Part shown: positions 1-64,000 of the stretch, one piece after another
Layout: every line of letters starts with the position of its first letter
Position numbering within the stretch: the first letter of the stretch is position 1
From: an uncultured Clostridia bacterium
Lineage (GTDB): Bacteria; Bacillota; Clostridia; Oscillospirales; CAG-382
Assembly: GCA_947305675.1 (NCBI GenBank)
Contig: CAMZED010000001.1
Location: 1,589-65,588, forward strand
Length of the DNA: 64,000 nucleotides
Direction of reading: 5' to 3'
Translations under genes and position numbers: made by a program
Notes under the pieces: model-generated
Told to the model about the DNA's origin: nothing
The model's database searches: none
What the model saw: only the letters and a program-made list of their open reading frames with translations

Positions 1-818
1 GCGATCTCCGGCTTGTTCATGGTATATATATGAACGTTGTTCACTCCGTTTGCGATCAGATCGATTATCTGCTCGGTGGCAAAAGCGATCCCCGCCTGGC
101 GCATCGAAGCCTGATCGTCCCCGAAGCGTTCGACGATCTCGCGGAAGCGGCGCGGAAGCACCGTGCCGGAAAGCGCGACCGAGCGTTTTATTTGTTTGGC
201 GTTGGTTATCGGCATTATCCCGGCTATTACCGGGGTGGTGATCCCTTTGCGGCGGAGTTTGGAAAGGAAGGAATACAGTATTTCGTTGTCGAAAAACATC
301 TGCGTGGTGAAGAATTCGCATCCGCAATCGGCTTTAAGCCGCAGAAAATCTATATCGGCGTTTACGCTTTCGGCTTCGGGGTGCCCCTCGGGATAGCAGG
401 CGCCGCCCACGCAGAATCCGCCGATGGATTTTATCTCGGTTATAAGGTCGCTGGCGTGCCCGAAAACCTTTTTCGGCTCGAGTCCGACAGGCATATCGCC
501 GCGCAGGGCGAGCAGGTTTTCGATCCCGTGGGAACGAAGCAGCGAAAGATAAGACCGAAGCGATTCTTTGTCGGAAGAAACGCAGGTTATGTGGGCAAGC
601 GCGGGGACTCCGCTGTTCTCGATCTCTTCCGCAAGCTCGGCGGTGAACCCCGCGGTCGACCCCGCCGCGCCGTAGGTCACGCTGATAAAATCGGGTCTGA
701 GCGCCGCGGTCTCGGCGGCGACTTTACGGCTTTGGGGGAGCTGTTCGCCTTTTTTCGGGGGAAACAGCTCGCAGGAAACGGTTATTTCTTTGCTTTTGAT
801 TATATCAGATATCTTCAT
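1..818 (-). CDS. metF: 5,10-methylenetetrahydrofolate reductase, C-terminal end cut by window edge
   Basis: Not in the ORF track because it runs off the window. Reverse complement from ATG (818-816) reads MKISDIIKSKEITVSCELFPPKKGE...FISVTYGAAGST...ALAHITC...LLALRGD...GGACYPEGHPEA...FFTTQMFFD...IAGIMPI...NVHIYTMNKPE. RBS AGAGGGAA lies upstream. Replaces the spurious + ORF 30..920. Confidence 0.85.
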   Translation of the reverse strand, partial: MKISDIIKSKEITVSCELFPPKKGEQLPQSRKVAAETAALRPDFISVTYGAAGSTAGFTAELAEEIENSGVPALAHITCVSSDKESLRSYLSLLRSHGIENLLALRGDMPVGLEPKKVFGHASDLITEIKSIGGFCVGGACYPEGHPEAESVNADIDFLRLKADCGCEFFTTQMFFDNEILYSFLSKLRRKGITTPVIAGIMPITNAKQIKRSVALSGTVLPRRFREIVERFGDDQASMRQAGIAFATEQIIDLIANGVNNVHIYTMNKPEI

Positions 819-834
819 AATTCCCTCTCTGTTC

Positions 835-1560
835 TCAGTCCCTGCGGAACAAGTAATAATCTTTCTCGGCTTCGCCGCATCCGTCGAACCCTTTGCCGCC
901 GGTCTGTGACAAAAGCGTGAACCCGGCGGCGGCGCCGGTTATTTCTTCGCGTGAAAAGCAGGTTTGCCTTTGCGTTTCGCGCTCGCGCCGGTAACCGCCC
1001 TTGCCGTCGCAAAGGAACAGGTCAAGCCAGAACTCGCAGCTTTTGCCGTTGTCCGAAAGGGCGCTGCGCCAGACCATCATATCGTCGCCGGATTCATAGG
1101 CGTAAGTCATCCCATCAAATATCTTCTCGTAGCGGAACCGCGTGTTTACGTCAAAGGCGAAAACCCCTCCCGGTTCGAGATAATTGTGTACCAGCGCAAA
1201 AACCTTGCCGAGCTCTTTTGCCGATCCGAGATAATTAAGGCAGTCGAACGACGAATAAACCGCCTGGACCGTCCCGTAAAGCTCGAACGAGCGCATATCC
1301 TGCATCAGCAGAAGCGTGTTAAGCCCCGAGTTGGCGCAATAGGCTATGTTGAGCATATCCGCCGAGTTGTCGATCCCGATCATATCATAGCCTTTTTTCG
1401 CCAGGATCGCGCAGATGCCGCCGGTCCCGCATCCGAGATCGAGCACCTCTTTGACCGGGATCGCGGCTTTTGAGAAACATTCGGTAAGATATTCGGCGTA
1501 AGGGACATAGGCTTCGCCGTTTATGCCGTCGTAAAAGGCGGCGGAAGATATAAAACTCAT
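835..1560 (-). CDS. class I SAM-dependent methyltransferase
   Basis: SAM-binding motif VLDLGCGTGGICAILAKKGYDMIGIDNS. Stop overlaps the start of the next gene downstream in the same operon. Confidence 0.8.
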   Translation of the reverse strand: MSFISSAAFYDGINGEAYVPYAEYLTECFSKAAIPVKEVLDLGCGTGGICAILAKKGYDMIGIDNSADMLNIAYCANSGLNTLLLMQDMRSFELYGTVQAVYSSFDCLNYLGSAKELGKVFALVHNYLEPGGVFAFDVNTRFRYEKIFDGMTYAYESGDDMMVWRSALSDNGKSCEFWLDLFLCDGKGGYRRERETQRQTCFSREEITGAAAGFTLLSQTGGKGFDGCGEAEKDYYLFRRD

Positions 1561-1844
1561 TTGCTTATGCGGTCGAGGACCATCGTATATCCGTCGTTCC
1601 CGTAGCGAAGAGCGCGGTTGACGCGGGTGATGGTCGCCGTGGAAAGATGGGTCTTTTCGGCGATCTCGCTGTAAGTGTATCCGTCGCGGAGCATCTCGGC
1701 GGCGACAAGGCGCTTGCTCATCTCGGTGATCTCGCTTATTGTGCAGATGTCGCCGATAAAACGGTAGACCTCATCGGCGGTTTTAAGGCAGGCGAGCGCT
1801 TCGGCGAGCTTATCGGTTTTTTCGTCTTTGATCTTTTCAAGCAT
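1557..1844 (-). CDS. YerC/YecD-like TrpR-family DNA-binding protein
   Basis: MLEKIKDEKTDKLAEALACLKT..ICTISEITEMSKRL..YSEIAEKTHLSTATITRVNRAL is the typical YerC/YecD pattern. Start chosen at the internal ATG 1844, which avoids a large overlap with the upstream gene. Confidence 0.7.
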   Translation of the reverse strand: MLEKIKDEKTDKLAEALACLKTADEVYRFIGDICTISEITEMSKRLVAAEMLRDGYTYSEIAEKTHLSTATITRVNRALRYGNDGYTMVLDRISK

Positions 1845-3486
1845 CGTTTTTCTCCATTTCTTCGCCGTCAAAGGCGACGCGGGACGGGTCGAAAGTTCCT
1901 TTTATAAAATCATAGGTGTCTTTATATACCGAGTGCAGATACGGGTCTTTCGATTCATAAGCGCGGTAGAATTCGCCCGGCATACTGCCCTGATAATACA
2001 TGTGCGCCGCGTCTTTCATATATCCGGTGATCGCGCCGGCGGCGTAATATTTCTTCATCCGTTCGATGTTCCAATCGTTTGTGCCGCCCATCTCGAGCTC
2101 TATGCACATACCAAAAAGTTTCGCGGTTTTTGCCGCCTCGAAAAGCCTTTTGTCCGGAACCGACTGATTGAACGCGTAGTTGGGCTGATAACAGCCCACG
2201 TCGAATCCCAGCTCGCGCCAGTCATTATATCCGCAGGCGTGGTAATAAGGTATCCAGGTGGTTATAAGCCCGAGATCGTCGCGCACGTGGTCGGTGGTGC
2301 GGCGCAAAAGTTCCATAAGCGGAGCGTCGAGATAACTTATCTCCTCGGTAAACCAATAAAAACCGAGCAGCGAAAGGTGTTTGTAATTGTTCGCGTTAAA
2401 ACGGCGGTACTGCTCGTCGATAAGCCATTCGAGCGCCGTAAACCTGTCGCCGGTGTTCGAAAAATCGAGGTTTTTGCCGTTGATCACGCCGAAATCTTTA
2501 ACTTCCGCCACCGGATAAAGGATCGACAAAAACACCGTAAGCCGCAGATCGGGCTTGCCGAGCGCGGCGCCGATCTCCTCCGCCGCTTTGTCGAGCGCGT
2601 CGAGGTTGGCGCCTTTGCTGAACTGAACGTCCATATAATACTGCCAATCCTCTTTTTTAAGCGGCTTTTTCCTGCCGTATCCGCTCGAATAATCATAAAG
2701 ATACCAAACGTGCGGCAAAAACAGAAAACTGTCGAACATAGTGTCTTTTACATTGCCGTCCTCGATATATCCGACGTAAGGCAAAAGCATCTCTTTGGAT
2801 ATGGGCGGGATATCCTGCCGGCACATATATGCAAGCATAACGTCCTTTGCGCCGAGTTGGGCGGTGGAGGCGAAGCGGCGCGGAAAATCCTCCTCGTCGC
2901 GGCGGTCGGGGACGATCTTTGCCGCGCCGGAAGGTTCGGTACAGCCGAAAAGTTCGATCTGGTCGATCCAGACGTGTATCGGTACGTTAAAGGTGAATTT
3001 CGCATAGCGCGCCGCTGTCGGGGAAAACTCGGCGGAAAGCCTTGTGACTTCGTCCTTGCCCCAGGTCTCGAACCCGACAACGCTGCCGGCGGTCTGCCAG
3101 TTTTCGCCGTCGTCCGAAAGAAACAGCCATACTCTGGAGGGCTGAAATATCCCTGCTCCGTTCTGGCGAAGCACACCGATGCGGAACCCGCTTACGGCAC
3201 AGACCGATCCGAGATCGTAAAACACCGTTCGCGCCTCGCCGCCGGTAAAGCGGAAAAACGCCGGGTCGTGGCATTCCGGGACGGACGCAAATATCCCGTC
3301 GGTAAGTTCGCCGCTTTCGGCTTTGCTGTTGAACCAGTCGGTGCAATGCTTGTCCTCGATATCTTCATAGCATTTTACCGTTTGTTTAAGCCCTTTTAAA
3401 AGGTTCACCCTTTCGTGCGAAAGAGCAAGCTCCCTTGAAGTCCTGTTCTTTATTGAATAATCTCCGTAATATTCAACGCCCTGCAT
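1837..3486 (-). CDS. hypothetical cytoplasmic protein; N-terminal discoidin (F5/8 type C)-like domain and C-terminal glycoside-hydrolase-like domain (DUF4855-like)
   Basis: 549-aa ORF with normal codon usage and no signal peptide. The family name is from memory of similar clostridial proteins and is unverified. Confidence 0.5.
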   Translation of the reverse strand: MQGVEYYGDYSIKNRTSRELALSHERVNLLKGLKQTVKCYEDIEDKHCTDWFNSKAESGELTDGIFASVPECHDPAFFRFTGGEARTVFYDLGSVCAVSGFRIGVLRQNGAGIFQPSRVWLFLSDDGENWQTAGSVVGFETWGKDEVTRLSAEFSPTAARYAKFTFNVPIHVWIDQIELFGCTEPSGAAKIVPDRRDEEDFPRRFASTAQLGAKDVMLAYMCRQDIPPISKEMLLPYVGYIEDGNVKDTMFDSFLFLPHVWYLYDYSSGYGRKKPLKKEDWQYYMDVQFSKGANLDALDKAAEEIGAALGKPDLRLTVFLSILYPVAEVKDFGVINGKNLDFSNTGDRFTALEWLIDEQYRRFNANNYKHLSLLGFYWFTEEISYLDAPLMELLRRTTDHVRDDLGLITTWIPYYHACGYNDWRELGFDVGCYQPNYAFNQSVPDKRLFEAAKTAKLFGMCIELEMGGTNDWNIERMKKYYAAGAITGYMKDAAHMYYQGSMPGEFYRAYESKDPYLHSVYKDTYDFIKGTFDPSRVAFDGEEMEKNDA

Positions 3487-3572
3487 AAAAAGCCCCTCTG
3501 CTTTTGCGTATTAATGTGCTAAAACATTATAACACGGCGAAACCCGAATTGCAACACATTTTGTGCCGATAT

Positions 3573-3615
3573 AAAAAAACTCCCGGAGGGACACTTGCCA
3601 TAGAGCAGGTGTCCC
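3573..3615 (-). terminator. hairpin plus T-run downstream of the XRE regulator gene
   Basis: Minus strand: GGGACAC..GTGTCCC stem (3588-3594 / 3609-3615), then TCCGGGAG and a T7 run (3573-3579). Confidence 0.5.
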
Positions 3616-3635
3616 TCGCGGTTTGTTTGCGGGTT

Positions 3636-3647
3636 TGGTGCGAATGG
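3636..3647 (-). repeat. tRNA-3'-end-like tag (CCATTCGCACCA) next to a terminator
   Basis: Minus strand reads CCATTCGCACCA. It shares ATTCGCACCA with 5203-5212 and the TGGTG..GAATGGA frame with the tRNA-Val 3' end copies. Confidence 0.35.
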
Positions 3648-3672
3648 ATCGCAGTGAGATTTGTGCTTCCTG

Positions 3673-4866
3673 TTATTCGTCTTTCTCTCTGACAATAATA
3701 CACTTTTTCAGCCTTTCCATAAGCACATCAAACCGAGTATCATGGATTTCGATCGGTTCAAACCAAATATCACCAGTGACTACGCGTAAATAATCTGTTG
3801 GTATGATCCAGTCATTCCATCCGTTTGTTTCAAGGCACAATTCACGATACTCTTTGCCATCTTTATCCATCCAGTGAAATTCACAGTTCAAAACAAACCC
3901 TTTTAGTGCCGGAGAACAACAGCAAAGCTTGAACGCGTCGTCTTTTATGTTCATGACTTTTTCCACAATTGACACCGTATCTTCAAAAGCGTCCAAAGCG
4001 GCGTCGATTTCACCCAACCGTGATAAAGCCCATGTGTATCTCAATCCAAGTTGCACGCGCGGTTCACACCAGAGGTCAAGTTCTCCGCCGCCGCTGACGA
4101 TGTGCTTTTTATCCGGTATCAGACAATTTATGGCGTTCAGATAGTTCAGTTGTGTTTCGCAAAACCATTTAAAATGTGCGGCATCCTTGCAAAGATACTC
4201 CTGCCAATCGCTGGCAGCGGTCAGGATATGCTCTAATTCATACCATAAGATGAATTGACGCACGGGCTCGATCTTGTCGAGCTCTTCCCGCATCTTATAA
4301 CGTCCGAACAGTAATGTTGATCTGCTTTGATCTTCGCGGCTTGCGTACATATCAAGGAAAGCATCGATGTTATCATCGTTTTCCATATATGCCATATACT
4401 CGATTACGGCAAAATGATCTCCTCGCGGACAAACAGCAAAGATTTCCTCTGCTAATAGGCGCATTTCGTCAAGCACCTGCTCGTTTTTGAAAAGCCTTGA
4501 ATTCCACAGATCGCGGTATAATCCCCAAAACCAATAACGTTGATATTCACGCAGATTTCGACGGATTTTCCGTAAAATCTCAATCGTCTTTTCAACATTT
4601 TTCTCTTTTGTGGCGGTCGTCAATGATTGCTGGAGATTTTGACAGAATTTTTCTTTTTCCTCATCGGTACACCCGAGCAATGTGTCAATTGTCGTTCCGA
4701 AGTACGACGCAATCATCGGCAGCATTTCAATATCCGGGTAAGTCGTACCATTCTCCCAACGGGATATTGCCTGCGGAGACGTCCCGAACTTTTCCGCAAG
4801 TTGTTCCTGCGTCATATCCAAGCGAAGACGGTTAGCACGTATTTGATTACCTAAGCTAAGTTTCAT
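3673..4866 (-). CDS. XRE-family HTH transcriptional regulator with a ~320-aa C-terminal helical domain
   Basis: N-terminus LGNQIRANRLRLDMTQEQLAEKFGTSPQAISRWENGTTYPDIEMLPMIASYFGTTIDTLLG is a canonical Cro/C1 HTH. Low-GC gene. Confidence 0.8.
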   Translation of the reverse strand: MKLSLGNQIRANRLRLDMTQEQLAEKFGTSPQAISRWENGTTYPDIEMLPMIASYFGTTIDTLLGCTDEEKEKFCQNLQQSLTTATKEKNVEKTIEILRKIRRNLREYQRYWFWGLYRDLWNSRLFKNEQVLDEMRLLAEEIFAVCPRGDHFAVIEYMAYMENDDNIDAFLDMYASREDQSRSTLLFGRYKMREELDKIEPVRQFILWYELEHILTAASDWQEYLCKDAAHFKWFCETQLNYLNAINCLIPDKKHIVSGGGELDLWCEPRVQLGLRYTWALSRLGEIDAALDAFEDTVSIVEKVMNIKDDAFKLCCCSPALKGFVLNCEFHWMDKDGKEYRELCLETNGWNDWIIPTDYLRVVTGDIWFEPIEIHDTRFDVLMERLKKCIIVREKDE

Positions 4867-4923
4867 GATAGTTGGCTCCCATTTTTTATTTGCTCTGCGC
4901 AGAGACTTTCAACCGGTAACTAT

Positions 4924-4951
4924 ATTATACCAGGCTGTAAATAATAATCAA
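4924..4951 (-). promoter_or_regulatory. sigma-A type promoter of the XRE regulator gene
   Basis: Minus strand: TTGATT (4951-4946), 16-nt spacer, TGG-TATAAT (4929-4924). A 12-bp palindrome CTCTGCGCAGAG (4893-4904) lies in the leader. Confidence 0.6.
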
Positions 4952-5149
4952 GCGCACAGTTTGTGAGATTTTTCCTCGATTATTGAGAATTCGTGAGTAT
5001 TTATTATCTGATGATTTATTTAAAAACCGCCCACGATTTTACTGATTACTGTTCCCGCCTCGAAGAGTGCAAAGCGCTTTTGATGACCGCAGGTCATCAA
5101 AAGCGCTTTTGCGTTAGTTTTGCTTAAAACGACACAGATAAGATAAAAG

Positions 5150-5186
5150 TAAAAAATCGGGACACCCGCTTTATCGCAGGCGTCCC
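5150..5186 (-). terminator. rho-independent terminator after the 159-aa gene
   Basis: Minus strand: GGGACGCCTGC..GCGGGTGTCCC imperfect stem followed by GATTTTTT. Confidence 0.6.
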
Positions 5187-5202
5187 GAAGGAGTTTTTGT
5201 TT

Positions 5203-5212
5203 TGGTGCGAAT
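5203..5212 (-). repeat. tRNA-3'-end-like tag (ATTCGCACCA) next to a terminator
   Basis: Minus strand ATTCGCACCA is followed by AAAACAAAAACTCC. That same linker follows the genuine tRNA-Val (7269-7256). Confidence 0.35.
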
Positions 5213-5225
5213 ATCGATAACGGAT

Positions 5226-5705
5226 TTATCTTCTGTTTATATAATCTTCCAACAGTTCGCTGTGTGGGTAATATTTCAAAAATGCGTCAACATCTTCTTT
5301 GTTTTTGCTGAAAAGCAATGTTAAACTGCTATCCCACGGAACGATTTCCATTTGCGCCAACGGATGTTGGATATTAATAGGAGTTTCCCAAAATCCCGGA
5401 TAGCCGTCTGCGTACGGTAAATCATATTTTAATACTTCTGTTAGTTCAACCGATTTGTCAAACGCAGATAAAACCGCCCATATCCATTGAAAATTATCTT
5501 TTGTTACAAGCGCGGTCAATTCTTCACCGCTCATCCAACAATATTTCCGGTTGAGCATTTCGTCTATTTTAGGATCTTTCGGATAGCAAACGCAATCAGT
5601 AATCAGCCAGTTATAATCCATTTGCTTATTATTGATCGCTTCAAAAACTCTGTCTATATAGGTGAAATATTTTTCACCTTTTTCATTTATTGCTCCGTAA
5701 ACCAT
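5226..5705 (-). CDS. hypothetical protein (159 aa, acidic, Trp-rich, no TM segment or signal peptide)
   Basis: ORF 5226..5738. Start moved to ATG 5705, which is preceded by GGGAGGTG. Low-GC. No family recognised. Confidence 0.55.
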   Translation of the reverse strand: MVYGAINEKGEKYFTYIDRVFEAINNKQMDYNWLITDCVCYPKDPKIDEMLNRKYCWMSGEELTALVTKDNFQWIWAVLSAFDKSVELTEVLKYDLPYADGYPGFWETPINIQHPLAQMEIVPWDSSLTLLFSKNKEDVDAFLKYYPHSELLEDYINRR

Positions 5706-5799
5706 TTTTGACACCTCCCACAACATTATATCATGCATAATCGCTATTTACAACGGCGCACATACTCACCACCGTGCGGCGAAACTGTGCTGAAACAAA

Positions 5800-6177
5800 T
5801 CAATTCAAGTGTGATTGAAGCCAGAGCAGCAGATCGTCGCAATTCTTTTCGCCCGATGCGACGGAAAGAACGATTTCGGTCAGTTCTTTTTGCATATACG
5901 AAAAAACATAACCGTTCAGCGCAAGAAAAACGAGCATCGCGTGCACGCCGATTCGTTTGTTGCCGTCAACGAACGCGTGGTTCTGCATCAGCCCGAAACC
6001 AAGCCGCGCTCCTTTTTCCAAAACGGAAGGGTAAAGCTCTTTGCCGTCAAAACTCTGAAACGGGCTGAGGATCGCGGAATCGAGCAGTCCTTCGTCACGT
6101 ATCCCGTCCGTTCCGCCGGTTTCTTTTATCAGTTGTGCGTGCAGCAGAATGACCTGTTCTTTCGTCAGTATTTTCAT
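5800..6177 (-). CDS. doc: type II toxin, Fic/Doc (death-on-curing) family
   Basis: 125 aa with the Fic/Doc motif HAFVDGNKRIG. Its ATG overlaps the stop of the upstream antitoxin gene (ATGA). Confidence 0.85.
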   Translation of the reverse strand: MKILTKEQVILLHAQLIKETGGTDGIRDEGLLDSAILSPFQSFDGKELYPSVLEKGARLGFGLMQNHAFVDGNKRIGVHAMLVFLALNGYVFSYMQKELTEIVLSVASGEKNCDDLLLWLQSHLN

Positions 6178-6428
6178 TTTGCCAGAACCTTATATGCTTC
6201 TTTGTTTTTGGCGATCAGTTCGTTTGAAACGGAAAGCAGCTCGGCGTCGCTCGCGACCGCATTTCGCTCGGTCTTTTTGATCTCAAACGGGATCCCGTTA
6301 TAGTCGACGGCGGATTTTAGAAAAACGGTGATCGCGGAAGACATATTCAAGCCCAGATCCGAAAACAATACCTCCGCCTGCTTTTTCAAATTTTCATCTA
6401 TTCTGATATTAAGATTTGTCGTGGCCAT
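6174..6428 (-). CDS. type II antitoxin, RelB/DinJ (ribbon-helix-helix) family
   Basis: MATTNLNIRIDENLKKQAEVLFSDLGLNMSSAITVFLKSAV is a typical DinJ/RelB N-terminus. 4-nt overlap with doc. Confidence 0.8.
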   Translation of the reverse strand: MATTNLNIRIDENLKKQAEVLFSDLGLNMSSAITVFLKSAVDYNGIPFEIKKTERNAVASDAELLSVSNELIAKNKEAYKVLAK

Positions 6429-6454
6429 TTTTTATTCCTCCTTTTACAATTGTT

Positions 6455-6483
6455 ATTATACGCCGATTAATCATTTTTGTCAA
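6455..6483 (-). promoter_or_regulatory. consensus sigma-A promoter of the dinJ-doc operon
   Basis: Minus strand: TTGACA (6483-6478), 17 nt, TATAAT (6460-6455). Then the palindrome ACAATTGT and RBS AAAGGAGG. Confidence 0.7.
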
Positions 6484-6526
6484 TACAAAACAAAGAAAAT
6501 GTCATTACAATTCTTTCCGGCAAAAG

Positions 6527-6591
6527 AAAATCGAGTATCCATAACTCAAGTCCGTTATAGATACCCGATATGGTGTGGATGAATGGACTTG
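6527..6591 (-). repeat. 65-bp direct repeat copy B: 21 nt of the tRNA-Val 3' end (6571-6591) plus a hairpin terminator
   Basis: Matches 7091-7155 with 3 mismatches. Minus strand: CAAGTCCATTCATCCACACCA, then the nested hairpin ATCGGGTAT..CATAAC..GTTATG..ATACTCGAT, then TTTT. Begins 3 nt after the lipoprotein stop codon. Confidence 0.9.
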
Positions 6592-6594
6592 TTT

Positions 6595-7023
6595 TTAGTA
6601 GTTGCCTGTAAATTCGATCGCATTTGAAACCGTTGGCTCTTCAGTAAAGTGGGTCAAAATATCACCTTCATGCAGCCAATCAAGAACACCATCTTTATCT
6701 TTGATTGACAAAACTTTTATTTCGTTATTTCCGGTTAATTCCAATTCGATTCTTAAATCCCAATATGTTTCAGTACAGATGATTACGTTATCTTTTATCT
6801 CATAATTCCCGTTTAAATTATGATCGTATAACTTTCCTTGACCCGTGTTCCACCTGCAATCATCTGTATCAAAATACAAATAAGGCGATGTGTAGTCGTT
6901 TTTAGAAAGATATTCTTTTTGCAATGGGTATTGTAAAACCTGAGATGAACAGGAAGCAAAAAAACAGAATAGAATTGTCGCGATAACAAAAAATGAAATG
7001 ATTAAAACACTTTGTTTTTTCAT
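6595..7023 (-). CDS. small putative lipoprotein
   Basis: Start moved to ATG 7023: MKKQSVLIISFFVIATILFCFFASC has an n-region, a hydrophobic core and a lipobox Cys. Low-GC. Confidence 0.65.
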   Translation of the reverse strand: MKKQSVLIISFFVIATILFCFFASCSSQVLQYPLQKEYLSKNDYTSPYLYFDTDDCRWNTGQGKLYDHNLNGNYEIKDNVIICTETYWDLRIELELTGNNEIKVLSIKDKDGVLDWLHEGDILTHFTEEPTVSNAIEFTGNY

Positions 7024-7090
7024 ACTTTGCAAACTCCTTTCAAATGCGCACTTACTCACCGCCGCAGGCGGTGGTACTGTACTGATAAAG

Positions 7091-7155
7091 AAAATCGGGT
7101 ATCCATAACTCAAGTCCGTTATGAATACCCGATATGGTGTGGATGAATGGACTTG
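7091..7155 (-). repeat. 65-bp direct repeat copy A: 21 nt of the tRNA-Val 3' end (7135-7155) plus a hairpin terminator
   Basis: Same unit as 6527-6591. Its 21-nt part is identical to 7270-7290 of the intact tRNA. Confidence 0.9.
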
Positions 7156-7269
7156 CCTGCCTGCGGGCAGGCCTCACCGCGGAAAAACTGTCCACCGGAC
7201 AGTTTTTTAACACGCGGCGTTCAAGTCCATACGGATCAAAACAAAAAACTCCCGGGGGAGTTTTTGTTT

Positions 7270-7346
7270 TGGTGTGGATGAATGGACTTGAACCAACGAC
7301 CCCTTGCATGTCAAGCAAGTGCTCTGACCAACTGAGCTACACCCAC
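7270..7346 (-). tRNA. tRNA-Val (anticodon GAC), CCA encoded
   Basis: Hand-folded cloverleaf: acceptor GTGGGTG/CATCCAC, D arm GCTC-AGTTGGTCA-GAGC, anticodon arm CTTGC-TTGACAT-GCAAG, T arm GTTGG-TTCAAGT-CCATT (one T-T mismatch), then ACCA. Followed by the terminator ACTCCCCCGGGAGTTTTTT (7245-7262). Confidence 0.85.
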
Positions 7347-7435
7347 GTTTTCGTCTGTGCGGTAATTTTAACACACAACAGACGAATTGTCAATAGTTTT
7401 TTGCCGTCAAGTTTTAATTTTGTCGCGACGGCATA

Positions 7436-8467
7436 TCAGAAGCATTTTTTTGCTTTCGATTTTTTGCAATGCTCGATATTTCCGCACTGATAACAAAGTT
7501 CGTTATCGCAGATCTCGTTTTTGAAGAACTCCTCGATATTGTTCGCCGTCGTCTCGGCAATATTTGCCAAAGCCTCTTCGGTAAGGAACGCCTGGTGCGA
7601 GGTGACTATTACGTTCGGCATCGATATAAGCCTTGCAAGCGTATCGTCGTTGATTATATGACCCGAATAATCGTTGAAGAAGATATCCGATTCCTCTTCG
7701 TAAACGTCAAGACAGGCGGCGCCGATCCGGCGGGATTTTATCCCGTCAAGCAGCGCCTCGGAATCGATAAGCGCCCCGCGTGAGGTGTTTATTATAACGA
7801 CTCCCTTGCGCAGAGTTCCGATCGTTTCGGCGTTGAGCATATGAAAACTCTCGTCGGTGAGCGGGCAGTGGAACGAGATTATATCGCTGTTTTCAAAAAG
7901 TTCTTCCTTGCTGACGTAATCGATCCCGCTCCCTTCGGCGGGGAACTTGTCATAGGCGATGACCTTCATCCCGAACCCGCGGCAGATATCGATAAACACC
8001 CTGCCGATCCTTCCGGTGCCGACGACGCCGACGGTTTTCCCGTGAAGGTCGAACCCCGCGAGCCCCGAAAGTGAAAAATTGAAATCGCGCGTGCGGTTAT
8101 AGGCTTTGTGGATCCGGCGGATCGAGGTCAGCAGCAAAGCCATGGCGTGTTCAGCAACGGCGTAAGGCGAATAAGCCGGAACGTGAACTACGTGTATCTT
8201 TTTATAGGCGTATTTTACGTCGACGTTGTTATATCCGGCACAGCGCAGCGCGACAAGTTTTACGCCGTAGACGCAAAGCTTGTCGATGACCGGCGCCGAT
8301 ACGTCGTCGTTGACGAAAACGCAGACCGCGTCGCACCCTTTTGCAAGCTCGGCGGTGTTTACGTTGAGTTTCGTGTCGTAATACACCGGCTCGAACCCGT
8401 GCGCGGCAGCAGCTATGTCAAAATGGGGTTTATCGTAATTTTTAGTGTCAAAAAAAGCGATCTTCAA
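7436..8467 (-). CDS. ldhA: D-isomer-specific 2-hydroxyacid dehydrogenase (D-lactate dehydrogenase-like)
   Basis: MKIAFFDTKNYD.. start, NAD-binding VGVVGTGRIGRV, and catalytic-region pattern typical of D-LDH. Carries an extra Cys-rich C-terminal tail. Confidence 0.8.
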   Translation of the reverse strand: MKIAFFDTKNYDKPHFDIAAAAHGFEPVYYDTKLNVNTAELAKGCDAVCVFVNDDVSAPVIDKLCVYGVKLVALRCAGYNNVDVKYAYKKIHVVHVPAYSPYAVAEHAMALLLTSIRRIHKAYNRTRDFNFSLSGLAGFDLHGKTVGVVGTGRIGRVFIDICRGFGMKVIAYDKFPAEGSGIDYVSKEELFENSDIISFHCPLTDESFHMLNAETIGTLRKGVVIINTSRGALIDSEALLDGIKSRRIGAACLDVYEEESDIFFNDYSGHIINDDTLARLISMPNVIVTSHQAFLTEEALANIAETTANNIEEFFKNEICDNELCYQCGNIEHCKKSKAKKCF

Positions 8468-8533
8468 ATCTGCCTCCGTTTGTCAACTCCCCGGAAAATA
8501 ACATAAGATGTTACTGTACGGGAGTGTGAAATA

Positions 8534-9322
8534 ATGGATAAAATTGTAATAACCGGTATTTTATTGCCGTTTGCCGGCACGGCGCTCGGTGCCGCGTGCG
8601 TGTTTTTTATGAAAAAAGGCGTCGGGAAAAAGCTGCAGGACGCGCTCGCCGGATCAGCCGCCGGGGTAATGGTCGCCGCGGCGGTGTGGAGCCTTATGCT
8701 CCCCGCGCTTGAATCGGCGCCGGAAGGTTCGGGCAAACTTGCGGCGTTTATCCCCGCCGGTGCGGGTTTCATCGCCGGGACGGGATCGCTTTTGCTGCTC
8801 GATTTTATGATCCCGCGGATCGAAAACCGCGCCCTGCGCGGCAAGATAGGCGACGGGCGCGAAAAAAGCACAAAACTTATGATACTCGCGGTGACTCTGC
8901 ACAACTTTCCCGAAGGGCTTGCCGTCGGCGTCGCGCTGGCGGGATATCTCGACGGGAACCTCGGAGTGAGCTCCGCTTCGGTCGCGGCGCTGGCTTTCGG
9001 GATAGCGGTGCAGAACTTTCCCGAAGGGGCGATCGTTTCGCTTCCGCTGCGCGGGGCGGGAAGATCGAAAAGCCGGTCATTCCTCGCGGGGGCGGCTTCG
9101 GGCGCCGTCGAGCCGCTCGGCGCGGTGATAACGCTTGCCGCGGCGCACTTTATTACTCCTGCGATGCCGTTTTTGCTGTGCTACGCGGCGGGCGCGATGA
9201 TATACGTCGTCGTCGAGGAACTGGTTCCCCAGTTCGCCCGGGGCGATGGCGCGCACCCCGGCACCGCGGCGTTTGCCGCCGGGTTTACGCTTATGATGGC
9301 GCTTGACGTTATGCTGGGCTGA
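8534..9322 (+). CDS. ZIP-family divalent metal transporter (ZupT-like)
   Basis: Polytopic membrane protein with two copies of the HNFPEG / QNFPEG ZIP signature. Confidence 0.8.
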   Translation: MDKIVITGILLPFAGTALGAACVFFMKKGVGKKLQDALAGSAAGVMVAAAVWSLMLPALESAPEGSGKLAAFIPAGAGFIAGTGSLLLLDFMIPRIENRALRGKIGDGREKSTKLMILAVTLHNFPEGLAVGVALAGYLDGNLGVSSASVAALAFGIAVQNFPEGAIVSLPLRGAGRSKSRSFLAGAASGAVEPLGAVITLAAAHFITPAMPFLLCYAAGAMIYVVVEELVPQFARGDGAHPGTAAFAAGFTLMMALDVMLG

Positions 9323-9820
9323 TCAGTCCCCGAGTTCGTCGGCGATTATCTCGTCGATGGCTTCCTCGGCGGCTTCCTCGGCTTTTTTAGCCGCTTTCTT
9401 TTCGCGGCGTTCGGCGACGAATTCCTTTACTTTTTCGATAATGTCGGGGGCTTTGGTTATAAGTCCGTCGATCCCGTCGAGCGTTTTGTTTACCGCGTCT
9501 TTGGGTTCGCCGTAAGACGAAGGATCCGAAAGGCTTATAAGCCTTACCTTACCCTGCTCGACCACGATGAATCCCTGGGGAGAAACGCTTACGCCCGCGC
9601 CGTTGCCGCCGGCAAAATAAGCGTCGCCGTCGGGACGGGGGTTCTTGCCGCCGAACTCGCTCCCTCCCGAGGCGAACCCCACGCTGACTTTTGAAAAAGG
9701 TATAACGGTGACTTCACCGGGCAGATTGATCGGTTCACCTATAACGGTGTTTACGTCGGCGACAGAGCCGATTTTTGAAAGGGCTGCGTCAATAATTTGT
9801 TTTAACGGCATTTCACTCAT
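9323..9820 (-). CDS. ytfJ: GerW/YtfJ-family sporulation protein
   Basis: VIGEPINLPGEVTVIPFSKVSVGFASGGSEFGG is typical YtfJ. Has an acidic helical C-terminal extension. Confidence 0.75.
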   Translation of the reverse strand: MSEMPLKQIIDAALSKIGSVADVNTVIGEPINLPGEVTVIPFSKVSVGFASGGSEFGGKNPRPDGDAYFAGGNGAGVSVSPQGFIVVEQGKVRLISLSDPSSYGEPKDAVNKTLDGIDGLITKAPDIIEKVKEFVAERREKKAAKKAEEAAEEAIDEIIADELGD

Positions 9821-10499
9821 GATTTTCTTCTCCTTTATCCGATTCGTTTCTTTTATTCTTTGTTTCTTCGGGCTTTTCTTTCCAAAGCGATCTTATTCTT
9901 TTATATCCGCGCCACGCCAACAAAAGCGCGATCAGAAGTTTTAACGGCACGACGGATATCCTAATGTCGGCAAACAGCTCGAACCTTTCGGCGACAAAAT
10001 CCGGTTCTACAAGAAAATCGACGCTGCCTTTCCGCTTCGAACGCCTTTTGAGCGACTTTAATAAAACGAACAGGTTCCCCGCCGCGCCGCTCACCGCACC
10101 GTAGATGACGGCGGTTTTTGCCGGGTCGTCGGAAGCCACAAGGCATTTGAAGACGGCTTTTTCGAGCCGCGCGCTCTTCCCGAACCTTGAAAGCACCTTT
10201 TTGAATACTTCCGAAGCGACCGGGACAAGTTCCCCGACCGAAGGCGATTCGAGTTCTTCTTTGTCTTTTCGGGACGTATCTTCTTTTTCTTTTACCCGCT
10301 CCTTCGGCTTTTTCGGGGCGGCGGTCTTTGCCTTTTCGCCCGGGACGGCTTTGAAAAGCGTCTTTTTGAAAAGCAGATACTTTATTTTTACTTCAAACAC
10401 ACCGTTATATACCAGCGACGCTTTTATCGGCAAAAGCAGCAGCAAAAGCAGAAAAGCGAAAACGCCGAGTATGCCGAGTATAATATAAAGCGCCGCCAC
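9813..10499 (-). CDS. DUF2953/YtfI-like membrane protein
   Basis: N-terminal TM segment, Lys/Glu-rich linker, and the usual position upstream of ytfJ. Confidence 0.6.
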   Translation of the reverse strand: MAALYIILGILGVFAFLLLLLLLPIKASLVYNGVFEVKIKYLLFKKTLFKAVPGEKAKTAAPKKPKERVKEKEDTSRKDKEELESPSVGELVPVASEVFKKVLSRFGKSARLEKAVFKCLVASDDPAKTAVIYGAVSGAAGNLFVLLKSLKRRSKRKGSVDFLVEPDFVAERFELFADIRISVVPLKLLIALLLAWRGYKRIRSLWKEKPEETKNKRNESDKGEENHE

Positions 10500-11092
10500 T
10501 ATACAGCCTCCCCGCCGGGGTCGGGCTCGCCGGATTCGCCGGGCGACAGTTCAAGCGAAAGTTGTTCGCTCGTCAAAGCCAGGTCGGTCTTCGGGAGGTC
10601 TTCGATCCTTTCCAGCCCGAAGCAGCGCAGGAACGCGTCGGTCGTGCCGAACAGGATCGGCCTGCCGGGTGCGTCGAGCGTGCCGCGCTCGGCGATAAGC
10701 CCCTTTTCGACCAGCGAAGAAACGATGGACGAGCTGTCGACTCCGCGTACCATCTCGATAAAAGACCGGGTCACCGGCTGGTTGTAGGCGACTATCGCCA
10801 GAACCTCGAGCGCCGCGCGTGAAAGCGGCGGGGTCTTGCGCATTTCAAGCCCTTTTTTCACATAATCCGCCACAAAAGCCTTTGTGCAAAGCTGATAAGC
10901 GTCCTCGACGGTTATTAACGTTATCCCGCTCGTGCGGTCGTCGGAATATTTTTCTTTAAGGACGGCAGCCGCCTCGCGCAGGCCGTCGGGATCGACTTCC
11001 AATATCTCGCAAAGGCGGTCGAAAGTCACCGGGCTGCCGCAGGCGAACAGTACCGCTTCGAGTGCGGCGGGAGTCTCTTTATTTATACTCAT
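10499..11092 (-). CDS. scpB: segregation and condensation protein B
   Basis: ALEAVLFACGSPVT..LSRAALEVLAIVAYNQPVTRSFIEMVRGVDS. Follows scpA. Confidence 0.9.
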   Translation of the reverse strand: MSINKETPAALEAVLFACGSPVTFDRLCEILEVDPDGLREAAAVLKEKYSDDRTSGITLITVEDAYQLCTKAFVADYVKKGLEMRKTPPLSRAALEVLAIVAYNQPVTRSFIEMVRGVDSSSIVSSLVEKGLIAERGTLDAPGRPILFGTTDAFLRCFGLERIEDLPKTDLALTSEQLSLELSPGESGEPDPGGEAV

Positions 11093-11840
11093 CGTATTCC
11101 TCCGCGCTTTCGTATCTCGCGGCGCCGTCGGCGCCGAGCGAAAGCTTTATATCGTCATTCTCGTCACGTTCGACGTCGATTATTCCGTCACGCACGCATT
11201 CGAGCAAAGCGAGGAACACCGCCACCGCTTCCGACCGGCTGCGGACCCTTATAAACAGTTCGTCGAACCGGCAGGTCCCGACTTGTTCAAGCCTGGATAT
11301 GAGCGCCGACGTCTTTTCCGCCACCGAATAATAGCGTTCCTCTATCTTTTTGAAAAGTTCGGGTTCGGATTCGTTCCGCTTCAGCGCGATCCTGTCGGCA
11401 ATACGCAGGAACGCCTCGGTCAGAAGGTTTACCGCGTGCCCGCGCGAATAATCGCCCTTCGGCGGTTCGTCGGCGGGTTTTGTGAAAGTGTCGAAATGCC
11501 CGGCGCTTTGCACGCGCAAAAACTCTGCCGCGATCTTGGCGCGCCGGTGCTCGAGGAGCGCGTCGACCAGCGGGGCGCGCGGATCTTCGTCCTTTTCGTC
11601 GCGCGGGAGGAGCATACGGCTTTTTATAAGCATAAGCTCCGCCGCCATAACGATGAACTCCGAAGCGACTTCCATATCGAGTTCGCGCATCGCGTCGAGA
11701 TAAGCCGCGTACTGGTCGGCTATCTCGGATATGGGGATATCGAAAATATCGATCTTATGCTTGGCAATAAGCGCCAACAGCAGGTCGAGAGGTCCTTCAT
11801 ACTGTTCGATCTTTAAATTTACATTTTCCACAAACGCCAC
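11079..11840 (-). CDS. scpA: segregation and condensation protein A
   Basis: YEGPLDLLLALIAKHKIDIFDIPISEIADQY is the kleisin N-terminus. Confidence 0.9.
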   Translation of the reverse strand: MAFVENVNLKIEQYEGPLDLLLALIAKHKIDIFDIPISEIADQYAAYLDAMRELDMEVASEFIVMAAELMLIKSRMLLPRDEKDEDPRAPLVDALLEHRRAKIAAEFLRVQSAGHFDTFTKPADEPPKGDYSRGHAVNLLTEAFLRIADRIALKRNESEPELFKKIEERYYSVAEKTSALISRLEQVGTCRFDELFIRVRSRSEAVAVFLALLECVRDGIIDVERDENDDIKLSLGADGAARYESAEEYDEYK

Positions 11841-11844
11841 CGTA

Positions 11845-12543
11845 TTATCCGAATATCATAAACCAGAACCCGGTGAACCCCGTTGTGATCACCGAACGGA
11901 GCGCGTCGATCGGATAGAATATTACCGAACTGAGCGCGGGGATCCAGGTCGCGGCGACGAGGACGAGGAACAAATAACGGGAATAATAACGCAGTTTTGC
12001 ATATTTTGCGGCGATATGGCCGGGAAGCAGGCATATAAGGATGTTGGAGCCGTCGAGCGGAGGGATCGGGATAAGGTTGAACAGCCCGAGTCCAACGTTT
12101 ATAAGCACGGCGTAATAGAAAAAGTTGACGAGCGCGACCCCGGCTGTCGTCTCAAAAAGCGATTCCGGCGCGAAGACGCAGACGATCGCATAGAACATCG
12201 CGCACAAAAAGGCGAGCACAAAGTTGCTTAACGGCCCGGCGGCGGATACCAGCGCGAGATCGCGGCGCGGTTTTTTGAAGTTGCGCGTCATGACCGGGAC
12301 GGGTTTGGCGTAGCCGACGCCGAGGAATAAAAGCAAAAGCAAGCCGACCGGTTCGATATGCCTTAACGGATTGAGCGAAAGCCTGCCGTCGGCTTTGGCG
12401 GTATAATCCCCCAGTTTATAAGCAGTGAATCCGTGAGCGAACTCGTGCACGGTGAGCGAGATGAGCACCACCGCCATCCAGATGATCGCAAATATGAGTT
12501 TTTCGCCGATCGACATATCGGCAAACAGTATTCTTGTAAGCAT
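11845..12543 (-). CDS. site-2 protease family (M50) membrane metalloprotease
   Basis: HEFAHG zinc motif in a TM helix, and a later NLIPIPPLDG motif. Confidence 0.8.
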   Translation of the reverse strand: MLTRILFADMSIGEKLIFAIIWMAVVLISLTVHEFAHGFTAYKLGDYTAKADGRLSLNPLRHIEPVGLLLLLFLGVGYAKPVPVMTRNFKKPRRDLALVSAAGPLSNFVLAFLCAMFYAIVCVFAPESLFETTAGVALVNFFYYAVLINVGLGLFNLIPIPPLDGSNILICLLPGHIAAKYAKLRYYSRYLFLVLVAATWIPALSSVIFYPIDALRSVITTGFTGFWFMIFG

Positions 12544-12629
12544 TTTTGCCGTCCTTTGATGACTTTGTTATATTACAACAACTTATTATATACTATCCGT
12601 TTTGGCTTTTCAAGTGGGAATTTTAATAA

Positions 12630-12658
12630 TTGACAGAACCGTAAAGATATGTTAATAT
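12630..12658 (+). promoter_or_regulatory. sigma-A promoter of nusB-xseA
   Basis: TTGACA (12630-12635), 17 nt, TGT-TAATAT (12653-12658). Confidence 0.6.
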
Positions 12659-12702
12659 ATAGCTTGTATTATTATATATGATCTTGCAGAGGTTTTGCTT
12701 TT

Positions 12703-13155
12703 ATGACAAGAAGAGAATCACGGGAAGCGGCAATGAGCCTTGTTTTCGAGCAGGGGTTCGACGTCACCCGTTCCCCCGAAGAAATAATAAATACCGCCGT
12801 CGAGGAGCGCGGCGAACCCCGTCCGAGCAAATTCGCTCGCGAACTTTTCGAATCGGTCAGCGAAAACATGGGCGATCTTGACGAAAAGATATCGCGCGCG
12901 GCTGAAAACTGGCGCATCGACAGGATCGGAAAGGTAACGCTGGCGATCCTTCGGCTTGCGGCGGCTGAACTTGAATTTTTTCCCGGGATCCCCATAGAGA
13001 CGACGGTCAACGAAGCGCTCGAGATCGCCAGAAAATACGACGACGAAAAATCCGTCCCGTTTATAAACGGCGTGCTCGGCAAACTTGCCGCGGGGCTTGA
13101 AAAGCCGCTTGCCGCCAAAAAGCCGGAACGGCGGGAAGAGGGCGGAGCGCAATGA
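12703..13155 (+). CDS. nusB: transcription antitermination factor NusB
   Basis: MTRRESREAAMSLVFE..RIDRIGKVTLAILRLAAAEL..NEALEIARKY...FINGVLGKL. Confidence 0.9.
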   Translation: MTRRESREAAMSLVFEQGFDVTRSPEEIINTAVEERGEPRPSKFARELFESVSENMGDLDEKISRAAENWRIDRIGKVTLAILRLAAAELEFFPGIPIETTVNEALEIARKYDDEKSVPFINGVLGKLAAGLEKPLAAKKPERREEGGAQ

Positions 13156-14348
13156 ACGCCGAACGCACGGCGCTTACCGTCGAACAGCTGAACACATATA
13201 TAAAAGACTATCTCGGCTCTTCGCCGCTGCTTGCCGACGTTACGGTAAAAGGCGAACTTTCGAACGTTCGCGTTTACGGCGGGAGCGGACACATATATTT
13301 TACCCTGAAAGACGAAAAATCAGCCGTCCCGGCGACAATGTTCGGCGGCGCTTCGAAGCTGGAATTCACTCCCGAAAACGGGATGAAGGTCGTCTGCCGC
13401 GGGCGCGTGGCGGTTTTCGTGCGCGACGGGCAATACCGCCTTTATGCCGAAAGCATGGAACCCGATGGCGCCGGATCGCTGTTTATCGCTTTTGAACAGC
13501 TTAAAGCGAAGCTCGAAAAAGAGGGGCTTTTCGATCCCGCCCGCAAAAAGAAGATCCCGAAAATACCTTTTTCGGTCGGGGTGATAACCGCTCCCGGCGG
13601 CGCCGCGGTAAGGGATATGATAAACGTCACACACCGCAGGTTCCCCGCCGCGAAGATATATCTTTTCCCTTCGCAGGTGCAGGGTCCGTCGGCTCCGGCG
13701 CAGCTTATAAACGCCGTCCGCACGCTTGACTCTTCCGGCATCTGCGACGTAATAATCATCGGGCGCGGCGGCGGCAGCACCGAGGATCTCTGGTGCTTTA
13801 ACGACGAATCGCTTGCCCGCGCGGTGTTCGAATGCCGCACCCCGATCATATCGGCGGTCGGTCACGAAACCGATTTTACCATCTGCGATTTTGTCGCGGA
13901 TCTTCGCGCGCCGACTCCTTCGGCGGCGGCTGAGCTTGCCGTCCCCGAGGCGGCGACGCTTATCCGCCAATTTGAAAACGTGCGTGCAAGGATGGCGCTC
14001 CACCTGAACAACAACACCCGCTATGCGCGCCAGCGGCTCGAAACGCTTACAAAACGCCCGGTGCTTCAAAGCCCGCGGGCATATTTCGACGAACGCCGTA
14101 TGGCTGTCGCACGCGGGGAAGAGCGGCTTACCGCCGCCGTGGAAAATCGTCTCGAACGCGAAAAAATGCGGTTTGGCGTCAAGCGCGAAAAACTTGCGAG
14201 CCTTGATCCGCTCGCCGTGCTGGGGCGCGGGTTCGCGGTGGCTTTTGACAAAGACGGCAAAGCGCTCCGGTCGGTTTCCCAACTGCCGCCGGGCAGGGAT
14301 TTTACGCTTAGATTAAGCGACGGTACAGTAGACGCCACGGCAAAATAG
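13152..14348 (+). CDS. xseA: exodeoxyribonuclease VII large subunit
   Basis: LTVEQLNTYIKDYL..GELSNVRVYGGSGHIYFTLKDE..IIIGRGGGSTEDLWCFNDE..ISAVGHETD. Confidence 0.9.
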   Translation: MNAERTALTVEQLNTYIKDYLGSSPLLADVTVKGELSNVRVYGGSGHIYFTLKDEKSAVPATMFGGASKLEFTPENGMKVVCRGRVAVFVRDGQYRLYAESMEPDGAGSLFIAFEQLKAKLEKEGLFDPARKKKIPKIPFSVGVITAPGGAAVRDMINVTHRRFPAAKIYLFPSQVQGPSAPAQLINAVRTLDSSGICDVIIIGRGGGSTEDLWCFNDESLARAVFECRTPIISAVGHETDFTICDFVADLRAPTPSAAAELAVPEAATLIRQFENVRARMALHLNNNTRYARQRLETLTKRPVLQSPRAYFDERRMAVARGEERLTAAVENRLEREKMRFGVKREKLASLDPLAVLGRGFAVAFDKDGKALRSVSQLPPGRDFTLRLSDGTVDATAK

Positions 14349-14416
14349 CGCCCCGCGTTTGAAATAAATATCTGTTTATCCGCGGGGGGCTTGGTAAAGT
14401 TCCCGCAGGAGGGTTT

Positions 14417-15295
14417 ATGGCAACTATAATAAGAGCAATAACAAAAGACGGGTCCGCCCGTGCGACGGTCATCGACGCGCGCGACATCGTTCAGCGCGCC
14501 CGCGAGATACACAATACTTCACCGACGGCGACGGCGGCTTTGGGCAGAACGCTTATCGCCGCAAGCCTTACCGGGTCGCTTCTCGGCGAAAAAGAAGATC
14601 TGCTTACGATCCGGTTCAAGGGCGACGGCCCCGGCGGAGCGATCGTAGCCAGCGGCGACTGGCGCGGAAACGTGCGCGGATTCATTCAGAATCCGCGATG
14701 CGATCTTCCGCTGCGCCCGGACGGCAAACTGAACGTCGGCGGGTGCGTCGGAAAAGGCAACCTTTACGTCCTGCGCGATACCGGTGCCGCCGAACCTTAT
14801 ATCGGCGTTTCGGAGATACAGACCGGCGAGATCGGCGACGATATCGCCTATTACTACGCGACGAGCGAACAGGTCCCCACGGTTTGCGCTTTGGGAGTGC
14901 TTGTCGACGTGGATCTTTCGGTAAAACGCGCCGGCGGTGCTTTGGTTCAGCTTCTGCCTTTTGCCGACGACGCGGTCGCCGAAAAACTGGAATCGAACGC
15001 GCGCGGGATGCGCCCGGTGACCGAGATATTGCTTGACGGCACGCCGGAAGATATACTCGCCGCGGTGTTCGACGGGATCGAATACGATATATTCGACAGG
15101 ATCGAATGCGCGTATAAATGCGTTTGCAGCCGCGAAAAGACCGATGCCGCGCTTGTTTCGCTGGGCGAAAAGGAACTTTCGGATATGATCGCCTCCGGCG
15201 AGGACACGGTGATGTCCTGCGGGTTCTGCGACAAGACCTATAAATACACGAAAAGCGACCTTAAAGGGCTGCTTGCGAAGGCGATGAAGAAATGA
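14417..15295 (+). CDS. hslO: Hsp33-family redox-regulated chaperone
   Basis: Hsp33 N-terminal pattern plus the C-terminal zinc centre CVCS...CGFCDKTY. Confidence 0.85.
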   Translation: MATIIRAITKDGSARATVIDARDIVQRAREIHNTSPTATAALGRTLIAASLTGSLLGEKEDLLTIRFKGDGPGGAIVASGDWRGNVRGFIQNPRCDLPLRPDGKLNVGGCVGKGNLYVLRDTGAAEPYIGVSEIQTGEIGDDIAYYYATSEQVPTVCALGVLVDVDLSVKRAGGALVQLLPFADDAVAEKLESNARGMRPVTEILLDGTPEDILAAVFDGIEYDIFDRIECAYKCVCSREKTDAALVSLGEKELSDMIASGEDTVMSCGFCDKTYKYTKSDLKGLLAKAMKK

Positions 15296-16008
15296 AGAAA
15301 GACGTTCGCACCGTTCTGGTGACCGGCGGCGCAAGGGGCATCGGGGAAAGCATAAGCCGCGCTTTTTACGCCGAAGGATATAAAGTTGTGATCCATTGCG
15401 GCAAAAGCGTTCTCCGCGCGCGCGAGCTTTGCGCCGAAATGCCCGGCGCCGAGTATATCTGCGCCGACCTTTCGGTCCCGGAAGACGTCGCCCGGATCGC
15501 CGCGGAGCTGCCGGCGCCGGACGTTCTTGTGAACAACGCGGGGATCGCTCTGGTCTCGCCGTTCGACGCCGTAACCGCCGAAGAGGCGCGCAGGCTTTAC
15601 GCCACCGACCTTTTTGCTCCGGCGGAACTTGTCAGGGCGTTCGCGCCGGCGATGATAAGCCGCAAAAGCGGGTGTATTATAAATATCTCGTCGGTGTTCG
15701 GTAAAGTCGGCGGCAGCTGCGAAGTCGATTATTCCGCCGCGAAAGCCGGGCTGATCGGGCTTACGAAGGCGCTGGCGAAGGAACTCGGACCATCGGGCAT
15801 AAGAGTAAACTGCGTTTGCCCGGGGCTGATCGATACCGAGATGAACGACGACCTTTCGTTTGAGGACGTCGACCGTCTTACCGACGAAATACCGCTGTGC
15901 CGCATGGGGACGGCGGACGAGGTAGCCGGGGCGGTGCTGTTTCTGGCAAGCGAAAAGGCTTCTTATATAACCGGGGCGGCGCTGGACGTCGACGGCGGTT
16001 GGAAATAA
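15292..16008 (+). CDS. SDR-family oxidoreductase (FabG-like)
   Basis: VLVTGGARGIGESI, NNAG, and YSAAKAG catalytic motifs. Confidence 0.8.
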   Translation: MKKDVRTVLVTGGARGIGESISRAFYAEGYKVVIHCGKSVLRARELCAEMPGAEYICADLSVPEDVARIAAELPAPDVLVNNAGIALVSPFDAVTAEEARRLYATDLFAPAELVRAFAPAMISRKSGCIINISSVFGKVGGSCEVDYSAAKAGLIGLTKALAKELGPSGIRVNCVCPGLIDTEMNDDLSFEDVDRLTDEIPLCRMGTADEVAGAVLFLASEKASYITGAALDVDGGWK

Positions 16009-16028
16009 ACCGGGAAGGCGGCTTTTTT

Positions 16029-16493
16029 ATGGAACGGATCGCAAAGTTTTTAAAAGTTTCGAAAGAAGAATACAAAGGCGAGGGATACGACGAAATAATC
16101 CTTCCGCGCAGGGCGACTTCCGGTTCGGCGGGATACGATTTCTTCGCTCCTTATGATTTTTGCCTTGAAGCTGGCGGCGAAACCGTTATAGAAACCGGGA
16201 TCCGGGCAAAAATAGACGAGGGCTGGTTTCTTATGATCCTGCCGCGCTCGGGTTCGGGGTTCAAATACGGAGTGAGACTGGCAAACACCGCCGGGGTGAT
16301 CGATTCGGATTATTTCAACGCCGACAACGAAGGCCACATAAAAATAAAACTCATCGGCGGAAGCTCCGATTACAACGTAAAAAAAGGTTCGGCGTTCGCT
16401 CAGGCGATATTTATACCCTACGGAATAACCTGTGACGACGACTGCGGCGGACAGCGCCGCGGCGGGTTCGGATCGACCGATAAAAAAATATAA
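16029..16493 (+). CDS. dut: dUTP diphosphatase
   Basis: RRATSGSAGYDFFAP..LPRSGSGFKYGVRLANTAGVIDSDY..RRGGFGSTD. Start moved to ATG 16029; the longer ORF overlaps the SDR gene. Confidence 0.85.
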   Translation: MERIAKFLKVSKEEYKGEGYDEIILPRRATSGSAGYDFFAPYDFCLEAGGETVIETGIRAKIDEGWFLMILPRSGSGFKYGVRLANTAGVIDSDYFNADNEGHIKIKLIGGSSDYNVKKGSAFAQAIFIPYGITCDDDCGGQRRGGFGSTDKKI

Positions 16494-16510
16494 AAAACAG
16501 GAGTTTTTAT

Positions 16511-16810
16511 ATGATAACCACAAAACAGCGCGCATATCTGCGCGGGCTTGCAAATGCGATCGAACCGGCGACTCAGATCGGCAAAGGCGGTCTGGGCGAA
16601 AACGGGCTGAAAACCGTCGCAAACGCGCTTGAAGCTCACGAGCTTGTAAAACTGTCCGTGCTCGAGACCTGCCCCTCCCCCGCGAAAGAAATCATGGCCG
16701 AACTGTGCTCAAAGCTCGGCTGCGAACCGGTCCAGGTGATCGGCAGACGCGTGGTGATCTATCGCCGTTCGAGCAAAGAAGAGAACCGAAAAATAGTTTT
16801 ACCCCGCTGA
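16511..16810 (+). CDS. yhbY: YhbY-family (CRM domain) ribosome-assembly RNA-binding protein
   Basis: LTTKQRAYLRGLAN.. IQIGKGGL.. ELVKLSVL pattern. Confidence 0.85.
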   Translation: MITTKQRAYLRGLANAIEPATQIGKGGLGENGLKTVANALEAHELVKLSVLETCPSPAKEIMAELCSKLGCEPVQVIGRRVVIYRRSSKEENRKIVLPR

Positions 16811-16857
16811 AAACGCAAAAAAACGGGAAAATAACAATAAAATAACTGAAAAAACAC

Positions 16858-16886
16858 TTGATTTTTGAGTTTTTGCGTGTTATAAT
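16858..16886 (+). promoter_or_regulatory. sigma-A promoter of rplS
   Basis: TTGATT (16858-16863), 17 nt, TGT-TATAAT (16881-16886). Confidence 0.65.
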
Positions 16887-16956
16887 GAACTGCTAAATAT
16901 CGGGCGGTCCTCTGCGGCTCAGCAAGAACGCCACGAAGAAATCGGAGGTAAACGCT

Positions 16957-17298
16957 TTGGATACTTTAAAAGCATTTACGAATGAGCAGTTAAAGAAGGA
17001 GGTTCCTCAGTTCGAGATCGGTGATACTGTTAAAGTTTACCAGAGGATCGTCGAAGGAACCAGAGTCAGAACTCAGATCTTTGAAGGAACGGTTATCGCC
17101 AAGAAAAACGGCGGTATATCCGAAACCTTCACCGTAAGACGCGTTTCTTACGGCGTCGGCACCGAAAAGACTTTCCCGCTTCATTCCCCGAACGTCCAGA
17201 ACGTCGAGGTAGTAAGAGTCGGTAAGGTCCGCCGCGCTAAGCTTTATTATCTGCGCGACAGAGTCGGTAAATACGCCAAGGTCAAGGAAAAAATCTAA
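16957..17298 (+). CDS. rplS: 50S ribosomal protein L19 (TTG start)
   Basis: [55 protein letters not shown] lies 7 nt upstream. Confidence 0.95.
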
Positions 17299-17338
17299 AG
17301 ACTCAAATCGCCCCGCTCCGGCGGGGAACCGCAAATCA

Positions 17339-17374
17339 AGTGTCTGCGCGTACCGCAGGCACTTTTGCTTATTT
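17339..17374 (+). terminator. rplS terminator
   Basis: AGTGTCTGCG / CGCAGGCACT 10-bp stem (one G-U pair), then TTTTGCTTATTT. Confidence 0.65.
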
Positions 17375-17416
17375 CAGCCCGGCTTTATACGGGCGCAGAA
17401 AAGAAGGATACCGCCG

Positions 17417-18103
17417 ATGAACGATGAAAACAAAGAATTAGATCCCGTCGAAACGGCAGACGAACTGCCCGAAATCGAAGAACCCCGGCATTCCGCCGCC
17501 GCGATCGAACTGCCGTCGGAAGCCGGATCCGCTCGCCCCGCGCGCGAGAAGGGAAAAGCGATAAAAACCGTTTACGATTACCTTGAAACGTTTTGCTTCG
17601 CTTTGGCGGCGATGATCGTTTTGTTCCTGTTTGTGTTCCGCGTCGTCACCGTCGACGGCGATTCGATGCGCGAAACGCTTCACGACGGCGACCGGCTTAT
17701 TATATCGAATATGTTTTACAGCCCGAAAACCGGCGATATTGTCGTTATCAACCCCGAAAACCACTCGGCGAGCGACGAACCGATAATAAAGCGCGTTATC
17801 GCCTCCGGCGGGCAGACCGTTTTTATCGATTACGAAAATTGGGAAGTCTATGTCGACGGCGAAAAGCTCGACGAACCCTATATTGCTCCGATGCGCGAAT
17901 TTTACGGCGGCACGATGAACGTTTCGACGGTGCCGGAGTTCCGCGGCGAGTTCGTGGTGGACGAGGGAAAGGTTTTCGTTATGGGCGACAACCGCAACAA
18001 CTCCACCGACAGCCGCTCGCCCAAATACGGCGAGATCGGCGAAAACCGCATTCTCGGCAGGGTGCTGTTCAGGCTTTATCCCGATATCGGATCGGTGGAG
18101 TAA
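17417..18103 (+). CDS. lepB: signal peptidase I
   Basis: GDSMRETLHDGDRLI (Ser box), KRVIASGGQTV, GDNRNNSTDSR. Has a long acidic N-terminal extension before the TM helix. Confidence 0.9.
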   Translation: MNDENKELDPVETADELPEIEEPRHSAAAIELPSEAGSARPAREKGKAIKTVYDYLETFCFALAAMIVLFLFVFRVVTVDGDSMRETLHDGDRLIISNMFYSPKTGDIVVINPENHSASDEPIIKRVIASGGQTVFIDYENWEVYVDGEKLDEPYIAPMREFYGGTMNVSTVPEFRGEFVVDEGKVFVMGDNRNNSTDSRSPKYGEIGENRILGRVLFRLYPDIGSVE

Positions 18104-18110
18104 AAAAGAA

Positions 18111-18965
18111 ATGAACGAGCTGATACAGAACATAAGCTGGTACCCCGGGCATATGGCGCGCGCAAAACGCAAGATCATCGAGGCTCTGCCCAACGTCGAT
18201 ATGGTCATCGAGCTGTTGGACGCACGCGCCCCGATATCGAGCCGCAACCCCGATTTTAAAAGCATTTTCAAAAACAAGCCCGTGCTTACGCTGCTCACAA
18301 AAAGCAGCCTTGCCGACCGGAACGCCACAGCGAGGTTCCTGCGCGAACTTTCGACGGAATCCGCGCGCGTGAGGGCGATCGACTGCAAAGTCGGTTACGG
18401 GATGAAAGATATAGCCCCCGCTATAAGAGAACTTATGGCGGAAAAACTCGCACGGGATGCGGCGAGAGGGATAAAAAGACCGATAAGGGCGATGGTCGTG
18501 GGGATAACGAATGTAGGGAAATCTACTTTTATCAACACGGTCTGCGGCGCAAAAAAAGCCGCGGCGGCGGATAAACCCGGCGTTACAAGGCAAAACGCGA
18601 GGATATCGGCGCCTTCGCTCGGACTGGAATTTACCGACACTCCCGGGCTTTTATGGCACAAGTTCGACGACAGGTCGGTGGGTGTGAAACTCGCCTGCCT
18701 CGGGTCGATCAACGACGACATACTCGATTCCTGGGGGCTTTCGCTGGAACTTATCGGGATTCTGAAAGAAAAATATCCCGAATGCCTTAAAACCCGGTTC
18801 AATATCGATTTTTCCGGTACCGAAGAAAGCGGCGTGATATTTGAGCTTATCGCCCGGAAGCGCGGGTTTATAAGGTCGGGCGGGGTTATCGACGAAGAAC
18901 GCGCCGCGAGCGTGATATTGGACGAATTCCGCGCCGGAAAGATCGGCATGATCACTCTGGATTAA
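18111..18965 (+). CDS. rbgA: ribosome biogenesis GTPase YlqF/RbgA
   Basis: WYPGHMARAKR..LDARAP..circularly permuted GTPase with NVGKSTFIN and DTPG. Confidence 0.9.
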   Translation: MNELIQNISWYPGHMARAKRKIIEALPNVDMVIELLDARAPISSRNPDFKSIFKNKPVLTLLTKSSLADRNATARFLRELSTESARVRAIDCKVGYGMKDIAPAIRELMAEKLARDAARGIKRPIRAMVVGITNVGKSTFINTVCGAKKAAAADKPGVTRQNARISAPSLGLEFTDTPGLLWHKFDDRSVGVKLACLGSINDDILDSWGLSLELIGILKEKYPECLKTRFNIDFSGTEESGVIFELIARKRGFIRSGGVIDEERAASVILDEFRAGKIGMITLD

Positions 18966-19009
18966 AAATTTCCGTCATCGGGAAGTAAAAATACGCAGGG
19001 AGGCAGGAT

Positions 19010-19645
19010 ATGGCCACACAACTCAGTTGGGAAACCGAATTTTCTCTTCGCACCGACGGGGCTTCCGTCGTCTGCGGCTGTGACGAAGCCGGCAGGGGCC
19101 CGCTTGCCGGTCCGGTGTTCGCCGCCGCGGTGATACTTCCGGACGGAGTGCAGATCGAAGGTCTGAACGATTCGAAAAAGTTAAGCGAAAAGAAGCGCGA
19201 ACAGCTTTACGACGAAATACGCGAAAAATGCGTGGACTGCGCCGTCGCACACGCCGAGGTATATGAAATCGAGGCGATAAACATACTTAACGCCTCGATG
19301 CTGGCAATGCGCCGGGCGATCGCCCAACTGCGCGTAAAGCCCGAATCGGCTTTGATCGACGGCAATATCGCGCGCGATTTCCCCATCCCGGCTTATCCCG
19401 TGGTGAAGGGCGACGGAAAATGTCCGTCGATCGCCGCGGCTTCGGTGCTGGCAAAGGTCGAACGCGACAGGTTCTGTAAAGAGTTAGACGGATTTTACCC
19501 GGAATACGGTTTCGCCGTACACAAAGGTTACGCCACAAAAGCGCATATCGCCGCCATATTAAAATACGGTCCCTGCCCCGCGCACAGAACCTCGTTCCTG
19601 CGCAAAATATTAAAAGATATCGGCCAGCAGGATATTTGGGAATGA
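19010..19645 (+). CDS. rnhB: ribonuclease HII
   Basis: CGCDEAGRGPLAGPV..DSKKLS..ASVLAKVERD. Confidence 0.9.
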   Translation: MATQLSWETEFSLRTDGASVVCGCDEAGRGPLAGPVFAAAVILPDGVQIEGLNDSKKLSEKKREQLYDEIREKCVDCAVAHAEVYEIEAINILNASMLAMRRAIAQLRVKPESALIDGNIARDFPIPAYPVVKGDGKCPSIAAASVLAKVERDRFCKELDGFYPEYGFAVHKGYATKAHIAAILKYGPCPAHRTSFLRKILKDIGQQDIWE

Positions 19646-20061
19646 TGAAAAAGACGGCAAGGAACATCGGCGCGGAAGGTGAGGATATCGCCGGCAAATA
19701 TCTTGAAAAACGCGGCTGGCGGCTGATCGCGCGGAATTATTCCGCCGGCGGCGGCGAGATAGATATTATCGGATTCCGGTTCGGAACGCTTGCTTATTTC
19801 GAGGTCAAGACCCGCTCCAACGACAAATTCGGGCGCCCCGCCGACGCGGTCGACCGGGCGAAGATATCCCGCATAAAAAAAGCGGTTTTCGCTTTTCGCG
19901 CGGCGAATATGTCGGGCGGCAAAGTCCCGGTGTTTTATCCGTGCGGGATAACGCTGAACCGGCGCGTAAGCCGCCAGACAATAGATATAATCGAAGTTTA
20001 TCTCGACCGCTTCGGCGGTACCGAAAAGATCAATCACATCAAGGAAGCCGAATCGCTATGA
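19636..20061 (+). CDS. yraN: YraN-family (UPF0102) endonuclease-like protein
   Basis: GEDIAGKYLEKRGWRLIARNY..GEIDIIGF....FEVKTR. Confidence 0.85.
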   Translation: MGMMKKTARNIGAEGEDIAGKYLEKRGWRLIARNYSAGGGEIDIIGFRFGTLAYFEVKTRSNDKFGRPADAVDRAKISRIKKAVFAFRAANMSGGKVPVFYPCGITLNRRVSRQTIDIIEVYLDRFGGTEKINHIKEAESL

Positions 20062-21575
20062 AAAAAGAAGATATCGAACACTTCGCCGTCAACCGCGGAA
20101 ACGTCTTATATGTAAGCACCCGCGGCGGCAAAAACAGTTATTCCTCCGCGGAGGTGATAAAAAAAGGCATCGCGGACGACGGCGGGCTTTTTATCCCGAC
20201 GGCTGTGCGTGACCTTTATTGCGATCTCGAACGGCTTTGCGGAATGGATTACCCGGACAGAGCCGCGGCGGTGCTTTCGGCTTTTCTTACCGATTACCCT
20301 CTCTGCAAACTTATCGACGCCGCCCGCGCGGCGTACTCGCCCGAAAAATTCAACGGTCCGGCGGCTCCGATCGCCAAAGTCGGAAGCGATTATTTTCTGG
20401 AGCTCTGGCACGGCCCGACGAGCGCTTTTAAAGATATGGCGCTGCAGATAATGCCGCGCCTGCTTTCGCTTGCACTGGATATGACCGGAGAGGAAAAAGA
20501 CGCATATATACTCGTCGCCACCAGCGGCGACACCGGAAAAGCCGCGCTTGAAGGCTACAAAGACGTCCCGCGCGTGAAGATAAAAGTTTTTTACCCGGCA
20601 AACGGGGTCTCGAACATACAAAAGCGGCAGATGAGTTCGCAGACCGGCGAAAACGTCGACGTGGTGGCGATAAACGGCAATTTTGACGACGCGCAAACCG
20701 GCGTAAAGGCGATCTTCAACGATCCCGACTGCCGCGCCGCCGCAGAGGAAAAGGGCTTTTTCTTCTCGAGCGCCAACTCCATCAACTGGGGCAGGCTTGC
20801 GCCGCAGACGGCTTATTATATCTCGGCATACTGCGACCTTGTGAACGAAAAACAGATCGAGCCCGGCGAAAAGATCGATTTTGTCGTTCCGACGGGCAAC
20901 TTCGGCAACATTTTCGCCGCATACATCGCCAAAAGCTGCGGGTTCCCCATCGGGAAGCTCGTCTGCGCCTCAAACCGCAACAACGTGCTTACCGACTTTT
21001 TCAACACCGGTATATATGATCGCCGCCGCGAATTTTTCACGACCGAATCGCCCTCGATGGACATACTTATATCAAGCAACCTCGAACGCCTGCTTTACAG
21101 TGCGTTCGGCGCGGAACAGACCGCGGCTTATATGAGCGATCTTTCGAAAAACGGGTTTTATAAGCTCGACGGCGAAAAACTGCGGCTGCTTCGCCGTGAT
21201 TTCACGGGGTATTATTGCGACGGCGACGGCACTTCGGCGGCAATACGCGGCATTTTTGAAAAATTCGGTTATCTTTGCGATCCGCATACCGCCGTGGCGG
21301 CGGCTTGCGCCGAAAAATACCGTCGTTCCGATGAATACGGCGGGAACAAGATAGTGGTGGTATCGACCGCTTCGCCTTATAAATTCGCTCCGGCGGTGCT
21401 TTCGGCGCTGGGTAAAGACGTCCCGCCGGACGATTTCGACGCGCTCGACGGGCTTTATCGCGCGACGGGCGTCGCCGTGCCGGAAAACCTCGCCTCGCTC
21501 AGAACGTCAAATGTCAGGTTCGACCGCGCCGTCGATCCTGAAGATATGGCGATGACGGTGATCGCCGACGCCTGA
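20058..21575 (+). CDS. thrC: threonine synthase
   Basis: YVSTRGG..GGLFIP..HGPTSAFKDMALQ (PLP lysine)..ATSGDTG. Start moved to ATG 20058 (ATGA overlap with yraN). Confidence 0.85.
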   Translation: MKKEDIEHFAVNRGNVLYVSTRGGKNSYSSAEVIKKGIADDGGLFIPTAVRDLYCDLERLCGMDYPDRAAAVLSAFLTDYPLCKLIDAARAAYSPEKFNGPAAPIAKVGSDYFLELWHGPTSAFKDMALQIMPRLLSLALDMTGEEKDAYILVATSGDTGKAALEGYKDVPRVKIKVFYPANGVSNIQKRQMSSQTGENVDVVAINGNFDDAQTGVKAIFNDPDCRAAAEEKGFFFSSANSINWGRLAPQTAYYISAYCDLVNEKQIEPGEKIDFVVPTGNFGNIFAAYIAKSCGFPIGKLVCASNRNNVLTDFFNTGIYDRRREFFTTESPSMDILISSNLERLLYSAFGAEQTAAYMSDLSKNGFYKLDGEKLRLLRRDFTGYYCDGDGTSAAIRGIFEKFGYLCDPHTAVAAACAEKYRRSDEYGGNKIVVVSTASPYKFAPAVLSALGKDVPPDDFDALDGLYRATGVAVPENLASLRTSNVRFDRAVDPEDMAMTVIADA

Positions 21576-21599
21576 AAAAAATCCCCGCCGACGCGGGGG
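21575..21599 (-). terminator. terminator of the DUF1540 gene
   Basis: Minus strand: CCCCGCGTCGGCGGGG hairpin followed by ATTTTTTT. Confidence 0.6.
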
Positions 21600-21607
21600 T
21601 AAAGGGA

Positions 21608-21790
21608 TCAACGGTTTTTCGGTTTGAAAGTCGCGCAGACCGTCTGCGTGCTGTTTGTGGCGGTGGCGGGTCCGACGGCGATCTTTTCCGCCGTGCAATA
21701 GCGGATCCCGTCGTGATAAGCGCAATTCACCGCGCTGCAGGTTATGCCGCGGTTGTGCTTCGGCGCTTTGTTGAAAGTGATCGAATCCAT
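21608..21790 (-). CDS. DUF1540-domain small Cys-rich protein
   Basis: ITCSAVNCAYHDG..YCTAEKIAVG...CATF is the DUF1540 pattern. Confidence 0.7.
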   Translation of the reverse strand: MDSITFNKAPKHNRGITCSAVNCAYHDGIRYCTAEKIAVGPATATNSTQTVCATFKPKNR

Positions 21791-21894
21791 GGATCTGACT
21801 CCTTTTATTCCGTTTGATTTTTTGCGAAGGCGTTTTCGCCCCGCTTATTGAGTTTTCCCCGAAACCTTCTCGATTATTTACAAAGGAAGAACAA

Positions 21895-22620
21895 ATGTCT
21901 CTTTTTACGATCGCCGACCTTCATCTTTCCTATACCTCGAATAAACCGATGGATATATTCGGCCCGAAGTGGGCAAACCACGCCGAACGCCTGCGCGCAA
22001 ACTGGCAGGCGAAGGTAAAGCCGCGGGACACCGTCGTTATCGGCGGCGACGTTTCGTGGGGGATGCGCATCGACGACGCAAAAGCCGACCTGGCTTTTAT
22101 CGAATCGCTCAACGGCAAAAAAATAATCGTCAAAGGCAACCACGATTTCTGGTGGGCGACGATGAAAAAACTGTATGAATTCCGTGATTCGCTCGGCGCG
22201 GAAAGCATCGACTTCCTTTTTAACAACGCCTATTACGCCGAAGGATTCATTATTTGCGGAACGCGCGGCTGGTTTCCGGAGGACAATTACAGCCCCGACG
22301 ACGAAAAAATCGTGAACCGCGAGGCGGAACGGCTGCGCACCTCGATCTTAAAAGGTCTGGAATTAAAAAAAGAACATCCCGAAAGCGAACTTCTGGTCTT
22401 TTTGCATTATCCTCCGGCATACGGCGGGCTGCAATGCAGACGGATCTGCGAAGTGATAAACGAATACGGCGTTAAAAGGGTCTTTTACGGCCATATACAC
22501 GGCGCGCAGAAATCGCTGCTCGTCCCGCAGACGGCGGGGGCGAACCTTTATCTGACCGCCGGAGACTGGCTTGATTTCGATCCGGCGGAGATAAAACCCT
22601 GCCGCTTTATTACAGTCTGA
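21895..22620 (+). CDS. metallophosphoesterase
   Basis: LFTIADLHLS..GGDVSW..KGNHDFWW..GHIHG. Start moved to ATG 21895 after AAAGGAAG. Confidence 0.8.
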   Translation: MSLFTIADLHLSYTSNKPMDIFGPKWANHAERLRANWQAKVKPRDTVVIGGDVSWGMRIDDAKADLAFIESLNGKKIIVKGNHDFWWATMKKLYEFRDSLGAESIDFLFNNAYYAEGFIICGTRGWFPEDNYSPDDEKIVNREAERLRTSILKGLELKKEHPESELLVFLHYPPAYGGLQCRRICEVINEYGVKRVFYGHIHGAQKSLLVPQTAGANLYLTAGDWLDFDPAEIKPCRFITV

Positions 22621-22740
22621 GCAGAGTGCAGACAAAGCGGCTATTTACGCACCGATACGGCACGAATGACGTAAATTGCCCGAACAAAAAAACGCAAAGG
22701 GGTACGGATAAACCGCCCCTTATCTTTTTGCCGAAAGCAC

Positions 22741-22768
22741 TTGATTTTTATTGCCGGTATGCTATAAT
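22741..22768 (+). promoter_or_regulatory. sigma-A promoter of nagA-ROK
   Basis: TTGATT (22741-22746), 16 nt, TGC-TATAAT (22763-22768). Confidence 0.6.
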
Positions 22769-22802
22769 TATAAATGAAATATTATGTTTGGAGCAGTTGA
22801 AA

Positions 22803-23942
22803 ATGAAAGCGATCATCAACGGAAAAATCATTCTAAGCGACCGGATCGTCGAAGGCGGCGTTTTGCTGTTCTCCGACGTTTTTGAGGGCATAGTCGACAG
22901 CGGCAGCATCCCCGAAGGAGCCGAAGTGATCGACGCCAAAGGCGGCTACGTCGCCCCCGGACTTATCGACCTTCACATCCACGGTTATCTCGGAAAAGAC
23001 GTTTGCGACGGCGAAGAGGAAAGCATACGCGTTATATCCAAAGGCCTGCTTGCCAACGGTGTGACGGGATATCTGCCGACGACGATGACCGTCGATATGA
23101 AAGTTATCAAAAAAGCGCTTGAAGTCTGCCGCGCTCTTAAAGACGAGAGCAGAGATTGGGACGGATGCGCCATACTCGGCGTACACGCCGAAGGCCCTTT
23201 TATAAGCGAGAAGAAAAAAGGCGCCCAGGACCCGAAATATATCCTTAAGCCCGACGCGAAGTTTGTTAAAGAATACGCCGATATAATAAAGATAATCACG
23301 CTTGCGCCGGAAGAGGACGAGGATTTCGCCGCCATAAAAGAGATCCGCCGTGATACCGACGTTATCATGTCGATGGGACACACCAGCGCCGATTACGCCA
23401 CCGCACTCAAAAGCACCGAGCTCGGCATTCGCCACGTTACGCACCTTTTCAACGCAATGTCTCCGCTTGCGCACAGGGCGCCGGGCGTCGTTACCGCCGC
23501 GCTTAACAGCGACGTGACCGCCGAACTTATTGTCGACACCTTCCACGTCAATCCCGCTTTTTACGATATGATCTATAAACTCAAGGGCCGCAGGCTCTGC
23601 TTTATCACCGACTGTCTCCCGGCGGGCGGTCTTCCGTTCGGCGAATATACGCTCGGCGGAACGAAGATCATCTATCGCGATATAGTCTGCCGCCTCGAGG
23701 ACGGCACCGTCGCGGGGAGCGTGCTTCACCTTAACAAAGGCGTCTGGAATGTTTATACCAATTCTTCGATCCCGCTGTGGGAATGCGTGAACTGCGCTTC
23801 GCTCAACCCGGCGACAAGGTTGGGTCTGCAGGATAAAAAAGGCTCGATCGAAGTGGGTAAAGACGCCGACGTTATTATAACCGACGGCGAATTTGAAGTT
23901 CAAAAAACATTTATCGGAGGAAAACTGAAATATGAAGCTTAA
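22803..23942 (+). CDS. nagA: N-acetylglucosamine-6-phosphate deacetylase
   Basis: APGLIDLHIHGYLGKD..HAEGPFIS..MGHTSA..HLFNAM. Start moved to ATG 22803. Confidence 0.85.
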   Translation: MKAIINGKIILSDRIVEGGVLLFSDVFEGIVDSGSIPEGAEVIDAKGGYVAPGLIDLHIHGYLGKDVCDGEEESIRVISKGLLANGVTGYLPTTMTVDMKVIKKALEVCRALKDESRDWDGCAILGVHAEGPFISEKKKGAQDPKYILKPDAKFVKEYADIIKIITLAPEEDEDFAAIKEIRRDTDVIMSMGHTSADYATALKSTELGIRHVTHLFNAMSPLAHRAPGVVTAALNSDVTAELIVDTFHVNPAFYDMIYKLKGRRLCFITDCLPAGGLPFGEYTLGGTKIIYRDIVCRLEDGTVAGSVLHLNKGVWNVYTNSSIPLWECVNCASLNPATRLGLQDKKGSIEVGKDADVIITDGEFEVQKTFIGGKLKYEA

Positions 23943-25311
23943 AGTAAACGCAAAACTCGACGAACAGTTTATCCCGCTTGCGCTGGTAGTGCGCGAAATG
24001 CGCGAAAAGACCGAAAAAGACGGTCAGGATCTGGTTATCGGCGTTCAAAGGAACAAAGGCTATATCACCACATATAAAACCCGCATCTTCAAAGACGGGA
24101 CCGGTCACGACGAAGAAAATTTTGCATTTGTCGAACGTATGGCAAAGGCCTTGCTCTGGGTTGTCGGCGGATACAAAATAATCATCGCCGGAAGCGAAGT
24201 CGTCGGAAACAAAATAAAACAGGCTTATACCGATGGCGGTCTGCGCGATTTCGACGTTCATTTTATGGAACGCGTTTACGAAAGGCCTTTCGAGGTGGAA
24301 GTGCGTCCCCTCTCCGAAGCGCCCGTCGATTACGAAGCCGCCGCGCCCGTCGGCAGGCATCTTGACGGCTGCCGCATCGGCTTTGACGCCGGCGGAAGCG
24401 ACCGCAAAGTGAGCGCAGTTATCGACGGCGAAAGCGTTTATTCCGAAGAAGTCGTCTGGTTCCCCAAAACCAATTCCGATCCGGAATATCACTATCAGGG
24501 GATACTCGAGGCGATGAAGACCGCCGCTTCGCATATGCCGCGCGTCGACGCGATCGGCGTTTCGAGCGCCGGCGTTTATATCGACAACCGCATAATGGTC
24601 GCTTCGCTGTTCCTTAAAGTCAGCGACGAGGATTTTGACAGACGCGTTAAGAATATGTATCTTGACGTTGCAAAAGAACTCGGCGAGAACATTCCCATTG
24701 AGGTCGCCAACGACGGCGACGTCACCGCGCTTGCCGGCGCGATGGATCTTAACGACGATTCGGTGCTCGGCGTTGCGATGGGCACCTCCGAAGCCGGCGG
24801 TTACGTCGATCCTCAGGGCAACATAACCGGATGGCTCAACGAGCTTGCGTTCGTCCCGGTGGATTACTGCAAAAACGCGATGGTCGACGAATGGTCCGGC
24901 GATTATGGCTGCGGAGTAAAATATTTCTCTCAGGACGGCGTTATAAAACTTGCGCCCGCCGCCGGGATAGAACTTGACGAATCGCTTTCCCCCGCCGAAA
25001 AACTCAAAGTGGTCCAGGGCCTTATGAAGCAAGGCGACGAACGCGCCGCCGCGATCTATGATACGATCGGCGCTTATTTCGGCTATGCGATCGCGTTCTA
25101 TTCCGAATTTTACGACATAAAACACGTCCTCATCATGGGGCGCGTCACCTCCGGAGAAGGCGGAGTCATACTCCTCTCCCGCGCCCAGGAAGTGCTCGAT
25201 AAAGAATTCCCCGAGCTTGCAAAGAAGATCCGCCTCCACATCCCGGACGAAAGCTCGCGCAGGGTCGGTCAGTCCGTCGCCGCCGCAAGCCTTCCCGAAC
25301 TCCGCAAATAA
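23932..25311 (+). CDS. ROK-family sugar kinase-like protein with an N-terminal extension
   Basis: ROK-like IGFDAGGSD, GVSSAGVYID and ANDGDVTALAGA segments. 11-nt overlap with nagA suggests an amino-sugar kinase role. Confidence 0.6.
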   Translation: MKLKVNAKLDEQFIPLALVVREMREKTEKDGQDLVIGVQRNKGYITTYKTRIFKDGTGHDEENFAFVERMAKALLWVVGGYKIIIAGSEVVGNKIKQAYTDGGLRDFDVHFMERVYERPFEVEVRPLSEAPVDYEAAAPVGRHLDGCRIGFDAGGSDRKVSAVIDGESVYSEEVVWFPKTNSDPEYHYQGILEAMKTAASHMPRVDAIGVSSAGVYIDNRIMVASLFLKVSDEDFDRRVKNMYLDVAKELGENIPIEVANDGDVTALAGAMDLNDDSVLGVAMGTSEAGGYVDPQGNITGWLNELAFVPVDYCKNAMVDEWSGDYGCGVKYFSQDGVIKLAPAAGIELDESLSPAEKLKVVQGLMKQGDERAAAIYDTIGAYFGYAIAFYSEFYDIKHVLIMGRVTSGEGGVILLSRAQEVLDKEFPELAKKIRLHIPDESSRRVGQSVAAASLPELRK

Positions 25312-25330
25312 TTTGTAAACGACAAAACAT

Positions 25331-25364
25331 AAAAAACGTTTGCCTTTTGAGCAAACGTTTTTTA
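25331..25364. terminator. bidirectional terminator between the ROK and DUF4037 genes
   Basis: AAAAAACGTTTGC-cttttga-GCAAACGTTTTTT, a perfect 13-bp stem with A/T runs on both sides. Confidence 0.8.
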
Positions 25365-25373
25365 TACTTCGCT

Positions 25374-26330
25374 TTATACAGCGCTTTTTACAGTAAGCAA
25401 TATGTGTTCGTTGCGAAGACCGGGGTCCGCGATACCGTCGTTGACCGAATAAGCGTGCTTTTCAAGATCGCCGCAGACGGCGCCCGTAAGTCCCTGTTCC
25501 TGAAGCTCGCCGATTATCATTCCGGCGATATCCTCGATGACAAAGCCTTTTGTTTCGGCGTTTTCGGCGCCGTTGTCGGTGGTGAGCAGATATTCGAACG
25601 TTTCGGCAAACTGCGGGAATTTTTCCAACCCGCGCAAAGCCCTGAAGCTCCATTTGTAATACGGCATATACCTTCGGTTAAGCAGGAAAACGGCATGCAT
25701 CGCGTGGGTGACGAATAGGTTCGCGGCGAGCTGGGCGGCTCCGGTCTCGCCGTGTTTTATGCAGCGCGTATAGTTGTATTGCCCCGCCTGCGCCATCATA
25801 AGCAGGCTCCCCGCCAGTTTCTTTTTGAACACGTCGGAGGGATAATATGCAATCGATCGCCTTATTGCCGAAAAGACGCCGGAATCGTCGCGAAAGATCT
25901 CGCCGTTTGTCGCGGAGGCAAGAAAATGCTCCTCTATTCCCAGCCAATCCCCGAGCGTTTTAAGCCCGTCCGGTCTGCCGGTGAACTTTTTGTAAAAATC
26001 ACCGATGCGGATCACGCCGCGGCGGTTGCCTCCGACCGGGCTTAACCTTTGGCGCTTATAGCCGCGATACTCTTTCGGCAGCGAGGCGTAGGCGCGTTCA
26101 AGCCGGAATTCCGTGCGCGAATCGACTTTGTCCTCGCCGTCGGGGATAAAAAGGCAAAAGCCCGGTTCAAAATCGTGATCGGTCGATATCTCATCGTCAA
26201 ACCCGAAGCATTCCGACCCTTCTCCGACCAACCCGCAGGCGATAAAGCCTTCGAGCTCGGGAAAAAGATCTTTTATCATATCCCTGCCGAACTCTTCATA
26301 ATAACCGCGCGATAATTCAAGACCTTTCAT
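25374..26330 (-). CDS. DUF4037-like protein (nucleotidyltransferase-associated fold)
   Basis: GLVGEGSECFGFDDEISTDHDFEPGFCLF is recalled as typical of DUF4037 proteins. Unverified. Confidence 0.55.
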   Translation of the reverse strand: MKGLELSRGYYEEFGRDMIKDLFPELEGFIACGLVGEGSECFGFDDEISTDHDFEPGFCLFIPDGEDKVDSRTEFRLERAYASLPKEYRGYKRQRLSPVGGNRRGVIRIGDFYKKFTGRPDGLKTLGDWLGIEEHFLASATNGEIFRDDSGVFSAIRRSIAYYPSDVFKKKLAGSLLMMAQAGQYNYTRCIKHGETGAAQLAANLFVTHAMHAVFLLNRRYMPYYKWSFRALRGLEKFPQFAETFEYLLTTDNGAENAETKGFVIEDIAGMIIGELQEQGLTGAVCGDLEKHAYSVNDGIADPGLRNEHILLTVKSAV

Positions 26331-26345
26331 AACCGAATTCCCCGA

Positions 26346-27170
26346 TCAGCGGCATTCCGCCGCGCGCTTTTGAAGCTCCTGTGCATATGCGAACCAGCCG
26401 TAATATTCAAAAGTCGGCGCGCATTTGTCGCAATAAAAGGCGTAATACCCTTTTTTCGGCAGCGATTCGGTATCCATAAGCGATTCGGCTCTTTCCAAAA
26501 GCGCAGATATCTCCTCGGCTCCTTCCTCCAGCCCTTTGAGCGCTTCGACCGCGTTCGCCATATTAAGGCAGGTAACAGCCTGTTCAGCCTCGCAATGCTC
26601 GCGTTTTTTCATTACCCCGATCGCTTTTTCATAGAGATCGAAGGCTTCGTCGAACCGCTTTAAATCGACCAGCGCGAGCGCCATGTTGTTGTAAAGCCCG
26701 CCGAGCTTGTAGTCGTCAACGGGAAGTTTTTCCTCGTAAAGAGTTTTTGCGCGGGCATAAAGTTCCGCCGCGCGTTCGGACATACCGAAAGCCTTGCAGA
26801 CCGTCGCGGCGTTTAAAAGAGTCGTCGCCCCGGTGACGGTGCCTTCATAGCCGAAATCCGCGGCGATCTTCAATCCGCGTTCGGCGGCGTCAAGCGCTTT
26901 TTCCTTCATCCCCGCGTTGCGGTAAAGCCCCATCTCCTCGTTCACGATCGAAAGCAAACCGCCGTTGTCGCGCCCGAGTTCCGCCTCCCGCTCCCAATAT
27001 TTCAAATGCCTTTCGGCGCCGGAATAATCCTGCTTTGTAAGATATTCGTCGAGTTTTTCGATGATCCTGCGCAAAGGGACCGTTTCGGCAGGCGTTTTTT
27101 TGTCGCCGCCGCTCATATCCAACAGACAGCGCGGCTCTTCATAATCCTCGGGTCTGAGACGTTCGCTCAT
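26346..27170 (-). CDS. tetratricopeptide-repeat protein
   Basis: Repeated A/Y/L-rich 34-aa helical pairs (..LYNNMALALVDLKRFDEAFDLYEKAI..). Lies 15 nt upstream of the DUF4037 gene. Confidence 0.6.
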   Translation of the reverse strand: MSERLRPEDYEEPRCLLDMSGGDKKTPAETVPLRRIIEKLDEYLTKQDYSGAERHLKYWEREAELGRDNGGLLSIVNEEMGLYRNAGMKEKALDAAERGLKIAADFGYEGTVTGATTLLNAATVCKAFGMSERAAELYARAKTLYEEKLPVDDYKLGGLYNNMALALVDLKRFDEAFDLYEKAIGVMKKREHCEAEQAVTCLNMANAVEALKGLEEGAEEISALLERAESLMDTESLPKKGYYAFYCDKCAPTFEYYGWFAYAQELQKRAAECR

Positions 27171-27285
27171 TTCGTTACCGCCTTTCGCGTTTTTTTATAT
27201 TCTACAACATTCTGATCATTAATTCAACAACAATTTATCGCCGCCTGACCGTCAGCGCCCGTTTTAAAATTATTTGAAAAACCTA

Positions 27286-27330
27286 TTGACAAATATTGTC
27301 TAACGTGTTAGACTCTAATGCGTTAGACAA
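27286..27330 (+). promoter_or_regulatory. promoter plus operator of the BlaI-like regulator operon
   Basis: TTGACA (27286-27291), 17 nt, TAGACT (27309-27314). Palindrome GTCTAACGTGTTAGAC (27298-27313). 10-bp inverted repeat TTGTCTAACG (27296-27305) / CGTTAGACAA (27321-27330). Confidence 0.65.
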
Positions 27331-27353
27331 CATTGCTTTTAAGGAGTATTTTT

Positions 27354-27713
27354 ATGGAAAACACGACTCCCAAAATATTCGAAAGCGAATACCGTTTTTG
27401 CCTTATTCTGTGGGAAAAAGAGCCGGTATCGCGCAGTGAACTCGCCGCCGTCTGCAAAGAAAAACTCGGTTGGTCGCGCACGACGACCTATACCGTAATA
27501 TCCCGCCTTGCCGCGCGGGGGGTGCTGACTGCCGAAGCCGGCGCGGTAAGATCGCTTGTTTCAAAAGAAGAAGTCCAGCGCGCGGAAATGGGTGATCTGC
27601 TGGAAAAGCGGTTCGAAGGATCGCTTCCGGCGTTTATCGCCGCGTTCACCAAAGTCGGCAAGATATCCGAACGCGACGCCGAAGAGATAAAAAGGATGCT
27701 TGAACAACAATGA
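27354..27713 (+). CDS. BlaI/MecI/CopY-family transcriptional repressor
   Basis: Winged-helix pattern SEYRFCLILWEKEPVSRSELAAV..WSRTTTYTVISRLAARGVL. ATG 27354 follows AAGGAG. Confidence 0.85.
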   Translation: MENTTPKIFESEYRFCLILWEKEPVSRSELAAVCKEKLGWSRTTTYTVISRLAARGVLTAEAGAVRSLVSKEEVQRAEMGDLLEKRFEGSLPAFIAAFTKVGKISERDAEEIKRMLEQQ

Positions 27714-29320
27714 TCACACAGATTTTCAACGCGGTTTTGCGTACCGCGCTCACGTCGTCGATGCTTATCGCGGCGGCGGTCGCAATAAGGTTTGCGGTAA
27801 GCCGCCGTGCGCCGAAAAGCGTCGCCTGCCTTATTTGGGCGGTGGTGGCGCTGCGGTTGGCGCTCCCTTTCGAGATCCAAACCGGGCTGAGCGTTGTTCC
27901 GCGCCCGGCGGTCGAAGCCGAAAAGCAATTCAGCGGTTTTGTGTCGGGGGCGGGTACTTTTGAAGCTCCCGCCGAAGCCGCGGCCGCGGCCGAAACCGCG
28001 ATCCCGGCTTACAAAGCGGCGGAGCTCGCCTGCGCGGTGTGGATCGCCGGGGCGGCGGCGCTGCTGATCTACGCCGCGGTCAACGTCTTTCTTATAAGGC
28101 GCAAACTCGCCGAATCGGTCCCTTCGGGCGGGAACGTTCGCAAGTGCGACAGGATATCCTCGCCGTTCGTGTGGGGGCTGTTCAAGCCGAAGATCTATAT
28201 GCCGTTCGGGCTCGATCCGAACACCGAATCCTGCGTTTTGCTTCACGAGAAGGCGCATATAAAACGGCTCGACAATATAACTAAACCGCTGTGGTTCGCC
28301 GTCTGCGCGGTATATTGGTTCGATCCGCTCGTCTGGATCTCTTATATGCTGTTCTGCCACGATATCGAATACGCCTGCGACGAAAGCGTCTGCCGCGGAA
28401 AGAGCGACGAATTCCGCCGGAATTACGGAAAAGCGCTGTTCGGTTACAGCGGAGCACGGTTCAATATCACGTTCAATCCCGCGGCGTTCGGCGAGCTTGC
28501 GGTAAAAAGCCGCATAAAACGCGCTCTCGGGTTCAAGCGTGCCGGAAAACCCGCGGCTTTCGCCGCCGCGGCGCTTATTGTCGCCGCCGCGATCTGCCTT
28601 GCGACCGACCCGGTCGGTTCGGCGGTGACGGCGGTCGTCCCCGAAGGAGAAGAACCGGTCGGCGCGGTTCAAGGCCCCGCCGAAGCAGACGGGCACCTCA
28701 CCCCCGAAGACGTGACCGATTACAACCAGCGGCTTTACGCCGATTCCGGCAAAAAATATATCGTTATACGCCTGCGCGAAGCAAAGGATTTTATCGAAAA
28801 CGGAACGAACGGCAAAAAAATAGGTTCGCCGCTTAAGATCTGGCTTTTGAACGGCGGCGGCGAGCGGATCGGATACGTTTATTCCAACACGTCGGGTTAC
28901 GCGCGGTTCGAAGTCGGGAACGACTTTTTCGGAGTTTGTTTCGACGGCGATGAAAACTACGAAAAATCGGTGCTTTACAACTATATCAACGCCGAAACGC
29001 TCAAATGGAACAGCGATTGCGTTTTCGACCTGGTGATCGCCGATAAATCGTTCCCCCGCACCGTGGTCAGGGTGACCGATCCGAACGGCGCCCCGGTAAG
29101 CGGAGCCGACGTTCGCATAAGCGTGCGCGGCGACAGATACCTTTACGCGCCGGTCTACCGCACCGGAAGCGACGGAGTCGCGGTGCTCCCCCCGGCGGTC
29201 ACCGCGCTTAAATACAACTTTGACCGGCCGGAGATCACGGTGAAACTGTACGGCTATACGGTTACAAGGGCGGAAGTCGATTTTTACCGTGAAGAATATG
29301 AAATTCAATTGGAGTGGTGA
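27710..29320 (+). CDS. M56-family (BlaR1-like) membrane metalloprotease/sensor with a non-penicillin-binding C-terminal domain
   Basis: TM helices and HEKAHIKRLD zinc motif. 4-nt overlap with the repressor gene. The C-terminal ~250 aa include a CarboxypepD_reg-like beta-sandwich (VRVTDPNGAPVSGADVRISV). Confidence 0.8.
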   Translation: MITQIFNAVLRTALTSSMLIAAAVAIRFAVSRRAPKSVACLIWAVVALRLALPFEIQTGLSVVPRPAVEAEKQFSGFVSGAGTFEAPAEAAAAAETAIPAYKAAELACAVWIAGAAALLIYAAVNVFLIRRKLAESVPSGGNVRKCDRISSPFVWGLFKPKIYMPFGLDPNTESCVLLHEKAHIKRLDNITKPLWFAVCAVYWFDPLVWISYMLFCHDIEYACDESVCRGKSDEFRRNYGKALFGYSGARFNITFNPAAFGELAVKSRIKRALGFKRAGKPAAFAAAALIVAAAICLATDPVGSAVTAVVPEGEEPVGAVQGPAEADGHLTPEDVTDYNQRLYADSGKKYIVIRLREAKDFIENGTNGKKIGSPLKIWLLNGGGERIGYVYSNTSGYARFEVGNDFFGVCFDGDENYEKSVLYNYINAETLKWNSDCVFDLVIADKSFPRTVVRVTDPNGAPVSGADVRISVRGDRYLYAPVYRTGSDGVAVLPPAVTALKYNFDRPEITVKLYGYTVTRAEVDFYREEYEIQLEW

Positions 29321-29324
29321 CAAA

Positions 29325-30854
29325 ATGAAAAAAATAATTGCTGTTTTGCTTATAACGGCGCTGACGGCGGGGCTTTTCGCCTGCACGCCGGAAGAAAGCG
29401 GTTCTTCTTCCGCGGTCACGCCGGAAAAGACGGCGCCCGAAAAGGAAGAGGACGCGGGATATATCGTGATGTTTTCCGAAGCGGGAAGGTTGATGATATA
29501 TACCGAAAGCGGAAACTACGAAGAATATATCTATCCGGCGTTTGAGCAAAGCGCCGCCGCGTTCAGCGAATCGAAAGGGTTAAGCCTGTCTTCGGCGCTT
29601 ATTTCCGAAAACCGCCGCGCCGCCGCTTTGATGACGGTCGAGAACAACGAAAGTTCGATCTATTATTTCAGCGGCGGAAAAACCGTAAAGATCGCCGAGA
29701 CCGTCGAGGTCGAAGACGGAAACGGATCGTTTACTTTCAAGGCGGCAAAGCTTATGGATATATCGCCCGACGGAGAACGGGTGCTTTACACCTTCGGCGG
29801 AGAACTGTTGATATATACCGCGTCGGGGACCGAATCGGTCGTGAAGGAAAACGTGGCGAACGCCGGATTTATCTCAGACGGCGGAGTGTTTTATACGGTG
29901 AACGAGGGCGACGCTTATTCCCCGTTTTACAAAAGCTTTATCGACAACGGCGCAAACCCGCCGATCTCTTTGGAAGGCGCTCTGCTTTTATCGGCTTCGG
30001 CGGACGGCAAAAGCCTGGTTTATAAAAAAGACGGCGAATATTATATCTCGGGCGGAGTCGGCACGAACGAATACAAAGTCGAAAAGAACGACCGCTTCCT
30101 TGAAAACCGCTTCATGACCGAACAACTTGAACTTACCCCCGGAAAAGCGAGGTATTTTATAAACGGGAAGCTTTCGGCGGAGATATCGTTCGGCAACACT
30201 TCCCCGGTTCTGCTACGCCCCCACGACAAGACAAACGTTTTTGAACGCGCAAAGGCCGACACATTTGGCGGAAAACTCCTTTATCTGAGCGAACTGGGCG
30301 GCGGTTCGAGGCTGGTAAAGCTATCGGATTCCGGAACCGAAGTCCTGCTCGAGGGCGAAATATCGCGCCCGGTAATCTCCGACGATGAAAAAACGCTTTA
30401 TTTCCTGCGCGGAAAGAAGATCTTTACGCTCGACCTCGGCGCAAGCGAAGCCGAACCCGTGCTTTTGTGCGGCGGCGATGTGAGCAGTTTTGCGGTACGC
30501 GGCGACGGCTGCGTTTATTTCAACGACATTTCCGGGCTGTTCCTGCACGACCCCGACGGGACCGACAAACTCATAACAAAAACAACTGTTCCGTCGGTCA
30601 GGCTGTCGCAGTCGAATCTGTTCGGCGGCAAAGTGCTGTTTTATACAACGGCGAATTCGGTCCTTTACCGAACCTCCGGCGAAGCGCCCGAAGTCGCCGC
30701 CGAAAAACCCGAGCGCGGAATTCAGGACCGCAGGATACTGGGATATAAAAACTATCTGATCGTCCTGGACAACATATCGAGCGATTTTCCGGGCGGATCC
30801 GCCAGAGTCACCTTCGACGGAGAGACGTTTTCCCCCGCCGGATACTTTATGTAA
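29325..30854 (+). CDS. putative lipoprotein, repetitive beta-rich (propeller-like) extracellular protein
   Basis: MKKIIAVLLITALTAGLFAC lipobox. Start moved to ATG 29325, 4 nt after the M56 stop. Confidence 0.6.
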   Translation: MKKIIAVLLITALTAGLFACTPEESGSSSAVTPEKTAPEKEEDAGYIVMFSEAGRLMIYTESGNYEEYIYPAFEQSAAAFSESKGLSLSSALISENRRAAALMTVENNESSIYYFSGGKTVKIAETVEVEDGNGSFTFKAAKLMDISPDGERVLYTFGGELLIYTASGTESVVKENVANAGFISDGGVFYTVNEGDAYSPFYKSFIDNGANPPISLEGALLLSASADGKSLVYKKDGEYYISGGVGTNEYKVEKNDRFLENRFMTEQLELTPGKARYFINGKLSAEISFGNTSPVLLRPHDKTNVFERAKADTFGGKLLYLSELGGGSRLVKLSDSGTEVLLEGEISRPVISDDEKTLYFLRGKKIFTLDLGASEAEPVLLCGGDVSSFAVRGDGCVYFNDISGLFLHDPDGTDKLITKTTVPSVRLSQSNLFGGKVLFYTTANSVLYRTSGEAPEVAAEKPERGIQDRRILGYKNYLIVLDNISSDFPGGSARVTFDGETFSPAGYFM

Positions 30855-30871
30855 GCGTTAAAAAAGTATCG

Positions 30872-30896
30872 AAAACCCCTCTTTTGAGGGGTTTTT
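30872..30896 (+). terminator. terminator of the BlaI-M56-lipoprotein operon
   Basis: CCCCTC-tttt-GAGGGG followed by TTTTT. Confidence 0.75.
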
Positions 30897-30899
30897 GTG

Positions 30900-30928
30900 T
30901 TGCATTTCCGGGGCGGACGTGGTATAAT
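30900..30928 (+). promoter_or_regulatory. sigma-A promoter of trkA-trkH
   Basis: TTGCAT (30900-30905), 17 nt, TGG-TATAAT (30923-30928). Confidence 0.65.
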
Positions 30929-30960
30929 ATGCTATTAATAAACGCTCGCGTGGAGGCAAT

Positions 30961-32322
30961 ATGAAAATAATCGTCGCCGGCTGCGGCAAGATCGGTTCTT
31001 CAATTCTCGAAACCCTTGTAAAAGAGGGTCACGATGTTGTTGCCATAGACCGCAAAAATGACCTTATAGGAGAGATAAGCAATATTTATGATGTGATGAC
31101 CGTCTGCGGAAGCGCCGCCGATTGCGAAACGCTTGCCGAGGCGGGCGTCGACAAAGCCGAACTGTTTGTCGCCGTCACCGATTCCGACGAGGTGAATATG
31201 CTCGCCTGCTTTTTTGCCCGCAGGATGGGCGCGAAGCACACCATCGCCAGGATAAGGAACCCCGAATATAACGATAAAAACCTGGTTTTTATGAAGCAGA
31301 ACCTCGATATATCCTTTACCATAAACCCCGAACTTTTCGCCGCGCAGGAGCTTTACCGTCTGTTAAAACTGCCCGCCGCCGTCAACGTCGAGACTTTTTC
31401 TGGCAGGAACCTGGAGATGGTCGAGATGGTTCTCAAGGACGGGAGCCCGCTCGACGGCATAAGCCTTATGGATCTGCGCCGCAAATACAAAGCGAAGTTT
31501 CTTGTCAGCGCGGTGAGCCGCGGCGGAGAAGTTTATATCCCCGACGGCAGTTTTGTGCTTGAAAGCGGCGACCGGATCGGTATAACCGCCGCGCCCAACG
31601 AGGTTCAGAAGCTTTTGAAAATGCTCGGTATCGTTCAGCGCCAGGCGCGCAGGGTCATGATACTCGGCGCAAGCACCACCGCCTTTTATCTTGCCGAGAT
31701 GCTCATCGACAGCGGCACCGCCGTTACTATTATCGAAAAAGACGCTGAACGCTGCCGCAAATTTTCGCAGGAACTGCCCGACGGTGCGCTTATAATCCAC
31801 GGCGACGGCGCAAGGCAGGAACTTCTGTTAGAGGAAGGGTTGGGTTCCGCCGACGCGTTCGTTTCGCTCACCGGAATGGACGAGGAAAACATTCTTGTTT
31901 CCTATTTTGCCGAACTGCAAAAGGTGCCGAAGGTGATATCCAAAATAAACCGCGGCGAGCTTTCGTATATGGCGGAAAAACTCGGGCTCGACAGCATAAT
32001 CTCCCCGAAAAAGATAATTTCCGACGTGCTTGTGCGCTATGCCCGCGCTTTGCAGAATTCGCTCGGAAGCAATGTCGAATCGCTTTATCGTCTTATGGAC
32101 GGCAACGTCGAAGCGCTTGAATTCAACGTCCGCTCTGATTTCAAGGGTATAAAGATACCGCTGAAAGACCTTAAACTCAAATCCAACCTGCTCATCGCCG
32201 GGATAACCCGCGGCAGGAAGGCTCTCATCCCCTCCGGCGAAGATTCGATCCTGCCCGGCGACAAAGTCGTCGTTATCGTTTCCGGCAGGCGTTTATTCGA
32301 TCTTGACGATATTTTAGCCTGA
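30961..32322 (+). CDS. trkA: Trk potassium uptake system NAD-binding subunit TrkA
   Basis: Two RCK units: MKIIVAGCGKIGSS and VMILGASTTAFYLA. Confidence 0.9.
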   Translation: MKIIVAGCGKIGSSILETLVKEGHDVVAIDRKNDLIGEISNIYDVMTVCGSAADCETLAEAGVDKAELFVAVTDSDEVNMLACFFARRMGAKHTIARIRNPEYNDKNLVFMKQNLDISFTINPELFAAQELYRLLKLPAAVNVETFSGRNLEMVEMVLKDGSPLDGISLMDLRRKYKAKFLVSAVSRGGEVYIPDGSFVLESGDRIGITAAPNEVQKLLKMLGIVQRQARRVMILGASTTAFYLAEMLIDSGTAVTIIEKDAERCRKFSQELPDGALIIHGDGARQELLLEEGLGSADAFVSLTGMDEENILVSYFAELQKVPKVISKINRGELSYMAEKLGLDSIISPKKIISDVLVRYARALQNSLGSNVESLYRLMDGNVEALEFNVRSDFKGIKIPLKDLKLKSNLLIAGITRGRKALIPSGEDSILPGDKVVVIVSGRRLFDLDDILA

Positions 32323-32339
32323 AATAAAGAGGTCTTTGT

Positions 32340-33791
<1,452 letters not shown>

Positions 33792-33813
33792 AAATCTCTT
33801 GTTTTGGTGATAT

Positions 33814-35145
33814 ATGACAAACGAACTTCAATTACAGGCACAAAGTATCGAGCGCATAAACGCCTCGTCGTTCATCGAAAGCCGGCGTGATCTGCGCTTT
33901 GCGACGGCGCTCACATTCGCCCCGGACGCGATGTCTCCGGTTCAGTGCGCTTATTCGCTTCGCCGCGAGGACGGAATACTCCGATTAGAGATCCACGCCG
34001 CCGACGTGAGCGAACTTATCTGTCCTTCCACCCCTATCGACGACGCCGCGCGCGAAAAAGGCGCGGCTATTCCCACCGCCCACGGGTTGTCCGCAATGCT
34101 TCCCCCCAACCTGGTCTGGAACACTTTTGATTTAAAAGAGGGTGAAGACCGGCTTGTACTGTCCGTTATATTGGACGTTGATGATAATTACGACCTCGTC
34201 GGGCTCAGGTTTGACGAAAGCGTTATAAGGGTGGAGCGACGCTGTCTTTACGACGAGATCGACGAACTTCTTATTTCCAACGACGCCTCGTCGGTTCTTT
34301 CGCTGCGCGGGAAATACAAACGCTTTCTCCCGATGATCGAAGATATGTATTCGCTTTCGGCGGAACTTCATCGCAAACGTCACGCGCGCGGCGGCATGCA
34401 GATCGACAGTCCCATCCGCTGTTTTTCGACCAACGATAACGCCGAAACGACCGGTTTCAAGCGTATTCCGCGTTCCGACAGCGAAATGATGCTTTATGAA
34501 CTTACCGTTTTCGCTTCCTCCGCTTTGGGAACTTATCTGGCGAAAAACGGCTGTCCCGCGCTGTTTTTCAGCGAATTGCCACCCGAAAAAGCACATTTGC
34601 TCGATCTGGCGCGCGCAGTCGGAATTGAAGTAGACGGCGGCATGCCCGAATCGCGCATTGTAAACGATCTTGTCGATCTAAGCCGCGGATCGGATGTCTT
34701 CGGTATGGTCTGCGACGAGATCCGTCTTTCGGCGCCGCTCTGCCGTTATTCCGACAAACCTGTCTATAACGCCGTCGCCGCTTGCGATACGGTGGTGCTT
34801 TTTAACCGCCCCGCAACGCGTTACAGCGATATCCTTATGCACCGACTGCTTAAAAATCTGCTGCACAGCGCAAAGAACGAAGGATTTTCAATATCTTCCC
34901 GGGCAAATTATTTTGCAGGTCTTGCAAACGAAGCCGAGGCGAAACGCCGCGCCGCCGAGCTTCAGCTCGATTCAGAACAAATCGCTTCGGTTTTGAGCAA
35001 CGGCGGGACCTTCCCCGGATATTATATCGGGAACGGCACCGTAATTCTCGATAACAACGCAAAAATTCCCTGCTGTTCCGAACTCGAACCCGGAAAACGC
35101 TATGTTTTTTCGGTCAGCGACGGAAAAGCCTTCCTCGCCGTCTGA
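33814..35145 (+). CDS. RNB-domain (RNase II/R-like) protein lacking the catalytic Asp cluster
   Basis: RNB motif IV-like RPATRYSDILMHRLL and HAADVS (cf. HIADVS). Motif I position reads TFAPDAMSPVQCAY in place of T-x-D-x5-D-x-D-D-A. Confidence 0.6.
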   Translation: MTNELQLQAQSIERINASSFIESRRDLRFATALTFAPDAMSPVQCAYSLRREDGILRLEIHAADVSELICPSTPIDDAAREKGAAIPTAHGLSAMLPPNLVWNTFDLKEGEDRLVLSVILDVDDNYDLVGLRFDESVIRVERRCLYDEIDELLISNDASSVLSLRGKYKRFLPMIEDMYSLSAELHRKRHARGGMQIDSPIRCFSTNDNAETTGFKRIPRSDSEMMLYELTVFASSALGTYLAKNGCPALFFSELPPEKAHLLDLARAVGIEVDGGMPESRIVNDLVDLSRGSDVFGMVCDEIRLSAPLCRYSDKPVYNAVAACDTVVLFNRPATRYSDILMHRLLKNLLHSAKNEGFSISSRANYFAGLANEAEAKRRAAELQLDSEQIASVLSNGGTFPGYYIGNGTVILDNNAKIPCCSELEPGKRYVFSVSDGKAFLAV

Positions 35146-35176
35146 CGTTTGAATTGTTTCACGTGAAACAGAAAGG

Positions 35177-36616
35177 TTGATCTTTTTGAAAAAGAAAACT
35201 GCACTATTTCTGCTTGTGCTTATGCTTTTCGCGGTTTTTTCCGGCTGCGAAAATGTGGTTTATCCCGGCGAAGCCGAAAGTTCGGCGGCTGTTGGCGGGA
35301 ATTCGCAGGATATTACCGACCTCCTGCCCGAAATAAGCGATTCGGGAGACGGCAATATCGAAATATACAATTGCCGCGTAGCGACCGACAAACCGGCGCA
35401 TTTCGATTCCTCGGAATCCGATGCGACTTTGGTAAACTCGGCGCTCGAACAGCGCAGCAAAGTGCTTTTGGAACGTTACAGGATAAATCAGGAAGTGATA
35501 GCCGTCGATCGCGCAAATCTTGCAGCCGAGATAAAAACGGCGCTGCTTTCCGGGACGGATACTTACGACCTTCTTTCCTATTCGCAATCCGACGCGGTAA
35601 AACTTTATCTCGATGGACTTTTATACGATCTTAATTCCCTTCCCGGGTTCGACGCCGAATCTCCGCTTTTCGACAAAGCGAACGCAACCGCACTTGCGAC
35701 CGGAAAAACGCTTTATATGATCCCCGACGCAAGCAATTATTACTTCGACGAACTTTACGCGGTATTCTTTAACCGCGATATGGTCGGTAAATCCGGCGGC
35801 GACCCCGAAACGCTGGTTCAAAAGGGCGAATGGACCTGGGACAAGTTCAGCGAGCTGGCGAAAAGCGCTTCGAACGTTGCAAACGGCGTTTACGGGTTTT
35901 CGGTATATTACGAAAACTACGATTTCTCTTATCCGATGTGGATGTCCGCCGGACGGCATATTATCGAAGGGACCTATAACGGCAAAATCGCTCTTTCGAT
36001 GCCCGGGTCGGAGATCGAATCGGTAACAGAAGAACTTGTAAAGCATTACAACGTGTCTTACGTCTATCCGAAAACAGGGTCTGACGCTTCCGCCGCGTTT
36101 ATGAACGGAAACACAGCGTTTATTTTTCACAAACTGAATTATCTGTACGCGCTGCGCGACGGCAGCGAAAAAGGCTCGGAATACGGGTTTTTGCCGATGC
36201 CGAAATTGAGCGAAGATCAAAAAAACTACTCCTGCCTCGCTTCATCCGAAGCACACGTTCTGGCGATACCGGCGACGGCGCGGTTCAAAAATCAGTCAGA
36301 ATCGATGCGCACTTACGCGCTGCTGGCCACCACTTGCGGGATCGGATCGGAAACGATGAAAACCGCTTATATCCGCACCCAACTTGTAAGTTATCTTATG
36401 ACCAACGCCGAAACGGTAATGTTAAGCGAGATCGTCGGTTCCGCAACGTTCGATTTTGCCCGGACATTCGGCGGTGAAATATCGGAAATAGCCGGTCCGA
36501 CGGTACGCGCGGTCGGCGACAGGATCGGTTACGGTTCGAAAGTGCAAAGCTCGATCAACCGCAGTATAGCGGCTTTCAACAAATATGTCGCCGAACATTT
36601 TGATCAAGACACTTGA
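35177..36616 (+). CDS. extracellular solute-binding lipoprotein (ABC-type sugar-binding family)
   Basis: Signal peptide with FAVFSGC lipobox and SBP-like size and composition. Start uncertain (TTG 35177 or TTG 35186). No permease or ATPase genes adjacent. Confidence 0.55.
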   Translation: MIFLKKKTALFLLVLMLFAVFSGCENVVYPGEAESSAAVGGNSQDITDLLPEISDSGDGNIEIYNCRVATDKPAHFDSSESDATLVNSALEQRSKVLLERYRINQEVIAVDRANLAAEIKTALLSGTDTYDLLSYSQSDAVKLYLDGLLYDLNSLPGFDAESPLFDKANATALATGKTLYMIPDASNYYFDELYAVFFNRDMVGKSGGDPETLVQKGEWTWDKFSELAKSASNVANGVYGFSVYYENYDFSYPMWMSAGRHIIEGTYNGKIALSMPGSEIESVTEELVKHYNVSYVYPKTGSDASAAFMNGNTAFIFHKLNYLYALRDGSEKGSEYGFLPMPKLSEDQKNYSCLASSEAHVLAIPATARFKNQSESMRTYALLATTCGIGSETMKTAYIRTQLVSYLMTNAETVMLSEIVGSATFDFARTFGGEISEIAGPTVRAVGDRIGYGSKVQSSINRSIAAFNKYVAEHFDQDT

Positions 36617-36641
36617 TTTAAAACTCGTTTTGATATATAAT
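36613..36641 (+). promoter_or_regulatory. sigma-A promoter of pgk-tpiA
   Basis: TTGATT (36613-36618), 17 nt, TATAAT (36636-36641). Confidence 0.6.
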
Positions 36642-36705
36642 ATCTCGGATGGAATATTGAATAATAAAAATATAAATAAAATATATTCATTTAAGGAGAA
36701 AACTT

Positions 36706-37911
36706 ATGAACCCCAAAAAATCAGTTGAAGATCTTGACGTAGCCGGCAAACGCGTGTTGGTTCGCTGCGATTTCAACGTGCCGCTTAAAAACGGCGTCAT
36801 CACCGACGACAACCGCATCGTCGCCGCTCTGCCTACGATCGAATTCCTTATCGACAAGGGCGCAAAAGTCATACTTTGCTCGCACCTCGGCAAACCCAAA
36901 GGAGAGCCGAAGCCCGAATATTCGCTTGCTCCCGTCGCAAAACGCCTTAGCGAAAAACTCCGCACCGAGGTCGTATTTGCCGCTGACGACAACGTCGTCG
37001 GCGAGAACGCGAAAAAAGCCGTCGCCGAGATGGAAGACGGCGACGTGGTTCTGCTTCAGAACACCCGTTATCGCGCAGAAGAGACGAAAAACGGCGAAGA
37101 ATTCTCGAAAGAGCTCGCTTCTCTTGCCGATCTGTTTGTCAACGACGCGTTCGGCGCCGCTCACAGGGCTCACTGCTCGACCGTCGGCGTCGCTTCATAT
37201 GTTAAAGAATCCGCCAACGGCTTCCTTATGGCAAAAGAGATCAAATTCCTCGGCGACGCGGTCAACAACCCCGTCCGTCCGTTCGTAACGATACTCGGCG
37301 GCGCGAAAGTTGCCGACAAACTCGCCGTTATCGAAAACCTTCTCAACAAAGCCGATTGCCTCATTATCGGCGGCGGTATGGCTTATACCTTCCTTAAAGC
37401 CCAGGGCAAAGAGATCGGGACCTCGCTCCTTGACGAAGAAAAGATCGATTACTGCGCGAATATGCTTCAGAAAGCAAAAGAAAAAGGCGTCGAGATACTT
37501 CTTCCCGTCGACTGCGTAATAACCAAAGAATTCCCCGACCCGATCGACGCTCCCATCGAGACCAAAGTCGTCTCGGTAGACGAGATCCCCGCGGATATGA
37601 TGAGCATGGACATCGGTCCCAAGACCCGCGAACTTTACGCCTCCAAAATTAAATCCGCAAAAACCGTCGTCTGGAACGGACCCATGGGCGTGTTCGAGAA
37701 CCCCGAACTCGCAAAAGGCACCTATGCGGTAGCCAAAGCGCTTGCCGATTCCGATGCGACCACCATCATCGGCGGCGGAGATTCCGCGGCAGCTGTAAAC
37801 CAGCTCGGTTTCGGCGATAAGATGAGCCACATCTCCACTGGCGGCGGCGCTTCGCTCGAATATCTCGAGGGCAAGGAACTCCCCGGCATCGCCGCAATGA
37901 CCGATAAATAA
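36706..37911 (+). CDS. pgk: phosphoglycerate kinase
   Basis: [42 protein letters not shown]. Confidence 0.95.
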
Positions 37912-37948
37912 TTGCGACAACCATAAATAACTATCCTGGAGAATAAAA

Positions 37949-38722
37949 ATGAACAGATTATTCAGAAAAGCCGTTATTGCCGGCAACTGGAAAATGAACA
38001 AAACCCCCGCGGAAGCCACCGAGCTTATCAACGCGATCAAAGCCGAACTTGACGGTAAAAAAACCGACGGCTGCGAGATAGTCGCCTGCGTGCCCTATGT
38101 CGATATCGCCAACGCGGTCGAAGCGGCAAAAGGCAGTCCCATCCACATCGGCGCGGAAAACGTTCACTGGGAAAAATCCGGCGCCTATACCGGTGAGATC
38201 AGCGCGGATATGCTTAAAGAGTGCGGGGTCGAATACGTTATAATCGGCCACAGTGAACGCAGACAGTATTTCGGCGAGACCGACGAAACCGTCAACAAGC
38301 GCGTTCACGCCGCTCTCGAGGCAGGCCTTAAAGTTATCCTTTGCGTCGGCGAACTTCTCACCGAGCGCGAACAGGGCGTCACAGCCGAGATCGTCGCCAA
38401 ACAGACCAAGATCGCTCTGCTCGGCGTAACCGCGGAACAGCTTAAAAACGTTATAATCGCTTATGAACCCGTTTGGGCGATCGGCACCGGCAAAACCGCC
38501 ACCGCCGACCAGGCAAACGAGGTCTGCGGCGCGATAAGAATGGTAATCGGCGGGCTTTACGGTTTGAAAGCCGCCGCCGGGATCACCATTCAATACGGCG
38601 GATCGATGAACGCGAAGAACGCTTCGGAACTTCTTGCAAAAGAACACGTCGACGGCGGACTTATCGGCGGCGCTTCGCTCAAAGCGCCCGACTTCGGCGT
38701 TATTATCGCCGCGGCTCAGTAA
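37949..38722 (+). CDS. tpiA: triose-phosphate isomerase
   Basis: [38 protein letters not shown]. Confidence 0.95.
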
Positions 38723-38733
38723 CGCGTAAAAAC

Positions 38734-38767
38734 AAAAAACGGCTGTCAACCGGCAGCCGTTTTTTTA
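38734..38767. terminator. bidirectional terminator between tpiA and jag
   Basis: AAAAAACGGCTG-tcaaccgg-CAGCCGTTTTTTT. Confidence 0.8.
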
Positions 38768-38776
38768 TACTGTTAA

Positions 38777-39403
38777 TTATTTCTTAACCGGGGAGATAAT
38801 GACTTTTCTGTCGACTCCCTCGCCGACCGAGCGCGTCGTAACGCCTTCAATATTCTGGCATTCGGCGTGGATAATGCGGCGCTCATAGGCATTCATCGGT
38901 TCCAAAGCGAAGCTCTTTTTGTATTTAAGCACCTTTTCGGACATCCTGCGCGCAACACCGCGAAGTGTTTCGGCGCGTTTTTCGCGGTAGCCGCGAATGT
39001 CCACGTTGACGCGGTAAAAATCCTCTTTTCCGAGGTTTGCCGAAATGGTGGTAAGGTACTGAATTGCGTCGAGCACGTCGCCGCGGCGGCCGATAAGCAG
39101 CCCGAGCGAATCGCCGTTGACGTTTATCGAAATGCCGTCCTCTTCCTTTTCGGTAACGACAACTTCTGCTTCAAGATCCATATTTTTAACGAGATTTTCA
39201 AGAAAATCGACCGCTCTCGTCGCGGGGGTTTCTTTAAGCGTGACAGTGACCTTCGCGTCGCTCGCGCCGATGCCGAGTATGCCTCTTTTGGGCTCCTCGA
39301 TCACTTCGTATTCGACTTCGTCAACGCCGACGCCGAGTTGTTCGCATGCCGAATTCACCGCCTGTTCAACGGTCTTTTCGGAAACTGTAACTTGTTTTAA
39401 CAT
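38777..39403 (-). CDS. jag: Jag/KhpB RNA-binding protein (Jag_N, KH, R3H)
   Basis: Jag_N start MLKQVTVSEKTVEQAV, a KH-like middle region, and R3H ..MNAYERRIIHAE. Lies downstream of yidC. Confidence 0.9.
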   Translation of the reverse strand: MLKQVTVSEKTVEQAVNSACEQLGVGVDEVEYEVIEEPKRGILGIGASDAKVTVTLKETPATRAVDFLENLVKNMDLEAEVVVTEKEEDGISINVNGDSLGLLIGRRGDVLDAIQYLTTISANLGKEDFYRVNVDIRGYREKRAETLRGVARRMSEKVLKYKKSFALEPMNAYERRIIHAECQNIEGVTTRSVGEGVDRKVIISPVKK

Positions 39404-39406
39404 AAA

Positions 39407-40747
39407 TCATTCTTCCTCTTTGTTATCTTCGCCCGCGGGTTCGTCAGCCCGGTTTTTCTCGGGCAGATCGTTTTCGTCGGCGGAAAGCATTTCAATACGG
39501 CTTGCTCTGTGCGCGGCACCGGACGAGCCGCCGTTTTTAACTACAAGTTCGTCATACGAGGTGTCGTCCTCGTCAACTTCAATGGTTATCCTCTTCTTTT
39601 TGCCGGGTTTTGCGCTGCCTTTAAGTTCTTTCTTTGCTTCGGCGATCTGTTCGGGGGTGACCCTCGGGATAGGCATGACTTTGTTTATAATAAGCGCTTT
39701 TACCATATCCAAAAGCGTTCTCCAGATCCAGTAAACGCCCATTGCGGCCGGCCACTGGAACGAGATTACCGCGCTTATAAGCGGCATGCCGACTTCCATA
39801 AACAGACCGCTGCCGACAGGCTTGCCGTTCGGACCGGGGACGCCGGGAACGAGCTTGCGGTTGAGTTTGAGCGAGAAGAACTGGGTAAGGAATACCAATA
39901 CCGGAACAAAAAGCAGCCAGGCGTGCGCGCCGAAATCTGAAGTATCGAGCAGGCTCAACCCGAAAATGTGGAAATCGGGAAGCTGTTCGGAATAAGCGGC
40001 AAAATTATATTCGCCGTAAACCGTTTTTATTTCGGCGGGGAGATACCCCTTTTCGATCATGGCGTCGAGATCCTCGCCGCCGTCGACGATAAGTTTTGCA
40101 AGATAAAGCTCGCCGGTGCTTGTGCTTTTGTCGAATTCATAAACCGTAACGCCGGATTCGGTCTTTACCTCGACGTCTTTGTTATCGGCGTTCTTTTCGG
40201 TTTTGATCTTTCCGCCCAAGCGGACCTGAAGCGATTCGAGTTCGCTTATTTGTTTGTTGTAATCGCCGACGTCTTCATACGCGTCTTTTATAAGCTCTTC
40301 TTTCTCGGCCTGATAAAACTCAACGGCGTTTTTGGAAAACCTGTCGATAAACCCGCTGTCGGATTTTGTGATATCGCTGGCATAGCTGATCGGCTGGCGA
40401 ACGATGGCATAAAGAATAAAGATAAGCGGCAGAGTGATAAGCATGGGAAGGCACCCGGAAAACTGGCTGTACCCGCTTTTCTGGTACATTTCCTGGATCT
40501 CCATGTTCATCTTCTGCATGGTGGCACGGTCGGTCCTGCCTTTATACTGTTCGCGGATCGCCATTTCCATCGGGCGGACTTTTGCCGCCATGATCTGTGA
40601 TTTTTGCTGTTTGATATAAACCGGGATCATTATTACCTGCAGCGCAAGGGCAAAAAACAGCAGCGCAAGGGCATATTTGTTCCCGGTGATAAAGAGACAT
40701 CCCTTCATCAAATAAGAAAACGGCACATAAATAAATTCAAAACTCAT
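39407..40747 (-). CDS. yidC: YidC/Oxa1-family membrane insertase (long form, 446 aa)
   Basis: LLFFALALQVIMIPVYIKQQKS...MQKMNMEIQEMYQKSGYSQFSGCLPMLITLPL.. is the conserved core. Extra loop of ~135 aa and a ~100-aa charged tail. Confidence 0.85.
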   Translation of the reverse strand: MSFEFIYVPFSYLMKGCLFITGNKYALALLFFALALQVIMIPVYIKQQKSQIMAAKVRPMEMAIREQYKGRTDRATMQKMNMEIQEMYQKSGYSQFSGCLPMLITLPLIFILYAIVRQPISYASDITKSDSGFIDRFSKNAVEFYQAEKEELIKDAYEDVGDYNKQISELESLQVRLGGKIKTEKNADNKDVEVKTESGVTVYEFDKSTSTGELYLAKLIVDGGEDLDAMIEKGYLPAEIKTVYGEYNFAAYSEQLPDFHIFGLSLLDTSDFGAHAWLLFVPVLVFLTQFFSLKLNRKLVPGVPGPNGKPVGSGLFMEVGMPLISAVISFQWPAAMGVYWIWRTLLDMVKALIINKVMPIPRVTPEQIAEAKKELKGSAKPGKKKRITIEVDEDDTSYDELVVKNGGSSGAAHRASRIEMLSADENDLPEKNRADEPAGEDNKEEE

Positions 40748-40759
40748 AGATCATTACTC

Positions 40760-41071
40760 CTAATCGACCGTGTCGTTGTCGTTGCCGCATCCGCAGCGGC
40801 AATCCCTGTTTTCGTTTTCCCGGCGCATTCTTTCGCGGCGCGATAAAGGGACCGGATCGTATCCGCCTTTGCAAAACGGATTACAGCGCAGCAAACGCCA
40901 CACGCTGAGCGCCGTCCCGATAAATATTCCCCGCTCGGTTATTGCCTCGACGGCATAAGCCGAACAAGTGGGGTAAAAGCGGCAGCATCGCGCGCGGTAG
41001 GGTGAAACGTTTTTCTGATAAAACCGTATCGGATAAATAAAAATCTTGCGTAAAAATCTGCTTATCTTCAT
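40760..41071 (-). CDS. yidD: membrane protein insertion efficiency factor YidD
   Basis: IYPIRFYQKNVSPYRARCCRFYPTCSAYAVEAI..RCNPFCKGGYDPVP. Start ATG 41071 forms an ATGA overlap with the rnpA stop. The track ORF 40760..41359 is over-extended. Confidence 0.85.
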   Translation of the reverse strand: MKISRFLRKIFIYPIRFYQKNVSPYRARCCRFYPTCSAYAVEAITERGIFIGTALSVWRLLRCNPFCKGGYDPVPLSRRERMRRENENRDCRCGCGNDNDTVD

Positions 41072-41430
41072 TCCGACCGCCCGTCCGTTAAAAGCGCCGC
41101 CTTGTCCAAAATATGTTCCAGCTCGCTCATAACGTCCGGAAGACGGGCGTCGATACAGGGCTGTCTGGCGACTATGACGATAATGAACCCCTTTTTTACA
41201 AAAGGATGGAACGCACGGTAGGATTCGCGTATAATACGCTTTGCGCGGTTGCGCTTCACGGCTTTGCCGCGGCTTTTCGATACGGTTATCCCCACAAGGG
41301 TGCTTTCTTTGTCGCGGTTGTTCAGAACGTAAACCGCAACGGTTTTTGCGGAAAAACACCTGCCCTTCCGGTATGCCCGCGCGAACAGGTGGTTTTCCTT
41401 TAAGGTCGTAACCTTGCCGGAGTTATTCAT
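41068..41430 (-). CDS. rnpA: ribonuclease P protein component
   Basis: LKENHLFARAYRKG....GITVSKSRGKAVKRNRAKRIIRESYR. Confidence 0.9.
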   Translation of the reverse strand: MNNSGKVTTLKENHLFARAYRKGRCFSAKTVAVYVLNNRDKESTLVGITVSKSRGKAVKRNRAKRIIRESYRAFHPFVKKGFIIVIVARQPCIDARLPDVMSELEHILDKAALLTDGRSE

Positions 41431-41443
41431 ATACCCCTTTAGA

Positions 41444-41578
41444 TCAATAGGTGAGCCTTACTCTGCCTTTTGCACGTCTTCTTTTAAGAACCTTCCTGCC
41501 GTTGGCGGTAGCCATTCTCTTTCTGAATCCGTGTTCTGCTTTTCTGTGCCTTTTTTTGGGTTGGTACGTTCTGAGCAT
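41444..41578 (-). CDS. rpmH: 50S ribosomal protein L34
   Basis: Below the track size cut-off. Reverse complement reads [44 protein letters not shown], with AAAGGAGGA RBS. Confidence 0.95.
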
Positions 41579-41668
41579 AGCCGTATCCTCCTTTAAAATA
41601 TCTTTTTATTTTTTCACAAACTGAATTTGCCGCCGCCGGGTCTTTGTTTCCATAATGCGGCAAATTGT

Positions 41669-41698
41669 ATTATATAACGAAACCGGGCGGTTTGTCAA
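41669..41698 (-). promoter_or_regulatory. sigma-A promoter of rpmH-rnpA-yidD-yidC-jag
   Basis: Minus strand: TTGACA (41698-41693), 16-18 nt, TATATAAT. The -35 element overlaps the stop codon of the upstream GT gene. Confidence 0.6.
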
Positions 41699-43101
41699 GG
41701 ACAATTGACAATTTTTTGCTCCGTATTTTTCATCTTCGGCAGAAGAGCGGCAAAAAGCGCGCCGGTAACAACGGTAAGCGCGATATATCTGAAGTCCATT
41801 GTGCAGAAATGGGGGTATTTAAAGCAGAACGCCGTGTAGGAAACGATCTGCGTCGCGGTGAAAATAAGCATTGCGGTGATCTCCGCCGGGGAAAAACCGT
41901 AACCGAAGCCTTTTTCGGGGTGCAAAGTACGGTTTGCCGTTCTTATTATCATTGCGACCGCTCCGGCGACCGCGGCAATGCAGAACAGCACGGCGATTAT
42001 AAACGCCGCCGCCGCGAAAACATAGGTCAGGGCGTTATCGGCGCCGATATAATATTCGCCGTAAAGCGAGCTTTTCAAAGCACCTAACGGAATGTTGTAT
42101 TCGAAATATTCAAACCCGTAACGTTCGATAAGCGTTTTTGTGGCGCGCGCCGGGAAAACGCCGTTGTCGAACAGCGATGAAAAATCGAAAAACCGTTCGA
42201 AAACACTGCGGAACCCGATATACTGACTGCTTTTTTCCGAAAGCGCCGGGATATAAAGCGGATCAGCGCCGAAAAGCACGTAATTTCTTATTTGCCACCA
42301 CAGCGCAAGCGGAACGCAAACCGCGCCGAAAACAGCAAACTGCCCGAAAATACGGCATTTTTGCCTGCTTTTTATGAATTTCACAAGGAACAGAAACGCA
42401 ATGGCGACAGCGACCGTACCCGCCGAAAGCTTTGCCATCATCGCACAGCCGACCGATACCGCAACGGCGGTTATCCGCTTAAAAGTCGGCTCACGGTACC
42501 ATTTTATCGCCAGATAAAGCGACAGAAGCATAAGTAAAAGCGACAAAACGTCGTTATTTATGCTCCCCGAAAGGAATACGAAGGTCGGGTGGAATATTAC
42601 CAAAGCCGAAGCCAGAATAAGTCTTTTGCCTTTTAAACCGAAAAGTTCGAACAGTTTTACCGAAATAAAAGATATAAGCGTTGAGCAGACCAGCGAAAGG
42701 ATCTGAAGGTTCTCACGCGCGGATTCAAAAGATATTCCCAGTGCAAGTTGGATCTTCATCCACACGGCGCAGATAAAATGCCACAGCGGAGGATGATAAA
42801 ACTGCCAGTGGTTGTCGGTCACGTTGAAATCCGGCAAAAAGAAGCTGAAAAAACCCGATGATCCGACGTCGTCGGCGGAAATGCTTCCGTTCATAAGATA
42901 AAGAACATAGGCGAAATGCCCCTCTTTATCGGCGACGTCGTGCTGGCGGATGTTCCAGCCGGTGTTTATTATATAAGCCAGTTTTATCAAAAACCCGGCA
43001 AGCAGCAGGAAAAAAATTATTTTTCTGTCGGTTATCTTAATATTTTTGAGCCTTTTGAAAATATTCAACTTACAGCCCCCTATCCGATCCTTTTTGATCA
43101 T
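41695..43101 (-). CDS. polytopic membrane protein, ArnT/PMT-like (GT-C, family 39-like) glycosyltransferase
   Basis: About 12 predicted TM helices, with an early loop ..RQHDVADKEGHFAY.. Start may be TTG 43068, which follows AGGGGG. Family call is by topology and pattern only. Confidence 0.55.
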   Translation of the reverse strand: MIKKDRIGGCKLNIFKRLKNIKITDRKIIFFLLLAGFLIKLAYIINTGWNIRQHDVADKEGHFAYVLYLMNGSISADDVGSSGFFSFFLPDFNVTDNHWQFYHPPLWHFICAVWMKIQLALGISFESARENLQILSLVCSTLISFISVKLFELFGLKGKRLILASALVIFHPTFVFLSGSINNDVLSLLLMLLSLYLAIKWYREPTFKRITAVAVSVGCAMMAKLSAGTVAVAIAFLFLVKFIKSRQKCRIFGQFAVFGAVCVPLALWWQIRNYVLFGADPLYIPALSEKSSQYIGFRSVFERFFDFSSLFDNGVFPARATKTLIERYGFEYFEYNIPLGALKSSLYGEYYIGADNALTYVFAAAAFIIAVLFCIAAVAGAVAMIIRTANRTLHPEKGFGYGFSPAEITAMLIFTATQIVSYTAFCFKYPHFCTMDFRYIALTVVTGALFAALLPKMKNTEQKIVNCP

Positions 43102-43162
43102 TATAATTTAAAACTTCTTTAAAGTCAACCGCAAAAAAACTATCATTATTATAATATATATC

Positions 43163-43191
43163 TTGCAATTTGATCATTTATCTGTTATAAT
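43163..43191 (+). promoter_or_regulatory. sigma-A promoter of dnaA
   Basis: TTGCAA (43163-43168), 17 nt, TGT-TATAAT (43186-43191). Confidence 0.6.
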
Positions 43192-43231
43192 TAATCGAAT
43201 AGATATCGCCAATAAAAAAAGGGCACAGTAT

Positions 43232-44566
43232 ATGGAACAAAACGAGTATAAACAAATCTACGGTTTTGTCATCGATTCGCTTAAAAAGAATTATTCCGCG
43301 CCGACGGTAAGCCTTTGGTTCGAACCGATGAAGATCGTTAAACTTAATAACAGTTCGATAACCGTTTCGCTTCCGCAAAACCGCAAAGCGTTCGTCGAAG
43401 CGCAATATTATCAGCAGCTTAAACAGACGTTTGCCGAGGTATTGGGCACCGAGGTCGAACTTGTGCTTGTATCCGAGGAAGAAGAAGCCGAAATGATCTC
43501 CGAAACGCAAAACGAAAACGTTTCTGGAATAAAATCGGAATATAAAATGCGTTACAACCCGGAATACACTTTTAAAAATTTTGTTGTCGGGAAATCAAAT
43601 CAGCTCGCCCAGGCGGTTTCGCTCGCGGTGGCAAACCATCCCGCCGAACTCAACAACCCGCTGTTTTTATACGGCAACTCCGGTCTGGGAAAAACGCACC
43701 TGCTTTTCGCAATAATCAATCATATCCGCGAAAATCATCCCGATTACAAGATCCTTTACGTCACAGGAGAAGAATTTACAAACGAGCTTATTGAATCTCT
43801 TGCACAGAAAAAGCCGATGACCTTCCGCGAAAAATATCGCAATCTCGACGTGCTTCTTATCGACGATATTCAGTTTATCGCCGGAAAGATGTCGGTTCAG
43901 GAAGAATTTTTCCACACGTTTGACACTTTGTTTAAACTGAACAAGCAAATAATTCTTGCGTCGGACCGCGCTCCGTCGCTTATAAACAACCTTGAAGAAC
44001 GGCTTCACAGCCGGTTTATGATGGGTATGATAGCCGACATCCAACCGCCCGACAAAGAATTGCGAATGGCGATTTTCCGCCGCAAAGCGATCGATTACGG
44101 CGTCGATCTTAAAATGGACGTTCTGCTTTATCTTGCCGAAAATATCACAACAAACATCAGGCAGATAGAGGGGTCTCTGAAAAAACTCAAAGCCCACACG
44201 CTCATCACCGGCGAGGAATGTACTCTTCCGGTGGCAAAAGCGGTACTTTCCGACTTTTTCGCCACCGCAAAAAACGACGAAACGATCGTGGACCGCATTT
44301 TCGAATCAGCTTCCAAACGTTACGGCGTTACAAAAGAAGACATAAAAAGCACAAAAAGAAACGCCGAGATCGCAATGGCGCGCCATTATTCTATGTTTCT
44401 TATAAGACAGACAACAAATCTTTCGCTCAATTCCATCGCAAAACTCTTCAACAAAAAAGATCATTCCACGGTCATAAACTCGATCGGCTTTATCGAACGT
44501 AAAATGAAAGCCGAACCGGCTTTTGAACGGGAGATCGAACAAACCGTACAGGAACTCAAAAACTGA
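43232..44566 (+). CDS. dnaA: chromosomal replication initiator protein DnaA
   Basis: NPLFLYGNSGLGKTHLL (Walker A), LLIDDIQF, and C-terminal ..HSTVINSI.. DNA-binding helix. Start moved to ATG 43232. Confidence 0.95.
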   Translation: MEQNEYKQIYGFVIDSLKKNYSAPTVSLWFEPMKIVKLNNSSITVSLPQNRKAFVEAQYYQQLKQTFAEVLGTEVELVLVSEEEEAEMISETQNENVSGIKSEYKMRYNPEYTFKNFVVGKSNQLAQAVSLAVANHPAELNNPLFLYGNSGLGKTHLLFAIINHIRENHPDYKILYVTGEEFTNELIESLAQKKPMTFREKYRNLDVLLIDDIQFIAGKMSVQEEFFHTFDTLFKLNKQIILASDRAPSLINNLEERLHSRFMMGMIADIQPPDKELRMAIFRRKAIDYGVDLKMDVLLYLAENITTNIRQIEGSLKKLKAHTLITGEECTLPVAKAVLSDFFATAKNDETIVDRIFESASKRYGVTKEDIKSTKRNAEIAMARHYSMFLIRQTTNLSLNSIAKLFNKKDHSTVINSIGFIERKMKAEPAFEREIEQTVQELKN

Positions 44567-44589
44567 TCCGGTTTAAACAGGGAATGTTT

Positions 44590-44760
44590 TACGCTTCCAC
44601 AACTTATAAACATTTTTAACACAACGATGCGTTATTAAAACATCGGCTTTTGAACGGTTTTCGGGTTTTACACACAATCCACACGGGCTACTAATACTTA
44701 ATACTACTTTTAAATACATTATCTTACTGTTTTTTGTATTTTTTTACCGTTTTCGGGTAA
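44590..44760 (+). other. oriC unwinding module in the dnaA-dnaN spacer (weak DnaA boxes, GC cluster, DnaA-trio-like repeats, AT-rich DUE)
   Basis: TTTTACACA (44666-44674) and CAATCCACA (44675-44683), then CGGGC, then CTA CTA ATA CTT AAT ACT ACT (complement 3'-GAT GAT TAT GAA TTA TGA-5'), then ~50 bp of >80% AT. Confidence 0.6.
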
Positions 44761-44790
44761 CAATAAAAGTTTTTATCAACGGAGGATACC

Positions 44791-45909
44791 ATGAAGTTTA
44801 TCGCGGACAAAAAAACTTTGCTTTCGCTTATTTTACCGGCGGCAACGGCGGCTTCCAACAAAAGCACGCTTCCCGCTTTGGAAGGATTGCTTTTCAGCTT
44901 AAAAGGCGGCGATCTTACCGTTTGCGGCTATGACCTTGAAAAAGGCGTCCGTACAAGCGGCAGCGTTGTTCCCGGAAACGACGGATCGGTCATTATCAAC
45001 GCGCAAAAAATTACTTCCATCATTAAAAACCTTCCGGAATGTGATATATGCGTCGAATCTGACGAACGGAATATGGTCCGTATTTCGGGCGGAATGAGCG
45101 AATTTACCATTCACGGTGTAACGCCGGAAGCGTTCCCCAACCTGCCTTCGCTCGGCGGCGAAAACTCTTTTAACATTTCGCGTTCGCTTATGAAAGATAT
45201 CATAAATTCAACTGTGTTCGCGGTCGCCCAAAGCGAGGCGCGTCCGATACTCACCGGCGAACTGTTTATGATCGAGAACAGAACTCTTACCGTAGTCGCG
45301 CTCGATAACTTCAGGCTTGCATTAAGGATCGAAAAAAACTGCGTTTTCGATAACGACAACAAGTTTTCGTTCGTCGTTCCCGGCAAAGCTCTTTCGGATC
45401 TTGCAAGGCTGCTTGACGACAGCGAAGAACCCCTTACGGTCGAATTTACCGCAAAATATATAATTTTCAAGATCGGCGAAATGATTTTCTTCTCCAGGCT
45501 TTTGGAGGGCGAATATCTCGATTACAAACGCGCGCTTCCCAACAACAACAAAATTTTCGCCGCTGTCAAAAGGTCGGAGTTCATCGAAAGCGCCGAACGG
45601 GCTTCGCTGCTTGTCGATGAAAAATTGCGCACCCCGTTAAGGTGCCGTTTCGAGGACGGAAACCTTAACATCTCCTGCAGCACCCAATACGGCAGCGTGA
45701 ACGACAATTTAAAAATATCCAAACAGGGCGACGATATAGAGATCGGCTTCAACAACCGTTATCTGCTCGACGCGCTGCGCGCCTGCAAAGACGAAAAATT
45801 AATGGTTTCCATGTCTACTCCTCTTATGAGCATGATAGTTGAACCCGAAAAAAAAGATCCCAACAGCAGTTATACCTATCTTGTGCTTCCGGTCAAATTA
45901 AAAGACTGA
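44791..45909 (+). CDS. dnaN: DNA polymerase III beta sliding clamp
   Basis: MKFIADKKTLL..LPALEGLLF..; 372 aa; directly downstream of dnaA. Confidence 0.95.
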   Translation: MKFIADKKTLLSLILPAATAASNKSTLPALEGLLFSLKGGDLTVCGYDLEKGVRTSGSVVPGNDGSVIINAQKITSIIKNLPECDICVESDERNMVRISGGMSEFTIHGVTPEAFPNLPSLGGENSFNISRSLMKDIINSTVFAVAQSEARPILTGELFMIENRTLTVVALDNFRLALRIEKNCVFDNDNKFSFVVPGKALSDLARLLDDSEEPLTVEFTAKYIIFKIGEMIFFSRLLEGEYLDYKRALPNNNKIFAAVKRSEFIESAERASLLVDEKLRTPLRCRFEDGNLNISCSTQYGSVNDNLKISKQGDDIEIGFNNRYLLDALRACKDEKLMVSMSTPLMSMIVEPEKKDPNSSYTYLVLPVKLKD

Positions 45910-45917
45910 TATATTCG

Positions 45918-47003
45918 ATGAACGTTAAACAGTTGACCGTAAGAAATTTCCGGAACGCCGAAGAAAACATTATAACCTTCGACCCCGGCGTGAATATAAT
46001 CTGCGGCGAAAACGCCGCCGGAAAAACCAATCTGCTCGAGGCTGTGTTTTATTTCGCCGCCGGCAAGAGCTTCAGAAACTGCAAAGACCGCGAACTTATA
46101 AGATTCGGATGTGAAAGCGCCAATATAGAAATTGTTTTTTCCGATGAAAACGGGGTCGAAAAAAAAATGTCCGCCGCGATCGGCAAAAATTTCCGCCGCG
46201 TGATAAAGATCGGAGAATACAGAATAACAAAACTTTCGGAATATCTCGGTCTTTTCCGCGCGGTGATCTTCACGCCAGACCATCTTAACCTTGTAAAAGG
46301 CGCGCCCGAAAACCGCCGCAGGTTTTTGGATATGGCGATCTGCCAGTCGTTCCCGAAATACGCTCAGTCGCTTTCGGAATACAACAAGTGCGTCGCCCAG
46401 AAAAACGCTCTTTTAAAGCGCGGCGCCGCCGACGACCTGCTTTTGGAAGTATATAACGAACGTATCGCTTCGCTTTCGGGTTCGATAACCGTAAACCGGA
46501 AGAAATATACTTTGAGGCTCGAGGAAGAGGCGGCAAAATTTCTTGACGATATGAGCGGCGGCAGGGAAAAATTAAGGTGCGAATATCGCGCTCAATGCGG
46601 CGAAGCCGATACCGCCGAAGAAATACGCGAAAAATACCGCGTTATATTAAAAGACCGTCTCGCCGCCGAAAAAGAGCGCGCTCAGGCGCTTTACGGCGCC
46701 CACAAAGACGATTTTAACGTGACTCTTAACCGCCGCAGTGCAAAGATATACGGCTCGCAGGGGCAGCAGCGCAGCGCGGTTCTGGCGCTTAAACTTGCCG
46801 AAGGGGAATTGAGCGCAAGGCTTACCGGCGAATATCCGGTGTTTCTGCTTGACGATATCCTTTCGGAGCTCGACGCGGGAAGAAAGGAATATATCCTTTC
46901 GCGGCTGGATGGCAGACAGGTCATAATTACCGGCTGCGAAAGCGAGATTTTCGGCCTGGAAGGCAAAAACCGCGTATTTGTAAAAGACGGAAAGACAGAA
47001 TGA
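45918..47003 (+). CDS. recF: DNA replication/repair protein RecF
   Basis: FRNAEE..ICGENAAGKTNLLEA (Walker A)..GSQGQQRS..LLDDILSELD. Confidence 0.95.
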   Translation: MNVKQLTVRNFRNAEENIITFDPGVNIICGENAAGKTNLLEAVFYFAAGKSFRNCKDRELIRFGCESANIEIVFSDENGVEKKMSAAIGKNFRRVIKIGEYRITKLSEYLGLFRAVIFTPDHLNLVKGAPENRRRFLDMAICQSFPKYAQSLSEYNKCVAQKNALLKRGAADDLLLEVYNERIASLSGSITVNRKKYTLRLEEEAAKFLDDMSGGREKLRCEYRAQCGEADTAEEIREKYRVILKDRLAAEKERAQALYGAHKDDFNVTLNRRSAKIYGSQGQQRSAVLALKLAEGELSARLTGEYPVFLLDDILSELDAGRKEYILSRLDGRQVIITGCESEIFGLEGKNRVFVKDGKTE

Positions 47004-47004
47004 T

Positions 47005-49232
<2,228 letters not shown>

Positions 49233-49249
49233 TGTAATAAGGAGTTATT

Positions 49250-51796
49250 ATGGCAGATCACGAATACGATTACAGCAGTCATGAGTTCCAGACGATTCAC
49301 GACATCGGTATCGAAAACGAGATAAAATCCTGCTATATCGATTATGCGATGAGCGTGATCGTCGGCAGGGCGCTTCCCGACGCGCGCGACGGTCTGAAAC
49401 CGGTCCACCGCCGCATTATGTATGCGATGTATGAGGACCACCTTACTTATGACAAAGCCTATAAAAAATCAGCCACCACCGTCGGCAACGTGCTTGGCAG
49501 ATACCATCCGCACGGCGACGCTTCGGTCTATGACGCGATGGTGCGCCTGGCGCAGCCTTTCAATATGCGTTATCCGCTTGTCGACGGGCACGGAAACTTC
49601 GGTAATATCGACGGCGATTCCGCCGCCGCTTACCGTTATACCGAGGCGCGAATGTCTCACATTGCCGACGAGATGCTGTTCGATATCGAAAAAGACGTCG
49701 TCGATTTTACCCCGAACTTCGACAACTCGCGCAAGGAACCGACTGTCCTTCCCTCCAGGTTTCCCAACCTTTTGGTCAACGGAAGCGTCGGGATAGCCGT
49801 CGGTATGGCGACAAACATCCCGCCTCACAACCTGCGCGAGGTGATCGACGCGACGGAATATCTTATGGATCACCCCGATTGCTCGGTTGCCGACCTTATG
49901 GTCTATGTAAAAGGCCCGGATTTCCCCACAAAAGGCACTATCTACGGCACCGCCGGGATCTATGAGGCATATATGACCGGGCGCGGCAAGATAAGGGTCC
50001 GCGCAAAAGCCCACTTCGAGGAAAAACACGGCAGGACAAGCATAATCGTCACAGAATTGCCTTATCAGGTCAACCGCAGTATGCTGCTCGAAAGTATGGT
50101 CGATCTGGTCAAGAGCAAACGCATCGAGGGTATCAGCGATATCCGCAACGAGTCCGGCAGAGACGGCATGCGCATTGTTATCGAGATAAAAAAAGACGCG
50201 AACGCCCAGATCGTTCTCAACCTGCTTTACAAATACACCCAGCTGCAGGATACCTGCGCGGTCAATATGGTCGCGCTGGTCGGCGGCGAACCCAAACTGC
50301 TCAACCTTAAACAGGCGCTGGAATGCTATATTTCGCACCGCAAGGAAGTCGTCACCCGCAGGGTGAGGTTTGATCTCGCCAAAGCCGAACGCGAAGCTCA
50401 TATTTACGAAGGATATAAGATCGCCATTGACAATATCGACGAAGTCATTTCGATCATCCGCGCCAGCGCAACGATAGCCGACGCCAAGGAAAGACTTATG
50501 GAACGGTTCGCGCTTTCCGACGCGCAGGCTCAGGCGATAGTGGATATGACTCTCGGCAGGCTTTCCGGTCTGGAACGCCGCAAGATCGAGGAGCGCCTGG
50601 ATTATCTTTATAAACTGATCGAGGAACTTAAAGAGATACTCGGCGACGAAACCAAACTTCTGGGCATAATCAAAGAAGATCTTAACTACATAAAGACCAA
50701 ATACGGCGACGACAGGCTTACCGATATAGTCGAATCGGAGGATGATATACTTATCGAAGACCTTATCGAACGCGAGACCTGCGTTATCACCGCAACGCGC
50801 GCAGGATACGTCAAACGTCTCCCGAGCGATACCTATACCGCTCAGCGCCGCGGAGGAAAGGGCGTCACCGGTATGGGCACGCGTGACGAGGATAACGTCG
50901 AAGACGTAATTATCGCGCACAGCCACGATTATCTTATGATGTTCTCGAACACCGGCAGGGTATATATCAAAAAATGCTACGAGATCCCCGAAAGCGCCCG
51001 CGCCGCAAAAGGTACCAATCTTGTCAACCTGCTTTCGCTCGATCCCGATGAAAAGATCACCGCGATCGTCCCGGTCACCGAGTTCACCGAGGAAGAAAAT
51101 CTTGTGCTTGTCACCCGCAAAGGCGTTACAAAGCGCATAAACCTTATGGCGTACAGCCGCAAGCGAACAAGCGGGCTTTATGCGATAAATCTCGACGAGG
51201 GCGACCAGCTGCTTTACGTGCTTCGCACCGGCGGCGACGACGATATAATAGTCGCTTCAAACAAAGGACTTTCGATAAGGTTCTCGGAACTCGACGTGCG
51301 CGAGATGGGAAGAATGGCGCGCGGCGTAAGGGCGATGCTGCTCGGCGACGATGAATTTGTCGTCGGCGCGGCGGTCATTCCCGAAGGGTCCGACGAAGCC
51401 AACAAACTATACGTGCTCACACTTACCACCAACGGATTCGGCAAGCGCAGTAAAGTTTCGGAATACAAAAAGCAATACCGCGGCGGACGCGGCATGATCT
51501 GCCACGGCATAAGCGAAAAAACCGGCGAACTTGCCGGATTAAGGCTTGTCAGCGAAACTGACGATATACTCATTATCACCGACGGCGGCGTTATCATCCG
51601 CACGCGCGTCGGCGAAATACCCGTTTACGGCAGAAGCGCGTCCGGCGTTATCGTTATGCGTACCGGAGAGGGCAGCCGCGTCGCAAGGTTCTCGGCGATC
51701 GATCCGTTCAGCGAGGAATCGGTCACCGGAAACGAATCCGCTGACGAAGAGGGCGAAGAAGCCGACAAAACAACAGACATACCGGAGGAAGAGTAA
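49250..51796 (+). CDS. gyrA: DNA gyrase subunit A
   Basis: [46 protein letters not shown] (catalytic Tyr). Confidence 0.97.
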
Positions 51797-52342
51797 ATGA
51801 AGTTAAAGGTATTTGTTTTGGAAAACAACACCGTAAAACGTCAGCGCCACGCCGCTGTCCAAAAGGCGGTAAAAGCATTTTTTAACGACGATCCGAAGGT
51901 AAAAGTCGTTTACGACGAAAACGGCAAACCGAGCGTTGAGGGGACCGACAAAAAATGGTATATATCGATCACCACGACCGGCGACGTTATGCTTGCCGCG
52001 CTCGCCACAAATCCGATCGGGATCGACGGCGAGCATCTTCCCAGGTTCAGCGATCCTGAAAATAAGATCGATTACGTCGCCATTGCCGAGCGGTTCTTTT
52101 CGGATGAAGAATCGGATTACGTCCGCGACGGAAGCGATTCTACCGAGCGGTTCGTCAAAGTCTGGGTGCGTAAAGAAGCCTATGTTAAATGCGCCGGGAA
52201 AACGCTTGCCGACTTTCCGAATTTCTCGGTGGTCGACGGCGACAAACTCGCCACGAAGGTTCATGGGATCTCGCTTAAAAAGTTCGGGATCAGCTTTGAG
52301 GGGAGCGAGGATTACCTGTTCGTCATAGCGGGCGTGGAATAA
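51797..52342 (+). CDS. 4'-phosphopantetheinyl transferase (Sfp-type)
   Basis: GIDGEHL and VWVRKEAYVKCAG (W/FxxKEAxxK) motifs. The ATG directly abuts the gyrA TAA. Confidence 0.75.
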   Translation: MKLKVFVLENNTVKRQRHAAVQKAVKAFFNDDPKVKVVYDENGKPSVEGTDKKWYISITTTGDVMLAALATNPIGIDGEHLPRFSDPENKIDYVAIAERFFSDEESDYVRDGSDSTERFVKVWVRKEAYVKCAGKTLADFPNFSVVDGDKLATKVHGISLKKFGISFEGSEDYLFVIAGVE

Positions 52343-52344
52343 AA

Positions 52345-52410
52345 ACGCCGGTGTTTACCGGCGCAAAAAAAGCCGACAGAGCGAGTTTTCCGCTTTCTGC
52401 CGGCTTTTTC
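52345..52410. terminator. convergent double-hairpin terminator (PPTase / mrp)
   Basis: CGCCGGT-gttt-ACCGGCG and AGCCGACAGA..TCTGCCGGCT, flanked by A and T runs. Confidence 0.75.
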
Positions 52411-52411
52411 T

Positions 52412-53218
52412 TTACATATTGTCCAGCCAGTTCCCCTCGAACAGCTCAATGGCGCCGCGGTCGCAGGCGGCGGCGAGTTTAGGGTCGACGGGGATCTTAG
52501 CCACCTTCGGGATCCCGTATTTTTCGGCAAGTTTTTCAACTTTGCTTTCGCCGTAGACGTAATGGTCCTTTCCGCAGTCGGGGCAATGGAAATAGGAATA
52601 GTTCTCGACAATGCCGATCACCGGGATATTCACCATTTCGGCGAGCTTGACCGCTTTTTCGACGATCATCGAAACAAGGTCCTGCGGGCTTGTGACGATG
52701 ATCATTCCGTTTATCGGGATCGATTGGAAAACGGTGAGCGGCACATCGCCGGTTCCGGGAGGCATATCGATGAACATCACGTCGGTCTCGCCCCAGTTTA
52801 CGTCGGTCCAGAACTGCTTCACCGCGCCGGCGATTATCGGTCCGCGCCAGGCGACGGGGTCGGTCTCGTGTTCAAGCAGAAGGTTCAGCGACATTATTTT
52901 TATCCCCGTCCTGCTTTCGGCGGGGGTCATAAGCGTTCCGTCGCCGGTAACTCCGCCCTTCAGCCCGAAAACGCGCGGGATGGATGGCCCGGTTATATCG
53001 GCGTCAAGTATGGCGGTTTTGTCGCCGCCGCGCTGTGCGTTCACAGCCAGGAGCGAGGTGACGAGCGATTTGCCGACTCCGCCCTTGCCGCTTACCACGG
53101 CAATGACTTTTTTGATCACACTGCCTTTGCCGGGGTTTTCGATCAGACTTTCCGGCGCACTTTCGCGGCTCGCGCAGGCGGAAGAGCAGGTCGAACAGTC
53201 ATGAGTGCAGTTTGCCAT
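52412..53218 (-). CDS. mrp: Mrp/NBP35-family Fe-S cluster carrier ATPase
   Basis: VIAVVSGKGGVGKS deviant Walker A. CPDC pair ..HCPDCGK.. N-terminal Cys cluster CTHDCSTCSSAC. Confidence 0.85.
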   Translation of the reverse strand: MANCTHDCSTCSSACASRESAPESLIENPGKGSVIKKVIAVVSGKGGVGKSLVTSLLAVNAQRGGDKTAILDADITGPSIPRVFGLKGGVTGDGTLMTPAESRTGIKIMSLNLLLEHETDPVAWRGPIIAGAVKQFWTDVNWGETDVMFIDMPPGTGDVPLTVFQSIPINGMIIVTSPQDLVSMIVEKAVKLAEMVNIPVIGIVENYSYFHCPDCGKDHYVYGESKVEKLAEKYGIPKVAKIPVDPKLAAACDRGAIELFEGNWLDNM

Positions 53219-53243
53219 AATTTATACTCCTTTTTTGTTTTTC

Positions 53244-53930
53244 CTATTTTTTAGCGCCTTTCAAAAATTTTACCGAGCGCTCTACCGAATCTTTCGAGTT
53301 GCCCCAGGGGAGGTCGTCAAAGCGGTAATCAAACTTTTTGCAGAAAAGCGAAATATCGTCTTTAAGCTCTGAAAGATAAGCGTTTATTTTGCCGTTGGCA
53401 GCTCTCGCCAGCTCGGAATACCCGTCTTTCGAAAGCACGCGCGCCCCGGCTTCCAACAGTCTGCGGTAATGCGGCAGACAGATGAACCCGACCGAATCGA
53501 ACTTCCGGCGGAAATCCTTTTCCTCGTCGAAAAGAAAGGCGGCGGTCTCGTACATTTTCCCGATCTTTTCGTCGATCCGGTCGCAGACGTAACAGGATGA
53601 ATCGAGTTTTTCGATCCTTTCGCGGCTTTTCGCAGAGATATCGCGCGCAAACACTCCGCCGGGTTTAAGCCCGGATTTAAGCGATTCAAGATGGCTTTCA
53701 AGAATAAGCGCCACGCCGAGTTTGTTGTTCCCCGCGATCATTTTTGCAAAATGGCGCTCACAGAACCCTTTTTCGTTGGTGATCTGACGCACTTCCGGCT
53801 CCATCATAGAAGCGCCGAGTATAAGATCGAGCTCGGTCTTTTCAAGGTTCTCAAAAAGGCGGCAAAAGGGACATCCGTCGCCGTGATCAAACGCCTCGTT
53901 GACCGGGATAGTATAAAGATGTTCCTTCAT
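53244..53930 (-). CDS. conserved hypothetical Cys-rich protein (possibly DUF6062-like)
   Basis: 228 aa with two CxxC pairs (CPFC, CYVC). 25 nt upstream of mrp on the same strand. Family name recalled, not verified. Confidence 0.5.
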   Translation of the reverse strand: MKEHLYTIPVNEAFDHGDGCPFCRLFENLEKTELDLILGASMMEPEVRQITNEKGFCERHFAKMIAGNNKLGVALILESHLESLKSGLKPGGVFARDISAKSRERIEKLDSSCYVCDRIDEKIGKMYETAAFLFDEEKDFRRKFDSVGFICLPHYRRLLEAGARVLSKDGYSELARAANGKINAYLSELKDDISLFCKKFDYRFDDLPWGNSKDSVERSVKFLKGAKK

Positions 53931-53995
53931 AAATGTATTTTTCCTTTCGGTCCGTTGACATAATCAGTTTTCGCAAAAAAGATTATTTTCAAAAG

Positions 53996-54139
53996 TAATC
54001 CACATTTTCCACAGGGTTTTCCACAACCTGCCGGGAAAATCCCCCGATTTTTGCCTTATTTTCCCGAACCCGTCGCAACGATATCCACAGTTTGCACATA
54101 GTTTTCCACAACTTGTGCGGCAACATTATGTTATATACA
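53996..54139 (+). promoter_or_regulatory. DnaA-box cluster (5 strong and 2 weak boxes, all co-oriented)
   Basis: Strong boxes: TAATCCACA 53996-54004; TTTTCCACA 54005-54013; TTTTCCACA 54017-54025; ATATCCACA 54081-54089; TTTTCCACA 54102-54110. Weak boxes: GTTTGCACA 54090-54098; TTATATACA 54131-54139. Confidence 0.75.
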
Positions 54140-54150
54140 CGATTGAAAAA

Positions 54151-55161
54151 TTATACGGTTTTTGTCGCATAAGCGTTAAGGTCGAGCCCGGCTTTTGCGC
54201 CGGAAAGATATTCGTAATAAGCCTGCGCGCCGATCATCGCGGCGTTGTCTCCGCAAAGCGAAAGAGGGGGAAGATACAGCTTTGCGCCGAATTTTTCGGC
54301 GGAATTTTTAAGCGCCAGACGCAGATGCGAGTTTGCCGCCACGCCTCCGGCGAGCACGATATTTTGGGCGCCCTCGCGGGTCAGCAGCAGTTCGAGCCTG
54401 GAAGTCACCGCCCCGACAAGGCTTGCCGTAAAAGAGGCGGCGACGTCGGCGCGGAATTCGTCGTCGATCACCCTGCCGCGCTGCGTTTCGCCGTGGACGA
54501 GATTTATGACCGCCGTTTTCAGCCCGGAAAAGGTAAAATCGTAATCCGAGCCGTCGATCGATCCGGCGTTGAAGCGGTATTTGGTTTTGTCCCCCGCCGA
54601 AGCGAGCCTGTCCATCGCCGCACCGCCGGGGTAGGGCAGCCCGAGAACGCGCGCGCATTTGTCGAAAGCCTCGCCCGCCGCGTCGTCGCGTGCGCAGCCG
54701 ATCAGTTCATAATCGGTATAACTGTTCGCCCGCATAAGCGAAGTATGCCCGCCCGACACCACCAAAGCGATAAAAGGCGGTTCAAGGTCGGGATGCACAA
54801 GGTAATTCGCGGCGACGTGCCCCCTTATGTGGTGTACCGGTATAAGCGGTTTTCCGGAAGAATACGCCAGCCCTTTGGCGAAAGACACCCCGGTCAGCAA
54901 AGCGCCGATAAGCCCCGGCGCATAGGTCACCGCGATAAGGTCGATATCTTCAAGCGAAAGATCTGCTCCCGCCAGCGCTTCGCTCACCACACCCGATATC
55001 GCCTCGGTGTGCGCGCGTGAAGCGATCTCCGGCACGACTCCGCCATAAAGCGCGTGTATATCTATTTGCGAAGCGACTTTGCCGCAAAGCAGCTTCCTGC
55101 CGTCCTCGACCACCGCGGCGGCGGTCTCGTCGCAGGACGATTCTATTGCCAGAATTTTCAT
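54151..55161 (-). CDS. tsaD: tRNA N6-adenosine threonylcarbamoyltransferase TsaD
   Basis: MKILAIESSCDETAAAVV..VVSGGHT..; 336 aa. Confidence 0.95.
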   Translation of the reverse strand: MKILAIESSCDETAAAVVEDGRKLLCGKVASQIDIHALYGGVVPEIASRAHTEAISGVVSEALAGADLSLEDIDLIAVTYAPGLIGALLTGVSFAKGLAYSSGKPLIPVHHIRGHVAANYLVHPDLEPPFIALVVSGGHTSLMRANSYTDYELIGCARDDAAGEAFDKCARVLGLPYPGGAAMDRLASAGDKTKYRFNAGSIDGSDYDFTFSGLKTAVINLVHGETQRGRVIDDEFRADVAASFTASLVGAVTSRLELLLTREGAQNIVLAGGVAANSHLRLALKNSAEKFGAKLYLPPLSLCGDNAAMIGAQAYYEYLSGAKAGLDLNAYATKTV

Positions 55162-55589
55162 AATATCTTCTCCATTAATATTGCGTCGGTCCCTTTATAG
55201 AAGCCTTTGCGCCTGCCGACGGGCAGATACCCGCAGCGTTCATAAAGTCTCAACGCCGCGGTGTTGTCTTCGGCCGCTTCAAGCACCGTCTTTTCGCCGC
55301 CGAGCGATATTACCGTTTTTTCAAGCTCGCGCAATAATTTGCCCGCGGCGCCTTTCCGGCGGAATTCCGGCGCTACCGCAAGGTTCATAATCTCGCACAC
55401 TCCGCAGCAATACACCGCCGAAATTATTCCGGCGGCGGTGCCGCCGTATTCGGCGACAAGATATATATTGCCGTTTTTTGCGGCGTTTTTTATTTGTTCT
55501 TCGCTCCAGAACGTGTCAAGACATTCGCGCTCGATGGCGTAAGCGCGGGCATAATCGCCGCTTTCCGCGGGGCGGACGTTGAATTCCAT
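55158..55589 (-). CDS. rimI: ribosomal-protein-alanine N-acetyltransferase
   Basis: GNAT fold: ..IMNLAVAPEFRRKGAAGKLL.. 4-nt overlap with tsaD. Confidence 0.8.
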   Translation of the reverse strand: MEFNVRPAESGDYARAYAIERECLDTFWSEEQIKNAAKNGNIYLVAEYGGTAAGIISAVYCCGVCEIMNLAVAPEFRRKGAAGKLLRELEKTVISLGGEKTVLEAAEDNTAALRLYERCGYLPVGRRKGFYKGTDAILMEKIL

Positions 55590-55590
55590 A

Positions 55591-56295
55591 TCACAAATCC
55601 GTCGCGGGGGCGCCCGGGTCGTAATCCGGGTTGCCGATCATCCTCGAAAGGACGTCGCGCGGGCAGATCACGGTTTTGTTGATCGACCTGTCGCGCAGAT
55701 AAAATCTGCCGTCGTTATCGCCGAAAAACACTACGACGTAATAAAGCCCGGGGTATTTTTGCGACAGCAGACGTACGAAATAGCGGTTGGTGTAAGCCAT
55801 ATTGTCGTAATTCAGATCGACCGCCTCGCCTTCGTCGACCGCGCGTGCGATGGTACGGCAAAGTTCGGAATCCTGCGTTTCGTTTATGCCGCGCTGATCC
55901 TCTTCAAGATATTCGTCGTCGGCAAAGAAGCTTGCGATCCAGCGCGTGTTGGAAGAATCGTATATCCTTGCGGCGATCGGATCGAAATCCGTAACCGATA
56001 TATCGCCCGACGAAGCGCTGCGATAGACCAGAAGTTCACCGCTGTCCTCGACGCAAAGAAAATCCTTTGCCGATTCAAATTCGACTTCGTAGACCTGTTC
56101 GTTGCCGTATTTTATATATTCGCCGCCTTTTTCAACGGCATAAACCGAAAACATCCGGCAAAGGACGTATTCCGTCCCGGTGGCGGGGACGATAAAACCG
56201 TCCGCGGTTATATCCGCCCTGCGCGAGCAGGAACACATACCCGCAAGGCATAAGGCGGCAAGCAGTAAAGCCGATAATTTCTTAATCATTTTCAA
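55591..56295 (-). CDS. putative lipoprotein of unknown function
   Basis: MKMIKKLSALLLAALCLAGMCSC signal and lipobox. Tightly packed between the deaminase gene and rimI. Confidence 0.6.
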   Translation of the reverse strand: MKMIKKLSALLLAALCLAGMCSCSRRADITADGFIVPATGTEYVLCRMFSVYAVEKGGEYIKYGNEQVYEVEFESAKDFLCVEDSGELLVYRSASSGDISVTDFDPIAARIYDSSNTRWIASFFADDEYLEEDQRGINETQDSELCRTIARAVDEGEAVDLNYDNMAYTNRYFVRLLSQKYPGLYYVVVFFGDNDGRFYLRDRSINKTVICPRDVLSRMIGNPDYDPGAPATDL

Positions 56296-56786
56296 TATCC
56301 GATCTGTCCGAGACTATCGTCGTTTTCCACCCAGTCGGCGGGGTAATAAACCGAATATCTTTCGCTGTCTTCGCGGACGATCACGCGCTCGATCCCGGCG
56401 TTGATGACCAGCCTTTTGCACATCTGGCAGCAGGTAGTCCCCGGTTCGATCAGCCCGGTCTTTGCGTTCACACAGCAAAGATAAAGGTCGGCGCCGAGCA
56501 TACGCTCACGCGGGGCGGCGATTATCGCGTTCGCTTCGGCGTGGACGGAACGGCAAAGCTCATATCTTTCGCCGCGCGGGATGTTCATTTTGTCGCGAAG
56601 GCAAAATCCCAGATCGCAGCAGTTTTGCCTTCCGCGCGGGGCGCCGGCGTATCCCGTGGAAATTATAACGTCGTCTTTTACGATTATCGCGCCGAATTTG
56701 CGCCTTAAACAGGTGCCGCGTTCGGTCACCGTTTGGGCAATATCCAGATAATAGTTTATCTTGCTTCTTCTCGAGTCCATCGCCAA
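56292..56786 (-). CDS. dCMP/cytidine deaminase-family zinc enzyme (ComEB-like)
   Basis: HAEANAI and CCQMC (PCxxC-type) zinc motifs. Confidence 0.8.
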   Translation of the reverse strand: MAMDSRRSKINYYLDIAQTVTERGTCLRRKFGAIIVKDDVIISTGYAGAPRGRQNCCDLGFCLRDKMNIPRGERYELCRSVHAEANAIIAAPRERMLGADLYLCCVNAKTGLIEPGTTCCQMCKRLVINAGIERVIVREDSERYSVYYPADWVENDDSLGQIGY

Positions 56787-56887
56787 ACCCTCCGAAAGAT
56801 TCCCGCGATCCGCCTCTTTTAAAGCGCGCCGATCACGATATGTAACAGTTTAACAAAACAGCGCTGTTTTGTCAATATCGTCGCACA

Positions 56888-56925
56888 AAAAAAGGCAGAG
56901 CGCTTTCTTTGCGCTCCGCCGGGTA
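56888..56925 (-). terminator. terminator after the vWA protein gene
   Basis: Minus strand: GGCGGAGCGC-aaagaaa-GCGCTCTGCC followed by TTTTTTT. Confidence 0.7.
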
Positions 56926-56935
56926 TTTTTAAGAG

Positions 56936-59068
56936 TTAATCTTCTATGACTTCACACATAAGCAGTTCAAGGGTGACGTCGCATTGCGGCATCAGGAACG
57001 AGGCTTTCCAAAGCCCGTCGGATCCGTCGTATTCGGGTATAAGTTCTTTAATTTTATTACCGACGGGGTCAAGCACCGCGATCACCTCGTAGCTTTCGCT
57101 GTTGAACCCGGTCTTTTCGCGGTAATAATCCTCCAGCGCGACATAGATACGCATGCCCTCGGTGTATTTATAATCCGCCTGCGTGCAAATTATGCGGTCT
57201 TTCGACTTCTCGCCTACCGTGATCCCGAACCCGTCTCCGCCTTCGCCGGCGAAACGCGCGGTTATGACCGCGGGGCTGTCGGGCATAACGAAGACATAGC
57301 TCCAATAACCGGAACCGTCTTCCGCCTTTTCAATAAGGCTGCCGTTCACATAAAGGATCATATCGGCGTCGTAAATGATTCCGGCGCGGATCTCTACCGT
57401 CTCGCCGTGGAGTGCGGATCTGGGCGCCGAGATAAGTTCTGATTTTACGGATTCGTTTACGTCGTATTTGATCGCGTAACGTTTTTCGGGCGCGACGTAA
57501 TCAAGCCCGCAGTATTCGCAAACGACCCTTATCATGCATTCGTTAAGCGGTTCGACGTTCTTTTCGCTCACGCTCGCCTCGGTGTGGCTGTTGCCGATGC
57601 CGGAATCGTCGGTAAGATAAATATAAGTGCCGCCGGTCGTTATTGCAAACGAGCGAAGAATCACTTCGGTCCCGGTGTCGACCCCCGACGAAGCGACGGG
57701 GATGATCCTTATACCTTCCGCGGCGGCTTTACCGAGCGAGGAATTGATGTTTTCGTTTATGCCCCGGATCTCGGATTCGTCGTGGGGAGGAGCGTCAAGC
57801 ACAAAGAAGCAGAGTTTTACCGCGTTTTCGCGCCATTGATGTCCGGAAACCGCGTTTTCAAGCGCGGTGTGGACCGCTTCGGGCCAATCGCCGCCGCCGT
57901 CCGAACGCTGTTTGCTTATCTGATCGATGCATTCATTTATATTGCTGCGGAAATCGAAATATTTAACTACGTATTCGTCGCCCTCGTCGCGGTAGAAGTT
58001 AACGCTTACGCGGATCGAAAGCTGTTCGCCCGCCTTTGCGATGCGGTCGACCATATCGGCAAGCTCAACTTTCAGATATTCCAGCTCGTCCGACATACTG
58101 CCCGTCGTGTCGATCATAAGCATAAGGTCAAGCTGGGTTATGCTCTTTCCTTCGGGGGGGATCTCAAGCGTTACCGAGGCGTACTGTTCGCTCGCCGCAA
58201 ACAGTTTTATCTCTTTTTTGACGCCCGCCGCCCTTACCGTCGCGGTCGATTTGTCGAGTTCGGCGGGGAAGAAAAGGTATGCTTTTCCGTCGATCCCGCT
58301 GCGCGACTTCCAGATCACCTTGCCGTCGGATTCAAGTTCAACTTCGGTGCCGAACAGCGACGCTCCGCCGGATTCAAGCGTTACTTCCACAACATTACGT
58401 GTTGAGAACCCGCGGGAAGAGATGATACTTGCCCATTCCGGGTCCGCGGCGCGTTTGAGCCATTCGCCGAGGTTCTTTAAGTCGCTCCATTCCGAAGCGG
58501 TAAGCGTCCCGGCGCGGATGGCGTTATTGTAGTCGCCGTAATAGTCGATCCGATCGAGTTCGCCCTCGAATGATTCGACCGGCTTTTCGTAGTCGGTCCT
58601 GTCCGTGATCGTGTAGCCGTCCTTTACCATTGAGTAACCGGATTTGTCGCCTACTGCGGATACGCCTTCGGGATAGTCGGCCGCTGCGTCTTCGTGTTTG
58701 AATTCATCCTCAAGGCTCGCGTCGCCGCGGATAACTCCGTCGCTGTAAGAGGCATCTTCGGCCGCGCCGCCTTTGTTGTCCGGGATTTTGGTTCCTTCGC
58801 TGTTTGACGCGCCGTCCGTGTTTTTGCTCACGACGCCGTCACCCTGATTCTTTGCTTCGGTCCTGCGCGAAGTTACGCCGATAACTCCGCCGATGATCAG
58901 ACAAACCGTCAGCGCCGCCGCGACCAGAATATATCCGATCCGGCGTGCGGAAATTTTCGCTGTCTGCGGCTGTTCCGAAGGTTCAAACGCCCCGGCGGGA
59001 AGTATCTTCCCGGCTTCGGGAGCTTCGACCTTGTCAAAAGCCGATCTTATCTTTTTTTCAAAACGCAT
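56936..59068 (-). CDS. single-pass membrane protein with extracellular von Willebrand factor A domain (putative anti-sigma/sensor partner of the ECF sigma)
   Basis: Short cytoplasmic N-terminus, TM helix IGYILVAAALTVCLIIGGVIGV, and vWA MIDAS LMIDTTGSMSDE. Starts 16 nt after the sigma gene stop. Confidence 0.65.
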   Translation of the reverse strand: MRFEKKIRSAFDKVEAPEAGKILPAGAFEPSEQPQTAKISARRIGYILVAAALTVCLIIGGVIGVTSRRTEAKNQGDGVVSKNTDGASNSEGTKIPDNKGGAAEDASYSDGVIRGDASLEDEFKHEDAAADYPEGVSAVGDKSGYSMVKDGYTITDRTDYEKPVESFEGELDRIDYYGDYNNAIRAGTLTASEWSDLKNLGEWLKRAADPEWASIISSRGFSTRNVVEVTLESGGASLFGTEVELESDGKVIWKSRSGIDGKAYLFFPAELDKSTATVRAAGVKKEIKLFAASEQYASVTLEIPPEGKSITQLDLMLMIDTTGSMSDELEYLKVELADMVDRIAKAGEQLSIRVSVNFYRDEGDEYVVKYFDFRSNINECIDQISKQRSDGGGDWPEAVHTALENAVSGHQWRENAVKLCFFVLDAPPHDESEIRGINENINSSLGKAAAEGIRIIPVASSGVDTGTEVILRSFAITTGGTYIYLTDDSGIGNSHTEASVSEKNVEPLNECMIRVVCEYCGLDYVAPEKRYAIKYDVNESVKSELISAPRSALHGETVEIRAGIIYDADMILYVNGSLIEKAEDGSGYWSYVFVMPDSPAVITARFAGEGGDGFGITVGEKSKDRIICTQADYKYTEGMRIYVALEDYYREKTGFNSESYEVIAVLDPVGNKIKELIPEYDGSDGLWKASFLMPQCDVTLELLMCEVIED

Positions 59069-59084
59069 AATGATCAGTCTCCTT

Positions 59085-59621
59085 TTAATATGCTGCCCTT
59101 AGTTTTTTAATTGCGCGTGAATAGCGCTTTCGCGCCGCTTCCGCGGTGATCCCGACTATCCCGGCGATCTCGCGGAACTTAAAGCCGTCGACTGCTTTAA
59201 GCACCACTATATCGCGGTCGGTGCCGTCGAGAATTGCCAGAAGACGGTTCATTTTGTCAGCCTCGGCATACGATTCGGCAAAATCGCCTTCACGGGAGAG
59301 GGAATCAAGGACTTCGCCGTCCTCCGCGGTCTCTTTTTGCCGTCGGCGAAGCAGGTCTATCGCCGAGTTCCGCGCGACAGACATAGCCCACGCCCTTGCG
59401 TTACCGTCGTCGCGGTAACCCGAGGCGCCGCGAAGGATCTTCAAAAAAGCGTCCTGCAAAGCGTCTTCGGCGTCGGTGGGGTTCTTAAGTATCGTATAGG
59501 CGAGAGCATACATCGGCTTGCCGAGCAGATCATATAAAACGGCAAGTGCGGTTTGATCGCCTTCCGATAATCTTTTCATCGCCGCGGCGCAGTCGTATTT
59601 ATTTCCCGGCCTGTCTGACAT
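59085..59621 (-). CDS. ECF-type RNA polymerase sigma-70 family factor
   Basis: Region 2 ..DAEDALQDAFLKI.. and region 4 ..FKFREIAGIVGITAEAARKRYSRAIKKLR. Start moved to ATG 59621 after AAGGAGGTG. Confidence 0.85.
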   Translation of the reverse strand: MSDRPGNKYDCAAAMKRLSEGDQTALAVLYDLLGKPMYALAYTILKNPTDAEDALQDAFLKILRGASGYRDDGNARAWAMSVARNSAIDLLRRRQKETAEDGEVLDSLSREGDFAESYAEADKMNRLLAILDGTDRDIVVLKAVDGFKFREIAGIVGITAEAARKRYSRAIKKLRAAY

Positions 59622-59721
59622 AAGAGCCACCTCCTTTGGGGCTTTCACATATTAATACGGACTTATCGGCAAAAAACGGACAAAAAATTTCCGTTTCTGC
59701 CGTTTTTTATAATAGCATATG

Positions 59722-59776
59722 AAAACAAAAAAATCAAGCCGGGATAAACGATCAAAAAAATATCATTTATCCCGGC
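59722..59776 (-). terminator. terminator of the spoIIIA operon
   Basis: Minus strand: GCCGGGATAAA..TTTATCCCGGC 11-bp stem, then TTGATTTTTTTGTTTTC. Confidence 0.7.
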
Positions 59777-59821
59777 TATCCCGGCGTAAATCCTTTTTAT
59801 GCGCACTTCGCGCGGAAAGGT

Positions 59822-60469
59822 CTATTGTTTTTTCGCTTCGACAACGGTGATGTTCTCGACGGGGATCCCCGCCTGTTCATAGACGATCTCGGTTATCTGA
59901 ACGAGTTCCTCGGGAACGAGCCCCTCGGTGTTCACGATTATCGAGCAGGTCTTTCCGCTTATCACCGCGCAGCAATCGGCGATCCCTTTTGCGCGGATGA
60001 GCGTTTCGATATTCGCCTCGGCGCTCATTTCATCGGCGATCGCGGCGATCGAAGTCAGCGCCGATTCCTTGGCGTCGGGCATTGCGTCGGGGCTGTCGGC
60101 AATGGTGCGAAGGACCTCAAGCGCGCTGTCGCGCACCTGAGTGCGGTTTATAAGCGCCATGGCAAAGAAGTCGCCCTCGTTTGCGGCGCCGCCTTTTTCG
60201 GTCGGCTGCGACGAAACTTCGGCTTCCGCCGAGGCACGCGTTTCGGAATCGACCAGCAGAGTGTTGCCGAGCACTTTCGCGCCCTCCGGATCGACCGTCT
60301 CCGGCGAATCACCGCGCTTCGATACCAGCGAACCGACCGCCACCGTTATGCTGACCAGGACCAGACATCCTACGGTTATAAACGCCTTTGTTCCGATGAA
60401 TTTTTTCCACTCGATATTTTTGATTTTTCCCGTAAGTTCTTTGCATTTTTGTTTAAGATCCATAACCAT
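59822..60469 (-). CDS. spoIIIAH: stage III sporulation protein AH
   Basis: Last gene of the spoIIIA cluster. N-terminal TM helix then a YscJ/FliF-like domain. ATG 60463 is better spaced from the GGAGG RBS. Confidence 0.8.
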   Translation of the reverse strand: MVMDLKQKCKELTGKIKNIEWKKFIGTKAFITVGCLVLVSITVAVGSLVSKRGDSPETVDPEGAKVLGNTLLVDSETRASAEAEVSSQPTEKGGAANEGDFFAMALINRTQVRDSALEVLRTIADSPDAMPDAKESALTSIAAIADEMSAEANIETLIRAKGIADCCAVISGKTCSIIVNTEGLVPEELVQITEIVYEQAGIPVENITVVEAKKQ

Positions 60470-60505
60470 GCCTCCGCATTTGTTTATTAACAGGTTTTTG
60501 TGGTA

Positions 60506-61027
60506 CTATGATTGTACGCTGATGCGGTTGCTCTTTATGTCAAAAAGCGCGCACATCAACTCGATAATTTTGTATTGCGTTTCGTAAGAGGCTCCGCGGC
60601 AGACCACCGCCACCCCCGCCACGGAGGGCATCGATTCCGAAACCAGAGTCGGCGTTTTGTTCCCGCCCGATTCGGCAAACGCAACGGTTTTGTCGGTCTG
60701 TTTGCTGCCCGAACCCGGTTCCGAGGTCTCGCGCACGTGTTGATCGGTCGCATATATCCGGCGATAACCTTCCGAAAGAGTTATTACCACCCTGCAATCC
60801 TTTACGCCGCCGAGTTCTTTTATAAGCTCTTCGGCTTTTTCTTCAAGCAGCAGGCAGTAATCCGCCGCGGTCTCGTTGTTTTCCGATACCGTCGGCTCGG
60901 TCTTTTCGCCGCCGGGAAGGATCAAAAGCATTATCCCGGCGAACGCCCCCAGAACCGCAAAGATGAGTTTTTTGCTTCCGGCGGCTTTTTCAAACAGACC
61001 GAAAACGCCTTTTTTATCCTTCGACAA
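60506..61027 (-). CDS. spoIIIAG: stage III sporulation protein AG
   Basis: Position in the operon, N-terminal TM helix, C-terminal ring-forming domain ..VAGVAVVCRGA.. Confidence 0.8.
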   Translation of the reverse strand: MSKDKKGVFGLFEKAAGSKKLIFAVLGAFAGIMLLILPGGEKTEPTVSENNETAADYCLLLEEKAEELIKELGGVKDCRVVITLSEGYRRIYATDQHVRETSEPGSGSKQTDKTVAFAESGGNKTPTLVSESMPSVAGVAVVCRGASYETQYKIIELMCALFDIKSNRISVQS

Positions 61028-61469
61028 CTTCCGCTTCTCCCCCCAACCGGTTTTTCAAAAAATCTTCCACCGCCTGTTTTTTGCCCTTATCGGCTATTCC
61101 GACGGTTATCCGGTTTATCACCGCGCCGTCCTCCCGCCAATCTATTTCTATGTCGGCGTACAGCGGATTTATGCCGAATTCGCCGGAAATAATATCGCAA
61201 ATATATTTTTCGCTTTGCCGCTTTGTCTCTTCCCGCGCAAGCGAGTCAAGGTCGGGTCCGGATAAAGCCGGAACGGAGGTATCGGAACCCGGCGCGGATA
61301 TTTCGCTTCCGACCGAGCCGATAACGCCTTTAAGCGGAAGCAGCATAAGGCACAAGCAGACGAGCGAAGCCGCGAATTTCATATGCTTTTCGTATTTTTC
61401 GCCGGCGATAAGCGAGCAAAGCCCTCCGATCACCGCGGCAAGCATCAAAGAAAAAAAGTAATCTCTCAT
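61014..61469 (-). CDS. spoIIIAF: stage III sporulation protein AF
   Basis: Position in the operon and two N-terminal TM helices. Confidence 0.75.
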   Translation of the reverse strand: MRDYFFSLMLAAVIGGLCSLIAGEKYEKHMKFAASLVCLCLMLLPLKGVIGSVGSEISAPGSDTSVPALSGPDLDSLAREETKRQSEKYICDIISGEFGINPLYADIEIDWREDGAVINRITVGIADKGKKQAVEDFLKNRLGGEAEVVEG

Positions 61470-61481
61470 CAGGCACTCCTT

Positions 61482-62561
61482 TTAAATGCTTACAAATACC
61501 GCCATTGCGATCAGCGCCGCCGCTCCCGCGCCGAGCGTAAGGGCAAAAAGGATCCCGGTCATCCCGCCGACCGTTGAAAGGAACCGCGATTCCGGTTCGC
61601 GCCCCAAAGCTTTTGCCGCGGCGGAAGAAAGCGAAAACACCACGCGCGCGCACAAAGTCACCGCCGCCGGAGGCAGTACCGCCGCAAATATCATCACCAC
61701 CCCGGCGGTGCCGACCGTGCCTTTTACCACCGCCGCCGAAGCCGCCAGCGTGCGGTAGGCGTCGCCGAGTATGCCGCCGATCACCGGGACGAACGCCCCG
61801 GAAGCAAACCTTACGCTGCGTGATACGTAACTGTCGCCCGTCGCGGCGACCGAAGTCTGTATGTAAAGCGTAAAACCCAGGATCGTAAAAACAAACGACA
61901 TTATCGCCGTCGCGGTCGTTTTTACCGCGTTCGCCACGGACGAAATATCGATCCCGCCCGGGATCGCGCCGCACAGCGCCAGCGCAAAGCAAACGCTTAA
62001 AAGCGGGAGCAGCAGTTTGGAACAGATAATTTCAAGCACCGTCAAAAAAAGCAGGAATCCCGAACTGCTCGCCGCGCCCGCCGCGGCGTTGCCTCCCGCC
62101 GCGTAGAGCGAAGCCATCACCGGCTGCAGCGAGGTGATCGCCAGCGAAAGCGATTGCATACCGGCGTTAACGAACACAAAGACCTCGTAGATCAGCGAAT
62201 AAGCCGCGGCCGACAGCAGCAAAAGCGATATATATCCGCCCGCCTTGCCGAGCGCTTCGGATCCGTCGCCCAGCGCCGCCATTATTCCGCAGAATATTAT
62301 TGCGGCGAGCAAAACGCCCGCGCCCGCCGCAATTGTGCCGGAGTTTTCGCTGATCGCTGAGAAGGTTATGTTCAACGCCTTTTCAAAAACATTCACCGTT
62401 TTTTTGCCCGAAAGCTCGTCCCCGCTCAGCGCGGAAGATTCAAGCCTGTCGGCACCCGTCTCGGCGGCGATCCGCTCGGTATTGTCTTCTGCGCGCGCAT
62501 AAAACGGCAATATCAGCAAGACCGAAACGGTCGCCAATAACAACGCGGCGGCTTTTTTCAT
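61482..62561 (-). CDS. spoIIIAE: stage III sporulation protein AE
   Basis: Signal peptide plus a polytopic Ala/Gly-rich membrane protein. Position in the operon. Confidence 0.85.
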   Translation of the reverse strand: MKKAAALLLATVSVLLILPFYARAEDNTERIAAETGADRLESSALSGDELSGKKTVNVFEKALNITFSAISENSGTIAAGAGVLLAAIIFCGIMAALGDGSEALGKAGGYISLLLLSAAAYSLIYEVFVFVNAGMQSLSLAITSLQPVMASLYAAGGNAAAGAASSSGFLLFLTVLEIICSKLLLPLLSVCFALALCGAIPGGIDISSVANAVKTTATAIMSFVFTILGFTLYIQTSVAATGDSYVSRSVRFASGAFVPVIGGILGDAYRTLAASAAVVKGTVGTAGVVMIFAAVLPPAAVTLCARVVFSLSSAAAKALGREPESRFLSTVGGMTGILFALTLGAGAAALIAMAVFVSI

Positions 62562-62941
62562 TGCATCAGTTCCTTTGCGGTATTCAAAAGTTGTTCGATC
62601 AGCGGCAGGCTCAGGACCACTATCCCCACCTTGCCCGCCAATTCAACGTGCGAAGCGAGCGAGCTTTCTCCGCAGTCACGGCAGACGTCGGCGCTCATCC
62701 TGCAGCACAGAGATATCGCCAAAGCCTTTACCATTACCGTAAAATATCCTTCCGCCCCGGTCGACGCGGAATAGCCTTTTACGGCTTCCAAAAAAGGCCC
62801 CAGCCCGTCCAGGACATAGACAAGCGTTATTATACCCGCCGCCGCGGCGGCAAGATCGGCAAGCTCGGGGCGGATCCGTCGCAGGACGGTCAACGCCGTT
62901 ACCGCCGCCGCCGAAAAAACGCAGACCGCCAGCGGATTCAC
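62558..62941 (-). CDS. spoIIIAD: stage III sporulation protein AD
   Basis: 127-aa four-TM protein. Position in the operon. Confidence 0.85.
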   Translation of the reverse strand: MNPLAVCVFSAAAVTALTVLRRIRPELADLAAAAAGIITLVYVLDGLGPFLEAVKGYSASTGAEGYFTVMVKALAISLCCRMSADVCRDCGESSLASHVELAGKVGIVVLSLPLIEQLLNTAKELMQ

Positions 62942-63132
62942 AGCCCGAAAGCGCTTTTAAGCGCGTTGAACAGCGAGGCGATCTCGTTCACCAGCATAAG
63001 CGCAACGATCACCACTCCCGCCACCGTCACAAAGGTCGCCTGCTCGTCCCTTCCGTTTTTCTGAAGTATCTGGCAAGCCACGCCGACGATAAGCCCTATT
63101 CCGGCGATTTTAAGTATAAGCGATATGTTCAT
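62938..63132 (-). CDS. spoIIIAC: stage III sporulation protein AC
   Basis: MNISLILKIAGIGLIVGVACQILQKNGRDEQATFVTVAGVVIV is the typical 64-aa SpoIIIAC. Confidence 0.9.
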   Translation of the reverse strand: MNISLILKIAGIGLIVGVACQILQKNGRDEQATFVTVAGVVIVALMLVNEIASLFNALKSAFGL

Positions 63133-63144
63133 AGTGTTTCTCCG

Positions 63145-63630
63145 TCAAATCAAAAGTATCGCCGCAAGCAGACCGATCAGCAGCGCGCACACCCGAACGC
63201 TGCGCTGCCGGTCCTTCAGCCCCGCTCCCGTCTTCTCGCGCTCGGACATCAAAAAAGCCGAAAACTCATCCAGCCTCTTTTCCTGATCGTCATAGCCGAG
63301 TTTTCCGAGCTCCGCCCCGAAAGCAAGGCAGGCTTCCTTTGCCTCGCCGCCGATGGGCAGTTGTTCCGCGGCGGATTCCCACAGGACGGAAATATCGCCG
63401 CTTTGCCGCATTATCGGCAGGAACCCCTGCTTTTCAAGCCGTTCGTTGCGGTATTGCGAAAAAATTATTCTCAGCGGGACCCGCCCGCTTTTTATCCTGC
63501 GGCGAAGATATTCGTTCATATCATAAAGCGCGTCGAGCGTTTTTAAGGTTTCTTTCTCATAAGCGGCGACGACCGCTCCGACCGCCCACGAAGAAAGCAC
63601 CAGCGCCAAAGCGCCGATATATCTCAACAT
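63145..63630 (-). CDS. spoIIIAB: stage III sporulation protein AB
   Basis: Size, N-terminal TM helix, and position in the operon. Confidence 0.85.
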   Translation of the reverse strand: MLRYIGALALVLSSWAVGAVVAAYEKETLKTLDALYDMNEYLRRRIKSGRVPLRIIFSQYRNERLEKQGFLPIMRQSGDISVLWESAAEQLPIGGEAKEACLAFGAELGKLGYDDQEKRLDEFSAFLMSEREKTGAGLKDRQRSVRVCALLIGLLAAILLI

Positions 63631-64000
63631 ATGTTTCCGATCTCACCGACCTTCCCGTGCGAAAGTAAAACGTATTTTTTAAAAGCGCCGGAGACGACAA
63701 GCTCGCGCAGTCCCGGGCGGGAGGAAACGTCTTCGATTCCCGCGCCGTGGGCGGAAGCGATCACCGCCGCGCCGCAGTTCACCGCCCCCGCGACGCTTGC
63801 CGAATCGGAAGCCGAGATCTCGTCGCAGATTATCGCCTGGGGCGACATCGTCCGGGTGAGCATTTCTATCGCCGCGGATTTGTTTATACCCGAAAGAACG
63901 TCCAGAAAGCCGCAGTTCGGCGGCATCGCGGCGGCGATCTCGCTGCGTTCGTCGGCTATCGCCACCCGAAAACCGCCCGTCGCCCCGCTTTGCGAAAGCA
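63624..64000 (-). CDS. spoIIIAA: stage III sporulation protein AA (ATPase), N-terminal part outside the window
   Basis: C-terminal AAA-type region ..MSPQAIICDEI..ASAHG.. The frame stays open to the window edge. Confidence 0.85.
   Translation of the reverse strand, partial: LSQSGATGGFRVAIADERSEIAAAMPPNCGFLDVLSGINKSAAIEMLTRTMSPQAIICDEISASDSASVAGAVNCGAAVIASAHGAGIEDVSSRPGLRELVVSGAFKKYVLLSHGKVGEIGNIC

Follow-up and report, generated by a model that had tools for sequence, protein, structure and literature searches.

The closest described system to the element analyzed here is the extra-origin DnaA-box cluster just downstream of gcp (=tsaD) in Bacillus subtilis, DBC[gcp-ydiF], which is documented by Ishikawa 2007 (PMC2533591), Okumura 2012 (PMC3245932), and Smith & Grossman 2015 (PMC4447404). 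It is stably bound by DnaA in vivo, is described as "highly conserved" at its place after gcp in Bacillus, Geobacillus, and Oceanobacillus, and lies at about 644 kb of the B. subtilis chromosome, far from oriC (Table 2 in PMC2533591). Its role is unclear because it sits between convergent 3' ends; at other B. subtilis clusters, namely, those of dnaA, ywlC, and yydA, DnaA acts as a repressor (PMC2533591). Deletion of all six clusters leads to early initiation in B. subtilis, the single deletion of DBC[gcp-ydiF] has no effect on the ori/ter ratio, and DBC[gcp-ydiF] alone, placed at 353 degrees, does not rescue the sixfold deletion (PMC3245932). The null result of the single deletion and the lack of rescue leave titration by DBC[gcp-ydiF] unproven even in B. 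subtilis. For the Bacillus clusters, a 2026 review cites only the 2012 deletion study (PMC13220808).

The whole stretch of DNA analyzed here, 64 kb in length and referred to as the window, carries a cluster of this kind behind tsaD. By itself, the cluster adds a new case to a known type of element and, judged by its place and the direction of its boxes, it is the positional and orientational counterpart of DBC[gcp-ydiF]. The initial annotation of the window had suggested a B. subtilis cluster just downstream of gcp, and the three studies named above bear this out. As far as the searched literature shows, the composite architecture described below, its spread in Oscillospirales (Clostridia), and the link to tRNA-Thr(CGU) are new.

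Box content and density of the tsaD-side cluster

The motif scan of the 64-kb window finds five 9-mers with at most one mismatch to TTATCCACA, all on the plus strand within 115 bp, and two weaker boxes:

53996, plus strand: box TAATCCACA, at most one mismatch to TTATCCACA
54005, plus strand: box TTTTCCACA, at most one mismatch to TTATCCACA, middle box of module 2
54017, plus strand: box TTTTCCACA, at most one mismatch to TTATCCACA
54081, plus strand: box ATATCCACA, at most one mismatch to TTATCCACA
54090, plus strand: weak box GTTTGCACA, three mismatches to TTATCCACA, at the middle-box place of the repeated module
54102, plus strand: box TTTTCCACA, at most one mismatch to TTATCCACA
54131: weak box TTATATACA, two mismatches to TTATCCACA

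The five boxes in a single orientation and the two weaker ones that the initial annotation had described were all found again, as was the 220-bp gap that they fill between the 3' end of tsaD and the gene for a Cys-rich protein (53931 to 54150). Most of the boxes are TTTTCCACA, i.e., an imperfect consensus. A DBC is taken here as at least four boxes with at most one mismatch in about 100 to 150 bp of intergenic DNA, and the intergenic gap holds five boxes and two weaker ones. The distance to the 3' end of dnaA is 9.4 kb (annotated as 9.3 kb), and the cluster is indeed stronger than the surroundings of dnaA, where neither flank has an intergenic box with at most one mismatch. The DnaA encoded in the window has its helix-turn-helix domain, with DHSTV where E. 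coli DnaA has DHTTV.

Over both strands of the window, 20 9-mers with at most one mismatch were observed, compared to 8.1 expected from shuffles. The next densest 150 bp contains two boxes versus five in the tsaD-side cluster, and 300 Markov-1 simulations of the window gave a maximum of one (267 runs) or two (33 runs) boxes per 150 bp; a density equal to that of the cluster was thus not reached in the simulations. Since the simulations and the remainder of the window stay at two or fewer boxes per 150 bp, base composition does not account for the density. A chance cluster is ruled out by the shuffles, the density in the rest of the window, and the simulations, and we consider the DnaA-box cluster to be genuine and under selection.

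Internal organization of the intergenic element

The element is described 5' to 3' on the minus strand, which is the tsaD coding strand:

54151 to 55161, minus strand: tsaD, tRNA t6A37 threonylcarbamoyltransferase (Pfam ID PF00814, E value 9e-88)
53931 to 54150, minus strand: whole intergenic element from the tsaD stop to the DUF6062 start, with conserved blocks and variable spacers in the alignment
54125 to 54134, plus strand: tsaD-proximal flanking motif ATTATGTTAT, reading ACATAAT on the minus strand, invariant, resembling an XerD arm
54081 to 54110, minus strand: module 1, tsaD-proximal three-box array TGTGGAAAA-CTA-TGTGCAAAC-TGTGGATAT, GTGGA cores invariant in six genomes
54032 to 54066: central inverted repeat CGGGAAAAT / ATTTTCCCG between the modules, 9-nt arms 17 nt apart
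53996 to 54025, minus strand: module 2, distal three-box array TGTGGAAAA-CCC-TGTGGAAAA-TGTGGATTA
53955 to 53963, minus strand: distal flanking motif TTATGTCAA(C), 62 nt past the start of module 2, ATTATGT.AAC invariant, matching the XerD-binding arm of dif

In the cluster, a 33-nt three-box module is directly duplicated, with copies (53998 to 54030 and 54083 to 54115) that are 85% identical and 85 bp apart. The cluster starts 41 bp past the tsaD stop. Both modules have box offsets of 0, +9, and +21; read on the tsaD strand, the first two boxes of each are separated by 3 bp, and the second and third abut. This duplicated three-box order had been absent from the initial annotation. Module 2 matches the triplet core of 14 metagenome elements, except for the last box and the 3' tail.

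The proximal flanking motif is inverted relative to the distal copy and overlaps the weak box TTATATACA at 54131. In relatives, the central repeat is found at the same place as CGAAAAT-N6-ATTTTCG or CGAAAAA-N6-TTTTTCG, and analogous repeats in other lineages read GAAAAC-N3-GTTTTC and GCAAAC-CGC-GTTTGC. In the window, the central inverted repeat has no U tract, and the terminator scan gave no match there. No Rfam covariance model matched positions 53500 to 54600 at an E value of 1 or below, and the six related loci searched gave tRNAs only. A small open reading frame of 45 amino acids (53989 to 54126, minus strand) was rejected as a coding sequence because of non-triplet indels among relatives, including a 10-nt insertion in the window.

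Conservation in Oscillospirales and in Bacillaceae

A genome scan with the TsaD of the window yielded 80 Oscillospirales loci at 55 to 79% identity, and boxes were counted in 77 species. In these 77 loci, 49 boxes fall within the 400 bp past the tsaD stop, whereas the box frequency in the remaining parts of the loci predicts 9.1 (Poisson p = 2e-20). TGTGGAnAA is the reading on the tsaD coding strand for 41 of these 49 boxes, versus a background of 84:93. Two or more boxes follow tsaD in 13 of the 77 loci, with at least three in ten, and the other 64 are without such a cluster of at least two. A TsaD profile search toward other Clostridia orders returned only uncultured Oscillospirales-like proteins.

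Aligning the window with its five nearest relatives (L001, L002, L003, L005, and L006) reveals as invariant columns six GTGGA box cores, ACATAAT on the left, ATTATGT[C/A]AAC on the right, and the central GAAAA, whereas the spacers drift among the six genomes and the window has a 10-nt insertion. The boxes are hence kept in relatives, their cores being identical in all five, and the footprint in this alignment demonstrates purifying selection on all six box cores.

The Bacillaceae sample consists of three loci (L082, L205, and L206) from species other than B. subtilis itself. Each shows tsaD, a terminator, seven to eight boxes, and then a convergent ABC-F gene. All boxes are TGTGGATAA on the tsaD coding strand, every one in the orientation relative to tsaD that is seen in the window, with pairs spaced by 9 and 12 bp. 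One locus, L206, has the tail TGTGAATAACTTTGTAAG in common with the Oscillospirales core. No boxes follow tsaD in Listeria (L083) or S. aureus (L207). The suggestion that the position is conserved between Bacilli and Clostridia therefore holds in part: the cluster recurs in the same orientation in Bacillaceae and Oscillospirales, but its presence is patchy (13 of 77 loci, and none in Listeria and S. aureus). A common ancestral element is no more than suggested by the orientation in common and the ATAACTTTGTAAG tail, and the patchy presence in both classes fits homology by inheritance and convergence by repeated gain alike. The element is dispensable, given that most of the Oscillospirales sampled lack it, as do Listeria and S. 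aureus.

Genomic contexts of the box triplet

Metagenome contigs were scanned for the triplet pattern alone, and the 80 loci returned represent 53 distinct instances, with the following contexts:

tRNA-Thr(CGU), co-oriented, 170 to 470 bp downstream (1.1 kb in L141 only): 9 of 53 instances
tsaD ending 20 to 245 bp upstream on the same strand: 7 of 53 instances
type IIA topoisomerase B paralogue starting about 200 bp downstream: 5 of 53 instances
dnaA-dnaN spacer (L133): 1 of 53 instances

Among the neighbors of the remaining 40 triplets, no Pfam family was seen more than three times. Only a downstream tRNA-Thr(CGU) is thus more frequent than the tsaD context, and most tsaD instances have this tRNA gene too; five loci (L065, L116, L124, L132, and L162) have the order tsaD, cluster, tRNA-Thr(CGU). 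All tsaD-linked instances group with the Oscillospirales TsaD at 60 to 86% identity. The adjacency to tRNA-Thr(CGU) ties the site to the t6A pathway, the tsaC/ywlC gene of which is DnaA regulated in B. subtilis. An alignment of 14 elements gives the core TGTGGAAAAC-NN-TGTGGAAAN-TGTGNATAA-CTCNTTGTA, followed after about 20 nt by TTATGTAAA.

Flanking motifs resembling the XerD arm of dif

In a k-mer count over 23 tsaD-linked elements, TTATGTAA/TATGTAAA ranks second after the box itself and occurs in 12. Exact TTATGTAAA is found 44 times within -300 to +330 of a triplet (48 kb), compared to three times in the other 464 kb, and it is carried by 27 of the 53 distinct triplet instances, whatever their neighboring genes. 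Its offsets from the triplet are fixed at -106 to -110 and +58/+59, or in other classes at +67/+71 or, inverted, at -13/-14, and they hold in tsaD and non-tsaD contexts alike. In the genome set, TTATGTAAA follows tsaD in 8 of the 13 loci with boxes versus 5 of the 64 without, with pairs 158 to 168 bp apart bracketing the cluster. A reading of TTATGTAAA as a weak DnaA box is unlikely, with three mismatches that include the CCAC core.

The motif TTATGT[A/C]AA, which brackets the boxes at these fixed offsets, has exactly the sequence of the dif arm to which XerD binds. Compared with published dif lists, TTATGTCAAC at 53955 to 53963 (minus strand) and TTATGTAAAC(T) of the relatives match the 11-nt XerD arm. 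The string TTATGTAAACT, which occurs in dif papers, is what we take to be the XerD arm of B. subtilis dif. The XerD arm of B. subtilis dif is also present in proteobacterial dif sites, besides many further variants (PMC2731167), and in Frankia the arm reads TTATGTCAAGT (PMC3025954). Lone XerD sites (XDS) that unload SMC have been reported for the B. subtilis terminus, according to work cited in PMC11894783. A full dif site was rejected for lack of an XerC arm: CATAA-N6-TTATG does not occur in the window or in most triplet instances, and L124 and L104 have only GCATAA-N7-TTATGTAAAC. Because the XerC arm and the 6-bp center are missing, the flanking motifs are half-sites and not dif. Our literature search found no work linking DnaA boxes with XerD sites.

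The conservation of the flanking motifs and the central repeat together with the boxes implies at least one additional DNA-binding partner, and the resemblance of the arms would make a XerD-like protein a candidate. This opens the possibility that the element serves chromosome architecture or recombination. DnaA oligomers would sit on the triplets and a XerD-like protein on the two flanking half-sites, about 160 to 170 bp apart, and together they might mark a domain boundary, unload SMC, or create a hotspot for rearrangements. The concentration of the motif near the triplet, its independence from neighboring genes, its match to the dif arm of many phyla, the invariance of both arms in the clade of the window, and the reported XDS all speak for such a role, as do the flips of gene order around the element, seen among close relatives as well as between L097 and L116. 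Against it, the site lacks the XerC arm and 6-bp central region of dif, the identity of the binding protein follows purely from sequence resemblance, and the three Bacillaceae loci have no copy of the exact motif. We consider it unlikely as the main explanation.

A broader proposal is that the tsaD-side cluster is one member of an undescribed family of composite elements of about 200 bp in Clostridia (Oscillospirales), each combining the triplet with a short central inverted repeat and with half-sites of the XerD-arm type that keep a fixed distance. Besides other sites, such elements would be located at the 3' end of tsaD and the 5' end of tRNA-Thr(CGU) and upstream of the type IIA topoisomerase B paralogue. 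There, a XerD-like protein would cooperate with DnaA in origin-proximal chromosome organization or replication control, and the Bacillus gcp cluster would be a simplified relative. In this full form, the proposal is doubtful.

Relation to the downstream genes

On the other side of the cluster lie two genes and a candidate promoter:

53244 to 53930, minus strand: gene for a DUF6062 Cys-rich protein, directly downstream of the cluster (Pfam ID PF19538, E value 1.5e-74)
52412 to 53218, minus strand: gene for an Mrp/ApbC-type Fe-S cluster carrier ATPase, after the DUF6062 gene
53982 to 54011, minus strand: sigma-70-like promoter candidate of DUF6062-mrp, -35 TGGAAA at 54011 to 54006, 18-nt spacer, -10 AATAAT at 53987 to 53982

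The cluster could be a transcriptional operator only, through which DnaA or another factor controls DUF6062-mrp with no role in replication. The promoter candidate, called from a 9/12 consensus match that is not evidence of function, is the sole promoter-like site upstream of DUF6062, and its -35 lies inside the middle box of module 2. The terminator scan detected no intrinsic terminator after tsaD. Since the distal array covers the -35 and no terminator follows tsaD, bound DnaA would probably block transcription into the operon, and repression by DnaA at the dnaA, ywlC, and yydA clusters of B. subtilis provides a precedent (PMC2533591). An alternative sigma-70 promoter made of TTGTA(A/G)A and the NATTAT of the distal arm was not adopted: several metagenome elements have a suitable spacing of 16 to 18 nt, but the window has 21 nt, and there is no partner for the proximal arm.

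The relatives, however, do not share this arrangement. DUF6062 is convergent to tsaD in L001, L002, L005, and L006 and is located between tsaD and the cluster in L003, so that among the nearest relatives only the window has it co-oriented downstream of the cluster, and mrp is missing near tsaD in all 80 related loci. The boxes are invariant nonetheless, and the Bacillaceae cluster sits between two convergent 3' ends. The differing gene order and the absence of mrp mean that control of DUF6062-mrp cannot be the conserved function. The proposed DnaA-dependent regulation of the downstream Fe-S operon may thus stand as a lineage-specific effect but fails as a conserved role; on the present comparison, regulation of DUF6062/mrp by the cluster can only be lineage specific, and a purely transcriptional operator is quite unlikely.

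Other binding proteins and the replication origin

Some protein besides DnaA might instead occupy the repeats, such as a regulator of the AbrB type (TGGNA pairs) or the Spo0A type (TGTCGAA-like). TGTGGAAAA contains TGGAA and abutting boxes give TGGNA-N4-TGGNA, which would presumably suit AbrB, and the box is one mismatch away from the 0A box. This reading is very improbable given perfect TGTGGATAA boxes in L005, L006, L038, L116, L124, L132, and the Bacillaceae elements, the same triplet in the dnaA-dnaN spacer of L133, and a Bacillus counterpart that is experimentally DnaA bound.

Among the possible roles named in the initial annotation was that of a split origin with the cluster as its displaced half. 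The origin region of the window has the following features:

43232 to 44566: dnaA, its 3' end 9.4 kb from the cluster
44675 to 44750: candidate unwinding module in the dnaA-dnaN spacer

The core unwinding module of Firmicutes, as reportedly described by Richardson et al. in 2016, consists of a box, a GC cluster, DnaA-trios, and the DUE. In the window, the dnaA-dnaN spacer contains, in order, the box CAATCCACA (44675 to 44683), CGGG, trinucleotide repeats of the CTA CTA ATA CTT type, and an AT-rich tract, and it appears to hold its own unwinding module; no GC cluster, DnaA-trio, or AT-rich unwinding element was found beside the tsaD-side cluster. GC skew tracks gene orientation across the 64-kb window without a clear minimum and is uninformative at such a scale. 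Although this is the strongest box cluster in the 64 kb, dnaA is flanked by weak boxes only, and a PMT_2 membrane-protein gene sits in the usual rpmH-dnaA spacer, a bipartite origin is hardly credible: the dnaA-dnaN spacer reads as a complete module, nothing module-like adjoins the cluster, most element-bearing loci of relatives have no dnaA within 4 kb, and the B. subtilis element lies at about 644 kb.

Proposed function

We favor, as the probable though far from certain explanation, an extra-origin DnaA-box cluster, i.e., a high-affinity DnaA site that would act as a sink or organizer near oriC. The imperfect consensus of most boxes, the deletion results in B. subtilis, and the patchy occurrence count against this explanation. 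Of the roles considered, titration or initiation control has the most support, which comes from analogy alone. In such a scheme, DnaA would assemble on each array into a head-to-tail oligomer, with the strong boxes as nucleation sites. E. coli DnaA favors box pairs 2 to 3 bp apart and needs a double-box unit for stable binding (PMC11317965), and the 3-bp-spaced pair in each triplet matches this unit. The element, 9.4 kb from oriC, would hold DnaA (probably ATP-DnaA) away from the origin, and this sequestration would help restrain initiation and/or organize the origin-proximal chromosome, as has been proposed for the six B. subtilis clusters. The flanking half-sites and the central repeat may recruit at least one more protein into a higher-order complex. 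In this genome, DnaA on the distal array would probably also occlude the DUF6062-mrp promoter or block read-through from tsaD, a secondary effect confined to the lineage.

The same position, orientation, and box-pair geometry are found in a second Firmicutes class, with a clean phylogenetic footprint. This recurrence and the footprint point to selection for something tied to the 3' end of tsaD and not to any downstream gene. With their fixed spacing, the XerD-arm-like motifs provide a testable handle on the missing partner protein. Should the composite reading be wrong, the cluster would be an ordinary addition to the DnaA sites already known.

Comparison with known systems

Like the co-oriented arrays at oriC (the incC region in the dnaA-dnaN spacer of Firmicutes), the tsaD-side cluster uses the same box sequence in one orientation, suited to DnaA oligomerization, and one metagenome triplet (L133) lies in just such a spacer. 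Unlike them, it is not beside dnaA and has no GC cluster, DnaA-trio, or AT-rich unwinding element.

With datA, DARS1, and DARS2 of E. coli, it shares the nature of a chromosomal non-origin cluster of few DnaA boxes. A core of three boxes is found in DARS as well, and, as supposed for the element here, datA and DARS act with a second DNA-binding protein (IHF, Fis) at a fixed position. There is no sequence homology, the three boxes of each array in the window are all co-oriented, and nothing observed points to ATP hydrolysis or nucleotide exchange. IHF, Fis, and Hda are not known in Firmicutes (PMC13220808).

The flanking TTATGT[A/C]AA(C/T)(T) resembles dif and XDS in matching the 11-nt XerD arm across phyla, and a lone XerD-type site recalls the B. 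subtilis XDS, for which a non-recombination role in SMC unloading is reported. In contrast to dif and XDS, the element is origin proximal and not at the terminus, and its half-sites are paired at about 160 to 170 bp around DnaA boxes, where binding of a partner is putative.

The closest relation remains that to DBC[gcp-ydiF]. That cluster is DnaA bound by experiment, while the element of the window is known from its sequence. The neighbor in the window is the co-oriented DUF6062 gene instead of the convergent ydiF (ABC-F), and no ABC-F gene is found near the cluster. It consists of two discrete triplets 85 bp apart and not of one 49-bp pack of eight boxes, lies 9.4 kb from dnaA versus about 644 kb in B. 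subtilis, and keeps a central inverted repeat and flanking XerD-arm-like motifs, of which the Bacillaceae loci gave no exact copy. Both are packed, intergenic box clusters immediately past tsaD/gcp and outside oriC, both have abutting (9-bp) and 3-bp-spaced box pairs, and in neither does control of a conserved gene downstream account for the role.

A tRNA-Thr gene downstream of the DnaA-box triplet

The three-box DnaA-box module (the triplet) is followed by a co-oriented tRNA-Thr(CGU) gene in nine distinct metagenome instances (contigs L116, L124, L132, L162, L097, L086, L152, L151, and L141) and at one genome locus (L065, Oscillospirales), where the gene is located as follows:

5423-5497 of L065, tRNA-Thr(CGU) gene

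The distance from the triplet to the tRNA gene is 170 to 470 bp, with L141 being the sole exception (1.1 kb), and the arrangement is found whether or not tsaD precedes the triplet. tRNA-Thr is among the t6A37 substrates of TsaD. In the window, no tRNA gene lies downstream of the tsaD cluster, the DnaA-box cluster that follows tsaD.

When the metagenome contigs L097 and L147 are compared with L116, L123, and L131, the DNA is 97% identical from the tRNA-Thr gene onward. The genes on the upstream side are not the same, and identity across the cluster sequence is only about 78%. This pattern places a rearrangement breakpoint at or adjoining the DnaA-box element.

Neighbors of tsaD

Among the Oscillospirales loci fetched with the TsaD of the window (L001 to L080), DUF6062 is a repeated neighbor of tsaD (examples are L010, L014, L015, L023, L024, L027, L028, L039, L042, and L080), which hints at a functional link between DUF6062 and the t6A operon. 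It is located about 1.7 kb upstream of tsaD and co-oriented in about ten species, and downstream of tsaD it is convergent in four species and co-oriented in the window and L003.

In the same loci, 16 DnaA-box-like 9-mers form a smaller second peak within tsaD itself, 200 to 400 bp before the stop codon of the coding sequence; this peak is probably a conserved codon string and not a binding site. In S. aureus (L207, 2527-2955), the space downstream of tsaD is occupied by GC-rich tandem repeats of the TGTTGGGGCCCC type and is without DnaA boxes. On the metagenome contig L137, the tsaD reading frame runs on upstream into a dihydroorotate-dehydrogenase-like sequence, which probably reflects either a chimeric assembly or a fused gene.

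Origin region and gene orientation in the window

The relevant features of the window are the following:

~41440-41575, rpmH
41695-43101, - strand, PMT_2-family membrane glycosyltransferase gene (468 aa), between rpmH and dnaA
44567-44790, dnaA-dnaN spacer, with the weak boxes GCTTCCACA, TTATAAACA, and TTTTACACA, then CAATCCACA, CGGG, CTACTAATACTTAATACTAC, and an AT-rich tract
44675-44683, box CAATCCACA, after the three weak boxes

By its layout, the dnaA-dnaN spacer reads as a putative core origin-unwinding module; it contains no box within one mismatch of the consensus. The upstream half of the origin is usually located in the rpmH-dnaA spacer in Firmicutes. In the window, the spacers left around the PMT_2-family gene, from rpmH to dnaA, hold no strong DnaA boxes.

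Every sizeable open reading frame to the right of 52.4 kb (52412-63630) lies on the - strand, head-on to a fork that starts from the origin between dnaA and dnaN. With respect to oriC, the tsaD cluster points the other way from its B. subtilis counterpart. Together, these observations suggest that the block at 52412-63630 is inverted.

Triplets at other genes

In the metagenome contigs L094, L100, L087, L105, and L112 and their clusters, a type IIA topoisomerase B-subunit paralogue starts about 200 bp downstream of the triplet, scoring under both NCBIfam cutoffs, gyrB and parE. These loci also carry an inverted GTT(T/A)ACATAAC motif 2 to 4 nt upstream of the triplet.

Many of the neighbors of metagenome triplets without tsaD are translation or RNA-modification genes, with RsmH, MnmA, KsgA, BipA, a class I tRNA synthetase, and FtsY/Ffh being found among the neighbors. 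This echoes the similar bias noted for the genes neighboring the extra-origin DnaA-box clusters of B. subtilis.
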